A DNA stretch of 64,000 nucleotides from Oceanispirochaeta sp. (GTDB taxonomy: Bacteria; Spirochaetota; Spirochaetia; DSM-2461). A program made the position numbers and the translations under genes. The stretch lies in assembly GCA_963663385.2 (NCBI GenBank), contig CAXXXD010000004.1:128001-192000 (forward strand), read 5' to 3'. The notes below the pieces were generated by a model. It saw nothing but the letters and a program-made list of their open reading frames with translations, was not told the origin of the DNA and did no database searches. Shown piece by piece: positions 1-64,000 of the stretch. Within the stretch, counting starts at the first letter, position 1, and each line of letters begins with the position of its first letter.

Positions 1-1
1 C

Positions 2-1123
2 TTTAACATGGTTACGTATTCGGGGATGAAAATCCGGATTCAAAGAGGGCATGAACTGGAATACGGTTTTATTATCCCCTTTTTTCCGGTTATACCTGTG
101 ATTTCCATTGCGGGAAGAACTATAATCGGTCTTTTTCTGCTGAATATGTCCCTTAGGGCTTATTTAATAGCTGTAATCTGGCTTTTTCTCGGATTTCTGT
201 ACTACTTCATCAGACCTGCCGGGGAATTAAGGGCTCAAGCTCAGAGAGAACAGAAATATGGAGAACCGGAGGAGGATCAAGAGGGCCGGCGCCAGGTTCT
301 GGTTGCCCTGTCCAACAGAGAGACTGCTCCCGTACTTCTGCACTTTGCTTCAATTTTTGCCTCATCAAATAATCTGGGACTGACTCTGTCAACAATCGTT
401 ACGGTTCCCTGTCAGACTCCGATAAATGAAGCCTCCCGTTTTAAAGAAAAAGCGGAAGAATTATTGATGAGTAATTTCAGGGAACTGAATAATAATATCC
501 CGGTTAAGCGCCGTCTCCGCTATGCCCATAATTCTGCGGAAGGAATCATTCAGTCGATCCGTTCCAATAATGCGGAAATCCTGGTAATGGGATGGAGCGG
601 ATCCCGACCCCGTAGAAACTTCCGGATGGGCAGCACCCTTGATCCTGTCATAGAGAAAGGCAGCTGTAATCTTGTTGTGATTAAACCGGGAATCAATAAA
701 CAGATCCATGAAATAAAGAAAATCCTTTGTCCGACTAAAGGAAATGGTATTCACACAAAACTGGCCTGGGATATAGTACGGAGTATTGCTGCTGAATCGG
801 ATGCGGATATAACGATATTCCATGTTACCCCTCCTGATAAATCAGGGGGGATCCCTGATCTATTGAAAAATGATCTGTATGCTGAACACGACAAAACCCG
901 GTATAAGGTGAAATTCTATCAAAGCAGAAATCCTGTAGACAGAATTTGCCGGGAAGCCGGGGATTATGATCTTGTCGTCATCGGTGCTTCAGAAACATCT
1001 CTTTTTCAGAGGATTCTCTTTGGATTGAAGCCAAGGAAGATTGCCGAGGGATGCACCTGTCCCGTTATTATGGTACGGAAAAACAGCGGTATCCGCTCCT
1101 GGTTCAAACGGTGGTTCACCTGA
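2..1123 (+). CDS. APC-family amino acid permease fused to tandem universal stress protein domains (5' part outside window)
   Basis: Frame is open from the window edge. Last TM helices (PFFPVIPVIS) are followed by two USP-like domains (VLVALSN...ILVMGW; ILCPT...DLVVIGAS...CPVIMVR). Confidence 0.8.
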   Translation, partial: FNMVTYSGMKIRIQRGHELEYGFIIPFFPVIPVISIAGRTIIGLFLLNMSLRAYLIAVIWLFLGFLYYFIRPAGELRAQAQREQKYGEPEEDQEGRRQVLVALSNRETAPVLLHFASIFASSNNLGLTLSTIVTVPCQTPINEASRFKEKAEELLMSNFRELNNNIPVKRRLRYAHNSAEGIIQSIRSNNAEILVMGWSGSRPRRNFRMGSTLDPVIEKGSCNLVVIKPGINKQIHEIKKILCPTKGNGIHTKLAWDIVRSIAAESDADITIFHVTPPDKSGGIPDLLKNDLYAEHDKTRYKVKFYQSRNPVDRICREAGDYDLVVIGASETSLFQRILFGLKPRKIAEGCTCPVIMVRKNSGIRSWFKRWFT

Positions 1124-1935
1124 TTAAACTTCTCTTTCTGTGGTTTCCCAAAGAAGCCAATTTCAATTATTTCTTCTTTATTGTAGCCCCTATCTCATTC
1201 TTCATTTTTGATATTGATCACAAATTCGAGCGTATGGCCCTGATCCTCACGAATCTGATCGCCATTATACTCCTCCTCTCAAGCGAACTTGTAACCCTTG
1301 TGCCTCCCTTTGTAACCCTGTCTTCCAGACTGATAAAACTCTTCTCCATCCTGTCCCTTGCTTCAACGGTAGGCTCAATAATCATTGTGTTCTATTTCTA
1401 TGCAAAAAATCTATCTTTAATAACCAGCGAATTAAAAATCCTTGCGGATACCGATGTCCTTACCAAGGTGCTTAACAGAAGATCCTTTGAGAAAGAAGGT
1501 CATATGCTTTTTGAGTTCTCAGGGAAATATGGAAAGATGTTCGCCTTCATTATTCTTGATGTTGATTATTTTAAGAAGATCAATGATACATACGGACACC
1601 CTGCGGGAGATGCGGTGCTGGTACAGCTTTCGGAAGTGCTGTCTTCAAACATCAGGCAGAATGATATCCTTGCCCGATACGGGGGAGAAGAGTTTGCCCT
1701 ACTGCTGAAGGGATACAATCCGGAAGGTCTCTATAGAGCCGCGGAGCACCTTAGAGGGGCTGTCGAAAATCATGCATTCATTATTCCAGAGGAAAAAACT
1801 GTCAGAATTACAATCAGCCTCGGGGTAGTCACCTTCTCGGAAAAATACGAGAGCTTCGAACAGATGATAAAAGTCGCTGACAGGGCTCTCTACAGGGCAA
1901 AAGAGGACGGCCGAAACAGGTCGGTCACTGGTTGA
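1051..1935 (+). CDS. Membrane-anchored GGDEF diguanylate cyclase; start uncertain, possibly 5'-truncated
   Basis: DVLTKVLNRR, DVDYFKKINDTYGH, I-site RQND, GGEEF, ADRALYRAKEDGRN. The called start overlaps the upstream gene; the next ATG is at 1234. Confidence 0.85.
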   Translation: MHLSRYYGTEKQRYPLLVQTVVHLIKLLFLWFPKEANFNYFFFIVAPISFFIFDIDHKFERMALILTNLIAIILLLSSELVTLVPPFVTLSSRLIKLFSILSLASTVGSIIIVFYFYAKNLSLITSELKILADTDVLTKVLNRRSFEKEGHMLFEFSGKYGKMFAFIILDVDYFKKINDTYGHPAGDAVLVQLSEVLSSNIRQNDILARYGGEEFALLLKGYNPEGLYRAAEHLRGAVENHAFIIPEEKTVRITISLGVVTFSEKYESFEQMIKVADRALYRAKEDGRNRSVTG

Positions 1936-1954
1936 TCTTACGCAGCAGTCCCTG

Positions 1955-1981
1955 ATGCCCCGGTCGGCATTTTAATTTTTT
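1955..1981 (+). terminator. Putative intrinsic terminator
   Basis: ATGCC/GGCAT stem followed by a T-rich tract after the GGDEF stop. Confidence 0.45.
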
Positions 1982-2119
1982 CCTTGACCCCTCCTCCTGC
2001 GGAAGATATCATTTCTGTGGAAAGTAATCGCAGGTTTTCCGGATTATTGCCTGTTTTCCTACGAAATGCGATCTCCGTCTGCAACAAACTTCGGAAAACC
2101 TTCAAATGGAGGAAATTAA

Positions 2120-3457
2120 ATGAATGCTTTTTTCAAGTGGTATGTGAAGACCTCTCTGCTGCTGCGTATCCTGGTCTGTTTTATTGCCGGTGCGCTTATA
2201 GGCGGTGTCCTCTGGGGTATCTCCAGCGCCACCGTAGGGGAAGGGGCAATTAATCCGGGCGTACAGACAGCCATCAACTATATCGCCCCCTTCGGTACGG
2301 TCTTCGTCGCCATGCTGAAAATGATTGTGATCCCCGTTATCTTTTTCTCTCTGGTTACCGGTGCGGCCAGTCTTCCCATCAGCCGATTCGGCAAGATCGG
2401 TGTTAAGGTTCTCGCCTGGTATTTTCTGACCTCTCTGGCCGCCGCCATTGTTGGTGTTATACTGGCCCTGGCCATCAACCCCGGAGCGGGAACTGGTTTG
2501 AGCGGCTGGGAATCCATGGCTGCCGGTGTGGCTTCTACCGCCGAAGGCGTTGTGGGAGGAGCCAAGTCAGGGGGCGCTGCCTTCAGTGCTCTGCTTATGT
2601 CCATGTTCGAGAATCCCTTCGCTGCTCTGGCCGACGGCCACTTCCTGGCTATCATTGTCTTTGCCGTTTTCTTCGGTCTGGCTATCCGGGTGATGATTGA
2701 GGCGGGAGATGAGAAACAGGGTGCCCGCTTTGAAAGCCTTCTGGATATAATCGATACAGGCAAGGATGTAATTTTCAAGCTGGTAAGCTGGGTTCTGGAA
2801 TACTCACCCATCGGTGTGCTGGCTCTGACTATTAAAAACTTTGGAGAGTTCGGTCCCATTCTGATCGGTCCTTATGTTACCGTTACAGCCGGTGTCGTGG
2901 GAGGTATCCTGATTATGGTTCTGGTGGTCTACCCTGTTTTCCTGGGGCTCTCCACAAAAAAGAATCCCATCAAGGTCATGCGCCGTATGCAGGAGGCTAC
3001 CCTGACAGCCTTTATCACACGTTCTTCTGCAGCCACACTGCCTGTGAGCCTTTCGGTAGCTGAGAAAGACCTCAGGATCAAGAACGAACTGGCTTCCTTC
3101 TCTCTGCCGCTGGGAGCCACCATTAATATGGACGGTGTCTGCGTGCACCTGCCTATGTTCGCCGTTCTCGCAGCCAATATGTTTGGTATCGATCTGTCCT
3201 TCAACAGTCTGCTGCTGATGGTGATTACCACTGTGCTGGCCTCTGTTGGTGCCGGAGGTGTTCCCGGCGGTTCCCTGATGCTTCTTTTTATCATCCTGGA
3301 GCAGATAGGCCTGTCTCCCGATCAGGTAGCCACCGTCGTTGCTCTGGCTCTGGGGATCAACCCCATTCTGGATATGTTCGAAACAGCCAATAATGTGACA
3401 GGAGACCTGGTGTGTACCTATGCCGTAGCCTCCCGTGAGTCCATGGTTGAGGAATAG
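2120..3457 (+). CDS. Dicarboxylate/amino acid:cation symporter (DAACS family)
   Basis: AFITRSSAATLP, LPLGATINMDG, GAGGVPGG, DMFETANNVTGD motifs; GGAGG SD. Confidence 0.92.
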   Translation: MNAFFKWYVKTSLLLRILVCFIAGALIGGVLWGISSATVGEGAINPGVQTAINYIAPFGTVFVAMLKMIVIPVIFFSLVTGAASLPISRFGKIGVKVLAWYFLTSLAAAIVGVILALAINPGAGTGLSGWESMAAGVASTAEGVVGGAKSGGAAFSALLMSMFENPFAALADGHFLAIIVFAVFFGLAIRVMIEAGDEKQGARFESLLDIIDTGKDVIFKLVSWVLEYSPIGVLALTIKNFGEFGPILIGPYVTVTAGVVGGILIMVLVVYPVFLGLSTKKNPIKVMRRMQEATLTAFITRSSAATLPVSLSVAEKDLRIKNELASFSLPLGATINMDGVCVHLPMFAVLAANMFGIDLSFNSLLLMVITTVLASVGAGGVPGGSLMLLFIILEQIGLSPDQVATVVALALGINPILDMFETANNVTGDLVCTYAVASRESMVEE

Positions 3458-3510
3458 AAAGATCTGCCGGTTTCCACTTATGGGGGGGCCGGGCAGCTTT
3501 CACTTTGTTA
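3457..3510. terminator. Hairpin between convergent genes, likely terminator
   Basis: Imperfect GAAAG..CTGCC-GG / CC-GGGCAG-CTTTC stem followed by Ts. Confidence 0.5.
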
Positions 3511-3534
3511 TTTACGATTGGGACCCGGCGCGTG

Positions 3535-6240
3535 TCAGATGACTTTAGACACAGCAATACTCAGGGATGATCTGTCATATGGTTTTTTTATGAAACCGGC
3601 CAGTCCCATATTTTTGATTTCATCTGTTTCAATATCTGTATACCCGGATGCCATAATCACTTTTACATCCGGGTTGAGTCTCTTCAATTCACCTAAACAC
3701 TCTTTTCCGTTCATTACCGGCATGATCATGTCCATTAATACAAGATCAATTTTTTCCTGTTCTGATTTATATATTTCTATACCCTTCTGACCGTCTTCTG
3801 CCAGAAGTGCTGTATAGCCCAGTTTTTCCAGTATGGCTTTTGTTGTCTTCCTGATTATCTGGTTATCTTCTATTACCAGAATTTGTCCTGTTCCGCCTAT
3901 ATGCTGAATCCCTTTCTCATTTTCCTGTGACGGCCCTTTATAGAGAGGAAGAAACAGAGTGAATGTTGTTCCCTTCTGTAATACGCTATCTACAGAAACC
4001 GCTCCCCGGTGGTGTTTTACGGCGCCATAAACCACAGACAAGCCGAGTCCTGTTCCGGCGCCCTGGTCTTTTGTCGTGAAAAAAGGTTCAAATATGCGTT
4101 CCATATGATCCTGGTCAATTCCTGTTCCGGAATCCCGGACTTCGATCCTGATATACTGGCCCGGCAATATTTCAAAAGAACTCTCCCTGCAGAACTCTTC
4201 TGACAGTACTACGTTCCTGCTGGCGAAAATCAGTTCTCCGCCGTTGGGCATGGCATGCTCCGCATTGATACCAAGGTTTATAAAAACATTTTGCAGCTGC
4301 ACAAAGTCTCCAAGTACTACTGCAGATTCCGCTTTCAGGGAATTCAGTATCCTGACTTTTTTATCCAGACTGTGCTCCAGGAGGGTAATGGCGCTGTTTA
4401 AGGCGGAGTGAACATCAACAGGAACGGATTCCTTAACGCCTTTTCTTGAAAACAACAATAATTTATTTGTGAGTTCCGCTGCGTTTCTGGTCGAATTGAT
4501 GATCATATTAAGGTAATTCTCTGCTTGCTCCGGGTCGTCCAGGGACATTTTCATCAGTTCGGAACTGCCCAGAATCCCTCCCAGCATATTGTTGAAATCA
4601 TGAGCTACTCCACCAGCCAGCTGACCTATGGCATCAAGCTTCTGACTCTGTCTCAGCGATTCTTCCATTACAACCCTGTCGGTGACGTCATCGATCCGGA
4701 TAACAGCCCCTTCAACACCATTTGCAATTAAAGGATATACCGTTACATCGTCAAAAAAGGTTTTGTTGGAAACAATCCGCATGCGATTTGTTTCATGGCG
4801 TTCCGTTCTGGTCTTCAGGGCTTTATTGATGTTCTCCATCTCATCAGCCAACAGGGGGACGGCATCGCAGATTCTCTTTCCTATAGCTTGCTCCCTTCCC
4901 AGTCCTGTCAGGGTTTCGGCCTTATTGTTCCAATGGGTAATGATACCTTCCGGGGTGACTCCAATCAGGACCGATGGCATGGAATTTATGATATTATCAA
5001 TATAATTGTGGGCTTTTCTTAATTGAACAGTTCTTTCGGTGACAATCTCTTCTAATCTGTCTTTTGTACTCTGGAGGGATAGATTGGTTTCATTCAGCTC
5101 CTCGACTGTCTGTTCAAGTTCTTCATTTGTTCTCTTCAGTTCCATCGTCCTGTCTTCGACAATCCGTTCCAGCTCCTCCCGATTTTTATTCAGTTCCTTT
5201 ACCATGGAATTGATGGAGCCCGACAGTATCCCTATCTCAGAGCTGTCATCGATTACTGTGCAGATAGTCGTATCTCCCTCCTGGATCTCCCTGGTCTTTT
5301 CTGTAAGGATTTCAACAGGACGGACTACGGAATGGACAGCATGGTAGAGTATGATTGAACCCAGAAGCAGGCCGACAAGCAGTATGGTGAAATTGGTCAG
5401 AGTAAGAGTCCTGACTTCTCTTGTAATATCCTGATAGCTGCCCAGAACAGCCAGGGACCAGTTGCTGGACGGGATAGGAGAAAACGAAATGTACTTCCTG
5501 CTTTCTCTGTCGGAATAACTGGCGAATCCTGTCTTCTGATCAACCATTGAGTTCGATAGATCATCAAGAGGTTTCAGTGGTTCGAGAGCGTCCAGTCCCC
5601 AGGAAAGGATAAGTGACGGATCTTTGTGAAACAGGAATCTCCCCTGATTATCCAGGATAAACAGAGACCCCGATTCGCCTACTTTAACAGTACTGATGCT
5701 TTTAAACAGTTCCTCCAGAGGGAGAACCATGCCGACCAGACCTTCCATTACCGGTTCCTGATGTTTAACGTATCTAATCAGAACAGGGGAGTAGAAGATG
5801 ACCGACATCTGACCATAAAAAGTTTCCGGTGTTCCTAATACGGGACTCATATGGACAGATGCTTTTTTCCATGATTGCAGGGAGTGGAGGTCGGATCCGA
5901 TAAATGCTTTCCTGTAGGGAGCCATATCCCGTACAATGCCATTTGTCTGAGTGTAGAATATATGGGAGAACTCAGGATATCTGCTCTTATATTCCTTCAG
6001 AATGCTTTCTATATTAATGGCTGTAACGACGGCGCTGCTCAGGTTCTGAGCGGTATTCAAATACTGGCTTATTGTTCCGTCCAGCTGTTCGGAATAGGTT
6101 CGGCTTAATAATAGAGCCTGTTCCTGCGCCTGCTTTCTAAGAGATGAGGCTGTATATATACCTGAAACGCTTGCTGTAATGCTATGTACAAGAATATAAA
6201 TGGGTAAAATAGCAATCATCAAACGGATTTGAATCTTCAA
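3535..6240 (-). CDS. Hybrid sensor histidine kinase (dCache-HAMP-PAS-HisKA-HATPase-REC)
   Basis: Two TMs, HAMP (EIGILSGSINSM), H-box AHDFNNML, FEPFFTTK, GTGLGL, C-terminal receiver DMIMP. Confidence 0.92.
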   Translation of the reverse strand: MKIQIRLMIAILPIYILVHSITASVSGIYTASSLRKQAQEQALLLSRTYSEQLDGTISQYLNTAQNLSSAVVTAINIESILKEYKSRYPEFSHIFYTQTNGIVRDMAPYRKAFIGSDLHSLQSWKKASVHMSPVLGTPETFYGQMSVIFYSPVLIRYVKHQEPVMEGLVGMVLPLEELFKSISTVKVGESGSLFILDNQGRFLFHKDPSLILSWGLDALEPLKPLDDLSNSMVDQKTGFASYSDRESRKYISFSPIPSSNWSLAVLGSYQDITREVRTLTLTNFTILLVGLLLGSIILYHAVHSVVRPVEILTEKTREIQEGDTTICTVIDDSSEIGILSGSINSMVKELNKNREELERIVEDRTMELKRTNEELEQTVEELNETNLSLQSTKDRLEEIVTERTVQLRKAHNYIDNIINSMPSVLIGVTPEGIITHWNNKAETLTGLGREQAIGKRICDAVPLLADEMENINKALKTRTERHETNRMRIVSNKTFFDDVTVYPLIANGVEGAVIRIDDVTDRVVMEESLRQSQKLDAIGQLAGGVAHDFNNMLGGILGSSELMKMSLDDPEQAENYLNMIINSTRNAAELTNKLLLFSRKGVKESVPVDVHSALNSAITLLEHSLDKKVRILNSLKAESAVVLGDFVQLQNVFINLGINAEHAMPNGGELIFASRNVVLSEEFCRESSFEILPGQYIRIEVRDSGTGIDQDHMERIFEPFFTTKDQGAGTGLGLSVVYGAVKHHRGAVSVDSVLQKGTTFTLFLPLYKGPSQENEKGIQHIGGTGQILVIEDNQIIRKTTKAILEKLGYTALLAEDGQKGIEIYKSEQEKIDLVLMDMIMPVMNGKECLGELKRLNPDVKVIMASGYTDIETDEIKNMGLAGFIKKPYDRSSLSIAVSKVI

Positions 6241-6386
6241 TATCTGTATCCTGTTCTCTGCATAAAAAATAATGCAAAGTTTTTATCCGCTTATTATAAT
6301 ATAAAAAACAATGTAATGAAATATTCATTACCGTTCTGTACAGAATGAAGGAGTATGAGAGTTATCCTATGTTATATTGTAGAAAA

Positions 6387-7256
6387 ATGGTACTTGTTTC
6401 AGTTTCTGTTCTGTTATTATTTGGCTGCCGGAAGAAAAATGAGCTTGTCATCAGGGATTCTCCCTCTGATGAACCGTCTGCTGTCAATGAAGAGTTGCCG
6501 GAGAGTGACCGGATGGAAATGGAGAAGCCTCTTATTGCACTTTCCGACTCTGATACTCTGCTGATTATGGTCCGGCAGGACGGAGCTCCGGGGATGTATC
6601 TGGGAGAAGATGACAAACTGCACGGTTTCTATGTGGATCTTGAAAAAATGATAATGGACGAAATGGGGCAGGCTTACCGTCTGATTCCCTATAGTGATGT
6701 GGGGCCTATCATTCTGAAGCTGAAATCGGGCGAAGTTCATAGTGCACTGGCGGCTCCCGATCTGGCAGATTACAGAAGCTTTCTCAACCTGTCCGTGCCG
6801 TATGAGATTTTAAACTATGTCACTTTTATCAGAAAGGGCGATTCGCGGTTTGACGATTCCTCACGGGATGCGGTTATTCAAAGCCTGGAAGGAAAGAAAG
6901 TCGGAGTCCAGGCTCAGGGTCATATTTATCAGCTCTTACGGGACAATCGGAATATAGAGCTGGTTGAATATCCGACTACCACAATGGCATTGGAAGATCT
7001 GAACAAAGGTCTTCTGGATGCCGTTCCGGATGTTAAGAGAATCGGTGAATATTATGCGGGGCTGAAGGGTTGGGAGATAACCCCTGTCGGCGGTGTCATT
7101 TTCAGCCATAAAATTACCACGGCTTTTTCTCAAATGCTCGCGCCTGCTCTGCTTGAGAAGTACAACACAGCATTAACGGCACTAATGGATCAGGGAAAAG
7201 TCCGGGAGCTGTATGAAAGTTACTTTGCGCCTGAAAACTTATATACCAGACCCTGA
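6387..7256 (+). CDS. Family 3 (amino-acid type) solute-binding lipoprotein without cognate permease
   Basis: Lipobox LLLFGC; GFYVDLE, LEGKKVGVQ, LNKGLLDA. Alternative upstream start at 6345. Confidence 0.75.
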   Translation: MVLVSVSVLLLFGCRKKNELVIRDSPSDEPSAVNEELPESDRMEMEKPLIALSDSDTLLIMVRQDGAPGMYLGEDDKLHGFYVDLEKMIMDEMGQAYRLIPYSDVGPIILKLKSGEVHSALAAPDLADYRSFLNLSVPYEILNYVTFIRKGDSRFDDSSRDAVIQSLEGKKVGVQAQGHIYQLLRDNRNIELVEYPTTTMALEDLNKGLLDAVPDVKRIGEYYAGLKGWEITPVGGVIFSHKITTAFSQMLAPALLEKYNTALTALMDQGKVRELYESYFAPENLYTRP

Positions 7257-7346
7257 GATTTCGTAAAAGGCAGGCGGTCAAACTCTACCGGGGGAGTGTG
7301 ATAATAGAAGAATCCCGGCGCAAACCCGGAAACAAGTCTTCCGGAT

Positions 7347-7375
7347 TTGACAAAATCGGGTTCCGGCTGAATACT
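7347..7375 (+). promoter_or_regulatory. Putative sigma70 promoter for the YesM-like kinase
   Basis: TTGACA-17 bp-AATACT ending 7 bp before the ATG at 7383. Confidence 0.4.
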
Positions 7376-7382
7376 GTTTGCC

Positions 7383-9062
7383 ATGATCAGTCGGAACCTG
7401 ACTCTGAAAAAACGGTTTTTCATTTTCTTTTTTCTCCTTATTGTCCTGCCAATTTTTCTTTTTATGACTCTCGTATTCGAGCGGTACTACTCCGCTCTGT
7501 TCGACGCAAGGCTCAGGGAGTCGGAAAACCTGATCCGCAGTTACGGCGAATCGATAGAGGAAGAAATCAAAACCATGTCCCTGAAAACATCGGCTCTGGC
7601 TTTCAACCGTGAATTTATCGATCTGGCTGAAAAGTACAGCCAGGCGGAGAACCAGAAGGATGCCTTTCTACAGGGGAAATCCATGGAAAATATTCTGAAT
7701 ATCTATTTTGACTACTCTGATGACATCATTACTCTGTGTCTTCTTTTCCGGGGTGACCGCTCCTATATCTACAAGAATCCTCTGCCCGAACCGCCCAACC
7801 TCATGCGGAACGACGACTGGTTCAGGCAGATCTCAAATGAAAAAGGGAAAATATTCCTGATCAATGATTTGACTTACAAGAAAGCTCACGGTACGCCGAA
7901 CCTGCGTTTCGGGGCGGCTATACGGCCTGATGCGGGCCTGCGGACATCCCTCGAGGCGATTCTGGTTCTCTACCAGTCCAGAACCCTTAACAGCATCGCG
8001 GCAAACAGCCCCGAATCGGGACGATTCACCGTTTTAGACGGCATGGGTGCCAAATTGTTTGCCGAAGGATCCCTGAACAGCAGGGGAAAAATAATAAAAC
8101 GAAGCTATCCTATCGGCAATACTTCCTGGTCTCTGGAAAATACAATGTCCCTGAGCGAGATAAGACAGCCCGTGCTGGACAGCTTTTTCATCTTTCTTAT
8201 TTTTATGCTCATCATAACCGCATTGTTTTTTCTCTTTGTCATGTCCCAGTTCAGACTGATCATCGGCCCTATCAATTACTCTATCGGAACCATGGCCAGA
8301 CTGGAAAAGGGGGATTTTTCCGTTCGTCTCAAAGCCTCCCCCATCCCCGAGCTGAATCATATGGCCGACTCCTTTAACAGCATGGTCAGGGAGATTGAAA
8401 ATCTGACAGAGGAGATCCGTAAGACCGAAGGAGAGAAGAGAAAGGTGGAAGTCCGGGCGCTGCAGTACCAGATCAATCCTCATTTCCTCTCAAACACGCT
8501 CAATTCCATCAAGATCATGGCCAGAATGATACAAGCCGATACAATCCGGGAAACCACAACGAGTCTTATGCGTATCCTTTCCGACACATTCCGCCATCCG
8601 GGACGGCTTAATACGGTAGAACAGGAACTGGCGATCCTCAGGGATTACATTCAGATTATGAAGATCCGCTTTAATAATTCCTTTACCGTAGCGTTCCGTC
8701 TTTCTGAAGAAGCCAAACCGGTGGGCATAATGAAACTGCTCATTCAGCCTATCGTGGAAAATGCGGTTGTCCACGGACTTCGGGAAAAAGAAGCAGGTGG
8801 ACGACTGTTTATAAAAGCATTCATCCGGGAGGAAAAACTGGTCGTTCAGGTGGTAGACAATGGCGAAGGAATGGAAAGCCTTCCTGAAAATATACCTGAC
8901 GAGGATTCCCATAACGGAATGTATAACATCGGTCTGCAGAATGTGATGGATAGAATTCGCCTCAATTACGGAGATCCCTACGGGATAGAAATTACAGGCA
9001 GGAAAAACTGCTACACTAAAGTCGAAATCCTGCTGCCTGTCTGTGGAGTGCATGATGATTAA
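7383..9062 (+). CDS. YesM-like sensor histidine kinase
   Basis: Two TMs, HAMP, LQYQINPHFLSNTL, LLIQPIVENAVVHG, DNGEG. Confidence 0.92.
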   Translation: MISRNLTLKKRFFIFFFLLIVLPIFLFMTLVFERYYSALFDARLRESENLIRSYGESIEEEIKTMSLKTSALAFNREFIDLAEKYSQAENQKDAFLQGKSMENILNIYFDYSDDIITLCLLFRGDRSYIYKNPLPEPPNLMRNDDWFRQISNEKGKIFLINDLTYKKAHGTPNLRFGAAIRPDAGLRTSLEAILVLYQSRTLNSIAANSPESGRFTVLDGMGAKLFAEGSLNSRGKIIKRSYPIGNTSWSLENTMSLSEIRQPVLDSFFIFLIFMLIITALFFLFVMSQFRLIIGPINYSIGTMARLEKGDFSVRLKASPIPELNHMADSFNSMVREIENLTEEIRKTEGEKRKVEVRALQYQINPHFLSNTLNSIKIMARMIQADTIRETTTSLMRILSDTFRHPGRLNTVEQELAILRDYIQIMKIRFNNSFTVAFRLSEEAKPVGIMKLLIQPIVENAVVHGLREKEAGGRLFIKAFIREEKLVVQVVDNGEGMESLPENIPDEDSHNGMYNIGLQNVMDRIRLNYGDPYGIEITGRKNCYTKVEILLPVCGVHDD

Positions 9063-10209
9063 CGTTGTTATTGCCGATGATGAACCCCTGGCGCTGATAG
9101 AGCTCAGAAGCCTGATCCCCTGGGAGGAGAACGGCTTCCGCATCATCGGGGAATTCCGGAACGGAAAAAGCGCTCTGGATTTTCTGACTGAGCATGAGGA
9201 AGCAGATCTTGCCATCCTGGACATCAATATGCCGGCAATGTCCGGCTTGAAAGTCATCGAGGAGAGAAACAGGATCGACAGACCCGTCGAGTATCTGGTG
9301 GTGAGCGCCTACAGCGATTACCCTCTTGTGAGAAAAGCCTTTAAAATGGGGATCTCCGACTATATCATCAAGGAAGAGCTGGAGCCGGAAAATCTCCTGC
9401 CGGTCCTGCAGAAGATTGCCGCCCGTATAGAAAGACGGCGGATTAACAGTACGGCCGGAAGGACCGGGCTCCAAAAGGAAGAGCGGGAAGCTCTCATTCG
9501 CTTTTTAACAGCAGGAGGTTCGGTTCCCGATATCGCTCCCTTGAACTGCAGCGGGAAAGCATTCCGTCCTGTAAAGATTGAACAGCTGACCTGCAGGGAA
9601 GGTGAATCCTCTGCCGATGGCAAAGCTCTTCTCTCCCTGATCGAAGAAGCTGCGGAAAAGGTCTGTCCGGGGGCTTTCTGTCTGGAAGATGAAAAATGCT
9701 GTTATCTGATTCTCCCTTTTGATAATGATGATAAAAACGCGGCTGAAAAATGCCGACGCTTTAGCGGGGAGATAAAGCAGAGGGTAAAGCTGTATTTCAA
9801 CAAGCTGCTGATTCTCTCATGGGAGGAGAGCGGTGCGCCGGAAGAGCTGCCTTCCTGTTTCGGGAAACTGAAATTGCTCCGCAGATTCAGAAGCCGGGGT
9901 ATCCGTCTCTCCATGGAATACATACAGGAGCATTACAGTGAAAGCGAGCTCAGCTTTGAAGATCTCTGTTCACTTACAGGTTCGAGCCGCAGTTATCTCA
10001 GTTCCCTGTTCAAGCAGGAAACGGGAGTCGGCTATAAGGATTATCTGAATGAAGTGCGCATCTCCCATGCGCTGTCTCTCCTCGACAAATCGGATATAAA
10101 AGTCCAGGAGGTTTCCGATCATGTAGGATTCTCCAATGTGGAGCATTTCAGCCGGACCTTTAAAAGCCGTACGGGAATTTCGCCGAGTCAGTATTCCCGC
10201 CGGAAATAA
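9052..10209 (+). CDS. YesN-like response regulator (REC + AraC HTH)
   Basis: IADDE...DINMP receiver; C-terminal SYLSSLFKQETG...VGFSNVEHFSRTFK. Confidence 0.92.
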   Translation: MMINVVIADDEPLALIELRSLIPWEENGFRIIGEFRNGKSALDFLTEHEEADLAILDINMPAMSGLKVIEERNRIDRPVEYLVVSAYSDYPLVRKAFKMGISDYIIKEELEPENLLPVLQKIAARIERRRINSTAGRTGLQKEEREALIRFLTAGGSVPDIAPLNCSGKAFRPVKIEQLTCREGESSADGKALLSLIEEAAEKVCPGAFCLEDEKCCYLILPFDNDDKNAAEKCRRFSGEIKQRVKLYFNKLLILSWEESGAPEELPSCFGKLKLLRRFRSRGIRLSMEYIQEHYSESELSFEDLCSLTGSSRSYLSSLFKQETGVGYKDYLNEVRISHALSLLDKSDIKVQEVSDHVGFSNVEHFSRTFKSRTGISPSQYSRRK

Positions 10210-10296
10210 GACAAAAGATCAAATCCCCAAAAACAGGATCATTCACAGATCCGGAATTGCCCCTGAAAATGAGGAAAGCTTAATAAGGAGTTACAA

Positions 10297-11562
10297 ATGA
10301 AAAAGATTTTAATGGTTTTAACGGCTTTCCTTTTTGCGGGAGCAATGGTCGCTGCAAACGGACAGAAAGATGGAGCTGATGGACAGACCAAACTGAAATT
10401 CGTTACCTGGGATGATGTTATGTTCGAATATATTGTCAATGTGCAGCCGATTGGAGAACTCTACAGAGAGTCTCACCCCAATATTACTATCGAAATCGAA
10501 AAATCCGAAGATTCGGAGAGTTACGAACAGACCATGCAGATCCGCGCCGCGGCAGGGGAACTGCCCGATATCATGCCTCTCAAACCCTATATGCTCGATA
10601 AATATAAAGATTATATGTCACCTCTGAACAATCATCCCTCTGCCGATAAGAATAAATTCGCCTCCATGTATTCGATCGATGGCAATATCATCGGGCTTCC
10701 CATAGCGAGTTTCAATGAATTTGTCTATTACAGAAAGAGTCTGTTTGCGGAACTGGGGCTTGAAATTCCCGCCACCTGGGGTGAATTCCTGAATATTCTG
10801 GAAACCGTTAAGGACGACGGCCGATACATACCCCTGGCAGTAGGGCTCAAAGATGCCTGGCCGGACTATCCGTTTAATGAGTTCATGCCGCTCCTGGAAG
10901 CCGGAAACGGCAACTATTACAATGATATTGCACAGATCGAAAAGCCTTTTACCAAAGGACAGCCTTTTTACGATTCCTACAGAAAGATACAGGATCTGAT
11001 GGATAAAGATGTTATGGGCAAAGATCCATTGGGGATGGGCTGGGACGAGGTCAAGTACCAGTTCTCTTCAGGCAAAGCGGTTATGCTGGCGGCCGGACAG
11101 TGGTATATCGCCGATTATGTCGAGAACCTGGGCGGTGATATAGACGATCTGGGCATCTTCTTTCTTCCCGTCCGGGACAAGGTTTCCGAACCCTTCTACG
11201 CAACTGTTATGGCCGATACTTTTCTGGGAATTCCCAAAGACAGTAAAAATGGCGAAGCGGCATCTGAGTTTATCCGCTGGTTCTTCGATGAATACTACCG
11301 GGACTTTCTGCCTTTCTACGGCGTTTCATCCACTGTGAACGGTATTGAAGTTTCGGGTAATCCCGTTCTGGAGCAGATTCCCAGTCTCGAACAGCCGGAA
11401 TTCATTCTTGTCGAAGCGGAGAGCGCCGCCTTTGCCGAAATCAAAAATGCGATTCAGTTCGATGTTAAGAGGATCGGTCAGGAAATGGCCGCCGGTTACT
11501 ACGACTCCTTTGATGCCCTGATGATGTCCCTCAACGAAGACTGGTCGGAAGCCCTGCAGTAA
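10297..11562 (+). CDS. Carbohydrate ABC transporter substrate-binding protein
   Basis: Signal peptide ending AANGQKD, GELPDI, YYRKSLFAELGLEIPATW, FSSGKAVM; AAGGAG SD. Confidence 0.9.
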   Translation: MKKILMVLTAFLFAGAMVAANGQKDGADGQTKLKFVTWDDVMFEYIVNVQPIGELYRESHPNITIEIEKSEDSESYEQTMQIRAAAGELPDIMPLKPYMLDKYKDYMSPLNNHPSADKNKFASMYSIDGNIIGLPIASFNEFVYYRKSLFAELGLEIPATWGEFLNILETVKDDGRYIPLAVGLKDAWPDYPFNEFMPLLEAGNGNYYNDIAQIEKPFTKGQPFYDSYRKIQDLMDKDVMGKDPLGMGWDEVKYQFSSGKAVMLAAGQWYIADYVENLGGDIDDLGIFFLPVRDKVSEPFYATVMADTFLGIPKDSKNGEAASEFIRWFFDEYYRDFLPFYGVSSTVNGIEVSGNPVLEQIPSLEQPEFILVEAESAAFAEIKNAIQFDVKRIGQEMAAGYYDSFDALMMSLNEDWSEALQ

Positions 11563-11587
11563 ATAAACAGGTAACCGATATCAATGC

Positions 11588-11622
11588 ATCCCGCAGGAAC
11601 GGGAGTCTGTTTTCTGCGGGAT
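11588..11622 (+). promoter_or_regulatory. Intercistronic hairpin after SBP gene (mRNA stabiliser or partial terminator)
   Basis: ATCCCGCAG...CTGCGGGAT inverted repeat. Confidence 0.5.
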
Positions 11623-11650
11623 CTCTTTACCATACTCTCAGGATTTTTAA

Positions 11651-12544
11651 ATGAAATACAATACTTTTGAAAGGGACAAGAATATCACCCTTTTTCTCTA
11701 TCTCACAGTTCCTGTCATTTTGACGGGGCTTCTTATTGTCTATCCGATGATTCGGCTTGTTCTATACAGCTTTTCCGACTGGAACGGGTTAAGCCTTTAC
11801 AGCAATATCGTTGGGGCGGATAACTACAGAAAAATCTTTACAAAGATGCCGGAGGTCTGGTTAAGCCTTAAAAACAACGCGGTCTACTTCTTAGGTCATC
11901 TTTTTTTTATACCCGTTGAAATGCTTATAGCCTACTATCTGGACCGGCAGAGAAGGTTCGGGGAATTTTACAAGACTATGGTTCTTCTCCCCTTTATTGT
12001 AAACGGTGTGGCCGTATCCTATATGTTCAGTTTTTTCTTCTCTCCCAACAACGGCACGATGGATGCTATTCTGGCTCTTCTGGGAATCGGCGAACAGTTC
12101 CGGTGGCTGAGCAGTCCCGACCTGGTCAATCTTACGCTGACTGCCGTCTCGATCTGGCGTTTTGCCGGGTTCCATATTGTCCTGTTTCTGGCCGGGGTCA
12201 TCTCCATTCCCCGGGAACTGTTTGAAGCCGCCCAGATTGACGGGGCCGGAGAAGGTCTTATATTCCGGAAAATTGTACTCCCCAATATCATCATCATTCT
12301 TGAAATCGTTCTCTTCCTCAATGTTCGGGGGGCCCTTCAGGTATTCGATATCCCCTTTGTTATAACCGGTGGCGGTCCGGGATTCGCCAGCAGCACATTC
12401 ACCCTGCTCACCATAAAAACAGCCTTCAATTTCAGCAGTTTCGGACTGGCCTGTGCCATGGCCGTGATCCTTTTCATCCTGATCATTATCTTTTCTGTCA
12501 TTCAGAATCTTCTGCTGAAAAGGGGGAAAAATGATTATCGATAA
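11651..12544 (+). CDS. Carbohydrate ABC transporter permease
   Basis: EAA motif ELFEAAQIDGA; SFSDWNG; multiple TMs. Confidence 0.92.
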   Translation: MKYNTFERDKNITLFLYLTVPVILTGLLIVYPMIRLVLYSFSDWNGLSLYSNIVGADNYRKIFTKMPEVWLSLKNNAVYFLGHLFFIPVEMLIAYYLDRQRRFGEFYKTMVLLPFIVNGVAVSYMFSFFFSPNNGTMDAILALLGIGEQFRWLSSPDLVNLTLTAVSIWRFAGFHIVLFLAGVISIPRELFEAAQIDGAGEGLIFRKIVLPNIIIILEIVLFLNVRGALQVFDIPFVITGGGPGFASSTFTLLTIKTAFNFSSFGLACAMAVILFILIIIFSVIQNLLLKRGKNDYR

Positions 12545-13367
12545 ATCTAAAAGCGGAGACTGTCTCAGAGCCGGAATCCTGACATTCATGGTTGTTCTTA
12601 TCGTTACGCCTCTTCTTATAACCCTCCTGGCGTCTTTTAAAACAGCCGGAGAAATAGGATCATCCTCTCCTCTGGCTCTGCCTGCCTCCTTATCTGTAGA
12701 GAATTATCTCAACGTCTTCAGAATCGGGCATATCGGACAGGCATTTTTCAACAGCCTATTTCAGGTTTTCGTCAGCCTTTTAATCAATACCCTGCTGGCT
12801 TCGACCGTTTCCTACTGCCTTTCCCGTTTCGATTTTCCCATGAAGAAGTTCATTTTTCTCCTCTTTTTAATGGGGATGATTGTTCCGGTTTATGTAACGG
12901 AAATTTCCCGGTTCGGTATCATAAAGATGCTCGGTCTCTACAATACAAGATGGGCGGGAATTCTTATCTATGCCGGTGCCGATATGATGCAGATCTATGT
13001 GTATCTCCAGTTCATCTCCCAGATCCCCAAAAGCCTTGATGAAAGTGCCATGATTGACGGATTACCCTTATGGAGGATCTACTGGATCATTATCCTGCCT
13101 CTCATTATGCCTGCTGTTGCCACATTGGGCATCCTGAAAATGGTGGATATAATGAACGATATGTATATTCCTTTTCTCTATATGCCTTCATTGAGGCTCA
13201 GAACTCTGACGACAAATCTTATGGCGGCTTTTGCCAATGACCGGCTGGGGTCCTGGCAGAACTTAAGTGCCGCTATCATCATCGTTATGCTGCCCGTAAC
13301 TGTTATCTATCTTCTGTTTCAGAAGCAGGTTATGCGCGGTATAATGGCCGGCGCCGTAAAAGGGTAG
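12531..13367 (+). CDS. Carbohydrate ABC transporter permease
   Basis: IPKSLDESAMIDG; C-terminal FQKQVMRGIMAGAVKG. Confidence 0.92.
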   Translation: MIIDKSKSGDCLRAGILTFMVVLIVTPLLITLLASFKTAGEIGSSSPLALPASLSVENYLNVFRIGHIGQAFFNSLFQVFVSLLINTLLASTVSYCLSRFDFPMKKFIFLLFLMGMIVPVYVTEISRFGIIKMLGLYNTRWAGILIYAGADMMQIYVYLQFISQIPKSLDESAMIDGLPLWRIYWIIILPLIMPAVATLGILKMVDIMNDMYIPFLYMPSLRLRTLTTNLMAAFANDRLGSWQNLSAAIIIVMLPVTVIYLLFQKQVMRGIMAGAVKG

Positions 13368-13390
13368 GGACCCGGCATCTGTGGGATTTC

Positions 13391-13422
13391 TGCATCAGGG
13401 GGCTTGCTGATCCCCTGATGTA
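13391..13422 (+). terminator. Putative terminator hairpin after the sugar ABC operon
   Basis: CATCAGGGG...CCCCTGATG stem. Confidence 0.5.
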
Positions 13423-13441
13423 TCCTCTGTTATTTCTATCG

Positions 13442-13506
13442 GGTTCATTATTTTAAACCAAAAAACAGTATATTCAGTTTCTTCCGGTCTTCTCGAAATA
13501 TATAAT
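13442..13506 (+). promoter_or_regulatory. Activator-type promoter block, copy 1 (upstream of Na/Pi cotransporter)
   Basis: 13442-13487 is 39/46 identical, ungapped, to 15318-15363; TATAAT at 13501. Confidence 0.7.
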
Positions 13507-13611
13507 TTTTTCTGATTTCCGCAGGTCTGTGTTAATCGGGATTTTCATTTATGAAGCCCGAAATCGCGTCCCTGATAATGATAAAAATATTCAAATTTTG
13601 AGAGGCTGAAA

Positions 13612-15258
13612 ATGAGTACCTGGAATCTTTTTTCGCTGGTCGGTGGATTGGCGATATTTTTATTCGGTATGATGGAGATGAACAAACATCTCACGTCCAT
13701 AGCCGGAAGCAGGATGAAGTCTATCATGCTCACCCTGACAAAAGGAAGGCTGAGAGGATATTTAACCGGACTCGGGATAACGATTGTCAATCAGTCCTCT
13801 TCCGCAACCACAGTCCTTGAAGCTGCTCTTGTAGGGGCGGGACTTATGACTTTTCAGCAGAGCCTCGCCGTAACCCTCGGGGCTGAGCTCGGTTCTACAT
13901 TTCTGCCGCAGCTTGTTGCCTTCCCTTCGATCACAAAGCTTTCCACTCTTATTGTCTTTATCGGTTTTGTAATGCTCCTATCTGTAAAGACCAGGAAAAG
14001 AAAGTATATTGCCATGACCATATTTTCGTTCGGCCTGCTTTTTCTGGGAATGGATATGATGTCTGTTTCTTTAAAACCGCTTCGTTCCTATGAACCCTTT
14101 ATTGAACTGATGAAAAATGTGGAAACCCCGATTCTTGGAATCCTCCTGGGGTTGATTTTTACTATGGTTATTCAATCCTCCGGGGCGACAACAGGTATTA
14201 CCATTGCCATGGCTCTGTCCGGGACCATCTCTCTGGAGCAGGCCATTCCCATTAATCTTGGAGCCGCTGTCGGGACCTGTATCACTGCCGTGCTCGGAAG
14301 CATTTCGCTGAACTGGGAGGCAAAAAGATCGGCCTATATACATATCATGTTTCAGCTGATCGGCGCTGTCTGGGTTTTTATCCTGCTGGTAGTTCCTTTT
14401 CAGGGGGAACGGCTGTATATCTGGTGGATCAAATGGTTTACCCTCCATGTTCTGGGTACCGAGAGTCTGGCCCGCCAGATTGCCATGGGATTTACTTTCA
14501 TGCCGGTCATTAACCATCTGATTGTCTTTCCCAATCTTAGAATAGTTGTGAATCTGTTTAATAAAGTGTTTCCCGAAAGAGAGGTTTCCCAGCCATTCGG
14601 TGCAAAGTATATTCATGACAAACTGATCGATAAAAGCGTTGAGCTGTCTCTGATGATGACAAAAAAGGAGATCCTGCGGGTTACCGGCTATATTCAGGAA
14701 ATGATACAGGATGTGAAAACGGCCTTCAGAAGCAAAGACCCTGAGATCCTGATGAAAGTCAGCGAACTGGATTCAAAAGTGGATACTCTTCACAAAGTTA
14801 TCATTACTTTTCTGGCAAAACTGTCCCAGGAAGAATTAACCAAAAAAGAATCGGAACTGTGCATGAATTATATGTATATACAAAATGAGCTTGAATCCAT
14901 AGGAGATGTTATCGACAAAAATATAATGAGCCTGGCCGCAAAGAAGATTGAGAATAACCTCATATTTTCTGATGAAGGGTTTCATGAACTGGAACACCTC
15001 ATCTATAAGGTGAACAGAAATTTTGAAAATCTGACGGAAGCCCTGAAAAATGATGATCCCCTCAAGATCGGGGTGGTGCTTGATTCCTATAAGAAAAAGG
15101 AAGAGGAAAAATATAAAGAGAAGCATATCGAACGATTATATAAAGGGCAGGCCGAGTCAATTGCAACATCTTCAGTACACCTGGATCTTATTTCCTATTT
15201 TTCCAGAATAAACGCCCATATCGCCTACATCGCGAAAAGGATGCGTCTGGTTTATTAA
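13612..15258 (+). CDS. Na+/phosphate cotransporter (NptA family) with C-terminal PhoU-like domains
   Basis: Duplicated QSSSAT / IQSSGAT signatures; C-terminal ELESIGD and FSDEG helical domain. Confidence 0.9.
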   Translation: MSTWNLFSLVGGLAIFLFGMMEMNKHLTSIAGSRMKSIMLTLTKGRLRGYLTGLGITIVNQSSSATTVLEAALVGAGLMTFQQSLAVTLGAELGSTFLPQLVAFPSITKLSTLIVFIGFVMLLSVKTRKRKYIAMTIFSFGLLFLGMDMMSVSLKPLRSYEPFIELMKNVETPILGILLGLIFTMVIQSSGATTGITIAMALSGTISLEQAIPINLGAAVGTCITAVLGSISLNWEAKRSAYIHIMFQLIGAVWVFILLVVPFQGERLYIWWIKWFTLHVLGTESLARQIAMGFTFMPVINHLIVFPNLRIVVNLFNKVFPEREVSQPFGAKYIHDKLIDKSVELSLMMTKKEILRVTGYIQEMIQDVKTAFRSKDPEILMKVSELDSKVDTLHKVIITFLAKLSQEELTKKESELCMNYMYIQNELESIGDVIDKNIMSLAAKKIENNLIFSDEGFHELEHLIYKVNRNFENLTEALKNDDPLKIGVVLDSYKKKEEEKYKEKHIERLYKGQAESIATSSVHLDLISYFSRINAHIAYIAKRMRLVY

Positions 15259-15317
15259 ACTCTCACGTTTCAAATCCGGGGCAGAAATCGCCGTTGACGG
15301 CACCTGATATTCAGTCC

Positions 15318-15382
15318 GGTTCATAAATTTAAACTAAATAACAGTATATTCTGTTTTTTCTGGACGCCCCGGAGTTTATAGT
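15318..15382 (+). promoter_or_regulatory. Activator-type promoter block, copy 2 (upstream of TRAP operon)
   Basis: Paralog of 13442-13487; contains AACAG-tatatt-CTGTT; TATAGT at 15377, same offset as in copy 1. Confidence 0.7.
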
Positions 15383-15451
15383 TTTCTAGTGCCGATACCT
15401 TCACCGCTTCGGTAAAGGTAAAGGTGAAAAGTATTTTTCAAGGAGGAATAG

Positions 15452-16504
15452 ATGAAAAAAATATTTTCACAGATTCTGATTATCACCGCGATTCTGGCTC
15501 TGGCATCATGTGGTAACGGAAAAGCAAAAGGGGTCGGCGGCGATTCAGCAGCTGAAAAAGCTGAAAAAATGGTAGCTCAGAAAAAGGTAATCAACATCAG
15601 TACGAAATTTGTTGATGATGAACAGACTGCCATGTCATTGAAGAAAGTTGTCGAACAGGTTAATGAAAGAAGCGGAGGTTCTCTGGAACTGCAGCTCTTC
15701 TCAAGCGGGGTTCTGCCTATCGGTAAAGACGGTATGGAACAGATTGTAGCCGGTTCCGACTGGATCCTTGTTGACGGAGTCAACTTCCTCGGGGATTATG
15801 TTCCCGATTATAATGCGATTACCGGTCCTTTCCTTTACAGTTCCTTTGATGAATATTTCGCCATGACACAGACTGACCTGGTAAAAGGGCTGAACCGGAA
15901 AATTGAAAGCGAATACGGTGTTAAAGTTCTGTCTCTCGACTGGGTCTTCGGATTCAGGAGCATGATGACAAACAAGCCGATTCTGACACCTGCCGATATG
16001 GATGGTCTGAATATCCGTGTACCAACCAGCCAGCTTTACACCTATACTATAGAAGCCATGGGCGGAAATCCCGTTGCCATGCCTTACCCCGATACCTATG
16101 CCGCCCTGCAGCAGGGAGTTATCGATGGTGTTGAGGGATCAATCATGACCTACTACGGAACCCAGCAGTACGAGAATGTCAAGGAATACTCATTGACCAA
16201 CCATCTGCTTGGCGTTTCTGCCGTTACCATTTCTACCAAACTTTGGGACAGACTGACGGAAGAAGAGCAGGCTATCATTCTGGATGCTTTTGAAATGGGA
16301 AGAGAGGACAACCTGAAAGAAACTCTCAAAGCGGAAGGCGAGTTTGTTGATCTTCTTAAAGCGGAAGGTGTTCACTTCAACAAGGTGGACAGCGAAGCAT
16401 TCCTCAAAGCAGCGGCTCCCGTTTATACAAAATTCCCTCAGTGGACTCCCGGTATTTATGACAGGATTCTGGCTGAGCTGGAAAAAATCAAAGCAGCTCA
16501 ATAG
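15452..16504 (+). CDS. dctP: TRAP transporter substrate-binding lipoprotein (DctP family)
   Basis: Lipobox LALASC; GFRSM, GLNIRVP, YAALQQGVIDGVE. Confidence 0.9.
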   Translation: MKKIFSQILIITAILALASCGNGKAKGVGGDSAAEKAEKMVAQKKVINISTKFVDDEQTAMSLKKVVEQVNERSGGSLELQLFSSGVLPIGKDGMEQIVAGSDWILVDGVNFLGDYVPDYNAITGPFLYSSFDEYFAMTQTDLVKGLNRKIESEYGVKVLSLDWVFGFRSMMTNKPILTPADMDGLNIRVPTSQLYTYTIEAMGGNPVAMPYPDTYAALQQGVIDGVEGSIMTYYGTQQYENVKEYSLTNHLLGVSAVTISTKLWDRLTEEEQAIILDAFEMGREDNLKETLKAEGEFVDLLKAEGVHFNKVDSEAFLKAAAPVYTKFPQWTPGIYDRILAELEKIKAAQ

Positions 16505-16515
16505 ATCTGATAATT

Positions 16516-16562
16516 GCGAAAGGATCCCGTTCTTTCTTCAGAGGGAGAACGGGATCCTTTGC
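16516..16562 (+). promoter_or_regulatory. Long intercistronic hairpin after TRAP SBP gene
   Basis: AAAGGATCCCGTTCT...AGAACGGGATCCTTT inverted repeat. Confidence 0.6.
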
Positions 16563-16583
16563 TGATTAAAAAAAGGGATTCTT

Positions 16584-17147
16584 ATGAAAACAAATTTGAA
16601 AAAATGGGGCGTCCATTTTGAATTGTACATAGGGGCAGTTTTTCTGTCTGTTACAACAATTATTGTCATTATGAATGTCATCACACGATATTTCCTGCAT
16701 TTTACTTTCACCTGGGCAGAAGAGATTGCTGTCGGCTGTTTTGTCTGGACCATCTTTCTCGGGCTTGCCAATGCCTATAAAACCAGAGGGCTTATAGGTG
16801 TGGAGCTTCTGACGAATATGGTTCCGGAAAAGGGACGACCGGTTGTCGTGTTCATTACATCTCTTATCGTATCTGTCCTTGCGGGTACAATGTTTATTTT
16901 CAGTTTCAAGTATGTAATGAACTCAACAAAGATTACAGCCGCTCTGGAATTGTCCTACAAGTATATATACAGTTCCATGGTATTTTCATTCGCATTGATT
17001 ACACTCTATTCCCTGTATTTTCTGGAACAGAGTTTTAAAAAAATGGTTACAGGCGCTGATGTGAACCTTGAAATCGAAGATGACCTTGAAAAACAGCTTC
17101 TGAACAGCGAGCTGGAGATGATGAAAATCAGGATGGAGGTTGAGTAA
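16584..17147 (+). CDS. dctQ: TRAP transporter small permease
   Basis: NVITRY...WAEEIA...W; about 4 TMs. Confidence 0.9.
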   Translation: MKTNLKKWGVHFELYIGAVFLSVTTIIVIMNVITRYFLHFTFTWAEEIAVGCFVWTIFLGLANAYKTRGLIGVELLTNMVPEKGRPVVVFITSLIVSVLAGTMFIFSFKYVMNSTKITAALELSYKYIYSSMVFSFALITLYSLYFLEQSFKKMVTGADVNLEIEDDLEKQLLNSELEMMKIRMEVE

Positions 17148-18430
17148 TGGTATTGATTCCTGTAGCAGTCCTTTTCATTCTGTTTTTTCTTAATATTCCA
17201 ATTGCTTTCGCCCTGATGGGAGCGTCTCTCACATATTTTATCTTCATAAACACATTTATGCCTATGGAGATGATCATTCAGCAGTTTGTTACAGCCGTTG
17301 AATCCTTTCCCTACCTGGCGGTTCCGTTTTTTATCATGGTAGGTTCGGTCATGAACCATTCGGGGATCAGCAAGGCTTTAATGGATTTTTCAGATGTCCT
17401 GGTCGGGCATACGAAAGGCGGTCTTGCACAAGTCAATGTACTGCTTAGCGCCATGATGGGGGGAATCTCCGGTTCAGCTAACGCCGATGCGGCCATGCAG
17501 TCAAAAATCCTTGTGCCCGAAATGGAGAGGAAAGGTTTCTCAAAAGAATTTTCCGGAGCGATTACAGCAGCCTCATCGGCAATCAGCCCTGTCATCCCGC
17601 CGGGAACAAATCTGATTCTTTATGCTCTGATTGCCAATGTTTCGGTCGGCAGCATGTTTCTGGCAGCCTATATGCCGGGAATCCTGATGGCTTTCGCCCT
17701 GATGGTTACGGTTCATATTATTGCGGTCATACGAAAATACCAGCCCAGCCGCGATACGATGGCATCACCGTCGGTTATCTTTAAACAGTTTACAAAATCA
17801 ATATGGGCCCTTTTTATTCCCTTTGCCATCATTATGGGAATGCGCTTCGGTATTTTCACTCCCACCGAAGCCGGGGGTATCGCGGTTGCCTTTGCTGCAG
17901 TTGTCGGTTTATTTGTCTATAAGGAACTTAAGATAGAGCATATCCCTCTGATCCTTATGGATACGGTAAAAGGTACAGGCGCGGTGATGGCTATCATTGC
18001 CAGTGCCAAGGTTTTCGGTTACTATCTGACTCTGGAACGGATTCCCCAGATGATTACCGAGTTTCTGGTGAATATGACAGGCAGCCCCTTTGTTCTGCTG
18101 ATATTTATCAATGTTCTGCTGCTTTTTATCGGAATGTTTATTGAAGGCGGGGCCGCTCTGGTTATTCTTGCACCTCTGCTGGTCCCCGCTGTGAAAATGT
18201 TCGGAATTGATCCATTGCATTTCGGCATCATCTTTATTGTTAACATAATGATCGGAGGCTTGACTCCTCCCTTCGGATCGATGATGTTTACAGTGTGTTC
18301 CATCGTGGACATCAAACTGGAGAAATTTGTCAAAGAAGTATGGCCCTTTATTTTAGCCTTACTGCTTGTGCTGTTACTCTTGACCTATTCCGAGTCAGTT
18401 GCCCTGTTTACGTTGAGACTGTTCAGCTGA
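17147..18430 (+). CDS. dctM: TRAP transporter large permease
   Basis: LAVPFF, GGISGSANAD, VIPPG, TPTEAG, LTPPFG. Confidence 0.93.
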   Translation: MVLIPVAVLFILFFLNIPIAFALMGASLTYFIFINTFMPMEMIIQQFVTAVESFPYLAVPFFIMVGSVMNHSGISKALMDFSDVLVGHTKGGLAQVNVLLSAMMGGISGSANADAAMQSKILVPEMERKGFSKEFSGAITAASSAISPVIPPGTNLILYALIANVSVGSMFLAAYMPGILMAFALMVTVHIIAVIRKYQPSRDTMASPSVIFKQFTKSIWALFIPFAIIMGMRFGIFTPTEAGGIAVAFAAVVGLFVYKELKIEHIPLILMDTVKGTGAVMAIIASAKVFGYYLTLERIPQMITEFLVNMTGSPFVLLIFINVLLLFIGMFIEGGAALVILAPLLVPAVKMFGIDPLHFGIIFIVNIMIGGLTPPFGSMMFTVCSIVDIKLEKFVKEVWPFILALLLVLLLLTYSESVALFTLRLFS

Positions 18431-18497
18431 CGTTCTCTGTGTGTGCTCCCTCCCGCTGAAGGGGGGGCGTAACCCCGGGGAATGATTGGGAAGGATA

Positions 18498-19517
18498 ATG
18501 TTAGGAAAGACAAAGAAACGGATTGCAGGATTAATTTTTGTGCCGGTAGCTGTAACTGTCCTCTTTTTATCAATCAAACTGCCGGAATGGGGTTTGTTTA
18601 TTCATAATGAACCCGAAAATCAGATACTGAAAATACATAGCCCCCTGAATGAGAGAATAATAATCCCCATTGTCAAAGAGTTTCAGGAAAGTACAGGTAT
18701 CCAGGTTGAATATACATCCGCCGGAACTCTGGATCTTTTAGATGCTCTGCATGATAAGGGCGATGAATATCTGATGGATATTATGTGGGGCGGCAGTAAA
18801 GAGTACCTGAATATCTATAACGACCTGTTTGAACCTCTTACCTACGGCGGCGAATATACCTTAGGCTATAACCAGCTGCCAATTGTTTTGATTTATAACA
18901 AAAAGCTCGTTTCGGAAGATGAAGTCTGCCGCAGCTGGCTGGATCTGATTGATCCCAAATGGAAAGGGCGTCTGGCCATGGCGGATCCTGAAGGTTCGGG
19001 TTCCGCTTATATTGCTCTGTCTTTTCTTCTGGAACTGGATATGAAAGAGGAGTACAACTGGGAATATGCCGCCAAACTGCTTCACAATGTGAATGGTAAA
19101 ATGCTTGCCAAATCCTCGGAAGTCTACGAAGGAGTTGCCGACGGAGACTTTGCCATAGGTATAACCATGGAGGAAGCAGCCATCAACTTTATTCATCAGG
19201 GCAAAGACATCGAAATTGTATACCTTGAGGAAGGCACACCGGTTATCAACGATTCCATCGCCCTTATGAAGGATGCCAGAAACAAAGAGCAGGCCAAAAC
19301 ATTTATTGAGTTTGTCCTCAGCAGGAAGGTACAGACTTATATGGTTGACCGTTTCTATTTAAGATCCGTAAGAGGGGATGTCAAAATCCCCATAGGTCTG
19401 TCATCCATGGATACGCTGAATATCTTTGACAGCTCAAATCTGTCTACTTTTGAACGACAGGATGAAATCCTGAAAAAATGGCGGCAGATGGTAGCCGATG
19501 CAGAGTTCAGGAAATAA
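18498..19517 (+). CDS. Membrane-anchored Fe3+/phosphonate-type extracellular solute-binding protein, probable sensory accessory (HptA/PgtC-like role)
   Basis: DIMWGG, SWLDLIDPKWKG, DPEGSGS, EFVLS; lies 3 bp before a kinase gene, with no ABC permease nearby. Confidence 0.75.
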   Translation: MLGKTKKRIAGLIFVPVAVTVLFLSIKLPEWGLFIHNEPENQILKIHSPLNERIIIPIVKEFQESTGIQVEYTSAGTLDLLDALHDKGDEYLMDIMWGGSKEYLNIYNDLFEPLTYGGEYTLGYNQLPIVLIYNKKLVSEDEVCRSWLDLIDPKWKGRLAMADPEGSGSAYIALSFLLELDMKEEYNWEYAAKLLHNVNGKMLAKSSEVYEGVADGDFAIGITMEEAAINFIHQGKDIEIVYLEEGTPVINDSIALMKDARNKEQAKTFIEFVLSRKVQTYMVDRFYLRSVRGDVKIPIGLSSMDTLNIFDSSNLSTFERQDEILKKWRQMVADAEFRK

Positions 19518-19520
19518 CGG

Positions 19521-21293
19521 ATGAGTCGGATACGTATTTCTGTTTTTCAAAGGCTTTTTATCTCTTATATTCTCTGCAGCATTCTGCCCCTGGTTATAAT
19601 AGGGGGGCTGATGTACGGTCTGTCTCTGAATTTCCTTAACAGAACTCTTGAAGAGCAGACATCGAACAGCATCAATGCTTTTCATGAAGGGCTTCATGAA
19701 CGGGTCTCTGCCTATGAGAGTATGATTCTCAAGATACAGAAAAGTCTGAAGATCAGTAATTCCCTGGCCTCACTTCCCGGAGAGGTCACCGACAGTAATG
19801 AGATTTATGAAATTCTGTACGATTCCATGGCTGGGGAAGCCATAAAACCGGTTGTACATATCTGTAATCTGGACGGAAGCCGGGGGTTCTCCACCGCTGT
19901 TTTCCCGGAAAGCTACAGAGCCGGATTAATGAACAACTGGGGGATCTTCCGGGAAGTTGACAATTTGACGAAAGGCCCAGTTATCTATACCCAGGAGATG
20001 GATGATTCTCCACTGGAGAGGACTCTCATCAGTGTGGGGGACAGAATATACGATTACTCCGGGGAGCATACCGGGTACGTGCTTGTTGAGATGCCCAGAC
20101 AGGTTGTCTCTGAAGAAGCCAGGGTATTCAACTCAGGGGTATCAATGCACATGGTTATGCTTGATGAAAACGGATACACCCTGTTTGATATGATTAACAG
20201 TGAAATGGAAGGGAAATTTCAGCAGGCCTCGTATCTGGACAGTGAAAAAATCCGGAATCACAAGCCCGTAGAGAGTCTGATTGAAGATAATACATTCCTT
20301 TATCTCAAACACAGGGACGAGACGCTCAATACAGTTACAGTTGTTAATGTTTCCTCAAATATTTTTCACGCTTTCAGCCGTATCCTGTCATTGATAATGC
20401 TGATAGGAAGCCTGTTCAGTCTACTTGTATCGGTTGTTCTTGCGGTTGTACAGGCCCGATCTATATCCAGTCCGATTAAAGAGCTTATCAGTGTTATGGG
20501 AGAAGTGGAAAAAGGGGCTATGGAAATACGGGCCGACCTCGGGAGCCGGGATGAAATCGGAGATCTGGGGAAATATTTCAATCAGATGCTTGACCGGCTG
20601 AATATTTACATGGAAAAAGTGATTGAAAAGCAGAAACAGCTCCGCACAACGGAAATCAAAATGCTGCAGGCTCAGATCAAACCCCATTTTATCTACAATA
20701 CACTGGATGTTATAAAGTGGAGTGTGAAACTGGGGCAGAACGAGGAGACCATTAGCGTTGTTACCAATCTGGCCCGGCTGCTGCGGTTTTCCATAGACAG
20801 TGTTGAGGAGTTCCTGACCATACGCAGCAATATTGAGTTTATCAACAGCTATCTGGCCATTCAGAGAATTAAATACAACAACAGTTTTAAGGTCATAACT
20901 GATATTGACGAGACCCTGATGGATTGCATGATTCCCAGGCTGATTCTTCAGCCTTTTATTGAAAACTCGATTATTCACGGATTCGGCAAGACGAATCAAA
21001 ACGATGGGATTATTACAATCTCAGGTCATTTCAGCGATTGCAACTCCTCCGAGAGAGAGGGTAACTGCAGGGTTATTGAATTCAGGATTTCCGATAATGG
21101 CATCGGCATGACAGAGCAGGAAATAAAGGAGCTGACTTTTGAAAGACCTGAAAACCATATCGGGATCTACAACGTTGATAAGCGCATCAAGATGTATTTC
21201 GGCAGGGATTTCGGTGTCAGTATCAAAAGCAGGGAGCATGGGACTGAGGTAATCATCAGAATGCCGAGTTCTATGAAAGGAGATCCCCAATGA
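19521..21293 (+). CDS. YesM-like sensor histidine kinase
   Basis: HAMP (DEIGDL), LQAQIKPHFIYNTL, LQPFIENSIIHG, DNGIG. Confidence 0.92.
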   Translation: MSRIRISVFQRLFISYILCSILPLVIIGGLMYGLSLNFLNRTLEEQTSNSINAFHEGLHERVSAYESMILKIQKSLKISNSLASLPGEVTDSNEIYEILYDSMAGEAIKPVVHICNLDGSRGFSTAVFPESYRAGLMNNWGIFREVDNLTKGPVIYTQEMDDSPLERTLISVGDRIYDYSGEHTGYVLVEMPRQVVSEEARVFNSGVSMHMVMLDENGYTLFDMINSEMEGKFQQASYLDSEKIRNHKPVESLIEDNTFLYLKHRDETLNTVTVVNVSSNIFHAFSRILSLIMLIGSLFSLLVSVVLAVVQARSISSPIKELISVMGEVEKGAMEIRADLGSRDEIGDLGKYFNQMLDRLNIYMEKVIEKQKQLRTTEIKMLQAQIKPHFIYNTLDVIKWSVKLGQNEETISVVTNLARLLRFSIDSVEEFLTIRSNIEFINSYLAIQRIKYNNSFKVITDIDETLMDCMIPRLILQPFIENSIIHGFGKTNQNDGIITISGHFSDCNSSEREGNCRVIEFRISDNGIGMTEQEIKELTFERPENHIGIYNVDKRIKMYFGRDFGVSIKSREHGTEVIIRMPSSMKGDPQ

Positions 21294-22090
21294 TCGGTGT
21301 TGTAATTGTCGAGGATGAATCCTACATCAGAAAAGGCATGGTAATGACAACACCCTGGGAGGAGTTCGGTTGCAAAGTGATAGGGGAAGCCGGCGATGGA
21401 CAGGAAGGTTATGAACTGATCAGAAAACTGAACCCGGACATTGTTATTACCGATGTCAATATGCCTGTTATGGACGGTATTGAAATGCTTAGAAAACTGG
21501 ATGGCGAATCCAGTGCGGCGTGTATCATCGTATCGGGGTACAATGATTTCAGCTATGCTCAGCAAGCTATCAAACTGGGCGTCCGGGACTATCTGCTAAA
21601 GCCGATTGATGATGACGATTTCTACAGGACTCTTAAACGGGTGATCCTGCACATAGAAAAGGAACACATCATAGCAAAGGAGAAGGAACGGAATCTGTTG
21701 ATTCAGGAAGGAAAGGAACTCCTGGCTAATGAAGAGGGTTTCGATGCACATTATGACAGCAGGCAGGTGTATGTGTTAAAGGCTGTGGAATGGATTGAAG
21801 CTCACTACAGCGAGAATATCGGTATCAGTGATGCTGCTCTTAACCTTGAGATCAGTGAAAGCTATTTGAGCCGGTTGTTTAAAAGCTATATGGGATATAC
21901 CTTTGTTGAGTACCTAACCGACTACCGGATCAAGATGGCCATTCAGCTTTTAAAGGATCACCATATTAAGATCTATGAGGTATCGGAGAGAGTCGGATAC
22001 AATGATCCGAAGTATTTTGGAATTTTATTCAAGAAGAAAGTCGGAGTAACACCGATGACATTTAAAAACAGATACATGTCAAATGAGTGA
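21290..22090 (+). CDS. AraC-type response regulator
   Basis: VEDE...DVNMP; SYLSRLFK...VGYNDPKYF. Confidence 0.92.
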   Translation: MIGVVIVEDESYIRKGMVMTTPWEEFGCKVIGEAGDGQEGYELIRKLNPDIVITDVNMPVMDGIEMLRKLDGESSAACIIVSGYNDFSYAQQAIKLGVRDYLLKPIDDDDFYRTLKRVILHIEKEHIIAKEKERNLLIQEGKELLANEEGFDAHYDSRQVYVLKAVEWIEAHYSENIGISDAALNLEISESYLSRLFKSYMGYTFVEYLTDYRIKMAIQLLKDHHIKIYEVSERVGYNDPKYFGILFKKKVGVTPMTFKNRYMSNE

Positions 22091-22274
22091 TCTGATCCGG
22101 GATATTGGAGACCTGATAGTTCGCATTTCTAGAAGTGAAACATGAAGCCGGGAGTTCTATCTCTGCTGAACATGCGGGAACCCACTATATGGATGACCGT
22201 ATTGCTTCGACAGAGAAGTCTCCCGGATACCTGAATACAGAGATGACTGATGAATCTGTGGAAAAATTTATGTA

Positions 22275-22307
22275 ACAGGGAGCCGACCTTTGCAGATCAG
22301 TCCCTGT
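22275..22307. terminator. Hairpin: terminator between convergent genes and/or SECIS-like element on the minus strand
   Basis: Minus strand reads ACAGGGA-CTGATCT-GCAA-AGGTCGG-C-TCCCTGT. Confidence 0.55.
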
Positions 22308-22327
22308 ATTTTAATATATGTATTCCT

Positions 22328-23485
22328 TCAGGCAGCACAGGGCCGCAGGTTTTTCTCCTCTTTTTGTTTTTTACACAGGATCTGCCGTGTAATGATGACA
22401 GCATACAGAAAGACGGAAACCGCGGCTGAGAGAAGTATCAGGGAATAGAGGCCTGTATTGGGGATAAATATCTTATACAGAAAGGTTCCAAGTACCGCAA
22501 AGGCGACAAAGGGACAGATAAGGCTCCACGTTTCTATATAAAACTTTCCGGTATTCAATTCTCTGGAAAAATACTCCTTCATGACAGAAAGACCGAATCC
22601 CAGGTACCAGAACTCAAAAACAAATCCGCCCAGTACAATCAGGACTGCAAGCCAGTGCATATGGAACTCAAACTGTTTTTCAAAGTAGTGAACAAGTCGG
22701 AATCCGCTGATGGACAGGAGGGTTGTAATGGGAACAGGAGAGAGCAGGGCGGGCATCCCTTTGGGGGCAGGCAGAGATTCTGAATTGAACTGATTTTTCA
22801 GGGCATGGTAGAAGAACAGCCCAAAGAGGAAGACGGTCTGTGATCCGGAAAGAAAAGATAAAAAGGCGGCGATCCCGCTTATGACAGGAGAGTTGGCCAT
22901 CGCAGCCAGTCCCGTACCAGTTACAGTCGTCATTGCCAGAGCAAACGGATGAAGAAGCCAGCTGAAATTTATCTTATCCAAAGAAAAATTTCGGGAAAAA
23001 AGTGACATGAGCATACCTGTCTCTTTTACTATAATGGCTGCCCACAGGATACTCCATAGAGTCAGGGCCGGTGCCATCAGTAACTGAAAATGGTTATGGA
23101 AAAGGGGAACAAAAAACCGGACTACCGCAATAAACACATTAAAAGTCATACCAATTGAAATAAACGGGGTGACAAGAGTGGTGTTATGAAGGGAATCTTT
23201 CTTAAGCTGATAGTATGCGGGAGATCTCATCCATCTGAAAAGACGGGTGAAAAGCTGAGCCGAAAGGATTAAATGAACCGTCCCGAATAGCAGCATTATG
23301 CCCATTAGCAGGGGAAAAAGAACAGACTGAAAGGGGGATAAACCGTCAAATTGAATCCCGTTAAAAGATATAAGACCAGGTCCGCTGTAATAAGTATACT
23401 GAAGAAAGGCAAACGGGATAATTGAGATGCCGCCCGCACCTACAGCTGAAAGAAACTGAAGAGGATAAAACTCTTTCTTTTCCAT
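22328..23485 (-). CDS. Polytopic membrane protein resembling the TsoY (seleno)protein family
   Basis: N-terminal FYPLQFLSAVGAGG motif and about 10 TMs, recognised from memory; ends C-A-A-TGA. Confidence 0.6.
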   Translation of the reverse strand: MEKKEFYPLQFLSAVGAGGISIIPFAFLQYTYYSGPGLISFNGIQFDGLSPFQSVLFPLLMGIMLLFGTVHLILSAQLFTRLFRWMRSPAYYQLKKDSLHNTTLVTPFISIGMTFNVFIAVVRFFVPLFHNHFQLLMAPALTLWSILWAAIIVKETGMLMSLFSRNFSLDKINFSWLLHPFALAMTTVTGTGLAAMANSPVISGIAAFLSFLSGSQTVFLFGLFFYHALKNQFNSESLPAPKGMPALLSPVPITTLLSISGFRLVHYFEKQFEFHMHWLAVLIVLGGFVFEFWYLGFGLSVMKEYFSRELNTGKFYIETWSLICPFVAFAVLGTFLYKIFIPNTGLYSLILLSAAVSVFLYAVIITRQILCKKQKEEKNLRPCAA

Positions 23486-23594
23486 TATTGAGAACTCCTA
23501 AAGTTAAATAAGTGTATATAGTAAATATTGCATATTGTAAAAGTAGTCAATAGAATCATGGAAAAACTTCTATTTAAAAACGTTAAACTCTATA

Positions 23595-23622
23595 TTGACA
23601 AGCATCGAATTTCAGCTATATT
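23595..23622 (+). promoter_or_regulatory. Putative sigma70 promoter
   Basis: TTGACA-16 bp-TATATT. Confidence 0.55.
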
Positions 23623-23638
23623 TGAACATAACATTCAT

Positions 23639-23817
23639 AGCAGACAAAGGACCCTTAATGCTAACAATGTCTGCTTATATCTTTTTTATTCGAAGGAATT
23701 TTCCTGAAAGGGAAATCGTTGAAGGTATAAGTAGTTTCGTTGTAGGTATATAGGGGGGGAGGTCTCGGTCTCCCTGAACAGCGCAGCTCCTCTCTTCGCC
23801 TTCGAAAAGGAGTCATT
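23639..23817 (+). ncRNA. Candidate structured cis-regulatory leader, copy A
   Basis: AGCAGACA/TGTCTGCT stem around AAGGACCCTTAATGCTAACAA; homologous to 28052-28197. Confidence 0.55.
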
Positions 23818-24021
23818 ATGAGTTCCAAATTATGGTTTGTTACAAACGGTGTACAGCTGATTCATGTCTTCGAAAAAAGGTCCCTGGCCGAGCAGGAGTT
23901 GAAGAAGTATCAGGACGATCCTGATTACGGTTACTATGATTGCTACGGTCTGGATATCGACGATCTGGAAGACTATCCGGAAGAATATGATATTGCTCTG
24001 GACGAAGGATTCCTTGATTAA
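23818..24021 (+). CDS. Small acidic Asp/Tyr-rich hypothetical protein (67 aa)
   Basis: AAGGAG SD and ATG start; fills the gap before potA. Confidence 0.7.
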   Translation: MSSKLWFVTNGVQLIHVFEKRSLAEQELKKYQDDPDYGYYDCYGLDIDDLEDYPEEYDIALDEGFLD

Positions 24022-24070
24022 TGCCGGGATGGATTATTTCCCGGGCGATTGAATGGGAAGGTGTTACTGA

Positions 24071-25279
24071 TTGAAAGATTTTCTTGTCTTCGAAGGGATT
24101 AGTAAATCCTTCGGATCTGTAGAAGTTATCAAAGATCTGAATCTTAACGTCAAAAAGGGAGAGGTCTTCAGTCTGTTGGGACCATCGGGCTGCGGGAAAA
24201 CCACTCTTCTGAAAATATGCGGTGGATTTGAAGAACCCGATGCAGGCAGGATGCTGTTGAATGGCAAGGATATCCTGTCCCTGCCGGGGCATAAGCGTCC
24301 GGTCAATACGGTATTTCAGAATTATGCCCTGTTTCCGCATCTGTCTGTGGGTGAGAATATAGCTTTTGGTCTGAAAGTTTCCCGCAAAGGGTTTTCCAGA
24401 AAAGAGATTTCCAGGGAAGTGGACTGGGCTCTCGATCTTATTCAGATGAATGAATATATCCATAGCAGACCTTCAGAGCTATCAGGAGGTCAGAAGCAGC
24501 GGGTTGCTATTGCAAGAGCGGTTATCAACAAACCGGAGCTCCTGCTTCTGGACGAGCCTTTGGCTGCGCTCGACCTCAAACTCCGTCAGAAAATGCTGCT
24601 GGAACTGGATCAGATTCATGACGAAGTAGGCATAACTTTTCTTTTTGTAACCCATGACCAGGGGGAGGCTATGAGCCTCTCCGACAGAATCGCCATCATG
24701 AACCTGGGGAAAATTGAGCAGGTAGGATCTCCCGCGGAGATCTATGAAAGTCCTGTTTCCAGTTTTACAGCGGCTTTTATTGGTGATACGAATTTTTTTG
24801 ACGGGATTGTCAAATCCCAGAGTGAAGACGGTCAGTATTCAATACTTGATATTGAAGGACTTCCGTCAGCCCGTTGCTACAACGATCAGGCTCATACAGT
24901 GGGGGACCATATCAACCTGTCACTGAGGCCTGAGAAGATCAGGATCAGCAGGAAAGAACCCGAAACTGACAAGTCCCTGAACATTATTAAAGGGGTTGTG
25001 GAAGATAAGGTCTATCTGGGGGCGTATACAAAATACTGGGTTCGCTGCGGAAACTGGCTGATTGTTGTCCTTAATGCTCACAGGCATTTTCTGCTGGACC
25101 GGAATCCTCCGGAATGGGAAGATGAAGTCTGGCTCAGCTGGCATCAGGACGACGGTTTTATATTGCTGAAATACAGGAAAAAGGACGAAGTCCTTTTAAC
25201 GAATCCTGATGAAAAATATGCCGGGATGACCCCTGATCTACAGCCGGGGGCCATACTGCAGTCGGAAGAAGACTCATGA
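24071..25279 (+). CDS. potA: Spermidine/putrescine ABC transporter ATPase
   Basis: GPSGCGKT, VNTVFQNYALFPHL, LSGGQKQR, DEPLAALDLKLR. Confidence 0.9.
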   Translation: MKDFLVFEGISKSFGSVEVIKDLNLNVKKGEVFSLLGPSGCGKTTLLKICGGFEEPDAGRMLLNGKDILSLPGHKRPVNTVFQNYALFPHLSVGENIAFGLKVSRKGFSRKEISREVDWALDLIQMNEYIHSRPSELSGGQKQRVAIARAVINKPELLLLDEPLAALDLKLRQKMLLELDQIHDEVGITFLFVTHDQGEAMSLSDRIAIMNLGKIEQVGSPAEIYESPVSSFTAAFIGDTNFFDGIVKSQSEDGQYSILDIEGLPSARCYNDQAHTVGDHINLSLRPEKIRISRKEPETDKSLNIIKGVVEDKVYLGAYTKYWVRCGNWLIVVLNAHRHFLLDRNPPEWEDEVWLSWHQDDGFILLKYRKKDEVLLTNPDEKYAGMTPDLQPGAILQSEEDS

Positions 25280-26133
25280 AGAAACATGAGCTTGTGCTGA
25301 CAACTCCCTCATTCCTCTGGCTCAGTATATTTTTTATTATTCCATCGGCTCTTGTCCTCTTTATCAGCTTCAGGGGAACCGACTCTTATGGCGTCCTTAT
25401 GCCGGTATGGACACTGGATGCGTACAGGTCCCTTTCCGGGATGAATCTGATGCCGGTTATTATCAGGACCCTCAGGCTCAGTCTGTATACCACTTTGATC
25501 TGTCTGATCCTTGCCATTCCGGCCGCCTATGCCATGTCCCGATTGAGCAGGGGGGCGCAGACAATTCTGTTAATGATTCTGGTTGTTCCCTTCTGGACGA
25601 ATTTCCTTATCCGCATCTATGCCTGGAAAGTCCTGCTTCATCCCGATGGATTTATTAAGCAGATTTTTGTCTTTCTAGGGCTGATCGATCAGAATACGAC
25701 CCTTCTCTATACGGAAGGGGCCGTGCTTCTCGTTCTGGTCTATACCTATCTACCTTTTGCCCTGCTCCCCCTATACAGCGCTGCCGACAGCTTTGATATC
25801 ACACTGCTTGATGCCGGCAGGGATTTGGGAAGCAATACACTGCAGCTTATAATCAGGGTTTACCTTCCCGGTATCCGACAGGGGATTATTAATGCGGTCC
25901 TGGTTGTTTTTATCCCGGTCATGGGCAGCTACATCATTCCTGAAATTGTCGGTGGTCCGAATTCGGAAATGCTGGGAAACAAGATTGCCCAGTATGTATT
26001 CACTGACAGGAATATTCCCCGGGCAGGAGCCCTCTCGGGATTTCTGATTCTCATTATCCTCCTTCCATCCCTGATCTCTCTTATAAACAGGGAGAGTCCG
26101 GCCAAAAGCCGGAAGGAGCTGGTGCAGGCATGA
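25276..26133 (+). CDS. potB: Spermidine/putrescine ABC transporter permease
   Basis: PFWTNFLIRIYAW, YTYLPF, DAGRDLG. Confidence 0.9.
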   Translation: MKKHELVLTTPSFLWLSIFFIIPSALVLFISFRGTDSYGVLMPVWTLDAYRSLSGMNLMPVIIRTLRLSLYTTLICLILAIPAAYAMSRLSRGAQTILLMILVVPFWTNFLIRIYAWKVLLHPDGFIKQIFVFLGLIDQNTTLLYTEGAVLLVLVYTYLPFALLPLYSAADSFDITLLDAGRDLGSNTLQLIIRVYLPGIRQGIINAVLVVFIPVMGSYIIPEIVGGPNSEMLGNKIAQYVFTDRNIPRAGALSGFLILIILLPSLISLINRESPAKSRKELVQA

Positions 26134-26906
26134 AAAGGAAATCGGCTTTTCCGATGATAATACTCATACTGATTCTTGTTTTCTTCTACCTCCCCCTGTT
26201 TGTACTGGTCATCAATTCATTCAACGCATCCCGGGTCTCTTCAGTATGGGGGGGATTTTCTCTGAAATGGTATAAGAAGCTGCTGGGTGACCAGAATCTG
26301 CTCCGCTCTGTCAAAAATACTGTGATTGTAACAAGTGTCTCGGTATTCTGTTCAACAGTACTGGGGAGTCTGGCGGGTGTGAGCATTGCCCGTTTCAGGA
26401 GCAGGGTGCAAAAAGTGCATTCAGTCTTTATCGCTCTCCCCCTGATCATGCCGGATATCCTGATCGGTATCAGTCTCCTTCTGTTCTTTATCTCATTCAG
26501 GATTCAGCTCTCTCTGCTGACGATTATAATAGGGCATATTACCTTCTGTATCAGTTATGTGGCTTCTACGGTTCAGGCCCGGTTTCAGAATTTTGATTTT
26601 TCCCTGATAGAGGCGGCCCAGGATCTGGGTGCTGACAGATGGCAGGTGTTATGGAAAATATATCTGCCCCTGCTGGCGCCGGGAATCCTCTCCGGTGCCA
26701 TGCTGGCCATGACTCTGTCTCTGGATGATTTTATTATCAGTTTTTTTACGGCGGGGCCGGGTGCTTCAACCCTGCCCATACAAATTTACAGTATGATCCG
26801 TCACGGCTCACCCCCTGTGATTAATGCACTTTCCACGCTTTTTATCGGGTTCACGTTTCTGTTCCTGCTGGTTTATCAGCGGATCTCAAGGAGATTAGAT
26901 CAATGA
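26130..26906 (+). CDS. potC: Spermidine/putrescine ABC transporter permease
   Basis: SFN...WGGFSLKWY, EAAQDLGA, LSLDDF, TLPIQIY. Confidence 0.9.
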   Translation: MKRKSAFPMIILILILVFFYLPLFVLVINSFNASRVSSVWGGFSLKWYKKLLGDQNLLRSVKNTVIVTSVSVFCSTVLGSLAGVSIARFRSRVQKVHSVFIALPLIMPDILIGISLLLFFISFRIQLSLLTIIIGHITFCISYVASTVQARFQNFDFSLIEAAQDLGADRWQVLWKIYLPLLAPGILSGAMLAMTLSLDDFIISFFTAGPGASTLPIQIYSMIRHGSPPVINALSTLFIGFTFLFLLVYQRISRRLDQ

Positions 26907-27949
26907 AAAAAAACTTTTATTACCTGCTGTCGGTTATTGTTTTACTGGCTGTTGTTCTGGGCGGATGTTCCAGAGAGAGCAACCGGAAACTCTATCTGTA
27001 CAACTGGTCCGATTATATCGATGAGGAACTGGTAAAGGCCTTTACAGAAGAAACCGGTATCCAGATTATTATGGACTACTTTGATTCAAACGAGTCCATG
27101 TATGCCAAGTTACGTTCCGGAGCCGATGGTTATGATATTGTATTTCCCACCAGCTATATGGTGGAAATCATGAACGCCGGAGGCATGCTGCAGAAAATCG
27201 ATCATGGAAAGCTGGCGAACCTGAAGAATATTGACCCTAAGTTCACCGTCCTTTCGGTCGATTCCGAAATGGAGTACTCTGTTCCCTATATGGTCAGTAC
27301 TACCGGGATAGGGTATCTGGAATCCGGGCTGGGGGAAGTTGAATCTTTGTCCTGGGATATCTTTGCTTCCCCGGATTATTCATCCAAAATGACAATGCTT
27401 AATGATGTGAGAGAGACGATCGGGGCTGCTTTAAAGTACCTCGGTTACTCCTACAATTCCAGGTCCGGACAGGAGCTGGCGGAAGCCAGAGATCTACTTA
27501 TTTCCTGGAAGAGGAATCTGGCGAAATTTGAGAATGATCAGTATAAGAACGGACTGGTCAGCGGAGAGTTTTCCATATGTCAGGGTTACTCGGGGGATAT
27601 CCTTCAGGTTCAGGAAGAGCGGGATGATCTTCGCTTTATTGTACCAAGAGAGGGCACTTCCATCTCCATTGATAATATGGTGATTCTCAGGAATGCGAAG
27701 AATACGGATGCGGCTTATGAGTTTATTGACTATATGTTAAGGGGTGAAGTTGCTGCCTCCAACATTGAGTATGTGTACTACCTGGCTCCCAATACGGCGG
27801 CATACGGTCTTCTGAGTGATGAAATTCGAAATGATCCGGCTGTCTTCATTTCTGATGATGTACTTGAGAATTCCGAGATTCTTCTGGATCTGGGGGATGA
27901 TAATGAACTGTATAGTCGAACCTGGGATGAAATAAAGTCTGCAAAATGA
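26903..27949 (+). CDS. potD: Spermidine/putrescine-binding lipoprotein
   Basis: LGGC lipobox; YNWSDYID, FDSNESMYAKL, YDIVFPTSY, YSGD. Confidence 0.9.
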   Translation: MKKNFYYLLSVIVLLAVVLGGCSRESNRKLYLYNWSDYIDEELVKAFTEETGIQIIMDYFDSNESMYAKLRSGADGYDIVFPTSYMVEIMNAGGMLQKIDHGKLANLKNIDPKFTVLSVDSEMEYSVPYMVSTTGIGYLESGLGEVESLSWDIFASPDYSSKMTMLNDVRETIGAALKYLGYSYNSRSGQELAEARDLLISWKRNLAKFENDQYKNGLVSGEFSICQGYSGDILQVQEERDDLRFIVPREGTSISIDNMVILRNAKNTDAAYEFIDYMLRGEVAASNIEYVYYLAPNTAAYGLLSDEIRNDPAVFISDDVLENSEILLDLGDDNELYSRTWDEIKSAK

Positions 27950-27983
27950 ATATCGAATAAATTAATTTTACATGACCTTTTAC

Positions 27984-28011
27984 TTGACAATCTGTAAATA
28001 TGGATTATTTT
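27984..28011 (+). promoter_or_regulatory. Putative sigma70 promoter
   Basis: TTGACA-16 bp-TATTTT. Confidence 0.4.
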
Positions 28012-28051
28012 TTGTGTTAATTCTGCAAGTTTTTTTAACACTTGTACAGGC

Positions 28052-28197
28052 ACAGACTAAGGACCCTTTATGCTAACAAAAGTCTGTTATCATCTTCATG
28101 TGTGCAGAAAGGTCTTGGAGTTGATTTCAGGAATGTTTCGTAGGGGGGATTCCCCTCTTTTTCCATCATGCCTCTCCTCTCGTGAATAGAGGGATAA
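28052..28197 (+). ncRNA. Candidate structured cis-regulatory leader, copy B
   Basis: ACAGACT/AGTCTGT stem around AAGGACCCTTTATGCTAACAAA; two compensatory changes relative to copy A. Confidence 0.55.
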
Positions 28198-28272
28198 ATG
28201 GTATTACAATTATATTTCCTGCTTGTATTGATATTATTGCCGATGTGGATGATGACCGGGATATTGCTGTAG
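28198..28272 (+). CDS. Putative 24-aa hydrophobic peptide MVLQLYFLLVLILLPMWMMTGILL
   Basis: GAGGG SD, ATG 28198, TAG 28270-28272; below the ORF-track length cutoff. Confidence 0.35.
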   Translation: MVLQLYFLLVLILLPMWMMTGILL

Positions 28273-28285
28273 ATTGGGGGAAATT

Positions 28286-29356
28286 ATGGATACTGATGAA
28301 TTAGTGGATAACGCTTCAGGTCAGTTGAAATCCGTATTGGAATCTCTAACTGGTTTAAGAGATGAAGTTCTGGATTCCTCAAGGAGTCTGGAGGAGAGGC
28401 TTGAGTCATACCAGGATATTATTGCCTCGGAGGTCGGGGACACCATCCTGAGCAGGATGAGAAATTTAGAGAGAAATGCGGGACTGAAACAGCTCTATAT
28501 CAAATTTGAAGGCAGTAACCCCTCCGGTTCACAGAAAGATCGAATTGCGTTTGCCCAGGTTGATGATGCCATGCGGAGGGGGTATAAAAAGATCGTATTT
28601 GCTACTTGCGGAAATTATGGCGTTGCTATTGCCTTTGCCGCATCTCTGGCCGGGATTGAATGTAAAATCTATATTCCGGAAACCTACCATACAAAGAGAG
28701 AAACTGAAATCCTGAAATTTGGAGTTCAAATTGTCAGAAGAGGCAAGGACTATGAAGAATCTGTTTATCTGTCCAGTCGAGAGGCTGTCGAGTTTGACTG
28801 TTATGATGCAAATCCGGGGGGAGTAAACACAAACCTGCAGATCAAAGCCTATGCAGAGATATCTTATGAAATTTACGATGAGTTGAGAGATGCTCCTGCC
28901 ATAGTGGCTGTTCCAGTATCAAACGGGACTACATTGACCGGGATTTACAGAGGATTTGTCTCTCTGTACAGAAGAGGGAAAACCTCAAGAATTCCCAGAA
29001 TAATAGCAGGTTCAAGTTCAAAGAAGAACCCCATTATTGTCTCTTTCAAACGGGGACTGGATGTTTGTGAAGATCTTGATCCGGCTACTGTGAAAGAATC
29101 GGTAGTCAACGAACCTTTGATTAACTGGCACTCAATAGATGGCAATATGGCATTGAGCGCCCTTAAAGAGTCACAGGGCTGGGCATCGGATGTCAGTGAC
29201 AAGAGCATGATGAAATATGCCAGTCTTCTTAAAAATCAGGAGGGATTGTCTGTTCTGCCGGCTTCAACAGCCGGTTTAATAGCCCTTGTGAAGTATAATG
29301 AAATGCAATCTCTTCCGGGAGATCGTTATGTCGCTGTTATTACAGGAAGGAAATAG
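28286..29356 (+). CDS. Fold-type II PLP-dependent enzyme (threonine-synthase-like)
   Basis: KFEGSNPSGSQKDR (PLP lysine), ATCGNYG, VPVSNGT, VITG. Confidence 0.85.
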   Translation: MDTDELVDNASGQLKSVLESLTGLRDEVLDSSRSLEERLESYQDIIASEVGDTILSRMRNLERNAGLKQLYIKFEGSNPSGSQKDRIAFAQVDDAMRRGYKKIVFATCGNYGVAIAFAASLAGIECKIYIPETYHTKRETEILKFGVQIVRRGKDYEESVYLSSREAVEFDCYDANPGGVNTNLQIKAYAEISYEIYDELRDAPAIVAVPVSNGTTLTGIYRGFVSLYRRGKTSRIPRIIAGSSSKKNPIIVSFKRGLDVCEDLDPATVKESVVNEPLINWHSIDGNMALSALKESQGWASDVSDKSMMKYASLLKNQEGLSVLPASTAGLIALVKYNEMQSLPGDRYVAVITGRK

Positions 29357-29358
29357 GT

Positions 29359-30429
29359 ATGTATATCGATGGTCATGCTGTTGTATATTGTGAGGGAGCT
29401 TTTGCATCGACATATGGGAAAACGGCTCATGGTCTTGTTCGCTATACGCAAAGGTATAATCTGGTTGCGGTCATTGACAGTAGTCTGGCCGGAAGGGATT
29501 CCGGGGATTTTCTTGATAATGCCCCTAATGGTATACCCATAGTCTCATCCCTTAATGAAGCATTTAAAGTAGCGAACTCTCAAACGGTAGAGTTATCCTA
29601 CTTTGTTCTGGGGATTGCCACTGATGGCGGATATTTAACTCAGGATATCAGGTCTGCTGTTATTGAAGCTCTGGAGTCTGGATTGAATGTTGATTCCGGA
29701 CTTCATGACTTTCTTAATGACGACAGGGAAATCAGACTCCTGGCTGAATCATACGGTCTTGGTATTCGTGATATCAGAAAACTGGACGGGAACAGCAACC
29801 ACATGTTCACTGGCAAGATTGAAGAGGTTAAAGCCATAAGAGTTGCGCTGCTTGGCACGGACTCAGCCATCGGAAAAAGGACGACAGCCTGGATAATTAC
29901 CAATGCCATGGCAGACAGGGGGCTCTCGGCAGAATTCATCGGAACAGGCCAGACGGCATGGCTGCAGGGGGCAGACTACAGTATTGTCATGGATTCATTA
30001 CTGAATGATTATGTCAGCGGTGAACTGGAACATATTGTGTGGAAGGCCTGGACTGAAAAAAAAATGGATTATGCCATAATTGAAGGTCAGGGCAGCCTCA
30101 TGAATCCCGGATATCCCGGTGGCTTTGAGATTTTGGCTGCGTGCAGACCCCACGGGATTATTCTTCAGCATTCTCCCTCCCGGAAGGAGTACGACGGATT
30201 TCCGGGGTATCCTCTGGATAGGATAGAGGACCAGATTCACGCTATTGAATTCCTGTCAAAAAAACCGGTAGTCGCCATTACAATTAATCATGAAGGTATC
30301 CGGCGTGATAAAATTGCTGAGGAGTGTCAGGCCCTGGAAAACAAGCTGGGGATACCAGTCGTTGATCCTCTGGTGGATGGTGCAGAACGGATTATTCCGG
30401 TTATTGAAGAGCTGAAAAATGAAAATTGA
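29359..30429 (+). CDS. DUF1611-family P-loop protein (DgcN-like)
   Basis: GKTAHGLVR, SGLH, GTDSAIGKRTT, GTGQT, EGQGSL. Confidence 0.85.
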   Translation: MYIDGHAVVYCEGAFASTYGKTAHGLVRYTQRYNLVAVIDSSLAGRDSGDFLDNAPNGIPIVSSLNEAFKVANSQTVELSYFVLGIATDGGYLTQDIRSAVIEALESGLNVDSGLHDFLNDDREIRLLAESYGLGIRDIRKLDGNSNHMFTGKIEEVKAIRVALLGTDSAIGKRTTAWIITNAMADRGLSAEFIGTGQTAWLQGADYSIVMDSLLNDYVSGELEHIVWKAWTEKKMDYAIIEGQGSLMNPGYPGGFEILAACRPHGIILQHSPSRKEYDGFPGYPLDRIEDQIHAIEFLSKKPVVAITINHEGIRRDKIAEECQALENKLGIPVVDPLVDGAERIIPVIEELKNEN

Positions 30430-31480
30430 TGATTTTGAAGTAGTAAAAGTCTGTTTACAGATGAAGGACCCCTATGAGGTCGCCTATGAAAAGTTTGACA
30501 AAGCAGAAAACCTGCTGATCAGAATCAGCGCCGGGAAACTGCATGGATGGGGGTGTATTGCTCCCGATCCTCATGTCACAGGCGAAAATATTGAAGACGT
30601 TTATAGAAAATCTTTAGAGATCCTTCCGGAAGTTCTTCTTAAAAGAGATCCCTTCAGGAAAGCGCTCATAATGAAATATCTGAAAGCGGCAGCTCCGGGG
30701 TTGTTCAGCCTCTGGGCAGGTGTTGATACGGCTCTCTGGGACCTGCTGGGCAAACAGGCCCATCTGCCAATCTGGAAAATCCTGGGAGGATATCGGAACT
30801 ATATCAGTACCAGTGTTACCATAGGTATCTGTGGAATCGACGAGACCCTGGAAAGGGCCCGGGATTTTGAGCTTCAGGGGTTTCATATTCTCAAGATAAA
30901 GGGCGGGAATGATGTTTCGGAGGATATAGCACGGCTTCAGGGACTCCGCTCGGCTCTGGGAACGGATATGAAAATCCGATTTGACGCAAATCAGGGTTAT
31001 TCTGTTGAAGAAGCTCTTTTCTTTGTCAAAAATATAAAAGAACTCGACATTCAGCTGTTTGAACAGCCGACGATTAAATCCAAACCCGATCAGTTGGGTG
31101 CAATTATAAATAAAACAAATATACCAATTATGGCAGACGAAAGCCTGGTTTCTCTTCTGGATGCTTTTTCTCTGGTAAAAAAAGGCCTGATAGATCTGAT
31201 GAATATTAAACTGATGAAAGTGGGCGGGATCACAGAGGCCATCCAGGTCGATGGTCTTGCAAGGGCCGCCGGAGTGGAGGTTATGGTCGGATGTATGGAC
31301 GAAGCGGCTTTGGGTATTTCAGCAGGTCTGCATTTTGCCCTCAGTCGAAAAAACATCAGGTTTGCAGACCTGGATGGCCATCTGGGATTGATTGATGATC
31401 CGTCAATAGAATGCATTTCATTAAACAGGGGGAAACTTTATCCTTCCGGTTCTCCCGGATTCGGCTGGGCAGGGATGTAG
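30419..31480 (+). CDS. Dipeptide epimerase / racemase, enolase superfamily (AEE/DgcA-like)
   Basis: KIK, DANQG, EQP, ADES, NIKLMK, GCM, DLDG. Confidence 0.88.
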   Translation: MKIDDFEVVKVCLQMKDPYEVAYEKFDKAENLLIRISAGKLHGWGCIAPDPHVTGENIEDVYRKSLEILPEVLLKRDPFRKALIMKYLKAAAPGLFSLWAGVDTALWDLLGKQAHLPIWKILGGYRNYISTSVTIGICGIDETLERARDFELQGFHILKIKGGNDVSEDIARLQGLRSALGTDMKIRFDANQGYSVEEALFFVKNIKELDIQLFEQPTIKSKPDQLGAIINKTNIPIMADESLVSLLDAFSLVKKGLIDLMNIKLMKVGGITEAIQVDGLARAAGVEVMVGCMDEAALGISAGLHFALSRKNIRFADLDGHLGLIDDPSIECISLNRGKLYPSGSPGFGWAGM

Positions 31481-31523
31481 GGTCCCTCTATAATGCCATC
31501 CATTCCGGTAATGACTTACAGGG

Positions 31524-32588
31524 TTAGAACCATTTTTTCCGCTTGAAAATGAAAATCATAACTCCGGCTAAACCAATAAGCAGCAGCCAGAAATAGAGAT
31601 AACCGTATCGCAGGTGCAGTTCCGGTATAAAATCGAAATTTGTCCCGTAAATTCCGGTAATAAGGGTCAATGGTAAGAAAACGACCGAAAATACGGTTAG
31701 AAATTTAATAGTCTCGTTCAGCTTGTCATTCATCAATCCGTTATACCTGGCCAGGTATTCATTGCATATCTCTTTGTACAGGTCTATTGTTTCAATAACC
31801 TGGGTCATATTTGCTATAAGGTCAGAAAAATAGATCCTGTACTTCTCTTCGATTAGTGGTTGAGATTCTTTCAGAAGGATTCGTAATGCTTCTCTGGCTG
31901 GTCTGACAGCTTTCCCTAAATACAATAATTCCTTTTTAGAGGCCTGTATGGATCCAAGGACTTTTTCATCGGCACTAACCGTGAGCATTTCTTCTGTTTT
32001 TTCTATTCTTTCTGCCAGATTCTGCATGATGTCGATGTAATTATCGGTAATTGAATCCAGAAGAGAGTATGCCAGATATATTGTATTCTCTTTCCGGACT
32101 TTACCAAGGTTCTCATGAAGCCGTTTCCTTACTGAATCAAACACATCGCCCGGATGTTCCTGGAAGGTCAGTAATACGTGACTGCCGGCAATCATGCCGA
32201 TCTGCTCCGATTGTACGAGTTCCTTACCTGCATTATAGTTAAGCATCTTTATCGAAAGGAAGAATCCTCCGGGAAGTTCTTCGGCTTTGGGTCTTAGAGT
32301 TGTGTTCAGGATGTCCGCCATGGTGAGCTGGGGAATAGAAAAAAGATCTCTTATCCCCGAAAGCTTCTCAATATCTTCCAACCCATCGCAGTTGATCCAT
32401 CTATTGAGGGGCGTGTCGGTATCCAGTGTCCGTTGAGGTAATCCGGCGACCCTTAGTTCTTCAATCGAATCTCCGGAATAGAGAATTTCATGTATCTCGG
32501 TATTTTTAAGAACTTTTGTTCCGATGTAAACCAATTCTCCTGGACGTCTCCCAAGGAGTTCTGATCTTTTTTTGAAAAAACGGGCCAT
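31524..32588 (-). CDS. corA: CorA-family divalent cation transporter (GTN variant)
   Basis: PGELVYIG, TFQE..GDVF, two C-terminal TMs with IYGTNF..IPEL, KRKKWF end; probable start ATG 32588. Confidence 0.88.
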   Translation of the reverse strand: MARFFKKRSELLGRRPGELVYIGTKVLKNTEIHEILYSGDSIEELRVAGLPQRTLDTDTPLNRWINCDGLEDIEKLSGIRDLFSIPQLTMADILNTTLRPKAEELPGGFFLSIKMLNYNAGKELVQSEQIGMIAGSHVLLTFQEHPGDVFDSVRKRLHENLGKVRKENTIYLAYSLLDSITDNYIDIMQNLAERIEKTEEMLTVSADEKVLGSIQASKKELLYLGKAVRPAREALRILLKESQPLIEEKYRIYFSDLIANMTQVIETIDLYKEICNEYLARYNGLMNDKLNETIKFLTVFSVVFLPLTLITGIYGTNFDFIPELHLRYGYLYFWLLLIGLAGVMIFIFKRKKWF

Positions 32589-32680
32589 AGGCTGCTCCTG
32601 AATAATTATAGTGTCAAGTTTGAAATACCTTTTACATATACAGTATAATGCAATTATTATTAAATGGTGAGGTTGCAGCA

Positions 32681-33421
32681 ATGGGAAGGATTCCGATCCC
32701 CTGGGGACAACTGGACATCAGGGATAAAAAAGAGATTGATTTACCATTTGAACAGAAAGTTTCTCTGCAGAGGCTGGAAGATGAAGTGATTGTGACAAAA
32801 GCCCTGCATTCCGAGAATACAACGTATCGTTTTATTGTCGGAAAGAACAATCATATCTATCTTCAGCCCAGCCTCCCCGATTTGCCGATTACGATTAAAC
32901 CGGAACAGATCACATCAATACTGCCGGGATGCAGGATGGAGGTCTTTATCGAGGTTCCCCTTCTGCTTTCTGTATACTACGGGACTAACTCCAGAAAGGA
33001 ACTATTAATGGAATTCCCGCTAGAGCCGTTATCCCGAAGCTTCTTTGGAAGCCCCGACAATGGCGAGATCTCCTACTTTCTGGAGAGCCCGCTATTGTGC
33101 GAATATGAAGCCTATGAGAATAAGGATTCCAGTATATACTGCCCTGTTGCTATCACCAATAAGTCACTGCAGAAACTGGATGTAGAACGCATGATTGTGA
33201 GAGTTCCTCTCCTGTCAATCTTTTCCTGCAAGGATTCTCTGCTTAGCAGTCCTGTTTCTATTGTATTCAGGGGAGCTGATATGGTCAGCCAGATCAGTTA
33301 TTTAAAATACGGCAGTGAAAAAAAGCAGCAGGTAGTTCCGGTTGCACCACCCCGGCAGAATGATGATAAAAGTCTTATAAAAAAGAGCTTTTATTTCTTC
33401 AAAACTCTATATACAGGATAA
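32681..33421 (+). CDS. DUF432-like hypothetical protein
   Basis: Soluble protein with FGSPDNGEISY, coupled to an MscS gene; GAGG SD before ATG 32681. Confidence 0.55.
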   Translation: MGRIPIPWGQLDIRDKKEIDLPFEQKVSLQRLEDEVIVTKALHSENTTYRFIVGKNNHIYLQPSLPDLPITIKPEQITSILPGCRMEVFIEVPLLLSVYYGTNSRKELLMEFPLEPLSRSFFGSPDNGEISYFLESPLLCEYEAYENKDSSIYCPVAITNKSLQKLDVERMIVRVPLLSIFSCKDSLLSSPVSIVFRGADMVSQISYLKYGSEKKQQVVPVAPPRQNDDKSLIKKSFYFFKTLYTG

Positions 33422-33424
33422 ACT

Positions 33425-34255
33425 ATGCCGATTTTGAATTTTCAGGCTGTTGCAACGCTATTTGAGAATTTCCAGTTCCGGAAGGTTCTGGAGGTCTTTC
33501 TTATTCTCTTTTCCGGCTGGATAATTATCAGAGTTATCCTGCTTCTGGTCATAAGAGTCTTCATGAAGAACTCAGGTGTCCAGAATCAGATGCTGATAAG
33601 AAAATTTATTAATTATACAGGATTCGGAATCATCCTTATAATCGTGCTTGCGGAACTGGGAATAAAACTCGGCGCTCTACTGGGTGCTGCGGGAATAATG
33701 GGTATTGCAATTGGTGTGGCGTCACAGAAGAGTCTTGGAAATATTATCAGCGGGTTCTTTATGGTGGCGGAAAAAAGCTTTGAAATCGGGGATGTTATAA
33801 AGGTCGGTGATAAAATCGGTGTGGTTTATTCGATAGAGCTGCTCTCTATCATGTTAAAGACCTTTGATAACCTCCTTATCCGGATTCCCCATGAGACACT
33901 GATTTCATCGGATGTTATAAATATTACCAGATTTCCCATAAGACGAATGGATCTGTTTATTACTGTCTCCTACGATCAGGATATTGATTCTGTTATGAGG
34001 GAACTGGAGCAGGCTTACAGGAAGAATGTATTTTGTCTGGATGAACCTAAGCCATTCCTGCTGGTGAAGGATTTTCAGGATTCAGGCATCATGATCCAGT
34101 TTGGTGTCTGGTTTGAAAAAGACTGCTATGTTCAGGTTCGGAATTCGATCATGTCAGATATTCTGAAAACCTTCAGAAATGCCGGGATTACCATTCCCTA
34201 CCCCCATGTTGAAATCGTATACGATCAGAATAAAGAATATAATTTTACTGAGTGA
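33425..34255 (+). CDS. mscS: Small-conductance mechanosensitive channel (MscS family)
   Basis: GAAGIMGIAIGVASQKSLGNIISG, FEIGDVI, GITIPYP. Confidence 0.9.
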   Translation: MPILNFQAVATLFENFQFRKVLEVFLILFSGWIIIRVILLLVIRVFMKNSGVQNQMLIRKFINYTGFGIILIIVLAELGIKLGALLGAAGIMGIAIGVASQKSLGNIISGFFMVAEKSFEIGDVIKVGDKIGVVYSIELLSIMLKTFDNLLIRIPHETLISSDVINITRFPIRRMDLFITVSYDQDIDSVMRELEQAYRKNVFCLDEPKPFLLVKDFQDSGIMIQFGVWFEKDCYVQVRNSIMSDILKTFRNAGITIPYPHVEIVYDQNKEYNFTE

Positions 34256-34392
34256 TGAAGAAAGAATGAAGGTGTTTGTCCTCTCCTGTCTTTAGGCTCC
34301 TCCGGTTTGACAGAGCCAGCGGGGCTACTTATAATTATTATATCAGAAATTATAAAGCCGATACTGTTGAATTGAGATTAAGGAAACTTAAG

Positions 34393-35499
34393 ATGTATAA
34401 GAAGCTTATTGCTTTGGGACTAGTGGTCAGTCTCTGTATTGTATCCCTTATTCTTATTATTTACAGGCCTGCAAAAATCGGGATTATCCTTTCGAACGAA
34501 ACCACTATGGGGTACGAGGAAAATCTGGCTATCAAGTATTATCAGTCCAGATACCCGCGTGCAGGAAAATATCCTCTCAGATTCTATATTGAAACCCCTG
34601 CTGCTCTGGAGGAAGATCTCTACCGGGAGGCTTATTATAAGCTGAAAGACCAAGGGGTTTCCATCATTCTTAGTGGTGAACTCAGCCAGACCGCCATGTT
34701 TGTTGCTCCACTGGCAGAAGAGACGGGGATCCCCACTTTCGGGATCACCTCATCCAGCCATGAATTGAGCGGGAAAGCCGACAATTTTTACCGTATCGTA
34801 ACTCCTACGGATGATATCGGTAGCTACATGGGTGAATATGTAAGCAGTCTGGATTTTAAGAAAGTTGCAATGATCACTTCTGTAGAAAATGCGATCTATG
34901 CTGACGCATTTGCCAGCAGTTTTACCCAAACGTTTTCGGGTATTACCAGACATATCCCATTTAATAATTATCAGAGAGTTATGGACGAGATCGAGTTATT
35001 CAATCCCGAGGCTGTGTTCTGCGTTCTTCCTGTAACTACTCTGATGCAGATCATTAAAGGGATTCGGAAGGAGTATGGGGATAAAGAAATTTTTTCATCC
35101 GACTGGGGCTTTATGCAGCTGATTTCTGTTTTTTCCGGTCCCCAGCTGAATGGTATCACAGCGCTATATCATTCGGGAGAAATCCCTGAACAGTATCGGG
35201 ATATTATACGGGAATTTGAGGAGCTTTACAGCATTGAGTCAACTTATAGTTCTCATAACACAATATCCATACTGAATATGATTCTGAATGCGATAAGAGA
35301 AGTCGGTCCTGACTCTGCGAAAATCATTAAATATTTTAATGAACCACGATATTATGATTCTCTGATGGGATCATTGTATATGGATGAATATGGTGATTCG
35401 AATCTGCAATACCACTATGTCTATCAGATTATGGATGATAAACTGGAATTGAGAAGAAAAATAGAAGACAGGGAGTATCGTAGACATCTTGAAAAATGA
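34393..35499 (+). CDS. LivJ-like periplasmic binding protein, orphan, coupled to a hybrid kinase
   Basis: N-terminal TM, KIGII, GIPTFGITSSS...DNFYRI; stop overlaps the kinase start. Confidence 0.7.
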   Translation: MYKKLIALGLVVSLCIVSLILIIYRPAKIGIILSNETTMGYEENLAIKYYQSRYPRAGKYPLRFYIETPAALEEDLYREAYYKLKDQGVSIILSGELSQTAMFVAPLAEETGIPTFGITSSSHELSGKADNFYRIVTPTDDIGSYMGEYVSSLDFKKVAMITSVENAIYADAFASSFTQTFSGITRHIPFNNYQRVMDEIELFNPEAVFCVLPVTTLMQIIKGIRKEYGDKEIFSSDWGFMQLISVFSGPQLNGITALYHSGEIPEQYRDIIREFEELYSIESTYSSHNTISILNMILNAIREVGPDSAKIIKYFNEPRYYDSLMGSLYMDEYGDSNLQYHYVYQIMDDKLELRRKIEDREYRRHLEK

Positions 35500-38014
35500 T
35501 TCATTTCAGATTAAGTTGCTTAACCATTCCCTTTCCATCCTTCTGAAACGATCCTGGATAACAATGCTTTTCATCACTTTTTTTCTCTTGACCATGATCG
35601 CCCATGTGACAGTCCGTTCTCTGATTCAGCAACGTGAAATATGGCTATCTCAATTTGAAATGAAGATTCAGGAGATTGAAGATCGGTTACATGGTGATAT
35701 TGAACCAATGTCCAATCATCCTTACCGGTCTGCTTTGGTTCTGGATAGATCTGGTAATGTAATCCGGGCCGATCCATTGGCTTTGGAAGGGATTAATATC
35801 AAAAGCAGTATTGTCTTTAAAAGGATAAATACTCTGGGAAAATATAATATTCTGATCCTTGTATTTCCGGATCTTCATGATGGAAAGAATTCAATATACT
35901 TTGTAAAAAAATCAGGTGAAGAGTATTCAGTTCGCACCTATCTCCCGGAATCCTTTTTCCCGGGGATCCCTGAAGATGTAATCCTGCAGATAAAAAGCGG
36001 AGATCTTGTTCTCTACTCCTCCCAGGCAAATCAGACAGGACAGATCTCGTCCTCTTCTCTAATCAGTCTGCAGTCCCGGCGGTTTTATATTGTCAGCGAC
36101 AAACAGCTGAACAACTCCGATAATCTGAATCTTGTTATCTTACTGGATATAACAGGCTCCTTTTATTCCGTTCTACTCCTCATCCCGTTTCTGATTGTCT
36201 TGATTTATCTGTTTATCCGTTCTTCCCGCAGAATCCGGAAGGAACTTAAAACTCTCGACGAAGAGCAATCCGATTTGACCCGTTTAATCGAAAACCTATC
36301 TCACAAATCACTTACCGAAACTTTTGATCTTACCTCCCGTCTGGAAGGGCTTATAGATTCATTCCGGGAACTAAAGGATCGGATTGGACAGAAGACATTC
36401 CTCTTCAGTGAGCACAGGGAGTACCTTTCCATTCTGTCTTCATTTATTGAGGATATTTTTCTGCTCCTGGAAAAAGTCAGTATGGATTCCTATTCTCTCA
36501 AACGGATGGAATCCTATCTCTCAAACGTGATAAACTCTATGCCTTCCCTTATCTTTGCTCTGGATCCCCAGTGGAGGGTAACTCAATGGAATCAGGAGGC
36601 TGTCAATCGCACTCAAATCCTAAGGGAACAGGCGTTGGGATGTCCTCTGGAGCAGATTCTTCCCCGCTTAATACCGCTGAAAGACTTGATGGAAAAAGCC
36701 CTTTCTTCCGGAGAAATACAATCTCTTTCCCATCAGAGACACAGCAGTGAAAAAGGGATATGCTATGAAAATATCACAATCTTTCCTTTAACGGCCAATG
36801 GTGCTCAAGGCGTAGTTATCCGAATCGACGATGTAACGGAAAATGTTAAACTTCAGGAAAATCTGATGCATAGCCAGAAAATGGATGCTATCGGTCAGTT
36901 AGCGGGAGGGATTGCTCATGATTTTAATAATATGCTAGGCGGTATTATTGGGGCTATGGAGTATATTCGGCCTTACTGTCCAACAGAAGGAGATGTTCCC
37001 GAGTTTATCGATCTCATTTTTGAAGCTACAAAGCGAGCATCCGATCTTGCCAAAGATCTATTGGCTTTTTCCAGAAAAAAACCGGTCAGTTCCACTTCGG
37101 TAAACATACATTACGTGATTCAGAGTTCTCTGGCTATCCTGGAAAAAACGCTGGATAAACGGATTACCATCAAATCCAATCTGCAGGCTGAGAGATGCTG
37201 GATAATCGGTGATGATTCGCAACTGCAGAATATATTTATGAATCTGGGAATTAATGCCTCTCATGCCATGCCAGATGGAGGAGAGCTCACCTTTGCCTCT
37301 GAGAATGTGGATTTGACTCAGGTCGATTGTTCAGTCAGACCCTTTGATCTGAATCCGGGAGCATACATCAGTATTTATGTCCGGGATACCGGGACCGGAA
37401 TTCCAAAAGATCTTATCAGCAAGGTCTTTGAGCCTTTCTTTACCACTAAAGAACAAGGAAAAGGGACCGGTCTGGGATTGGCTGCGGTGTATGGAACGAT
37501 TCAGAGGCACAGGGGGTCTATTACCCTATACAGCGAGGAAAAGGTGGGAACCAGTTTTCATATTCTTCTCCCTCTTTCTGAAAACATGAACAATGAATCC
37601 CCTGAAACTGATTCTCCTATTCTAGAGGGGCAGGGGAATATCCTTCTTGTAGATGACGAAAAAATCATGCTGAATACCGGCAAAACCCTTTTGAAGGAGA
37701 TGGGATATCAGGTCACAACCGCTGCAAACGGTTCTGAGGCTCTGGATATTTTCAGCAGGGAAGATGCTGAATTCGATCTTGTTATTCTGGACATGATAAT
37801 GCCGGTAATGAATGGAAAGGATTGTTTTTTCAAGCTTCGGGAGAAAAACCCTTTAATTCCGGTGATAATTGCTTCCGGTTTTGCCCGGGAGGAGGAGTTG
37901 GATCTTTTAAAAAAATCTGGTTGTTCCGGTTTCATATCCAAGCCCTACCGATCTGTGGAACTCAGTAGGATCATATCCCACACTCTGAAGAATACAAAAC
38001 GAAGAGTTGAGTAG
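35489..38014 (+). CDS. Hybrid sensor histidine kinase (TM-PAS-HisKA-HATPase-REC)
   Basis: AHDFNNML, FEPFFTTK, GTGLGL, VDDE...DMIMP. Confidence 0.92.
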   Translation: MKNDSFQIKLLNHSLSILLKRSWITMLFITFFLLTMIAHVTVRSLIQQREIWLSQFEMKIQEIEDRLHGDIEPMSNHPYRSALVLDRSGNVIRADPLALEGINIKSSIVFKRINTLGKYNILILVFPDLHDGKNSIYFVKKSGEEYSVRTYLPESFFPGIPEDVILQIKSGDLVLYSSQANQTGQISSSSLISLQSRRFYIVSDKQLNNSDNLNLVILLDITGSFYSVLLLIPFLIVLIYLFIRSSRRIRKELKTLDEEQSDLTRLIENLSHKSLTETFDLTSRLEGLIDSFRELKDRIGQKTFLFSEHREYLSILSSFIEDIFLLLEKVSMDSYSLKRMESYLSNVINSMPSLIFALDPQWRVTQWNQEAVNRTQILREQALGCPLEQILPRLIPLKDLMEKALSSGEIQSLSHQRHSSEKGICYENITIFPLTANGAQGVVIRIDDVTENVKLQENLMHSQKMDAIGQLAGGIAHDFNNMLGGIIGAMEYIRPYCPTEGDVPEFIDLIFEATKRASDLAKDLLAFSRKKPVSSTSVNIHYVIQSSLAILEKTLDKRITIKSNLQAERCWIIGDDSQLQNIFMNLGINASHAMPDGGELTFASENVDLTQVDCSVRPFDLNPGAYISIYVRDTGTGIPKDLISKVFEPFFTTKEQGKGTGLGLAAVYGTIQRHRGSITLYSEEKVGTSFHILLPLSENMNNESPETDSPILEGQGNILLVDDEKIMLNTGKTLLKEMGYQVTTAANGSEALDIFSREDAEFDLVILDMIMPVMNGKDCFFKLREKNPLIPVIIASGFAREEELDLLKKSGCSGFISKPYRSVELSRIISHTLKNTKRRVE

Positions 38015-38134
38015 ATCCTGTCTGGATTATTGATTCCTGTTCTTAATCCTGACTGAAACCCTACTAAAAATAAACTTCTTGACGAATCTGTTTATCTATC
38101 TGAAAATTATTTTATATTCATAAGGAGGCTATTC

Positions 38135-39841
38135 ATGACTACTATTGTGTTAGCTGTAGGAATCGCCGTTTATATCATTCTTTATCTTACATATGGTAAG
38201 AAGCTTGAGAAGGATCTTGTTCAGGCTACGGATGATAATGACGCTCCGTCCAAGAGACTCTACGACGGTGTAGACTATGTACCAGCTAAAGCGCCGGTCC
38301 TCTTCGGACATCATTTCGCATCCATTGCAGGTGCCGCTCCCATCGTCGGTCCTGTGCTGGCCATGGCCTGGGGCTGGGTACCCGCCCTGCTGTGGGTCTG
38401 GTTCGGTAATATCTTTATCGGAGCAGTTCACGACTATCTGGCTTTGATGGCTTCGATCCGTTACGACGGCCGTTCCATCCAGTTCGTTGCATCCGATGTT
38501 ATTACCAAACGGACCGGACAGCTCTTTTACTGGCTGGTTTTCTTCCTGCTCATCCTGGTTATAGGAGCCTTCGGAGCCGTGCTGGGTGGTATGTTTATCG
38601 GTAATGGTTCCATTCCTACCGCTTACCTCCTTAAGCTGGTAGCCGCCCTTATTCTTGGTGTTCTGATGTACCGTGTCAAACTCAACTTTACCCTGTCTAC
38701 GGTTATCGGTATCGTTATGCTCGGTCTTGCCATCTGGCTGGGAAGCATTTTTCCCATTACAGCCAGTAAAAATGTCTGGTATCTCGTCATGTTTTTCTAC
38801 ATCATTATAGCTTCGGCCATTCCGGTCAATGTGCTGCTTCAGCCCCGGGACTACCTGAACAGCTGGCTGCTGTATTTCGGCCTGGTGATCGGCGCCCTGG
38901 CTGCGATCTTCAGTTTTCACGGTTTCACTGCGCCCGCTTTTACCTCTTTTGCTCCCATCCTCTCAGGTGGGAAACCCACTCCCTACTGGCCGGCTATTCC
39001 TCTGATCATTGCCTGCGGTTCCCTTTCCGGATTTCATGCCCTTGTAGGTTCCGGAACCAGCAGTAAACAGATTGAGAAAGAAAGCGACGCCCTGCCCATC
39101 GGTTACGGCGCGATGCTTACCGAAGGTTTTTTGTCTACCCTCGTTGTTGTCGCTGTAGCCGGATTCGGTCTTGATTTGATGAAGGGTGCGGGACAAACTA
39201 TCTCCGCCGCCGGCTGGGCTACCGAATATACTCCGGCCATGAGTGGCAGTTTCCCCAGTGCAGCCATGTTTACCAACTGCTACGCCGCTATGGTTGGATC
39301 CACCTGGCTTAGGTTTATTCCTACATCCATCGTTACTCTGATTGCCGGTATGTGGGTCTCTTCCTTCGCCATGACCACTCTGGATACGACGAACCGCCTC
39401 GGCCGTTATACCGTCGTGGAACTTGCTCTTCCCCTGAAGGAAAAAAACGAGGGACTGTACAAATTCTTAACCAACAGCTGGATCGCTTCGGTTATTCCTG
39501 CTGCTATCGGTATGTATCTGGCCTGGTCGGGAAGTTTCTCCGTACTGTGGCCCTCCTTCGGTTCGGCAAACCAGCTGATCGCTTCCATTGCGCTGCTGAC
39601 AGGAACTGCCTGGCTGGCCAAGAGGATGAAAGTGAAGAACGTCAATATGGCTCTGATCCCCGCCTATCTGCTCTGGATCACCGTTACTGCCGCCATTCTC
39701 TGGTTCAGTATCGTCGTTCTGCCTGGAACCATTAAAACCAACCCGAACACAGGAATCACTGTTCTGGTAATTGAAGTCATTATGTTGTTTATGAATTTCG
39801 TATTCATTATCGACTTCCTGAAATCGAAAAAAGAGGCCTGA
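38135..39841 (+). CDS. cstA: Carbon starvation protein A family transporter
   Basis: DGVDYVP, FGHHFASIAGAAPIVGP, LLQPRDYLN, IACGSLSGFH, YGAMLTEG, TTLDT, WPSFGSANQL. Confidence 0.92.
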   Translation: MTTIVLAVGIAVYIILYLTYGKKLEKDLVQATDDNDAPSKRLYDGVDYVPAKAPVLFGHHFASIAGAAPIVGPVLAMAWGWVPALLWVWFGNIFIGAVHDYLALMASIRYDGRSIQFVASDVITKRTGQLFYWLVFFLLILVIGAFGAVLGGMFIGNGSIPTAYLLKLVAALILGVLMYRVKLNFTLSTVIGIVMLGLAIWLGSIFPITASKNVWYLVMFFYIIIASAIPVNVLLQPRDYLNSWLLYFGLVIGALAAIFSFHGFTAPAFTSFAPILSGGKPTPYWPAIPLIIACGSLSGFHALVGSGTSSKQIEKESDALPIGYGAMLTEGFLSTLVVVAVAGFGLDLMKGAGQTISAAGWATEYTPAMSGSFPSAAMFTNCYAAMVGSTWLRFIPTSIVTLIAGMWVSSFAMTTLDTTNRLGRYTVVELALPLKEKNEGLYKFLTNSWIASVIPAAIGMYLAWSGSFSVLWPSFGSANQLIASIALLTGTAWLAKRMKVKNVNMALIPAYLLWITVTAAILWFSIVVLPGTIKTNPNTGITVLVIEVIMLFMNFVFIIDFLKSKKEA

Positions 39842-39842
39842 T

Positions 39843-40148
39843 TTGGCTGAGGGAGAAAAAGGGCCGGAAAGGCTTAATCTGCTGAAAGGTCTGAAGGCTG
39901 TTTTCTCCACTCTGGATGAAAGTCATAGGAAGCAGGTGACCGATGTTACCGAGTTTGAGATAAGAGAACTGGAAAACCTCTTTATCCTGCTTCTGATGGG
40001 TTCTTTTTCCGGAATGCCGTCTCCGCCGTCATTTATTTCGGCGGAGCTGCTGCCCCATCTGGAACATGAAATCAATGTTCTGAATTCCCGGGCCATGCGG
40101 TCTTCCGATTCCTTTGCGGAAATTATATCTGTCCTCGATATTGACTGA
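39843..40148 (+). CDS. Small CstA-associated protein
   Basis: ELENLFILLLMGSFSGMPSPP...ELLP segment; TTG start 1 bp after the cstA stop. Confidence 0.7.
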   Translation: MAEGEKGPERLNLLKGLKAVFSTLDESHRKQVTDVTEFEIRELENLFILLLMGSFSGMPSPPSFISAELLPHLEHEINVLNSRAMRSSDSFAEIISVLDID

Positions 40149-40160
40149 AAGCGGAGTACT

Positions 40161-41081
40161 ATGAAGACACTTTTTTTTACCGGTAAGGGTGGTGTGGGAA
40201 AGTCTACTTTGAGCGCGGCTGCCTCCTGGCAGCTGGCTGAGAAGGGGATGCGGGTTCTGACCGTATCCTTTGATCCCGCCCATAATCTGGGTGATATTTT
40301 TCATGTAAACCTGGGGCACAGGAAAAAACGTTTTAAAAAAACAAATCTGTATCTTCAGGAGACCGATCTTGAAAAATCGGCTCAGGAATATCTGGATCAC
40401 AGCATGGACCTGATGAAAGAAGTCTACAGTTATGCCAGGGCTTTCAATATGGAACGTTACTTCAAGGTGCTGAAGTATTCCCCGGGAGTCGAAGAGTATG
40501 CTGCCCTTACCAGTCTGGAGACTATCCTCAGGAAGGAAAAGGATAATTTTGATTACATCGTATTCGATACCCCTCCTACCGGCCTTACCCTGAGAATCCT
40601 TGCCCTGCCTGCCATCACGATCAACTGGATCGACCGGTTGACAGGTATCCGCAGGGAGATTCTGGACAAGCGCCATACAGTGCATAATATCACTGGAAAA
40701 TTCAATGAAACCCAGTTGAAAATTCCCTATAAAGAGGAGGACGACCCGGTAATGAAAAAGCTTCTTGAAATGCGTAGCCGGTATCAGGTAGTGCAGGAGC
40801 TTCTTCAAAGCGGTGATAACAGTATCGGCGTGGTGTTTAATCCCGATCTTTTAAGTCTGCGTGAATCTGAAAGGCTCTTCAAAGGTCTTCTGGAACTGGG
40901 TCTCCCTCTGCGTGTTGTTTTTAACAACAAGGTTGGGAAAAATAATGAGAAACTGGCAGACCGGGTAGAAAAAGAACTTCTCACCGGTCATAAGGCAATA
41001 GCTTTGCAGAGGGTTCCTGTTGTCGACTCTGAAGAACCGACCTGCTATATTATGGATAGCGATATAATCCAATACCTGTAA
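40161..41081 (+). CDS. Single-domain ArsA/Get3-family ATPase
   Basis: GKGGVGKS, DPAHNLGD, PGVEE, FDTPPTG, NP..LS.RE, NK; only one Cys. Confidence 0.88.
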   Translation: MKTLFFTGKGGVGKSTLSAAASWQLAEKGMRVLTVSFDPAHNLGDIFHVNLGHRKKRFKKTNLYLQETDLEKSAQEYLDHSMDLMKEVYSYARAFNMERYFKVLKYSPGVEEYAALTSLETILRKEKDNFDYIVFDTPPTGLTLRILALPAITINWIDRLTGIRREILDKRHTVHNITGKFNETQLKIPYKEEDDPVMKKLLEMRSRYQVVQELLQSGDNSIGVVFNPDLLSLRESERLFKGLLELGLPLRVVFNNKVGKNNEKLADRVEKELLTGHKAIALQRVPVVDSEEPTCYIMDSDIIQYL

Positions 41082-41091
41082 GGAACATTAC

Positions 41092-41784
41092 ATGCTCAAT
41101 TCTGATATAACCCAGCAGCCCCTATTTTATCTTTTTATTGCTGTAACGATTTTACTCTCTCTTGGCTATACCTGGGGAAGACGGCGCAATATGAGAATTT
41201 ACCTCAGTGCTTTTAATGCTCTTGTGGACGCTCTGAAACCCAGGGATCAGAATTTCACAAATATCGGAGGACTGACAGGTTATCATGCCAATATCGTTCC
41301 CCATAAAAACAGATTCGTTCATCATGTGGAGGCAACCATTACCCTGCTGCCCCGGCAGTCCTGGCTCTATTATCCCTTTTCTAAAATAGTCCGCCGTTTT
41401 GATCGTCTGTTTGTTACCATGATCTATTCAAAAAAGGCGGAGAACCTTACAGCCGAGGGACATCTTATCGAAGAAAGGTTCGCCTCCTTCCGTGGGCCGA
41501 AGATCAGTAATGCGGAGAAACTGGAACAGGAGGAACTCCGCTGGGGTAAATTCGGTTTCCATCTCTACTATGAGAATGATGATGTGAGAAAGGAGCTGAT
41601 AGGATTAACAGAACACCTGGATGATCCGGGAGTGGTTCGTCATATTGCCCTGATGCCCGGTCAGGCCCATTTTTTTATGATTCCCAAAAGAGGGGAGGTG
41701 ACCAGAGTTTTTCCGATATTATCCCGCTGGCTGATGAAGTCTCTGGAACAGCGGTACGGGGCCGGAACCGTTAAACAGGGGTAG
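41092..41784 (+). CDS. Single-TM hypothetical protein, possibly CCDC47/DUF1682-like
   Basis: N-terminal TM then YTWGRRRN...FN, later TLLPRQ...FDRL; AAGGA SD. Confidence 0.65.
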   Translation: MLNSDITQQPLFYLFIAVTILLSLGYTWGRRRNMRIYLSAFNALVDALKPRDQNFTNIGGLTGYHANIVPHKNRFVHHVEATITLLPRQSWLYYPFSKIVRRFDRLFVTMIYSKKAENLTAEGHLIEERFASFRGPKISNAEKLEQEELRWGKFGFHLYYENDDVRKELIGLTEHLDDPGVVRHIALMPGQAHFFMIPKRGEVTRVFPILSRWLMKSLEQRYGAGTVKQG

Positions 41785-41813
41785 TTGAACTTTCCGGAGG
41801 CATCTGTCCGCAT

Positions 41814-42182
41814 TTAAACCGATAATCCAAGATACCGGGAGCATATATCCAGAGTCTTCCGGGTGATAACAGGAGCAGCCAGAAGAGCAAGTTCGTCGGC
41901 ATTCTTATTCTCAATCCCCAGGCTTTCCAGAAGGGTTCGGAAAAGGGCGCGGTTTCTATTTGCTTTACTGGCAACCGCTTTGCCCTCCCCGGTCAGTGTG
42001 ATGCTGCTGCGGGTGCTTTTCTCAATGAATCCCTTTTCCATCAGTTTCCGCATCCTCACGCAGACAGTCGGTTTGGAAACATTTTTATACCGGGCAATGT
42101 CGACAGATCGAACATTGCCGGTTGTTTGGGAGAGGATATAAATAGCTTCCAGGTATTCAAGATTGGCTGAATTCTGTTTCAT
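41814..42182 (-). CDS. DtxR/MntR-like HTH regulator with degenerate metal site
   Basis: EYLEAIY...VRSVDIA...VSKPTV...ITLTGEG. Confidence 0.75.
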   Translation of the reverse strand: MKQNSANLEYLEAIYILSQTTGNVRSVDIARYKNVSKPTVCVRMRKLMEKGFIEKSTRSSITLTGEGKAVASKANRNRALFRTLLESLGIENKNADELALLAAPVITRKTLDICSRYLGLSV

Positions 42183-42428
42183 AGACGATTCCTTCTTTGT
42201 GGTTTCACTTCTAAAAACGAATAGCACGGTGAATTATTTATAATTCCCGGAATCTTTCTGAAATAAAAATAATCATCTGAGACTTATTTACAATTTTCAA
42301 TATAACAATTATGTTCTTTTAAGACAGAACTTATTGTTCATTATTTAATTGTGTAATAAAGCCGGATTATCATAACGAATGGTTTTCAGCAGTTGAATTG
42401 CAACTTGTTATAGAACTAGGAGGTTTCT

Positions 42429-43010
42429 ATGAAAAAATATGTTATATTTATGGTATTGGCCCTGGTCATCCCGGGCTCAATTGTGGCGCAATCCCTCTAT
42501 TTCGATATTGGTCTGGGTGCCGGAAACGCAATAACCGAGATCGACGGTGAAGATGTCGCCGATTCTCTCGGATCATCCATAGATGATATAGGTGTTGATT
42601 TCAGTGTGAAACTGGGCGTGGGTCCTGTATTCAACGTCCCTCTTTACATTGTCGGTGATTTTGGCGGTATAGGACATCGTCTGTACGATGATTATAACTA
42701 TCTGCAGTTCAATTCTTACCTGATAGGTCCCGGTATTGTATTTTATCCCATTCCCCTTATACAGATAGGGGCATCCTTCGGTTACTCCTTTGTTGCAAAT
42801 GATACAGATTTACCGGTGGAGATGTACGATAGTGAAGGCGGTTATGCCGGTAATGTTTCCATTGCATTCGACTTTGGAGCAGAGAAAAACGGCTGTCTTC
42901 TGGGTGTAAAATATGCATTTGCCGAGAACACTCTGGAGGTCTCCGAGGCTGAACAGAAATCCACAGCACTGACTTTTATGATAAAGTATGCTTACAGGCA
43001 GAAACTGTAA
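42429..43010 (+). CDS. Secreted hypothetical protein, probable small outer-membrane beta-barrel
   Basis: Signal peptide, alternating Gly/aromatic strands; AGGAGG SD. Confidence 0.6.
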   Translation: MKKYVIFMVLALVIPGSIVAQSLYFDIGLGAGNAITEIDGEDVADSLGSSIDDIGVDFSVKLGVGPVFNVPLYIVGDFGGIGHRLYDDYNYLQFNSYLIGPGIVFYPIPLIQIGASFGYSFVANDTDLPVEMYDSEGGYAGNVSIAFDFGAEKNGCLLGVKYAFAENTLEVSEAEQKSTALTFMIKYAYRQKL

Positions 43011-43091
43011 AACCGGAATAGAGAAATAAACCGGTATTATATACTGAAGGTAAATCGCCTTCAGTATTTTTAACAATAATGGGGAATCCAT

Positions 43092-43526
43092 TCAAAATGA
43101 ATGGCGGTTACGCAATACCAGGTTCGCTATACGGCGCATGGAAAGATTCCATATAAACATGGTTAATGCAGCGATGCTTTTTGAAACGATATAGTGTACA
43201 GAAAGATATTTTAATCCGAAAGATAATATAAGAGTGTGAATCCCGGCGGCGATTAGGGCAATTAATATAAATAGGGCTGTTTCGGTTCCGATACAGCTGC
43301 CGGGAACAGGAGGGAAGAACCAGAACCGGCCTGCCACATGGATAAAGATCAATCCCGAGACCATTCCAATTGTTCCGGCTGTCAGCACGTTTACTTTGCT
43401 AACTTCGACCAGCAGGAATAATATCCCATAATCCAGGACTGTTCAGGTAAGGCTGGAAATCCCTGCCCTGGTCATCTGGATACGCTTTTGATCATGATGG
43501 CCCCAAAAGAAATCTGTCAGCTTCAT
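43092..43526 (-). pseudogene. GtrA-family membrane protein interrupted by an in-frame TGA at codon 28
   Basis: ATG at 43526 reads MKLTDFFWGHHDQKRIQMTRAGISSLT*TVLDYGILFLLVE...VSKSIA...FIWN; TGA at 43443-43445. Confidence 0.7.
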
Positions 43527-43585
43527 AATAGTTTTTGAATTGTCCGATATCATTCAGGTTAAGTCAACTGCTAAAGCTGTGCTCC

Positions 43586-43924
43586 TCAACGGCGGCTCAT
43601 TCGGGACAGTTTCACTTTCTTTCCAAAAGCAAAAAGGCAGAAGATTAATCCCAGGAGAGGAAGGCCGTAATAGTAAAAGTAGTCGTAATAGGAAGATGAT
43701 GTTAGTGCAACCGATATTATCACCCCAATCAATATCATGGCAATTCCCGCAAGCAGCACTCTGTTCATGGATAAGCCTTTGCTTCGGAACACTTCTTTAT
43801 AAACTTCTTCTGCTGTCTCTTCGGACAGATCCCATTCTGAGCACTTTTTTAGTATTTCATTTTTCGGTTTTTTTATAATATTAAGCTCAATATACCGACA
43901 GGCCTTTGATTTCATTTTATCCAT
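43586..43924 (-). CDS. Hypothetical membrane protein (2 TM)
   Basis: GGAG SD, two C-terminal hydrophobic helices. Confidence 0.6.
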   Translation of the reverse strand: MDKMKSKACRYIELNIIKKPKNEILKKCSEWDLSEETAEEVYKEVFRSKGLSMNRVLLAGIAMILIGVIISVALTSSSYYDYFYYYGLPLLGLIFCLFAFGKKVKLSRMSRR

Positions 43925-43934
43925 TATCCGCTCC

Positions 43935-44693
43935 CTACTTCTGGAATATCCGGCTTACAGTCCTTCCGCACAGGTAAGCTGCATTGGTCATGACTTTTTT
44001 GTTTGAAAGCAGCCAGTATCCCGAACCAGCCTCCTGAACGATTGTTGTTTCATACAGGAGCTCATCCGCCTTCCGGATCTTCACATCCAGTTCAATCGAT
44101 CCCTTTCCCATCAAACCGGCTGTCATATACTGAAGAAAACGGTTCCCAATATCCGCTTTCAGAATCTCACCTCCAATTGTGACGGTAGATTCATTTACTT
44201 TTCTATCGGAAACATCGTACTTTCTTCTTTTCAGAAAATATTTGATCCCGTCTTTGAAAATAGATGGTAACTCACCTCCGCTGAACCTGTCTCCTACATC
44301 AACAAGGTCCATATCAACAGCAAATTCCTCTATAACAATCGAATCAGAAACTGTGGAACGGGAGATGATGTTTTCTCCTCCACCGGACCTGAACCCTTCC
44401 GAAGCGTCTTCCGCTCCGGGGATGTTTTCTGCATCAAATTTGCCATAGGCAATACGCTGAATCAAACGGAAAAGGCATAGGTATAAATAGACCATCAACG
44501 CAAAAGAGGCAAACCCAAGCAATTCTCCTTTATATTGAAAAATACCCGTTTCTTCCGAAGGGATAATCATTATCACAGCGGCCAGAACCCAAAGAATAAG
44601 GGTGAAAATCCCGGTTATTCTCTGATTTCTGATGAGTTTTTTTCTTCTTCTGTACTGACGTTCCGGTTTTGACATTTTCATGATCTTCTCCAT
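43935..44693 (-). CDS. Hypothetical membrane protein with DUF4410-like soluble domain
   Basis: Two TMs, then TIGGEILKADIGNRFLQYMTAGLMGKGSI. Confidence 0.55.
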   Translation of the reverse strand: MEKIMKMSKPERQYRRRKKLIRNQRITGIFTLILWVLAAVIMIIPSEETGIFQYKGELLGFASFALMVYLYLCLFRLIQRIAYGKFDAENIPGAEDASEGFRSGGGENIISRSTVSDSIVIEEFAVDMDLVDVGDRFSGGELPSIFKDGIKYFLKRRKYDVSDRKVNESTVTIGGEILKADIGNRFLQYMTAGLMGKGSIELDVKIRKADELLYETTIVQEAGSGYWLLSNKKVMTNAAYLCGRTVSRIFQK

Positions 44694-44966
44694 TTTTCTG
44701 ACTCTTTGACCGTTTCATTACTGTACCAGGAATCCATCCGGAATAGACTGCACAACCATAATCGGGGCTCGGAGGCTTGAGGTCTAATAATTCTTATTGA
44801 AGAACTCATTATATTACAGGATTTTAACGCAATCAATAATAATCGTTCGTTATCTTACATGAGTGGGTGATCTGTTATGTGCGGCATGACTCAGAAGTTT
44901 AAACAATCCTGATATCATAACCGCTCAGACAGTAGCCCCCTCTGCCAAGGCCCTGTCGTTCTGAGT

Positions 44967-46373
44967 CTATAATTCTCCGGCAGCTGTAGCCGTCTGTCCT
45001 GCAATCCTGCCGAATACGATACAGCTGGTTACAGCACAGCTTCCCAGACGGCAGGCTCCATGAACCCCGCCTGTTATCTCTCCTGCGGCATAGAGCCCCG
45101 GAATGGCTTTCTGATTCAGGTCCAGAACACGGGCAGAGGTATCGATATGCACTCCTCCCATTGTATAGTGAACCTTGGGCCATACCCTCATGGCATAGTA
45201 GGGGAGTGTCTGAATGGGGAGGGCGTCATCGGGCATTTTTCTTCCAAAACGGTCCTTTATTTTCGATCCAGTAATATTATTGAACTCTGATAGGGTTGCC
45301 GCGAGCCCTTGCAGGGGAATACCGTATTCTCCTGCAAGGGTTTCAAGGGTGTTGAAGGTTTTGACAACCCCCTTGCTGACGGCCCTGCTGATATCCCATC
45401 CCGTATGCCTTACGGCAGCTTCATCACTGATGCAGAGGCAGGGCTTTCCCGCAGCAAGGATGGCATCCGAGAGGATCTTCCGGTCCGACTGTTCATTGAT
45501 AAAACGCTCCCCCGTTTCCGGATGGATTAGTATGCCGTAGATAAATCCGGTATAGTCCGTAAAAAGCGGACCGTGCCCCATCCCTTTTTCATCCGGTGAC
45601 GCCCAGGGTCCAAGCTGTATATGGGACAGCTGTACAGGCGCAGCTCCCTTTCTCATGGCTTCTTTTAACAGTCCGGCCGTGGCAAAGGGCTTGTTGGTTG
45701 TATCGATCTCTCTGTTCAACCGGGGATCCTGGACCATCCGGAAAGGGATATCCGCTCCAAACCCACCTCCTGCCAGGATAACTCCTTTTCCAGCTTCAAT
45801 CCGGAACGTCTCGGTACCCCTGTCCTCTTTAAAGTTATAGGAGGATGAAACGAGAACGCCGCTAATTCGGCCTTTCTCAAGGATCAGTTCTTTAACGCAG
45901 TGACCGTATTCTACAGTTACTTTCAGTTCTTTCAGTCTGTTCAGCATGGGTTTTATAATGGTCGCCCCTGTCACCCCGGCGGCTCCGTGACTGCGGGCTG
46001 TACTGTGACCGCCGAACAGGTCCACCCTGTCCATAAACTCAACACCGAGATCTTCTGTCAGCCAGAGGTAGGCTTCCCCGGCATGGTCTGTCAGTGTTCT
46101 GACCAGTTCCGGATGATTCAGTCCAAGGCCGGCTTTCATCATATCCCGGTAAAACAGGTCGGCCGAATCCTCAATCCCGTGCCTTTTCTGCAGGGGACTC
46201 TCCGCTACAGCCATACCCCCGTCGCTTATAATGGAGTTTCCACCGGCAGCTTTCATCTTTTCCAGAACCAGTACGGAGGCCCCGGCAGTTGCCGCTTCGA
46301 TAGCAGCGGCCAGACCGGCAAACCCTGTTCCCACAACAATAATGTCATAGCTTTTATTAATCATGGACTCCAT
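44967..46373 (-). CDS. Cytoplasmic flavocytochrome c-type (fumarate-reductase-like) FAD flavoprotein
   Basis: VGTGFAG, GGNS, FGGHS, HIQLGPW, KVHYTMGG, GACRLGS; no signal peptide, no CxxCH. Confidence 0.85.
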   Translation of the reverse strand: MESMINKSYDIIVVGTGFAGLAAAIEAATAGASVLVLEKMKAAGGNSIISDGGMAVAESPLQKRHGIEDSADLFYRDMMKAGLGLNHPELVRTLTDHAGEAYLWLTEDLGVEFMDRVDLFGGHSTARSHGAAGVTGATIIKPMLNRLKELKVTVEYGHCVKELILEKGRISGVLVSSSYNFKEDRGTETFRIEAGKGVILAGGGFGADIPFRMVQDPRLNREIDTTNKPFATAGLLKEAMRKGAAPVQLSHIQLGPWASPDEKGMGHGPLFTDYTGFIYGILIHPETGERFINEQSDRKILSDAILAAGKPCLCISDEAAVRHTGWDISRAVSKGVVKTFNTLETLAGEYGIPLQGLAATLSEFNNITGSKIKDRFGRKMPDDALPIQTLPYYAMRVWPKVHYTMGGVHIDTSARVLDLNQKAIPGLYAAGEITGGVHGACRLGSCAVTSCIVFGRIAGQTATAAGEL

Positions 46374-46414
46374 TATAGCCCCGGATTGTGTTTGGGGGAT
46401 ACCGGTTTAACCGG

Positions 46415-47026
46415 TTATTCCCGTATCAGGGGCACAAAGGAAAAACCGTAAAACTCCTCTTTCACAATCCCCTGTCCGGTCCGGTTGAATTTCCAGATGG
46501 AATGGTCCACCGGAATGACAAGTCTTCCACCGGGATTCAGCTGTTCTATCAGTTCTTCGGGGAAACAGGGGGCTGCGGCGGAAACAAGGATCCGGTCATA
46601 TACTGTTCCGGGATTGCCCAGGGCCGTTCCAGCCCGGGTAATCCGGGCCCACGGGAAGGAGTACTGTCTGAGGTTGCTGCTCCCGAATTCCACCAGTTCC
46701 GGACATCTCTCCAGTCCCAGTACAGTTCCGTCCGGACCGGTCAGTTTCGCCAGAAGAGCGGTCGTCCATCCCGATCCGGAACCGATGTCCAGAACTGCCT
46801 GACCGGGCAGGACATTCAGCAGATCCAGCATAAATGCCACTGTAAAGGGCTGGCTTATGGTCTGCCCGAACCCGATGGGCAGAGGGCCGTCGAAGTATGC
46901 CGCTACAGCATATTCGGGAAGGATGAAATCTGCCCGGTCTACTTCCCGTATGGCCTCTGCCACGGCCGGGTTTTCCAGAACCTGCCGGTCTTTCAGATAG
47001 ATAACGAGTTTTTCCAGGGATGTCAT
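46415..47026 (-). CDS. pcm: Protein-L-isoaspartate O-methyltransferase
   Basis: PLPIGFGQTISQP, LDIGSGSGW, YDRILVSAA, GGRLVIPV, FVPL. Confidence 0.92.
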   Translation of the reverse strand: MTSLEKLVIYLKDRQVLENPAVAEAIREVDRADFILPEYAVAAYFDGPLPIGFGQTISQPFTVAFMLDLLNVLPGQAVLDIGSGSGWTTALLAKLTGPDGTVLGLERCPELVEFGSSNLRQYSFPWARITRAGTALGNPGTVYDRILVSAAAPCFPEELIEQLNPGGRLVIPVDHSIWKFNRTGQGIVKEEFYGFSFVPLIRE

Positions 47027-47124
47027 ACAGTCTGTCCCCCTGCTTTTAAATCTAGTAGAGTTTCGTATCCCTGTCTAATAATCCCGGATTATTCAGAAGG
47101 TTCCATAACATCCCTGCAATTGCA

Positions 47125-48720
47125 TTATTTATTGTCTGCTATAATGGTTTCTCCGGCCAGTTTACCGAATACGGTAATATCAGTCAGAGCATTACCGCCC
47201 AGACGATTGGAGCCGTGAATACCGCCGACAATCTCTCCGGCCGCATAAAGACCGGGGATGACACTGCCTTCAGTACTCAGAACCCGGGTTTCTGTATCGA
47301 TAGAAAGACCGCCCATGGTATGATGAACCGCGGGGACAACTTTCTGGATGTAGAAAGGCCCGGTTTTAATTTCAGCCATTTTAGCGTTTCTGTTGAACTC
47401 TTTATCGGCTACCTTGGTGTCGGTACCGTTGTTCAGGTAATCGGCGGCGTAGCTGTTGTAGTCGGCTATTGTCTTAGCCAGACCTGCTTTGTCTATTCCA
47501 AAGAAATCCGCCGCGTCATCCAGAGTTTCCGCTTCGATCAGAACCTTGTCATCCATCAGCATCCGGTACTCTTTCCCATAAATCTCCAGAGTCCTGGCCT
47601 CATCCAGGATACTTTTATCCCATACCATGTATCCGTAGCTATCGCTCTGAGCCAGGATCATTTTGGAAACAACATCTCTCCGGTCATTCTCGTTTACGAA
47701 TCTTTTACCTTCAATGTTTACCATGGGAGCCCCGTACATCCTGGTGTCGGCTACAAAGGCAATCTTACCGGTAGTGGGGAAACAGAAGGGGTAGGTCTGG
47801 ATGTATTCCATATGAGTTGTTCCGGCTCCGATCTCTTCTGCCATAAGGATACCGCTTCCCAGATGACCGGGCGCATTGGTGGTTTTAACCCCTTCGCCAA
47901 GATCGTCTCTGTATTTCAGTCTCATATCCGCATTTCCGGCAAAACCGCCGGATGCCAGGACTATACCGTACCCTGCGTTAAATGTCAGCTCCTGACCGGA
48001 TCTGTTTTTCGCTTTTACACCGGTAACACGCCCGTCCGTATCGGTAATCAGAGAAGTAGCCTGCGTATTGACAATGACTTTTACACCCAGTTCATTGGCC
48101 TTCTCATACATCTTGTAGATCATCTGGGAACCTACTCCGCCCTTGACCACCAGGGCGCGGGCTACAGTATGGCCCCCGAAGTGTTTCTGGAAATCATCCA
48201 TAATTTCCACTTCTACAAAGTCTCTGAGCCATTCGGCAGTGGGAAGAGCCCGGTTAACCAGAACGTTTACCAGAGGTACGATACCCTTGTAGTCTCCGCC
48301 CTTCAGTGTATCTTCCTTGTAGAGTTCCCTGCTGTCTTCAATGCCCTGGGCTTTCTGTACCCAGTTTTCAGGAATGTCAAACCCTGCACCGGAGAGAGCG
48401 GTATTACCGCCGACCTTACTTTCCTGTTCCAGTATAACGACACTGGCTCCGGCGGATGCCGCAGAGACAGCTGCGGAAAAACCACCGCCGCCGGCGCCGA
48501 TAACGACTACATCAAAGCTCTGCTCTGTTTCTTTTTCGGCCTTGGGGTCGATTACTGGCAGTTTATACAGACCGGATTCATCAATGGCAGCTGATGCCTG
48601 GGAAGTGGAATCTACCGCTCCCGCTGTTTTCTCTTCGTTTGATTCCTGTGTTCTGGGGGCACATCCGGCAAACAGCAGAGCCGCCAGTACGGTGTACAGT
48701 ATCAATTTGAATCTTTTCAT
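47125..48720 (-). CDS. Lipoprotein fumarate-reductase-like FAD flavoprotein (enoate reductase candidate)
   Basis: Lipobox LLFAGC; GAGGGG, FGGHT, IQTYP, VHHTMGG, GSNRLGGNA; no heme motif. Confidence 0.85.
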   Translation of the reverse strand: MKRFKLILYTVLAALLFAGCAPRTQESNEEKTAGAVDSTSQASAAIDESGLYKLPVIDPKAEKETEQSFDVVVIGAGGGGFSAAVSAASAGASVVILEQESKVGGNTALSGAGFDIPENWVQKAQGIEDSRELYKEDTLKGGDYKGIVPLVNVLVNRALPTAEWLRDFVEVEIMDDFQKHFGGHTVARALVVKGGVGSQMIYKMYEKANELGVKVIVNTQATSLITDTDGRVTGVKAKNRSGQELTFNAGYGIVLASGGFAGNADMRLKYRDDLGEGVKTTNAPGHLGSGILMAEEIGAGTTHMEYIQTYPFCFPTTGKIAFVADTRMYGAPMVNIEGKRFVNENDRRDVVSKMILAQSDSYGYMVWDKSILDEARTLEIYGKEYRMLMDDKVLIEAETLDDAADFFGIDKAGLAKTIADYNSYAADYLNNGTDTKVADKEFNRNAKMAEIKTGPFYIQKVVPAVHHTMGGLSIDTETRVLSTEGSVIPGLYAAGEIVGGIHGSNRLGGNALTDITVFGKLAGETIIADNK

Positions 48721-48839
48721 TGTTTGATTTACTCCTTTTCAGGTAAAAAATATTGAACAACATTCCTGATTTATGAATTGCAGAAATAGTCCTTTCTCCG
48801 TTTTGTCTGCCAAAAATACAAATGAAGTACATTCTGATT

Positions 48840-48862
48840 TAAATAGACGAATAGTCTATTTA
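48840..48862. promoter_or_regulatory. Palindromic TetR (AcuR/NemR-like) operator, copy 1
   Basis: TAAATAGAC-gaata-GTCTATTTA between the divergent flavoprotein and acuR genes. Confidence 0.75.
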
Positions 48863-48942
48863 TTTGGCAATGGATCTACTATATACTGTCCGACAGAGTC
48901 ACTGTCAATATATTTAGTGAAAAAATTATCGATAAAGGTCAT

Positions 48943-49599
48943 ATGGATACGAATCAGAATACACCAAAGAGAAAGAGAGGCCGGCCTCCCAAGGATAAAC
49001 AGGGATACAATGAAACAAGGGAGGCTCTTATCCTCGCCGGGCTGGAATCCCTTACAGAGAAAGGGTTTGTCTCATCCAGCATTGATGAAGTGCTGAAGAA
49101 GGTATCCATTCCGAAAGGCTCGTATTATCATTACTTTCCCAGCAAGGAAGAATTCGGCAAGGAACTGATGGAAAGGTATATTTCCTATTTTGCCAATAAG
49201 CTTAGAAAGCATCTGGAGGATGAATCCCTTTCTCCCCTGGAGCGTCTGGAGTCCTTTGTCTGCAATGCAGCACGTGGAATGGAGCGTTATAACTTCAAAC
49301 GGGGATGCCTGATCGGGAACCTGGGACAGGAGATGAGCGTTATTCCGGAGAGTTTCCGGGACAGGCTCAAAGAGGGGTTTGATCTCTGGCAGGATATTGT
49401 GGCCCGGTGTCTGGAAGAAGCAAAACAGGATGGCAGAATCCATTCCGGAGCAGACTGCAGGAAGCTGGCCGAGATATTCTGGACAGGTTGGGAAGGCGCT
49501 GTGATGAGAGCAAAGATAGATCAGAGCAAAGAACCTTTATTTCAGTTTCATCGTTTTTTTCTGAATTGTATTCTGAATAATAGTGTCCCTTTTACCTAG
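48943..49599 (+). CDS. acuR: TetR-family acrylate utilisation regulator
   Basis: RGRPPK, LTEKGF, PKGSYYHYF, RGCLIGNLGQE, FWTGWEGAVMRAK; adjacent to acuI. Confidence 0.8.
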   Translation: MDTNQNTPKRKRGRPPKDKQGYNETREALILAGLESLTEKGFVSSSIDEVLKKVSIPKGSYYHYFPSKEEFGKELMERYISYFANKLRKHLEDESLSPLERLESFVCNAARGMERYNFKRGCLIGNLGQEMSVIPESFRDRLKEGFDLWQDIVARCLEEAKQDGRIHSGADCRKLAEIFWTGWEGAVMRAKIDQSKEPLFQFHRFFLNCILNNSVPFT

Positions 49600-49719
49600 A
49601 GATGCTCTCTAAAGATTTGTTCTGAAGCCGCTACCGGAACCATACTCATATTCTGTAAAATAGTACGGAGCATTGCATTCTATTGATAATTCTAAATGTG
49701 AACTGTCTTGTTATTGATT

Positions 49720-49743
49720 TAAATAGACGATTAGTCTAATTTA
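49720..49743. promoter_or_regulatory. Palindromic TetR operator, copy 2 (upstream of acuI)
   Basis: TAAATAGACGATTAGTCTAATTTA, nearly identical to copy 1 including flanks (TGATT...TATTTG). Confidence 0.75.
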
Positions 49744-49838
49744 TTTGAATACGGGATAGAAAACATAAAAACGCAGAAAAAATGCTCGGCGAAATAGCTG
49801 AACTGAGCGAAATCATAACTGTTAATCAGGGAGAAAAC

Positions 49839-50819
49839 ATGTTTAAGGGAATACTTATCGAGAAAGACGGGGATCATTATTGTGCAGCCCTTAAAGATAT
49901 TGATGAAGCCGGGCTTCCTGAAGGGGATGTTACGGTCAAAGTGGAGTATTCAACCCTGAATTACAAGGATGCCCTGGCTGTTACCGGCAGGGGCCGGGTT
50001 ATACGGGATTTCCCCATGATTCCCGGTATTGATATGGCGGGAGAGGTTTTATCATCCAGCAATCCCGAATTTCAGGCGGGGGATAAGGTTCTTCTAAACG
50101 GATGGGGAGTTGGTGAGAAACATTGGGGAGGGCTGGCGGAAAAGGCCCGGGTTAAGGGGAAATGGCTGATTCCCCTTCCTTCCGGACTCTCTCCGGAAAA
50201 AGCCATGACCATCGGTACAGCCGGTTATACGGCTATGCTCTGTATTCTCGCTTTGGAGGAGAACGGCGTAACCCCGGACAACGGGGAGATACTCGTGACC
50301 GGGGCTACCGGAGGTGTGGGAAGTTTTGCTATATCCCTGCTGGCAAAAGCAGGTTTCAAAGTAGTTGCCATGACCGGAAAGAGGGATGCGGAATCCTATC
50401 TGAAAGAACTGGGCGCTGCCGAAGTGATTGACCGTGCGGAATACTCCGAACCGGGAAGACCTCTGGAGCATGAACGCTGGGCCGGTGTTGTTGATGTGGC
50501 CGGCGGTTATATTCTGGCCAATGCCTGCGCCGCTGTAAAATACGGCGGTACGGTAACAGCCTGTGGCCTGGCGGGAAGCATGGATCTGCCGGCAACTGTT
50601 GCTCCCTTTATTCTGCGGGGCGTAACTCTGGCTGGAATTGACAGCGTTATGTGTCCTGTGGAAAGAAGAAAAAAAGCCTGGTCACGCCTGGCGCTGGAAA
50701 CGGAGGACCTGGAATTCGATTTGATTGCCCGGGAGATAAGACTTGAGGATGTGCCGGATGTCTCCCGTGATCTGCTGGATGGGAAGATCACAGGAAGGCG
50801 GCTGGTGCGGATCGCTTAA
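49839..50819 (+). CDS. acuI: Acryloyl-CoA reductase (YhdH/AcuI, MDR family)
   Basis: YSTLNYKDAL, GWGVGEKHWGGLA, IGTAGYTAM, TGATGGVGS, PFILRGV..GIDSV. Confidence 0.88.
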   Translation: MFKGILIEKDGDHYCAALKDIDEAGLPEGDVTVKVEYSTLNYKDALAVTGRGRVIRDFPMIPGIDMAGEVLSSSNPEFQAGDKVLLNGWGVGEKHWGGLAEKARVKGKWLIPLPSGLSPEKAMTIGTAGYTAMLCILALEENGVTPDNGEILVTGATGGVGSFAISLLAKAGFKVVAMTGKRDAESYLKELGAAEVIDRAEYSEPGRPLEHERWAGVVDVAGGYILANACAAVKYGGTVTACGLAGSMDLPATVAPFILRGVTLAGIDSVMCPVERRKKAWSRLALETEDLEFDLIAREIRLEDVPDVSRDLLDGKITGRRLVRIA

Positions 50820-51904
50820 ACAATCAAACCAAGTTCAGCCAGGGCATCTGTCATCTCCTGTTTTGGAGAGTCAGATACCGGCAGTTTTGTTCCTGTAATT
50901 TTTTCGGTCAGATCAATATAGAGCCGGCTGACTTCCATCATCTGTTCATCCTTCAGGCGGAAGGTCTCGGCAAGAGCTTTCCGTTCATCCATCCGGTTTT
51001 TGTTCAGCAGGACATCTTTGTCGGGAACACTGGCCTGGAGCATTTCCCGGAAGAACTCTTTGGAATCCTCCCGGATTTCCCCTTTGTCATAAAGGGCTTT
51101 GTCCCAGTAACGGGAGGAATCGGGGGTGCCGATCTCATCTATATAGATCATCCTGGCTCTATCTCCCTCTCCGCTGAAACCGAACTCAAACTTGGTGTCT
51201 ACAAATACTTTACCGATTTTTTCCAGCTCCCGGGATATCAGGCTGAATCCTTGGGAGAGCAGTTTTTCATAAGTCGTCACATCTTCCGCATTACGGAAGT
51301 TAAAGGCCTGGAGATTACCAAGAATCTGATCGCGGGTGATATTTACATCATCGATTTCGGGGATCCCTTCCACTCCGCTGATAATACCCTTTGTGGAGGG
51401 AGTGAGTAGAAGCTTGTCCAGTTTCTGATTCTTTTTTAAACCCTCCGGCAGGGTGATACCGCAGATATCCCGGTCTCCCTTCTCATAGGAACGCCACATG
51501 CTGCCTGTTATATACTGCCGGGCGATGGCTTCCACCATGACAGGCCGGGCTTTGCGGACAATCCAGACCAGGGGATGGGGATTATCTACAATATGATTCC
51601 CTGCCAGGCCTTCTTCTTCAAATCGGGTAAACCAGTAACGGGCTATGGTATTGAGAGCGGCGCCTTTGCCCGGAATCCCCTTTAATCCCCCCTCGCTCTG
51701 CCAGACGCATTCATAAGCGGAAATCCTGTCGCTGATGATCATAACCGCCAGTTCTTCATTTTCAAGGCCATAGCGACTGCACAGGCGCTTGTTGTCCTCA
51801 TCCGTCAGCCAGTATACAGACCGGACTTTCCCTGAATGGATCTTTCCTGCATGTCTGATGGGCAGGTCATCTGTATTCACCAGCGCTTTGTCTGTTATTG
51901 CCAT
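50816..51904 (-). CDS. purC: SAICAR synthase, long (Vibrio-type) form
   Basis: HSGKVRSVY, SDRISA, YITGSMWR, TPSTK, DTKFEFG, DEIGTPDSSR. Confidence 0.92.
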   Translation of the reverse strand: MAITDKALVNTDDLPIRHAGKIHSGKVRSVYWLTDEDNKRLCSRYGLENEELAVMIISDRISAYECVWQSEGGLKGIPGKGAALNTIARYWFTRFEEEGLAGNHIVDNPHPLVWIVRKARPVMVEAIARQYITGSMWRSYEKGDRDICGITLPEGLKKNQKLDKLLLTPSTKGIISGVEGIPEIDDVNITRDQILGNLQAFNFRNAEDVTTYEKLLSQGFSLISRELEKIGKVFVDTKFEFGFSGEGDRARMIYIDEIGTPDSSRYWDKALYDKGEIREDSKEFFREMLQASVPDKDVLLNKNRMDERKALAETFRLKDEQMMEVSRLYIDLTEKITGTKLPVSDSPKQEMTDALAELGLIV

Positions 51905-52059
51905 CGATTATCCCCCGTTATCCAGATGCTTATTTTCTATTCTGTTAAAAATCCGGTTAAGCTGAAATATGAAACAATAGTAAAATCTTCATTCATACGG
52001 ATTTACTCATGATTTATACTACTTGTCTGACCTCTTTATCAATAGCCTGGAGAGCTAAA

Positions 52060-52323
52060 TCATGCCATCGCCATGCTTCTTTCCCGTATCTCCCAGCATA
52101 TGGCAAAATACAGGTCATCAAAGAGTTCCATTTCCACCCCGGCTTCTTCCATCCTCTTTTTTATTACCCGTTCTGTGGCTTCCAGGTACATCCACCCCAG
52201 GGGATCGGTGTTCCGATTGCCGGTTATGGATGATCGCCATCCGTCATAGCGCGGTTTTACACTGCTGTAGAGATCGAGTATGGCGCTTTGCATTATATAG
52301 CTCATGTCTGTATTCATAGGCAT
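52060..52323 (-). CDS. Hypothetical protein
   Basis: 87-aa ORF filling an intergenic gap; no recognisable motif. Confidence 0.45.
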   Translation of the reverse strand: MPMNTDMSYIMQSAILDLYSSVKPRYDGWRSSITGNRNTDPLGWMYLEATERVIKKRMEEAGVEMELFDDLYFAICWEIRERSMAMA

Positions 52324-52412
52324 AAGTTAAAGGTCCCGTGTGACAAACCCTGGCACATGAAGTGAGATTTCCGGGATAATAACTGTTATACTTGCCGGCA
52401 AAGGAGTACGTT

Positions 52413-52589
52413 ATGTCAGATAATGCAGAAAAGGGCTGCCTGGAATATAAGCTGGAACGGATAAGGGAGCAGGAAGAGCTTATCGCTGCCTATCAGCAGA
52501 AGCTGAAGGATAATCCGGCGGATGCAGAGACGGCCGTAACCATAATGACTCTTCAGGTTGCTCTGGAAGAGTTGAAGAGCAACCTTTGA
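52413..52589 (+). CDS. Small helical hypothetical protein
   Basis: AAGGAG SD before ATG 52413. Confidence 0.55.
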   Translation: MSDNAEKGCLEYKLERIREQEELIAAYQQKLKDNPADAETAVTIMTLQVALEELKSNL

Positions 52590-52612
52590 ATTCTGATGGG
52601 ACTGAATACTCC

Positions 52613-53275
52613 CTAATCTATCAGTTTCTGTAGATCCTCAATCTTATTAATCCTTAATCCGGGGTATCCGCTTCCAATCGTATTTTCATCAATCAGTTCT
52701 TTCATTACCCTGTTTAAGTGCCTGTATGTTGTTCCCAGCATTGAGGCCAGTGCTTCTTTTTCCGGTAGAATAATCACACTCCCGTTGGCGACATCAGGTT
52801 TGGACAGTATATAGAGAGCAAGTCTTGATTTTACCGGAACCAGATGACCGAGACGCAGGGTTGTTGAATTATGGAGTTTTTCAACCAGACCTTTACATAG
52901 AAATTTAAGGAAAATCGGGTCGTTAAGTCCCTCTTTTCGGGCAACAGGTACAGGAATCCCCAATACTTTAGATGGGCAGGTTGTTACAACGGAGGTCATA
53001 GTCAGGTCGTTGCCAATGATTTCAACATCTCCCAGTATGGCAAAAGGGTGCATCATCGCGACTACTGCCAGAGTTCCGTTTGAATTGTAATGGGCACACT
53101 TGATTTGACCATCCACCAGAAAGTACAGATAGGATATTTCTGTCTGTTCTCTCATAATTGTATCATAGGCGTTAAAATGGAACAGTTGCAGGTGTTCTAT
53201 TAATTTTTCGTTCAGGAAGCGGTCCATCCTGAATCTGTCTATATAGTCCCTGATTTCACTACCGGATAACACCAT
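52613..53275 (-). CDS. Crp/Fnr-family regulator (YeiL-like)
   Basis: YLYFLVDG, LGDVE, RLALYIL, LASMLGTTYRHLNRV. Confidence 0.85.
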   Translation of the reverse strand: MVLSGSEIRDYIDRFRMDRFLNEKLIEHLQLFHFNAYDTIMREQTEISYLYFLVDGQIKCAHYNSNGTLAVVAMMHPFAILGDVEIIGNDLTMTSVVTTCPSKVLGIPVPVARKEGLNDPIFLKFLCKGLVEKLHNSTTLRLGHLVPVKSRLALYILSKPDVANGSVIILPEKEALASMLGTTYRHLNRVMKELIDENTIGSGYPGLRINKIEDLQKLID

Positions 53276-53333
53276 AATTCCTCTCGTTTTCTGATGGATA
53301 ATCTAATTATAGTTCATTGGGAAGAAAATGATT

Positions 53334-53347
53334 AAGACATATGTCCT
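53334..53347. promoter_or_regulatory. Palindrome upstream of the Crp/Fnr gene, possible operator
   Basis: AAGACATATGTCCT with a perfect 10-bp core GACATATGTC. Confidence 0.4.
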
Positions 53348-53407
53348 GGAGTTGATTTCTATCCGGGAGTAAATTCTATTTATGGCTGATCTGAAGGAGA
53401 GTACAGG

Positions 53408-53596
53408 ATGTATGAAGGGTATGGGAAAAAAAAGGAGAGAATATCCGGGAATGATACTAACCTCACTGAAGAGGCAGTAGAAACGGCTGAAGAATCCCTG
53501 TTTTATAAAAGTATAGCAGAAGCTCTCCAGCTGATAGACCTGGAGAAAGATCTTCAAAAACGTTCAGAATTATCAAAAGCTTATAAATCCCGCTGA
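53408..53596 (+). CDS. Small hypothetical protein
   Basis: AAGGAG upstream; 62 aa, highly charged. Confidence 0.4.
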   Translation: MYEGYGKKKERISGNDTNLTEEAVETAEESLFYKSIAEALQLIDLEKDLQKRSELSKAYKSR

Positions 53597-53713
53597 TTTT
53601 ACTCCTGAAAGTTTTAATGATTTTTATTTATTCTCTCGCTATAATACTACCTGCTGGAAACAGTATTAAATCACCATTTTGCTGCTGTACATTAACAAAC
53701 GAGGTTAAAGATC

Positions 53714-54316
53714 ATGCCCGGTACTAGCGAAAAAGAAAACTATCAATCCGATTCCCGGAAACGTAAAGAAAAGGTGGCTGCGGATGTTGCCCGGGCAAAG
53801 GAAGAGCGGGGTATTGTTCTTCTGATCACGGGAAACGGGAAGGGAAAAAGTACCGCCGGGTTCGGTGTGGTGTCCAGAAGTGTCGGGCATGGGTACAAGG
53901 CGGCGGTTGCCCAGTTTATTAAAGGGAAATGGGCCTGCGGGGAGCGGATCCTTCTGGAGGAAAAGGGGGTCCCCTTTTCGGTCATGGCTACGGGATTTAC
54001 CTGGAATACCCAGGACCGGGAGGCTGATATTGCCGCTGCGGAAAAGGTCTGGGCTGAGGCGAAACAGTATCTGGCCGACCCCGGGTATCATGTGGTTCTG
54101 CTGGATGAGCTGACCTATATGCTGGAGTATAAATACCTGGATACGGACGAAGTTCTTCAGACTATTGCCAACAGACCGAAAGAGCAGTCAGTTGTGATTA
54201 CCGGGAGGGGAGCCATCCCCGAACTGAAAGACCTGGCGGATACAGTAAGTGAAATACAGGATATAAAACATGCCTTCCGATCCGGGGTTAAGGCCCGTAA
54301 GGGGATTGACTGGTAG
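53714..54316 (+). CDS. cobO: Cob(I)yrinic acid a,c-diamide adenosyltransferase
   Basis: TGNGKGKSTAGFG, QFIKG, TGFTW, LDEL, ITGR, KHAF, GIDW. Confidence 0.93.
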   Translation: MPGTSEKENYQSDSRKRKEKVAADVARAKEERGIVLLITGNGKGKSTAGFGVVSRSVGHGYKAAVAQFIKGKWACGERILLEEKGVPFSVMATGFTWNTQDREADIAAAEKVWAEAKQYLADPGYHVVLLDELTYMLEYKYLDTDEVLQTIANRPKEQSVVITGRGAIPELKDLADTVSEIQDIKHAFRSGVKARKGIDW

Positions 54317-54343
54317 GGAAATATGACAGTCATTGCCGGATGA

Positions 54344-56044
54344 CTAATTCGTAATAAACCTGTTAATCTCCTTGCTCAGAATCAGAACATTATCCCGGTT
54401 TTCCGCATTAAGGTTCATAACAGTTCCAATTCGCTGGTTGATGTTATTGGAACTCTCTTCGATCTCCTTGATATCCTTGCGGACCACTTCCGCTATGTCA
54501 TTGATTTTCTTCATGGAGTCTTTGATAATCTCTGTCCCTTCCAGCATTTCCACAGAACCCTTATCAACTTCTCCTGAAATATCCTGAAGGGTGCCTATCA
54601 TATGCAGAACATTGGAGCTGCCCAGAGCCATTTCAGACATGGAGCCGGAAATCTCTACGAACGCACTCGTTACTTCTTCAATTCCTTTCAGGATACTTTC
54701 AAAGGCTGATCTAGTGGCTTCGGCGGAATCCTGCAGCAGGGCCACCCGGTTGATGGACTCTTTCAGGGTGAGGTTTATCTGTTTGGCGTTGTCTGAAGTT
54801 GATTCGGCAAGATTCCGGATCTCCGATGCTACAACAGCGAAGCCCTTCCCGTATTCGCCGGCATGGGCTGCTTCAATAGCCGCATTCATGGAAAGCAGGT
54901 TGGTTTTGGAGGCGATAGCATTTATGACATTGACGACCTGAAGCATATTATCCACGTCACCGGCAATATTCTGAATAATGGCGTTGGTATTCTCCAGTTT
55001 TTCCCGCCCCTCTTCCGTTAACTTCACTACCTGATCTGTCGATTGAATCTTGTCCTCGGAAACCCTGCTGATATTGGTCACCGCAGAGGCAATCTCTTCA
55101 ATTCCGGCAGAACTCTCATGAATTGCCTCTGACTGTACCGCAATCTTGCTGTTTAAACCGTTAAGATTGGATAGAACCTGATCTATAGCTGCTGTGGAGT
55201 CGGAAATCCTGTTGTTCAGATGATCAAACTGTTCGCTTATGGATTTGATACTGCCGGTAATTTCTTCAACCTCCCGGACAGAATGGTCTACATGGGAATA
55301 GATCTCATCTCCTGTTTCGGCTGTTTTATTGAAGGATATTTTTAAGTCGGTGATGATATGATTCAACGACCCGGAAAAAATATTGAAAAAACGTGACAGT
55401 TGACCGATTTCATCATCAGACCGCACTGTCAGTACCTTCGTCAGGTCTCCCGCTCCTTCAGAAATATCTTTCAGTCCGGAACTAACGGTATAAAGGGGGT
55501 TGAGCACAAGAAAGTGTAAAACAATGACGGTAATCAGAATAAGCACAATCCCCAGGATAACTGATTGGACAATAACCGTTACCATTTCATCCAGTAAGCG
55601 GCTGCGAATCCCGGAATCCGTAACATAGGCTGTCAGTACGCCCAGGGGTTCGTCCTCCATTACAATTTTCATCGAATCCTTCAGGTAGTAATCCTCCGGA
55701 TCAAGCCCATGTTCATCCCAGGAAATGAACTCGGAAATCTCATCTGTTGCGGTTTTATATCTTCCCAGCAACAGATTGTCATTCTGATATATCAGAACCG
55801 TCTGAATATTCTCATCCTGCATCCCTTCCACGATCATGGATGCCATATTCTCTTCATTAAAATACCACAGGGGTTCGCTTAAGCTCTCAGAAAGCCGTAT
55901 GACTGATTCCCTGGTACACTGGGTAAGTTCAGACTCCAAACGGTTTTTATTAAAGGAATACGATATGAATGATGAGATGGACAGCAGGATGAATATGGAA
56001 AGAGACTGAACGATTACTATTTTAATTCTTAGATTAAATTTCAT
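54344..56044 (-). CDS. Methyl-accepting chemotaxis protein
   Basis: Two TMs, HAMP (GDLT...DEIG), [33 protein letters not shown]. Confidence 0.93.
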
Positions 56045-56053
56045 ATGGGCCTA

Positions 56054-56803
56054 TTATTCAAAGAGTTCCGAATACCATTCGCCGGAATCCCAGTTCTCAA
56101 ATATGGCAAGCAGCTCCCCGCTTTTCATCATTTCATTTATACGGACATCCCATTTACCGGCCAGCTCCTTACCCCTTTGATTGCCCTGAAAGCACATATA
56201 CAGTTCAAGGTTCTTAATGCTTTCGATCGATACAATATCTGCATACTGGGGGAAATCCTCAATCATGCTCTCCAGTTCGCTGCAGGCGTCAAGGTAATAA
56301 TCCACTCTCCCGGCCTTCAGCATTTTCAATGCGGTCTCACGGTCATCCACCTCAAAAATCTTTATAGGCACATCAATGTACTCATCAAGTTCATAGCCGC
56401 GTATATAGGAACATCTTGTGTCTTTTAATCCGGGTTCACCGCCCCAGGAGGATGAATTCGCGGAAAGGAAGAGGGCGCTTACATCATCTGCATCGAAGAA
56501 TAAATCAGGATACGTCACTCCTTCGATCTCATCCGCATAAGATCCGACCATAACGTCAGCCTGTCCCTTCTGGATCAGGACCGTCGAACGGGCATAGGGG
56601 ACGATTTTGAAATTAACAGAAATCCCCTCTTTTTCAAATACAGCTCTTAAAATATCAAAATAGAGACCTGTCCCATCTGTATTCGTGGCATCTTCCCACT
56701 CTTCCGTTACAACCAGAATCTGATCGGTAGACTGTGCGGTCAGGATTGACGGCATTAAGATGCACAGGATCATGATACAGATCCATCCCGTTTTTCTTTT
56801 CAT
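56054..56803 (-). CDS. Family 3 solute-binding protein, orphan, directly upstream of the MCP
   Basis: Signal peptide, GLYFDIL, VPYARS, LKAGRVDY. Confidence 0.75.
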   Translation of the reverse strand: MKRKTGWICIMILCILMPSILTAQSTDQILVVTEEWEDATNTDGTGLYFDILRAVFEKEGISVNFKIVPYARSTVLIQKGQADVMVGSYADEIEGVTYPDLFFDADDVSALFLSANSSSWGGEPGLKDTRCSYIRGYELDEYIDVPIKIFEVDDRETALKMLKAGRVDYYLDACSELESMIEDFPQYADIVSIESIKNLELYMCFQGNQRGKELAGKWDVRINEMMKSGELLAIFENWDSGEWYSELFE

Positions 56804-56984
56804 TTCAAATTCCTCGCTTATTTATTCACTTATGTTTAATGAGATAATGAATTTTAGTCCTCACTTTCATGAATTACCATTTTTTTTTACAATTTATATA
56901 CTTTTCAGGGGGGCGACTGTCCAGTCAGTCTGCTTTGTAATCTTTGAAATTTGATGCAGGAGCAGACGTGTCTCAGAATGTAGT

Positions 56985-58589
56985 TTAACCATCCGCCATT
57001 CTGGCAAGCCTGAAACTGTAGGACGTACTGATTGAGGATGTTCCTACAAAAATTACATAACCGTTTCCTGCAGAGTAGGAAACAGAGTTGAAAGAGCCGC
57101 CTTTCAGTATCCGATCCGAGGTTGTCTCTCCATAGGACGCGGTAAATTCATAAGCATTTCCCCCCATATCATAGAGACCAAGAAGATTTTTGGTTTTCCC
57201 TTTGACCCTCTGTGTCGCACCTACAGAATTGTTGTACCAGGCAACCAGGTCCGTTGCGGTTGAATTGGAGGTTGTATCGGTTGCGCCGCTGGCATAATTG
57301 CCCGGATACCAGTACCTCCCGCTGCTGGCAGGGTATTCAACCGCTCCGTCCGCACTGTTCGCTCCCTTCCAGCGGGCGGCCAGTTCCCATTCGGGGGCGG
57401 TGGGCAGGCGGAACCCGTCCGAGGCGGCTTCTGTTGTCGGTGTCGTAACGCTTAAAGCGTTTCTCACAGGTGTTCCCCCATCTGTGTAAACACAGCTGTA
57501 AGTCGTATTCTGCCGGTCATTGTACCATTCGGTCAGGGCATTGCAGAAAATGACGGCATCTGCCCAGTAGACCCTTGTGACCGGTTTGGTTTCATCCCCA
57601 TTGGTGGAGGGGGCTGCATTGGCTATGCCGTCGCTTCCCTCTCTGCTGTCGGTGGTGCGGAATGTATAGGCCGGGGAGGCTGTATTTTCCGCCCAGTCCT
57701 TTACTGTATACCAGAGTTTGTAGGTCAGTTCCGTTTCGGCTATCCAGTAGGCACCGGTAACTGTTTCTTCTCCGTCCGGGTCGTCAATACCGGTATCCAG
57801 CAGATCGCCGTCGCCATTTCCATCTCCCGCATCATCCACTCCGGTGGGGAAAGCCAGTCCCCCCGGAACATAGACCAGGCTGAAACTGATCCCCGAGACT
57901 GAGAATATCTGCTGATCTCCGGGATCGTATACGTAATCGACCGTAACAGCGCAGGAGGCATTGTGACCACCGCTCACTGTCGTGACAGTTATCAGAGCGG
58001 TTCCTTCCGCCCCGGCTGTTACCAAGCCGTTTGAATTTACCGTAGCGACCGCTTCGTTGCTGCTGCTCCAGTTGACCGACTTGTCTGTGGCATCCGATGG
58101 GGACACTGTTGCCGTTAACTGCAGAGTTTCGCCGGCTCCTGTCAGGGTACTGGCGCTTTCATTCAATGTGACGCCCGTTACGGGGACTGCTTCTTCTTCT
58201 ACCGTAACATCGCAGGTTGCCGCATAGCCACCGTCGGTTGTGGTAACAGTAATCGTGGCTGTGCCTGTTGATTCCGCTGTTACCAAACCCTCTGAGTCGA
58301 CGGTTGTCACGGTCCCGTCGCTGCTGCTCCAGCTGACGGATGGATCTGTGGCTTCTGCCGGTGAAACTGTTGCTGTTAACTGAACTGTATTTCCGATTCC
58401 TGTTATTGTGAGTTCCGGAGTATTCAGAACCACTCCCGTAACACGGACTTCCGGGATTTCCTCTTCCTCGTAATTATCGGATTCGATTTTCTCTTCAATG
58501 AATTCAGTGACAGGGGAGTTTATCTCGCAGGACCAGAACAGACCGGACAGGAGAGACAGCAGTATAAGAATCTTTATTTCATCAGCCAT
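56985..58589 (-). CDS. Lipoprotein with two Ig-like (Big_2) repeats and a C-terminal FGE-sulfatase (SUMF1-like) domain
   Basis: LFWSC lipobox; 2x QLTATVSP..ATD..V.WSSS; FRLPTAPEWELAAR, NLLGLYDMGGN, GGSF...FRLAR. Confidence 0.85.
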   Translation of the reverse strand: MADEIKILILLSLLSGLFWSCEINSPVTEFIEEKIESDNYEEEEIPEVRVTGVVLNTPELTITGIGNTVQLTATVSPAEATDPSVSWSSSDGTVTTVDSEGLVTAESTGTATITVTTTDGGYAATCDVTVEEEAVPVTGVTLNESASTLTGAGETLQLTATVSPSDATDKSVNWSSSNEAVATVNSNGLVTAGAEGTALITVTTVSGGHNASCAVTVDYVYDPGDQQIFSVSGISFSLVYVPGGLAFPTGVDDAGDGNGDGDLLDTGIDDPDGEETVTGAYWIAETELTYKLWYTVKDWAENTASPAYTFRTTDSREGSDGIANAAPSTNGDETKPVTRVYWADAVIFCNALTEWYNDRQNTTYSCVYTDGGTPVRNALSVTTPTTEAASDGFRLPTAPEWELAARWKGANSADGAVEYPASSGRYWYPGNYASGATDTTSNSTATDLVAWYNNSVGATQRVKGKTKNLLGLYDMGGNAYEFTASYGETTSDRILKGGSFNSVSYSAGNGYVIFVGTSSISTSYSFRLARMADG

Positions 58590-60724
58590 TACTCGTCCTC
58601 CTCATCCCAGAGCACAATATCCTTCAGTCCTGTCGCGTCCGCTGCACGCTGGGACTCTTCGCCTCTCAGATCCAGATAGGCAAACCGCATGGCCAGATCG
58701 GGGTCCAGGGTTTTAAGAGCGGCATAACTGCTTTTAACGATTCCGTAATTTTCCAGCTCATGATTACACCGTGCCGAAGCCAGTAAGGCTGATTTGTTAT
58801 TACCGTTGATAAGCAGCGCTCTGTTGTAGAAGTCCAGAGCTGTAACATAGTTTTTAAGCACGAAGTAGATATTCCCGGCATTAATCAGGGCCGGAGGATA
58901 ACTATGCTCTGCGGCAATTGAATCGAAAATCTTCAGGGCTTTATCGTACAGTCCGTATCTGGCATAGAGAACGGCCAGGGAATTTTCCTGTTTATATGGG
59001 GTTTCGCTACTGGCAATCCGCTGTTGAATACGCGCCGCCTGAGGATAGATTTCCCGCTCTACATGCCTTTGGATACTGTTAAGAAAGGCGGTTTCCACCT
59101 CACTCCTGTCCGGAAGAAGCAGGTTTGAAGATCCTTCCCGGAATCCCACCGGCTGATAAGATCTCCATGCCTCTCTGGTCGGATAGATCCGGGCCTGTTT
59201 CCGGCTGTTGTGTTCCCTCCACTCTTTGGCGCCCGTATTCCATGCAGAATCGAATGTTTCCTGAAACATTGTAATTTCAACAGGAATCCAGACTTTGTCG
59301 GCCTGAAAGATCAGATTATCCGGTTGTGAGAAGCTCTTTCTGGCTTCATCGGGAGTCATTTCCAGAGCAAATGCGGCATAGATATGCCCGGGAACAGTTA
59401 TAACCGCCGTCTCTACCCCAATCGCTTCGAGAAGGGCCGTATACAAGGCAGAGAGGTCGTCGCAGTCTCCGTTTGTATACAGAAGGGTCTGTCTGGGAAA
59501 CTGAAGAAAATCTATGGATGTTACATCCTCCGAGTATTCAGTAAAGGGGGTGGACGGATCAATTTCATATCGTATTCCGTAGGCTTTGACGGCTTCGAAC
59601 AACGCAAGGCCCTTCTGGAAATTATCATCCACCGCAGGGTTTTTTATAGCCTGAATCCATGACATGACATTTTTGGCAAAACCAAGGATTTCCGGGTCCT
59701 TGGCCGTAATAAAGGAGGCTATTTTACGGTCATCATCCCAGGAAAGGGCATTCCTGTTATAGAACTCAACAACCGGATTGAGCTCTATGGAGGATGGGGT
59801 GTCATCCATCAGATAGGATATGGTTATCCTGGCAGAGGCTTTGGTCCCCTCTGTAATTTCCATCAGGTCTTCCGTAAAAAGTCCGAACAGGTCCACCTGC
59901 CTTTCTTCGCCGGGGTTTAACGAGAAGTTCTCACTGATGGCCATGGGATTATCCATATAGCGTTCGACAAAAAACTGTATGCTGATATTTTCTGCCGGGG
60001 TTTTGTCAGTATTGATAAGATTCAGGGAGCCGATCGGCATGGTATCGTAGTACTTGTACAGTACAGGGAAAATCGGATTAATTACCGTTTCCTCAACAAT
60101 AATCCCCTTACCCTTCTGCTTTAAAAGCTCGATACCAGGCTCCTCCTTTCGGGTTCTGACAGCCTTCTCCTGTTTCTGCACGGGGAATCCCACATCAAGG
60201 TAGATATCTATTCCAATTCCATTATACAGATTGAAATAGTAGTCATAGGATGGTCCTGCCCCAAGGGAAAACCGGTCATTCAACCTGATTAGAGCCGTCA
60301 GGCTCCCCCGCAGCATCAGGTCTCCTCCATTATTGTTCTCACCGCTCCAATCCATGGTATTCCATAGATAGTAACCGGCGCTGCCCTGAGCCAGAAGGGC
60401 GAGCTGCTGTGTAACCGGAACCTTAACGGCAGGTCCCCCGTATCCTGCCAGAACGCGTATGTAACCGGATGTCTCAACAGGCAGCAGGGCAACCCGGGCA
60501 CCGGCTCCTATACCCGGGAGGAGTGTTCTTTCGGGGATATAGGATGTGTTCGCATCAATAGCTCCGCCGAATTTGAAAAGATCACTGCTTGAACCGAGAG
60601 GCATAAGTCCGGAAGGGATAACCCTGGTTGAAAAAGTCCCTGCTTTTTCCGGCTCAGTGGTTTGGCTGTATAAATGGAAAACTGTAAATAGTGAAAGGAA
60701 TGATATAAATATTAGGAGTTTCAA
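58589..60724 (-). CDS. Secreted protein: beta-strand-rich N-terminus, transglutaminase-like core, C-terminal TPRs
   Basis: GDCDDLS...PGHIY...WIPVE; TPR-like LAVLYARYG / ALINAGNIYF; AAGGAGG SD before TTG. Confidence 0.75.
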   Translation of the reverse strand: MKLLIFISFLSLFTVFHLYSQTTEPEKAGTFSTRVIPSGLMPLGSSSDLFKFGGAIDANTSYIPERTLLPGIGAGARVALLPVETSGYIRVLAGYGGPAVKVPVTQQLALLAQGSAGYYLWNTMDWSGENNNGGDLMLRGSLTALIRLNDRFSLGAGPSYDYYFNLYNGIGIDIYLDVGFPVQKQEKAVRTRKEEPGIELLKQKGKGIIVEETVINPIFPVLYKYYDTMPIGSLNLINTDKTPAENISIQFFVERYMDNPMAISENFSLNPGEERQVDLFGLFTEDLMEITEGTKASARITISYLMDDTPSSIELNPVVEFYNRNALSWDDDRKIASFITAKDPEILGFAKNVMSWIQAIKNPAVDDNFQKGLALFEAVKAYGIRYEIDPSTPFTEYSEDVTSIDFLQFPRQTLLYTNGDCDDLSALYTALLEAIGVETAVITVPGHIYAAFALEMTPDEARKSFSQPDNLIFQADKVWIPVEITMFQETFDSAWNTGAKEWREHNSRKQARIYPTREAWRSYQPVGFREGSSNLLLPDRSEVETAFLNSIQRHVEREIYPQAARIQQRIASSETPYKQENSLAVLYARYGLYDKALKIFDSIAAEHSYPPALINAGNIYFVLKNYVTALDFYNRALLINGNNKSALLASARCNHELENYGIVKSSYAALKTLDPDLAMRFAYLDLRGEESQRAADATGLKDIVLWDEEDE

Positions 60725-60971
60725 GGTGTCCTCCTTATCTGTTAATTATAAGAGATAGAAAGTGATATTTAAAGGAATAGCTGACGGATCAGATAAAACA
60801 TTCCCGTATAAAAATACAGTAATCCAATTCAATCTTTTTCGATTTTAGTGCTATAATCAAAATCTCAGCAATTATGCTGCAAAAATCTATGGATTTAATT
60901 GCAATAAATTTACCTTTTACCGGATTTACCTCATTTTATGTTTTTGGTAGAAGGAAAAAACGGAGAGGATA

Positions 60972-61985
60972 ATGAAAAAGATACTGAGCCTGTTGATTCT
61001 GGTTGTTTTTCTTTTCAGCGCATGTGCCAAAAAAGAAGACGGAGAGACTGCCAAAAAGAAAACCTATAGCTTTAACTATGCCGTTTTTTTTCCGGCAACC
61101 CATCTGCAGGCTAAAACAGCAGAAGCCTGGGCTAAAGAAGTGGAAGCCCGTTCTGAAGGTCAGATTCAAATCACCATGTTCCCCGGAGGAACCCTTTCCA
61201 AGGCGGCGCAGACCTACGAAGCTGTCGTTTCGGGAGTTGCCGATATGGGAATGAGTGTCTTTGCCTATACCAGGGGACGCTTCCCCCTTCTGGAAGGCCT
61301 GGACCTTCCCGTCGGTTACCCCGATGGCGTAAGGGCGACGAAAATTGCCAATGATCTGGTTAAAAAATATCAGCCCGAAGAACTTTCCGATGTACATGTC
61401 CTTTATCTTCACGCCCATGGCCCCGGTATCCTGGCCAGTAAAAAAGAGATCAGATCCGGTTCCGATATAGCCTCGCTCAAGGTGAGAGCAACCGGGCTAT
61501 CCGCCAAAATAGTGGAAGCCCTGAAGGGAACTCCCGTTTCCATGAGCCAGGGAGATACTTATGAATCCCTGCAGAAAGGCGTTGTGGATGCCACCTTCTG
61601 TCCCGTCGAAACCCTCAAGGGCTGGAAGCAGGGTGAAGTGATTGATTATGTGGTGGATACCAAATCCATCGGATACACGACATCCATGTTTGTTGTCATG
61701 AACAAGGATAAGTGGAACGCCCTCCCCGAAGATCTTCAGAATATCCTGACTGAAGTCAGCGAAGAGTGGGTTTATAAACAGGGGGCGGCCTGGGATGAGA
61801 GCGACAAACAGGGGGAAGCCTTTGTTAAAGAGCTGGGTAAAGAATTTATCAGTCTGAGCGATTCAGACAATGCCGTACTGGTAGATGCCATGGCTCCGGT
61901 CTATGCCGAGTATGTTGCCGCTGCCAAAGAGAAAGGTCTCCCCGGAGAAGAATTCCTGAATGATCTCAGAGAGATGCTCAAGTGA
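60972..61985 (+). CDS. dctP: TRAP transporter substrate-binding lipoprotein
   Basis: FSAC lipobox; [24 protein letters not shown]. Confidence 0.9.
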
Positions 61986-62464
61986 GATTCTTCGCCTCAG
62001 TCAGCCGTCTGATTATTCTGTTCGCCTATATGGCAGGGGGGGCAACCCTTCTGATGATGAGTGTGACCGTTCTGGATATTATCCTGAGGATTTTCGGTAT
62101 CGGGATAACCGGAGCCTACGATATGGTCAGAGCCTGCGGCGTTATTGCCGTTGCCTGCGCTCTGCCTTATGTTACCGCCACCAAAGGGCATATTGCTATT
62201 GAGTTCTTCTACCATAAATGCGGCAGAACAGGGCGTCTGGTTCTGGATCTGATATTCAGGGTTTCGGCTCTGGTCCTATTTGCCATTCTGACCTGGCAGA
62301 CCCTGCTTTACGGTGTTGCCCTGTTTGAAAGCGGGGAAGTCTTTCCCAATCTGGGGCTGCCTGTGTTCTGGATACCCTTTGTTATCAGTCTGAACTGCCT
62401 GCTTATGATGGTTGTTTTTGTTTACCATCTTATCCATCCCGGCAAGGAGTATATTAAAGCATGA
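61982..62464 (+). CDS. dctQ: TRAP transporter small permease
   Basis: DIILR...ITGAYD, GHIAIE; 4 TMs. Confidence 0.88.
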
Positions 62465-63762
62465 GTCCTCTTCAAGTCGGAATCCTGGGATCCTTAATTC
62501 TGTTTACCCTGCTGTTTACCAGCATGCCCGTTGCCTTTGCCATGCTGGCTTCGGGGGTTATTGGTTTTGCCCTGATTGTCACCCCCCAGGCGGCATTCAG
62601 CATGGTTATCGCCGAGCTGTATGAAACTTTCAGCGCCTATAACCTCACTGTGATCCCCCTCTTTGTCATGATGGGACAGGTCTCTTTTCATGCGGGGATC
62701 AGCAGAAGACTGTTTCATACAACCTATGTATGGCTGGGGCATCTGAGAGGCGGACTGGCCATGGCTACTGTGGGAGCCTGTGCAGGTTTCGGGGCCATAT
62801 GCGGTTCCGGCCCTGCCACGGCGGCTACCATGGCTTCCGTGGCTCTTCCTGAAATGAAACGCTACGGTTATGCTGATTCCCTGGCTTCCGGATCTATTGC
62901 CGCCGGCGGCTCTCTGGGGATGCTGATTCCTCCCAGTGTGGTCTTTATTGTTTACGCCCTGATGACGGAGCAGTCCATCGGCAGCCTCTTTCTGGCGGGG
63001 ATTGTCCCCGGTCTGCTGATTGTCCTGCTGTTCTGCCTGAACATTTTTTTCCGGTGCAGCCGGGATGAAACCCTTGGTCCCGCCGGTCCGAAACATGGCT
63101 GGAAGGAGCGTTTTCTCTCTTTAAACGGGATTCTGGAAACACTCATTCTGTTTATTCTTGTAATGGGCGGTATGTTTCTCGGGTTCTTTACTCCCATTGA
63201 GGCGGCGGCTGTCGGAGCTGCCGGAAGTTTTCTGGTTGCGGGTGTACAGAGAAAGCTGAGTTTTGACAAACTCAAGCGTATTCTCCTTGAGACAGTCCGG
63301 ACCTCCTGCATGATCTTCTTTATCGTGGCCGGAGCGACGGTGTTCGGCCGGTTTCTGGCTATCTCCCGTATCCCTTTTGCCGTAGCCGAGGGGTTTATAT
63401 CCCTGCCTCTGCCCGGCGAAGTTGTGATGATGCTTATTATCCTCTTTTTTCTGGTGGCCGGCTGTTTTATCGATGCCCTGGCTCTGATGCTGCTGACTAT
63501 CCCGATCTTTTTTCCGGTTGTGCAGCAGCTGGGGTTTGATCCCGTCTGGTTCGGGGTTATTGTTGTTGTTATCACACAGATGGGTGTTATTACTCCCCCT
63601 GTGGGTGTTAATGTTTATGTGGTGAGCGGGATTGAGAGAGATATTCCTCTGCCCGTAATCTTTAAAGGGTCCCTGCCGTTTCTCTGGATGCTGGTTCTGG
63701 CGGCTCTGATCCTGATTGCCGTCCCGGAGCTCTGTCTGGTGCTGCCCCGTATTTTTCATTAA
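62461..63762 (+). CDS. dctM: TRAP transporter large permease
   Basis: IPLF, GAICGS, LIPPS, TPIEA, ITPPVG. Confidence 0.92.
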   Translation: MSPLQVGILGSLILFTLLFTSMPVAFAMLASGVIGFALIVTPQAAFSMVIAELYETFSAYNLTVIPLFVMMGQVSFHAGISRRLFHTTYVWLGHLRGGLAMATVGACAGFGAICGSGPATAATMASVALPEMKRYGYADSLASGSIAAGGSLGMLIPPSVVFIVYALMTEQSIGSLFLAGIVPGLLIVLLFCLNIFFRCSRDETLGPAGPKHGWKERFLSLNGILETLILFILVMGGMFLGFFTPIEAAAVGAAGSFLVAGVQRKLSFDKLKRILLETVRTSCMIFFIVAGATVFGRFLAISRIPFAVAEGFISLPLPGEVVMMLIILFFLVAGCFIDALALMLLTIPIFFPVVQQLGFDPVWFGVIVVVITQMGVITPPVGVNVYVVSGIERDIPLPVIFKGSLPFLWMLVLAALILIAVPELCLVLPRIFH

Positions 63763-63795
63763 TTAGGACCCGAAAATGTTTGAAGGAGGCCTTTG

Positions 63796-64000
63796 ATGCC
63801 GCATAAGAATCTGTTTAAAAAAATCATGTTCTGTACCGACTTTAACAGCGATGCCCTGAAGGCCTTTTACTATGCCCTGAATGTTGCCGAAGGAAACCCC
63901 GGGAGCGAGCTGATTATCTACCATGTGATACCCGAGCCGGAAGCCCAGTTCTGGAAATCCTACATCTACGAAGTGGATAATGTGGATGAAAAAGCGAGGC
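63796..64000 (+). CDS. Universal stress protein (runs off window end)
   Basis: AAGGAGG SD; MPHKNLFKKIMFCTDFNSDALKAFYYAL...IYHVIP. Confidence 0.75.
   Translation, partial: MPHKNLFKKIMFCTDFNSDALKAFYYALNVAEGNPGSELIIYHVIPEPEAQFWKSYIYEVDNVDEKAR

Follow-up and report, generated by a model that had tools for sequence, protein, structure and literature searches.

A conserved hairpin in the 5′ leaders of spirochaete operons, a candidate orphan riboswitch

The c-di-AMP riboswitch is tied to genes of the K+ transport, osmotic and cell-wall type, according to PMC3766115. The ldcC RNA is a small hairpin before arginine, ornithine and SAM decarboxylase genes and potA, recorded in two spirochaete species (PMC5737381). 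The spermidine riboswitch, a SAM-I variant of Gram-positive genera, controls polyamine biosynthesis genes, and PMC10853860 states that no definitive spermidine class had been shown before it. The odc1 motif is an alphaproteobacterial large-loop hairpin before a polyamine-pathway decarboxylase gene (PMC8632094), and Na+-I (DUF1646) and related ion riboswitches are small aptamers associated with ion and osmotic genes (PMC9337991).

Here, two leaders (copies A and B) were analyzed in a window of 64 kb, which is the whole stretch of Oceanispirochaeta sp. DNA under study. The first-pass annotation had placed them outside the known riboswitch families, and the Rfam scan agreed: nothing reached the gathering score in the window, permissive E-values brought up only weak, unrelated families on copies A and B, and the motif gave no match in 14 homologous loci or in four viral loci with the loop module (L248 counted among them). 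A conserved structured element was found in the 5′ leaders of non-homologous genes, a pattern expected of riboswitches. The leader is very probably a real structured cis-regulatory RNA and, judged by sequence, we somewhat favor an undescribed small-ligand riboswitch, that is, an orphan.

Two leaders and their operons

Both leaders were found where the first-pass annotation had put them, behind TTGACA-16-TATWTT promoters and with a near-invariant loop on a stem. The features of copy A and the pot operon are as follows (R1 is the covariance model of the motif).

23595..23622, + strand: sigma70-type promoter, 11/12 consensus (TTGACA 23595-600, 16-nt spacer, TATATT 23617-22); transcription would start at about 23629
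23639..23675, + strand: core hairpin, candidate aptamer, 72 bits with R1 (P1, 23639/40-23646 with 23668-23674/75; closing pair G23649-C23665; invariant GACCC 23650-54 and GCTAA 23660-64)
23674..23734, + strand: second helix P2 (arms 23674-83 and 23722-31, with a variable hairpin inserted), predicted to be able to run on into the 3′ strand of P1
23735..23776, + strand: anti-aptamer tract and G-run (23751-59) from folding predictions; predicted partners are the aptamer loop (long rod) or a C-run at about 23769-75 (local hairpin)
23787..23812, + strand: pyrimidine tract (CTCCTCTC, 23787-94) and Shine-Dalgarno sequence (AAGGAG, 23807-12), predicted to be paired
23818..24021, + strand: acidic protein of 67 aa (18 D+E, 5 K+R) of an unnamed family, with weak DUF7336 similarity
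24071..27949, + strand: potABCD-type polyamine ABC transporter; TIGR01187 potA above its cut-off, best PotD match below cut-off

Copy B and its operon follow.

27984..28011, + strand: sigma70-type promoter, 10/12 consensus (TTGACA 27984-89, 16-nt spacer, TATTTT up to 28011)
28024..28046, + strand: additional 5′ hairpin; by eye, other B-type copies show one too
28052..28087, + strand: core hairpin, 65.5 bits with R1 (arms 28052-58 and 28081-87; closing pair G28061-C28077)
28087..28125, + strand: P2 (arms 28087-97 and 28117-25)
28142..28168, + strand: terminator-like G-run hairpin (28142-28158) with a U-rich tail; its left arm is also a predicted partner of the aptamer loop
28198..28272, + strand: 24-codon ORF (Shine-Dalgarno sequence 28188-94)
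28274..31480, + strand: PLP enzyme (PRK06381, threonine-synthase family), DUF1611/DgcN-like protein and L-Ala-D/L-Glu epimerase/DgcA-like protein

The DUF1611/DgcN-like and epimerase/DgcA-like matches both lie below the curated cut-offs, and the D-glutamate role of DgcN and DgcA is taken from NCBIfam names alone. The 24-codon ORF, together with an out-of-frame DDDRDIA stretch behind copy B, is possibly a decayed form of the small acidic ORF, on weak evidence (E near 0.03 when three sequences were searched). A membrane protein of 385 aa without a Pfam match is encoded divergently from copy A (22328-23485, − strand). The corA gene (31524-32681) is on the opposite strand and outside operon B; over 31524-34255 this minus-strand gene diverges from DUF432 and mscS. 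At locus L166, DUF432, mscS and a corA-like start stand in line downstream of the motif and trkH/trkA.

The family of the small acidic protein has 38 representatives in a 50%-identity library, and weak DUF7336 similarity was found in 12 of 28 members. The window protein matched no Pfam family at E ≤ 0.001 and no relative in the PDB (best E, 0.39), and its best Atlas score was 0.84. It was modeled with confidence as a small alpha/beta protein (pLDDT 87.6), with a best fold match that is not distinctive (Z 5.1). A paralogous ORF in the same genome (G000:C3:1187783-1187983, L128) has a promoter but no motif upstream.

A hairpin family in the class Spirochaetia

The conserved part of the leader is a hairpin of about 40 nt, in which a CAGAC/GUCUG stem, an internal loop and a G-C pair close GAMCC-N5-GCUAA. 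The consensus reads (G/A)CAGAC, 3–4 nt, G and GAMCC, 5 nt, GCUAA and C, 3–5 nt, GUCUG(C/U); the gap between GAMCC and GCUAA is usually 5 nt, and 6–7 nt in three copies. In the class, 67 distinct copies fit the full pattern (loci L001-L198), three of them in the window's own genome, a count that leaves out weakened copies in L077, L120 and L121. The conserved, structured, aptamer-like leader that had been proposed from two copies, with a downstream region predicted to be switchable, was recovered as a family, with a smaller conserved part.

The recurrence goes far past what chance would give: across the whole genome (5.3 Mb), the loop of 21 nt gave two matches at one mismatch or fewer and three at four or fewer, all within the same stem, and R1 found these three copies at 64–72 bits with nothing further below E 0.2. 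The third copy (G000:C4:109328-109376; L002:829-877) lies outside the window, before genes encoding an unnamed P-loop protein of 341 aa and a GNAT protein. The covariance-model search of Spirochaetes that had been proposed at the outset did find homologs, as R1 had matches (E ≤ 0.01) in 20 of the order's 38 genomes. At class level, a pattern search returned 53 places in 38 of 401 genomes, compared with 13 for a reversed control pattern; two matches without the stem (G347 and G243) were dropped, leaving 36 genomes of nine families. An R1 search of a phylum sample of 151 genomes returned the own genome and two weak, loop-less matches, adding no true copy. Coverage beyond Spirochaetota consisted of one exact-pattern scan of genome contigs, with a single match in a Spirochaetales MAG, and a metagenome scan, with 13 loci before the same kinds of genes; divergent forms may exist elsewhere. 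The full stem-loop pattern had no match in viral sequences, and looser patterns gave 31 and 25 viral loci, many of them seemingly chance or coding matches.

The outer pair of the stem is formed in all 67 copies (GC 55, AU 8, GU 4), and in the core stem A-U is replaced by G-U three times and C-G by U-A once. The pair closing GAMCC/GCUAA is G-C in 66 copies and C-G in one, which indicates that the G before GAMCC pairs with the C after GCUAA. When 66 distinct rows were aligned by fitting them to the model, 95.8% of the cells paired, a value equaled by none of 500 shuffles and compared with 15–52% in slid controls, although these figures are inflated by relatedness and by collecting patterns that favor pairing. 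The core stem is almost invariant, and the covariation therefore consists of few events in related genomes. Covariation in homologs had been expected; wobbles and compensatory swaps are indeed present, but only three of eight pairs change on both sides. Of the two compensatory changes proposed between copies A and B, that of the outer pair stands, whereas the inner A-U to U-A change is not supported, with pairing in 46 of 67 copies and U-A in copy B only.

The family was also approached independently through the small protein. Its ORF is encoded in 27 genomes outside the home family, and a search by the loop alone found the loop upstream in 15 of them, with the stem intact in 13; in one further genome the form is degenerate but its stem compensated, and the other 11 lack the motif. 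Loci L013, L014 and L075 (genomes G013, G015 and G012) carry two back-to-back motif copies with opposite small acidic ORFs. A TTGAC sequence occurs 43–49 nt 5′ of the stem in 41 of the 67 copies and 63–70 nt in 18, which would place the hairpin at the 5′ end of the transcript.

A second hairpin had been described after the core, and P2 is indeed present in 58 of 67 copies and absent from nine. Among the A/C-type copies, 42 were compared, with the 3′ strand located by a purine-tolerant pattern; 419 of their 420 P2 pairs are kept around inserts of variable length, with many exchanges of A and G opposite U and one G-C pair. The sequences GTTTCG, TAGGGGG and the pyrimidine tract of copy A, which had been read as a conserved switch tract, occur in only three, three and two of the 67 copies; the aptamer loop or a local C-run is the more consistent predicted partner of the G-run.

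The leader was correctly seen to head both the pot operon and that of DUF1611 and the epimerase, and its putative regulon is far wider and tied mainly to the small acidic ORF, which is the first gene after the motif in 49 of 67 copies. Genome G020 (96% complete) has the motif without a homolog of this protein, which is therefore dispensable for the motif. Whatever gene came next after the motif, or after the small ORF, was counted by hand, some being assigned by likeness to a profiled neighbor; the numbers below are raw counts among the genes listed and include several copies that are close kin. Three non-homologous polyamine systems lie downstream of 15 of the 67 copies, and the other 52 have no recognized polyamine gene. 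Arginine decarboxylases of two unrelated kinds account for eight copies, seven with SpeA, three of these with carboxyspermidine dehydrogenase- and decarboxylase-type genes, and one with the pyruvoyl type alongside an arginase-family gene; potA follows seven copies. Also among the genes listed are those for RRM proteins (eight copies), rpsU (three), RimK-type ligases (five), the PLP enzyme/DUF1611/epimerase set (five, one fragmented), the 341-aa P-loop protein (five, mostly with GNAT), Ddl-like ATP-grasp proteins (two), RNase D-like proteins (two), TrkH/TrkA (one) and a SET-domain protein (one). Genes for MscS occur farther downstream in at least four copies.

The Ddl-like ATP-grasp proteins at L175:2943-5084 and L181:1042-3186 have 714 aa, and a fusion to an M20 peptidase, shown in one, is a possible ligase/amidase pair. 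The 341-aa P-loop family is widespread in other phyla by its Atlas features, and an Atlas lead links it to DUF1611 (16% of one cluster); BLAST found no similarity between the 341-aa protein and the DUF1611 protein of the window. Taken together, the regulon would read as one of cation and osmotic homeostasis. A role of the ATP-grasp/peptidase and GNAT proteins in polyamine modification, and of the acidic protein in binding polycations, is speculative.

The predicted switch and its rival explanations

In free folding of 56 leaders, the core hairpin was usually outcompeted by a long rod (median hairpin probability, 0.02), in which the core 3′ strand and the loop are predicted to pair with the tract downstream of P2. 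The two states are close, with a median difference of 0.85 kcal/mol over 62 leaders. Fold z-scores were −2.67 for copy A and −0.9 for copy B, the latter thus not unusual. Pairing between the loop and the downstream tract was better than in shuffles in 46 of 58 leaders (p ≤ 0.05 in 16), and a copy's own loop paired better than the loops of other copies in 39 of 58; with each distinct loop counted once, this held for 29 of 39 (p 0.003 by sign test, with kin not independent). The five variable loop bases therefore tend to recur, mirrored, downstream; in copy A, own-loop pairing was no better than in controls. When the hairpin was constrained to stay folded, the ribosome site was predicted to become easier to open in 32 of 62 leaders, harder in 13 and unchanged in 17, being unchanged in copy A and harder to open in copy B. 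These accessibility predictions lean toward an ON switch. However, a terminator-like hairpin, which would imply OFF, was found in six of nine B-type copies, including copy B, and in only two of 49 others, so that the predicted directions conflict.

The wobble and compensatory changes, the fixed position behind a sigma70 promoter and the putative loop-matching anti-aptamer point to a two-state RNA switch. By sequence, the hairpin lies a few bases behind a sigma70-type promoter, with near-invariant bases and a pairing kept by wobble and compensation. Folding predicts that it is metastable and that its loop and 3′ strand may zip with the tract after P2 into the long rod. During transcription, the hairpin would form first; a small ligand may then bind the structured loop, lock the hairpin and free the purine-rich tract for a local hairpin, which would alter how accessible the ribosome-binding site is or, in copies of the B type, might terminate transcription.

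The same two states could be set by a protein instead of a small ligand. Binding of an RRM protein, CsrA, the small acidic protein or another protein to the loop would stabilize the hairpin against the rod, and protein sites are typically short invariant loops on short stems. RRM genes and rpsU stand behind eight and three copies, respectively, among the genes listed, the genome has CsrA, ANGGA occurs in 58 of 67 copies, and T4-like phages have a similar loop in an intergenic region. Other observations weigh against particular candidates. CsrA sites are ANGGA in an unpaired hairpin loop, usually repeated close to the Shine-Dalgarno sequence; in the motif the leading G of GGA is paired, and is C in one copy, and most invariant bases lie outside ANGGA. 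The small protein is strongly acidic, G020 lacks it, and 11 of the 27 genomes outside the home family have its ORF without an upstream motif. We regard a protein-binding leader as unlikely, though deserving of more weight than the explanations that follow. A switch without any ligand, driven by temperature, ionic strength or kinetic folding, would suit the predicted closeness in energy of hairpin and rod. As a cold-shock leader it would cover the RRM, S21, RNase D-like and polyamine genes, and some bacteria induce RRM and rpsU genes in the cold. Yet it leaves 11–12 near-invariant loop bases across nine families unexplained, and folding at 10 °C gave no consistent preference for the hairpin, which makes it improbable.

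The remaining explanations would move the conserved signal from the RNA fold to DNA or to translation. The arms of the core form an inverted repeat that hardly varies, GGAAC and GTCTG resemble the −35 and −10 boxes of ECF promoters, and the element could be an ECF-sigma promoter (GGAMC...GTCTG) or a CAGAC-N-GTCTG operator palindrome behind the sigma70 promoter. ECF promoters, however, have a fixed spacer of 16–17 nt without internal conservation, whereas that of the motif is shorter and looser (14 nt in 47 copies, 15 in 17 and 16 in three) and holds the invariant GCTAAC; in addition, only a single strand would account for the wobbles to G-U, the swapped C-G pair, P2 and the match between loop and anti-aptamer. 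A DNA element is accordingly very unlikely. Attenuation by an upstream ORF starting at the loop ATG has the smallest chance. AAGGA followed by ATG is seen in both window copies, and the reported peptides of 31 and 39 aa do translate as described, but the expected conserved start and peptide were not found, since ATG is present in 44 of 67 copies, the other 23 have AAG, ACG, GTG, TTG or AGG, and the peptides range from 3 to 82 aa.

For the favored small-ligand riboswitch, the ligand can be ranked as a guess. A polyamine or a precursor is tentatively placed first because three non-homologous supply systems lie downstream. c-di-AMP comes second and is itself doubtful, an inorganic cation is unlikely, and some other ligand is given the least weight. 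The candidate of 40–70 nt, which nature offers in 67 variants, with compensatory mutants and, beside speA, copies of the aptamer alone, is directly testable.

Comparison with known RNAs

The ldcC RNA (RF02440, SpF59) shares the decarboxylase/potA context with the motif, where 15 of 67 copies have it among the genes listed, but has another consensus and a two-stem layout. Identity of the two, suggested by the published text, was rejected by sequence comparison, because each model misses the other's RNA. RF02440 (cut-off 37.2 bits) gave no match on copies A and B at E ≤ 10 or at the motif places in the genome, and recovered a true ldcC RNA in L235 at 70.1 bits as a positive control, at which R1 had no match. 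This ldcC RNA (L235:5585-5639) lies on a Paenibacillus replicon about 360 nt 5′ of a carboxyspermidine dehydrogenase-like gene. RF02998 was set aside as an unrelated family. The spermidine riboswitch has SAM-I architecture, whereas the motif had no SAM-I-type Rfam match. The odc1 motif differs in its fixed 11-aa upstream ORF and in a ribosome-binding site within P1, and was rejected, the example printed in the supplement of PMC8632094 being without GCUAAC. Like the candidate aptamer, the Na+-I-type riboswitches are small and tied to ion and osmotic genes; no Na+-I-type Rfam match was found at the motif, and Na+ exporters were absent among the downstream genes listed. No description of the motif was found in a full-text literature search covering few subscription papers and passages of PMC5737381, and a term search of PMC11109978 (main text) gave no occurrence.

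The rIII-30.9 intergenic region of T4-like phages (L215:480-760, − strand; L205; L272-L275) is a highly conserved sequence, some 135 nt long, in which helices are predicted, and it resembles a structured RNA of the phage. It has the same GAMCC-N5-GCUAA loop on a different stem closed by C-G pairs, had no Rfam match at E ≤ 1, and is matched in part by 407 phage records. The likeness may be due to chance because it was picked from a very large collection. Five viral contigs of 1–11 kb (L242, L255, L264, L257 and L259) are apparently structured and carry the same loop module, possibly also by chance.

The c-di-AMP riboswitch holds its ligand at junctions. Its solved structures include 4QLM and 4QLN (PMC5393176). 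The consensus (RF00379) contains a helix whose last pair, G-C, has GAMC-C on its 5′ side and GCUAA on its 3′ side, letters and register that recur in the motif, but GAMCC and GCUAA are separated by 5–7 nt in the motif and by a three-way-junction domain in RF00379. The GAAUC and GUAGGG motifs of the two RF00379 three-way junctions are both missing from the spirochaete leader alignment, and the likeness is therefore no proof of c-di-AMP binding. With RF00379 (cut-off 38 bits), no match was found in the window and none of the 38 genomes of the order gave one over the cut-off; together with the absent junction motifs, this ruled out the motif as a c-di-AMP riboswitch of the known class. These spirochaetes encode c-di-AMP synthases, the host genome having two DAC-domain genes, and the canonical riboswitch was not found in them. 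[quoted passage not shown] Such a class would define a cation-homeostasis regulon of spirochaetes and give the first functional clues to the family of acidic 67-aa proteins, to that of the 341-aa P-loop protein and to the fusions of ATP-grasp and peptidase. The motif would link several uncharacterized protein families to polyamine and cation balance through a loop module that it has in common with a solved riboswitch.

Follow-up and report, generated by a model that had tools for sequence, protein, structure and literature searches.

The region described here lies in a 64,000-nucleotide stretch of an Oceanispirochaeta sp. contig, hereafter the window, and contains a leftward-reading flavoprotein reductase gene and, diverging from it, acuR followed by acuI, together with the candidate regulatory sites collected in Table 1. 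The immediate neighbours of the reductase gene are pcm and acuR, and a 468-aa flavoprotein is encoded close by at 44967-46373. The AcuR and AcuI assignments of the original prediction are supported, as both proteins exceed their NCBIfam cut-offs, and the AcuR proteins of relatives score 285-291 bits against NF051457. At the same numbering, 12 of the 13 residues forming the effector pocket of Halomonas AcuR are identical in the window protein, the exception being His116, which is replaced by Tyr.

Table 1. Positions of genes and predicted sites in the window
Feature	Coordinates	Strand	Basis
Lipoprotein FAD-dependent 2-enoate reductase (predicted), 531 aa	47125..48720	-	TIGR01813, 436 bits vs 285; UrdA-related clade
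Signal peptide with lipobox, Cys20	48661..48720	-	Cys kept in 25/26 aligned orthologs
DSTSQAS, residues 37-43, ApbE flavinylation-like motif	48592..48612	-	Predicted FMN acceptor Ser43
Repeat copy 1, predicted AcuR operator	48835..48861	.	Core TAGAC-GAATA-GTCTA at 48844-48858; core arms invariant in 4 genomes
Decayed second operator position	48864..48878	.	Matrix score -0.6; aligns with the intact second operator of genome G008
Putative reductase promoter	48880..48908	-	-35 TTGACA (48908-48903), 17 nt, -10-like TATATA (48885-48880)
acuR, TetR-family acrylate-responsive regulator (family assignment)	48943..49599	+	NF051457, 293 bits vs cut-off 247
Repeat copy 2, predicted acuI promoter-operator	49714..49742	+	TTGATT, 17 nt, TAATTT; operator core 49724-49738 inside spacer
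acuI, acryloyl-CoA reductase	49839..50819	+	NF051456, 528 bits vs cut-off 440; start is the ATG conserved in relatives

A repeat had been proposed between the flavoprotein gene and acuR and again before acuI, and it is indeed present as a 27-nt unit identical at 25 of 27 positions, the two copies standing 880 nt apart (copy 2 at 49715-49741). The runner-up match in a search of the 5.3 Mb genome carries 7 mismatches, and under a mononucleotide model the probability of a random repeat pair no more than 1 kb apart anywhere in the window is p ~3e-5; taken by themselves, the ten fixed bases of TAGAC-N5-GTCTA are not enriched (2 observed, 5.7 expected). The two copies score 30.4 and 29.6 against an operator matrix, values that are partly circular because both are among the 7 sites from which it was built, and the next site scores 14.2. 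With no third strong AcuR site found in the matrix scan of the genome, a wider AcuR regulon was rejected. The half-sites are those of R. sphaeroides, where mutagenesis established the operator TAATAGAC-n6-GTCTATTA, and of Halomonas, whose AcuR binds both acrylate and DMSP and has the site TATAGA-N7-TCTATA, equivalent to N5 spacing; the spacing before acuR is likewise N5 in 6 of 7 proteobacterial loci. This evidence supports the AcuR-type identity first proposed, with TAGAC-N5-GTCTA as the predicted site. A NemR-type N6 spacer, implied by the site TAGACC-N4-GGTCTA that was quoted for NemR, was rejected, since all 8 spirochaete sites seen have N5, the common AcuR spacing. In copy 2, TTGATT and the operator arms are invariant in 3/3 genomes and the layout before acuI is that of the mutagenised R. 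sphaeroides promoter. The rightward -35-like hexamer (TTGATT/CTGATT) is part of the repeated unit, so that the repeat appears to be a promoter-plus-operator module.

The reductase carries the HHTMGG, NRLGG, ADTR and IQTYP motifs that had been noted and, also as noted, has no heme motif (CxxCH) in its sequence and no Pfam match to an FMN_bind domain (PF04205). UrdA (6T85) matches it better than FccA (449 vs 275 bits), the top Foldseek matches are 6T86/6T85 at 46-47% identity, and an ESM Atlas search returned generic flavocytochrome c clusters only. Judged by its sequence, the protein is a member of a distinct clade of 28 proteins to which UrdA is nearest, at ~47% identity; ArdA, ARD, Mrd and UrdA were left out of the trees, their residues being taken from paper text and a printed PDB alignment.

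The linker is disordered in the model (pLDDT<50 for residues 17-43) and carries DSTSQAS, which fits the ApbE consensus D-x-x-[S/T]-G-A-[S/T] except for Gly to Gln. Linker motifs of this D-x-x-S-Q-A-S type occur in 21 of 26 orthologs (0.39 expected), with D conserved in 25/26, S/T in 22/26, and A and the final S/T in 26/26 each; the Gly position is occupied by Gln in 17 and by Gly in 5, of which 2 are fully canonical. None of the 12 further short UrdA-like relatives that rank among the best hits has the motif, and it is present in only 2 of the 160 lipoprotein-like ORFs of the genome. The conserved motif is new here, and no report of ApbE paired with SQAS, SQAT or TQAT was found in the open-access literature. 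ApbE needs no more than a 7-residue tag. The Gln tells against the site: in one study, flavinylation fell by half even when the motif Gly was exchanged for Ala. The lipobox points to an extracytoplasmic location, and of the 6 genomes with an ortholog that were tested, 5 contain apbE; in the source genome it lies at G000:C3. We consider it probable that the linker serine, a predicted site, is flavinylated by ApbE in place of an FMN-binding domain. The electron donor had originally been left unassigned; the lack of an FMN-binding or heme domain stands, and the entry point can now be narrowed to this probable flavinylation site, with an NqrBCDEF-like cluster near apbE, Rnf and a stand-alone FMN_bind protein as candidate membrane donors in the genome. 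Were D-x-x-S-Q-A-S flavinylated, the ApbE motif would be wider than [S/T]GA[S/T] and domain-based surveys would miss such substrates.

The Arg of ADTR, initially taken for the proton donor, is Arg327, which aligns with UrdA Arg390 and Fcc3 Arg381. It is Arg348, in NDRRD, that aligns with the proton donors UrdA Arg411 and Fcc3 Arg402, and the predicted donor of the reductase is Arg348, not Arg327. UrdA residues Tyr373 and Asp388 and the triad Arg411/His520/Arg560 are retained as Tyr310, Asp325, Arg348, His466 and Arg506, as are Ala387, Arg390 and Phe245; UrdA Glu177, Phe243 and Phe391 are replaced by Gly113, Lys179 and Met328. FccA His365, Thr377 and Glu378 are unmatched (Tyr310, Val323 and Ala324 in the reductase), and the pocket is an exact match to no known acrylate reductase signature. 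Among 124 UrdA-like sequences, positions 177/243/388 read E-[FMYL]-D in 68, G-Q-N in 26 and G-K-D in 23. Lys179 may pair with Asp325 and so close the distal pocket, which would favour a small enoate, and we put the chance that acrylate is the substrate at about even. The DMSP lyase PF16867 was not found in the genome, and a search for DddY gave no match in 3 genomes, the controls also being without a match.

Four genomes, belonging to 2 spirochaete families, have the reductase and acuR as a divergent pair. These have one homologous intergenic region in common and so represent one origin, not four tests. Of 11 genomes from the genus, 3 contain reductase, acuR and acuI together, with differing flanking genes, and in the remaining 8 neither gene was found at the level of close orthologs. 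In G963, a 12%-contaminated genome from another family, reductase and acuR are divergent, acuI is not adjacent and no AcuI scores above the cut-off. The G963 reductase clusters in the tree with unlinked Firmicute-type copies, and a single clade of acuR-linked reductases, that is, one origin for them, was rejected (AU test, LG+G4, p-AU 7e-5). A phylum sample of 401 genomes held no further ortholog and one 46% match of FMN_bind type, and family samples around two Firmicute genomes held no new orthologs. Scanning metagenomes with the clade alignment, using patterns that were too general, produced 79 loci of <=~50% full-length identity and no recognised clade member (ORFs read for 3).

A rival reading is that the enzyme might still be a (substituted-)urocanate reductase, acquired from amino-acid-fermenting Firmicutes and brought under AcuR control either because this AcuR senses 3-substituted acrylates as well or for a general response to toxic enoates. 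UrdA tops both the sequence and structure matches, and the residues retained from it include Asp388, critical for urocanate; Glu177 is reported to be unconserved among gut UrdAs, and a predicted N-methylurocanate reductase likewise lacks this ligand. The Firmicute orthologs, whose pocket is the same, stand without acuR, acuI or an operator in the vicinity at 3/3 loci read, the same three genomes hold histidine ammonia-lyase in 3/3 cases and AcuI above cut-off in 0/3, one copy lies directly after hutU/ftcd/hutI with hutH ~17 kb upstream, and several orthologs have been automatically named urocanate reductase. However, upstream of the hut-adjacent copy lie a hairpin resembling a terminator and a TTGACA-17-TATAAT of its own (read by eye), 2/3 of the Firmicute loci are not hut-linked, and histidine ammonia-lyase was found in none of the 3 spirochaete genomes tested. 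Urocanate reductases have been described as typically having an acid at each of positions 177 and 388, yet here there is Gly113, with Lys179 in the lid, and AcuR has an acrylate-type pocket. Taken together, we regard a urocanate reductase as unlikely.

The gene could also be controlled by AcuR and its product act on another 2-enoate met with acrylate in anoxic sediments, such as crotonate, methacrylate, a hydroxycinnamate or an enoate whose distal anion is bound by Lys179. Gly113 loses a side chain and could widen the pocket, Lys179 could hold such an anion instead of Asp325, specificity shifts are frequent in this reductase family, and for V. ruber Crd similar active-site signatures led to the wrong substrate prediction, the enzyme turning out to be a cinnamate reductase. 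Against this, the gene is linked to acuI and to a regulator whose acrylate/DMSP pocket is conserved, and the bulky Met328 and Phe312 are invariant across the clade; another enoate is improbable in our view.

That the reductase is under AcuR control had been argued from the two operator copies. Proteobacterial acuR cassettes show the same two-copy pattern, with an operator before acuR in 7/7 loci and a second before a downstream oxidoreductase in 3/7, and a divergent flavin reductase is present in 0/6 annotated cassettes; two copies alone therefore prove nothing about the reductase, and the repeat was rejected as proof. Co-regulation is supported instead by the conserved leftward promoter and by G963, and we hold it to be highly probable. 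In 4/4 linked genomes a TTGACA is directed at the reductase with the operator just downstream, and CTGTCAA, which contains this -35 as written on the forward strand, is invariant. In the window the operator starts 21 nt past the leftward -10, and the transcript start is predicted near 48873; in G963 the only perfect operator lies 1 nt after the leftward -10. The leftward -10 is imperfect and the promoter is missing from the list of a consensus scan, which gave 10 sites (6.2 expected) and none at the proposed promoters. Near-identical contigs from one metatranscriptome run match stretches of the reductase gene and of acuI, and one of them extends across the start of the reductase as far as 48849, which lies within the operator (unstranded; DNA not excluded). 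In RNA run X1, acuR, pcm and purC are without a contig and the second flavoprotein is matched only by a foreign piece of 38 nt, a gap in cover that proves nothing. As copy 1 straddles putative overlapping face-to-face promoters, one site would very probably control both acuR and the reductase. It is correspondingly improbable that copy 1 merely autoregulates acuR, with the reductase a neighbour in a compact divergent promoter region outside acrylate control: the regular pre-acuR operator of proteobacteria, the decay of the promoter-proximal operator in the window and the Firmicute orthologs that manage without AcuR would fit, but the operator lies ~10 nt from the acuR start in proteobacteria and 84 nt from it here, with the invariant leftward -35 between, G963 retains reductase and acuR without acuI, and in each of the 11 genus genomes the three genes are either all there or all missing.

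The explanation that we favour, and whose prospects as a whole seem to us evenly balanced, is a three-gene acrylate-response cassette in which AcuR would bind TAGAC-N5-GTCTA at two places, within the spacer of the acuI promoter and across the facing promoters of acuR and the reductase. Binding would be altered by acrylate or DMSP, as shown for the Rhodobacter and Halomonas AcuR proteins, and AcuI, by its family function, would clear cytoplasmic acryloyl-CoA. The reductase would be exported and then lipid-anchored at Cys20, and ApbE would probably join FMN to Ser43, the tethered flavin standing in for the FMN-binding domain of UrdA as electrons pass from a membrane donor to FAD. By the conserved mechanism, hydride from FAD and a proton from Arg348 would be delivered to a 2-enoate held by Arg348/His466/Arg506, in a pocket where the two-acid imidazole site of UrdA has apparently been remodelled (Gly113, Lys179, Asp325 kept, Met328). 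The likeliest substrate would be acrylate, for which the odds look level; its extracytoplasmic reduction to propionate would serve to detoxify it and as an electron sink. It is possible, though somewhat doubtful, that the clade evolved independently into one more acrylate reductase on the UrdA scaffold, with a Lys-Asp plug and a bare, non-canonical SQAS flavinylation peptide linking it to the membrane. In that case acrylate respiration would reach free-living spirochaetes and sediment Firmicutes, and many clade genes automatically named urocanate reductase would be misnamed.

DMSP, an algal osmolyte, gives rise to acrylate, which is toxic yet usable as an electron acceptor in anoxic sediments. 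In the literature compared, characterised acrylate reductases are from Proteobacteria, and no report of a spirochaete acuI with an anaerobic acrylate reductase was found in open-access sources. Respiration or detoxification of acrylate by the spirochaete may take place outside the cytoplasm, through a type of enzyme for which this has not been shown before. An AcuR-linked, UrdA-derived lipoprotein would, if real, bring a new lineage of enzymes and new host phyla into the acrylate sink, and would warn that the Tyr373/Asp388 rule for calling imidazole-propionate producers can misfire.

Several known systems share parts of this arrangement. UrdA of S. oneidensis (PDB 6T85-6T88), also extracytoplasmic, is ~47% identical over the FAD and clamp domains and has an N-terminal FMN_bind domain, whereas the reductase has only the 7-residue motif and is acuR/acuI-linked. 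A precedent for a domain-less site is provided by PRK06481-type lipoprotein fumarate reductases of ~505 aa, which we take to be of the Listeria FrdA type and which bear a bare flavinylation motif in the linker (P0471: DVTSGAS); they differ in their 32% identity, fumarate-type His/Glu pocket and canonical motif Gly. The acuR-acuI operons of R. sphaeroides and Halomonas D47 agree with the window in the regulator, the reductase gene, the half-sites of the operator and the TTGATT layout of the promoter; in the window, acuR is preceded by a leader that includes a ribosome-binding site, and a third, divergent gene joins the pair. V. harveyi ARD, an acrylate-induced NADH:acrylate oxidoreductase, likewise has an FAD_binding_2 domain and bears ApbE-dependent covalent FMN; it is cytoplasmic, has three domains (OYE and FMN_bind besides) and a Met/Thr signature, none of which the reductase has. 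Mrd of G. sulfurreducens AM-1, a methacrylate reductase that also reduces acrylate, has, at the His/Thr positions, an aromatic residue and Val that are likewise 13 residues apart (Trp311/Val324 vs Tyr310/Val323), but has Trp rather than Tyr, is Tat-exported and is fed by a tetraheme cytochrome c. The closest system-level analogue is the acuI-regulator-ardAB-dddY cluster of S. woodyi, in which an extracytoplasmic FAD_binding_2 reductase likewise lies beside acuI and a regulator; where FccA has His365/Thr377, ArdA has Gly/Tyr, and it bears a Tat signal and is accompanied by a tetraheme partner and dddY, while the spirochaete enzyme is a lipoprotein with Tyr310/Val323 and with no cytochrome or dddY nearby.

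The reductase, acuR and acuI form a three-gene cassette. AcuR and AcuI score above the NCBIfam cut-offs and the gene divergent from acuR encodes an FAD protein of the flavocytochrome c family that carries a lipobox, upholding the identities given in the original prediction. The repeat reported there is borne out as well, with 25 of 27 bases identical between the two copies and no further copy with ≤6 mismatches elsewhere across the 5.3 Mb genome. The core palindrome alone is not over-represented genome-wide (2 seen vs 5.7 expected); the chance of the full repeat pair is ∼3e-5, making a random origin unlikely, and a site-matrix scan of the genome found no third strong operator.

Positions of the features discussed (window positions unless a contig or locus is named; C2 and C3 are contigs of the source genome, G000)
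Feature	Position	Strand	Remark
Reductase gene	47125-48720	-	531 aa
acuR	48943-49599	+	
acuI	49839-50819	+	
27-nt repeat	48835-48861 and 49715-49741		
Palindromic operator core TAGAC-N5-GTCTA	48844-48858 and 49724-49738		
Second FAD_binding_2 protein	44967-46373	-	468 aa, lacks a signal peptide; two genes downstream of reductase
Protein-L-isoaspartate methyltransferase gene	46415-47026	-	between the two flavoproteins
purC, Vibrio type	50816-51904	-	TIGR02735 above cut-off; 4-nt overlap with acuI stop
Tandem operators, G008	L020:9837-9871		two perfect copies, 20-nt period
NqrBCDEF-like cluster	G000:C3:1596378-1600250 (L144)		NqrA not seen in stretch read
Rnf cluster	C2:1437830-1442825		complete-looking, separate
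Three more flavin reductases	C3:284963-286867 and C3:189578-195146		

In seven proteobacterial loci drawn from 169 plasmid-collection records that contain AcuR relatives (one mismatch allowed; 6 annotated) the spacing before acuR is N5 in six and N6 in one, and a second operator copy lies between acuR and the downstream oxidoreductase in three of the seven, leaving out a fourth weak match that overlaps the acuR end. A two-copy operator is thus ordinary at acuR-acuI loci and the pattern alone does not tie in the reductase; a divergent flavin reductase occurs at acuR in none of the six annotated loci. The Halomonas AcuR site, TATAGA-N7-TCTATA, also has N5 spacing, and the ligands of that regulator are acrylate and DMSP (PMC13104084, in excerpt); the window AcuR shares 12 of the 13 residues of its pocket, with the same numbering. 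The R. sphaeroides operator, TAATAGAC-n6-GTCTATTA, sits between TTGATT and TATTAT, and its mutation leads to constitutive expression (PMC3017554, in excerpt).

Co-regulation of the reductase with acuI had been proposed from the two operator copies, which are insufficient for it; what sustains the proposal is a conserved arrangement, a leftward TTGACA and the reductase-acuR pair of a more distant genome. At close-ortholog level the reductase (84-86%) and acuR (75-78%) are confined to the same three of 11 genus genomes, G000, G001 and G008, in which the two genes are adjacent, acuI is present and the flanking genes differ. A class-level sample of 400 genomes contributed one more, G963, from another spirochaete family (94% complete, 12% contaminated; locus on an 809 kb contig). 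Its reductase and acuR genes diverge without acuI as a neighbour, the best AcuI score falls short of the cut-off (302 vs 440), and the one perfect operator of the assembly is found in the reductase-acuR intergenic region. The four reductase-acuR intergenic regions are homologous, and hence of one origin, and CTGTCAA, which is TTGACA directed at the reductase, is invariant in all of them; the leftward -10 is imperfect and absent from the list of the consensus promoter scan. The operator starts 1 nt downstream of this -10 in G963, 1 and 21 nt downstream in G008, and 20-21 nt past it in G000 and G001. In the window and G001 the proximal copy is decayed and the promoter-distal operator alone is retained; G963 has a proximal one only. 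The operator is ∼10 nt from the acuR start in proteobacterial loci vs 84 nt here, with the putative leftward promoter in between. One metatranscriptome run gave contigs 97-100% identical over the reductase gene and acuI; one, spanning 48639-48849, fits a long reductase leader into the operator, the contigs being unstranded and possibly including DNA. It is quite probable that the reductase is co-regulated, that is repressed, by AcuR.

UrdA, the urocanate reductase, ranks first both by sequence (449 bits vs 275 for the fumarate reductase FccA) and by Foldseek (6T86/6T85, 46-47%). Residues were mapped by a printed alignment in the UrdA numbering of PMC7921117 (in excerpt). On this basis Tyr310, Ala324, Asp325, Arg327 and Phe181 are kept (Tyr373, Ala387, Asp388, Arg390 and Phe245 of UrdA), as are Arg348 (Arg411, the proton donor), His466 (His520) and Arg506 (Arg560), and Glu177, Phe243 and Phe391 are changed to Gly113, Lys179 and Met328. 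The proton donor had been assigned to the ADTR Arg; this must be revised, since that residue, Arg327, aligns with Arg390 and not Arg411 and is a relay arginine rather than the donor. Phe243 of UrdA is able to swing between Glu177 and Asp388 (PMC7921117, in excerpt), a movement suggesting that Lys179 may pair with Asp325; judging from sequences of three lineages, such pairing would neutralise the imidazole site.

The 28 best of the 120 homologs listed (54-95%) lack FMN_bind, and 23 of these 28 have the full pocket signature; 18 of this group in the tree (query and 17 homologs) form a single branch with 100/100 support. In a set of 124 UrdA-like sequences, positions 177/243/388 most often read E-[FMYL]-D (68), G-Q-N (26) or G-K-D (23). 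Urocanate reductases are described as typically having an acid at each of 177 and 388, and a predicted N-methylurocanate reductase is without the first, 177 (bioRxiv 2026.04.22.720169, in excerpt). The 26 G-Q-N sequences (homologs within P0029-P0120, Tissierella-type matches included) are a sister group and may represent a further substrate class that has gone unrecognised under the name urocanate reductase.

We regard the case for acrylate as the reductase substrate as evenly balanced. No PF16867 DMSP lyase was found in the genome, so that acrylate would come from outside. Around three Firmicute orthologs (65-76%), from 401 genomes of one order, there is neither acuR nor acuI nor an operator, and their genomes hold no AcuI above cut-off. 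Histidine ammonia-lyase is present in all three genomes, and a search for it in G000, G001 and G008 found none. One ortholog comes after urocanase, formiminotransferase and imidazolonepropionase genes, separated from them by a hairpin resembling a terminator and by a promoter-like sequence of its own. The G963 enzyme clusters with copies of the Firmicute type, and a tree test rejects the placing of all acuR-linked reductases in one clade; linked and unlinked copies therefore probably have a common substrate. Named clade members (Marinisporobacter, Anaeromicrobium, Vallitalea) are marine sediment anaerobes, a habitat that fits acrylate and also marine histidine derivatives. One Firmicute ortholog is immediately preceded by a DUF554 gene, and another has such a gene ∼26 kb upstream (loci L114:7281-7997 and L128:42-740).

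The linker from Cys20 to the FAD domain is variable, with residues 17-43 predicted to be disordered (pLDDT<50), the conserved exception being D37-x-x-S40-Q41-A42-S43. In 26 linkers D is conserved in 25, S/T in 22, and A and the final S/T in all, with Gln (17), Gly (5), Ser (3) or His (1) at position 5. The pattern D-x-x-[ST]-x-A-[ST] is present in 21 of the 26 vs 0.39 expected from shuffles, the homologs not being independent, in 2/160 lipoprotein-like ORFs of the genome and in 0/12 other short UrdA-like relatives. The ApbE motif is D-x-x-[S/T]-G-A-[S/T]; seven residues are enough, and changing Gly to Ala gives about 50% (PMC12052999, in excerpt). Unstructured extensions are known as flavinylation sites (PMC11334425, in excerpt), and fumarate and urocanate reductases are among the established flavinylated enzymes (PMC8238504, in excerpt). 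We found no report of the Gln variant in the open-access literature; DVTSGAS stands in a like linker of a PRK06481-family fumarate reductase (1/32 short representatives). Listeria FrdA is reportedly modified in a linker of this type. An apbE gene was found in G000, G008 and the three Firmicutes, and not in G001 (85% complete). At one Firmicute ortholog locus apbE and an Ndh-like gene lie no more than ∼8 kb away, and another has NusG_II and Hpre_diP_synt_I genes immediately downstream, which we take to be flavin-EET genes. Electron-donor candidates in G000 are the Rnf cluster, the NqrBCDEF-like cluster, with apbE ∼6 kb away, and a stand-alone FMN_bind protein. Flavinylation of the reductase linker appears reasonably likely.

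The second FAD_binding_2 protein is a candidate for a separate acrylate reductase. In it, Gly255 takes the place of His365 of FccA and a Tyr is no more than one alignment column away from Thr377, a pattern similar to the published ArdA signature. No operator precedes its gene, whose ortholog lies ∼750 kb from the cassette in G008 and was not found in G001; the methyltransferase gene does not adjoin the cassette in G001, G008 or G963. Among the three more flavin reductases of G000, one is an FMN_bind lipoprotein of unusual pocket with Leu at the His365 position, and the two with His there are probably fumarate-type. A close relative in sequencing run X7 has 71 differences per ∼1960 nt (window 46021-47982) vs 7 per ∼2150 nt (acuI-purC), which, from single low-depth contigs, suggests that the reductase gene or its vicinity has recombined.

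The reductase is outside the ArdA, ARD and FccA groups and agrees with UrdA only in part. Its signature is Tyr/Val, whereas the acrylate reductases ArdA and ARD have Gly/Tyr (bioRxiv 2024.02.11.579808) and Met/Thr (bioRxiv 2022.01.20.477176, in excerpt), respectively; it is closest to UrdA and to the methacrylate reductase Mrd, with Trp/Val (PMC4427408, in excerpt). Active-site signatures failed for the V. ruber cinnamate reductase Crd (bioRxiv 2023.03.04.531086, in excerpt), and specificity has evolved repeatedly in this family (bioRxiv 2022.12.26.521950, in excerpt). In the way it works, the cassette is similar to the acuI-ardAB system of S. woodyi.
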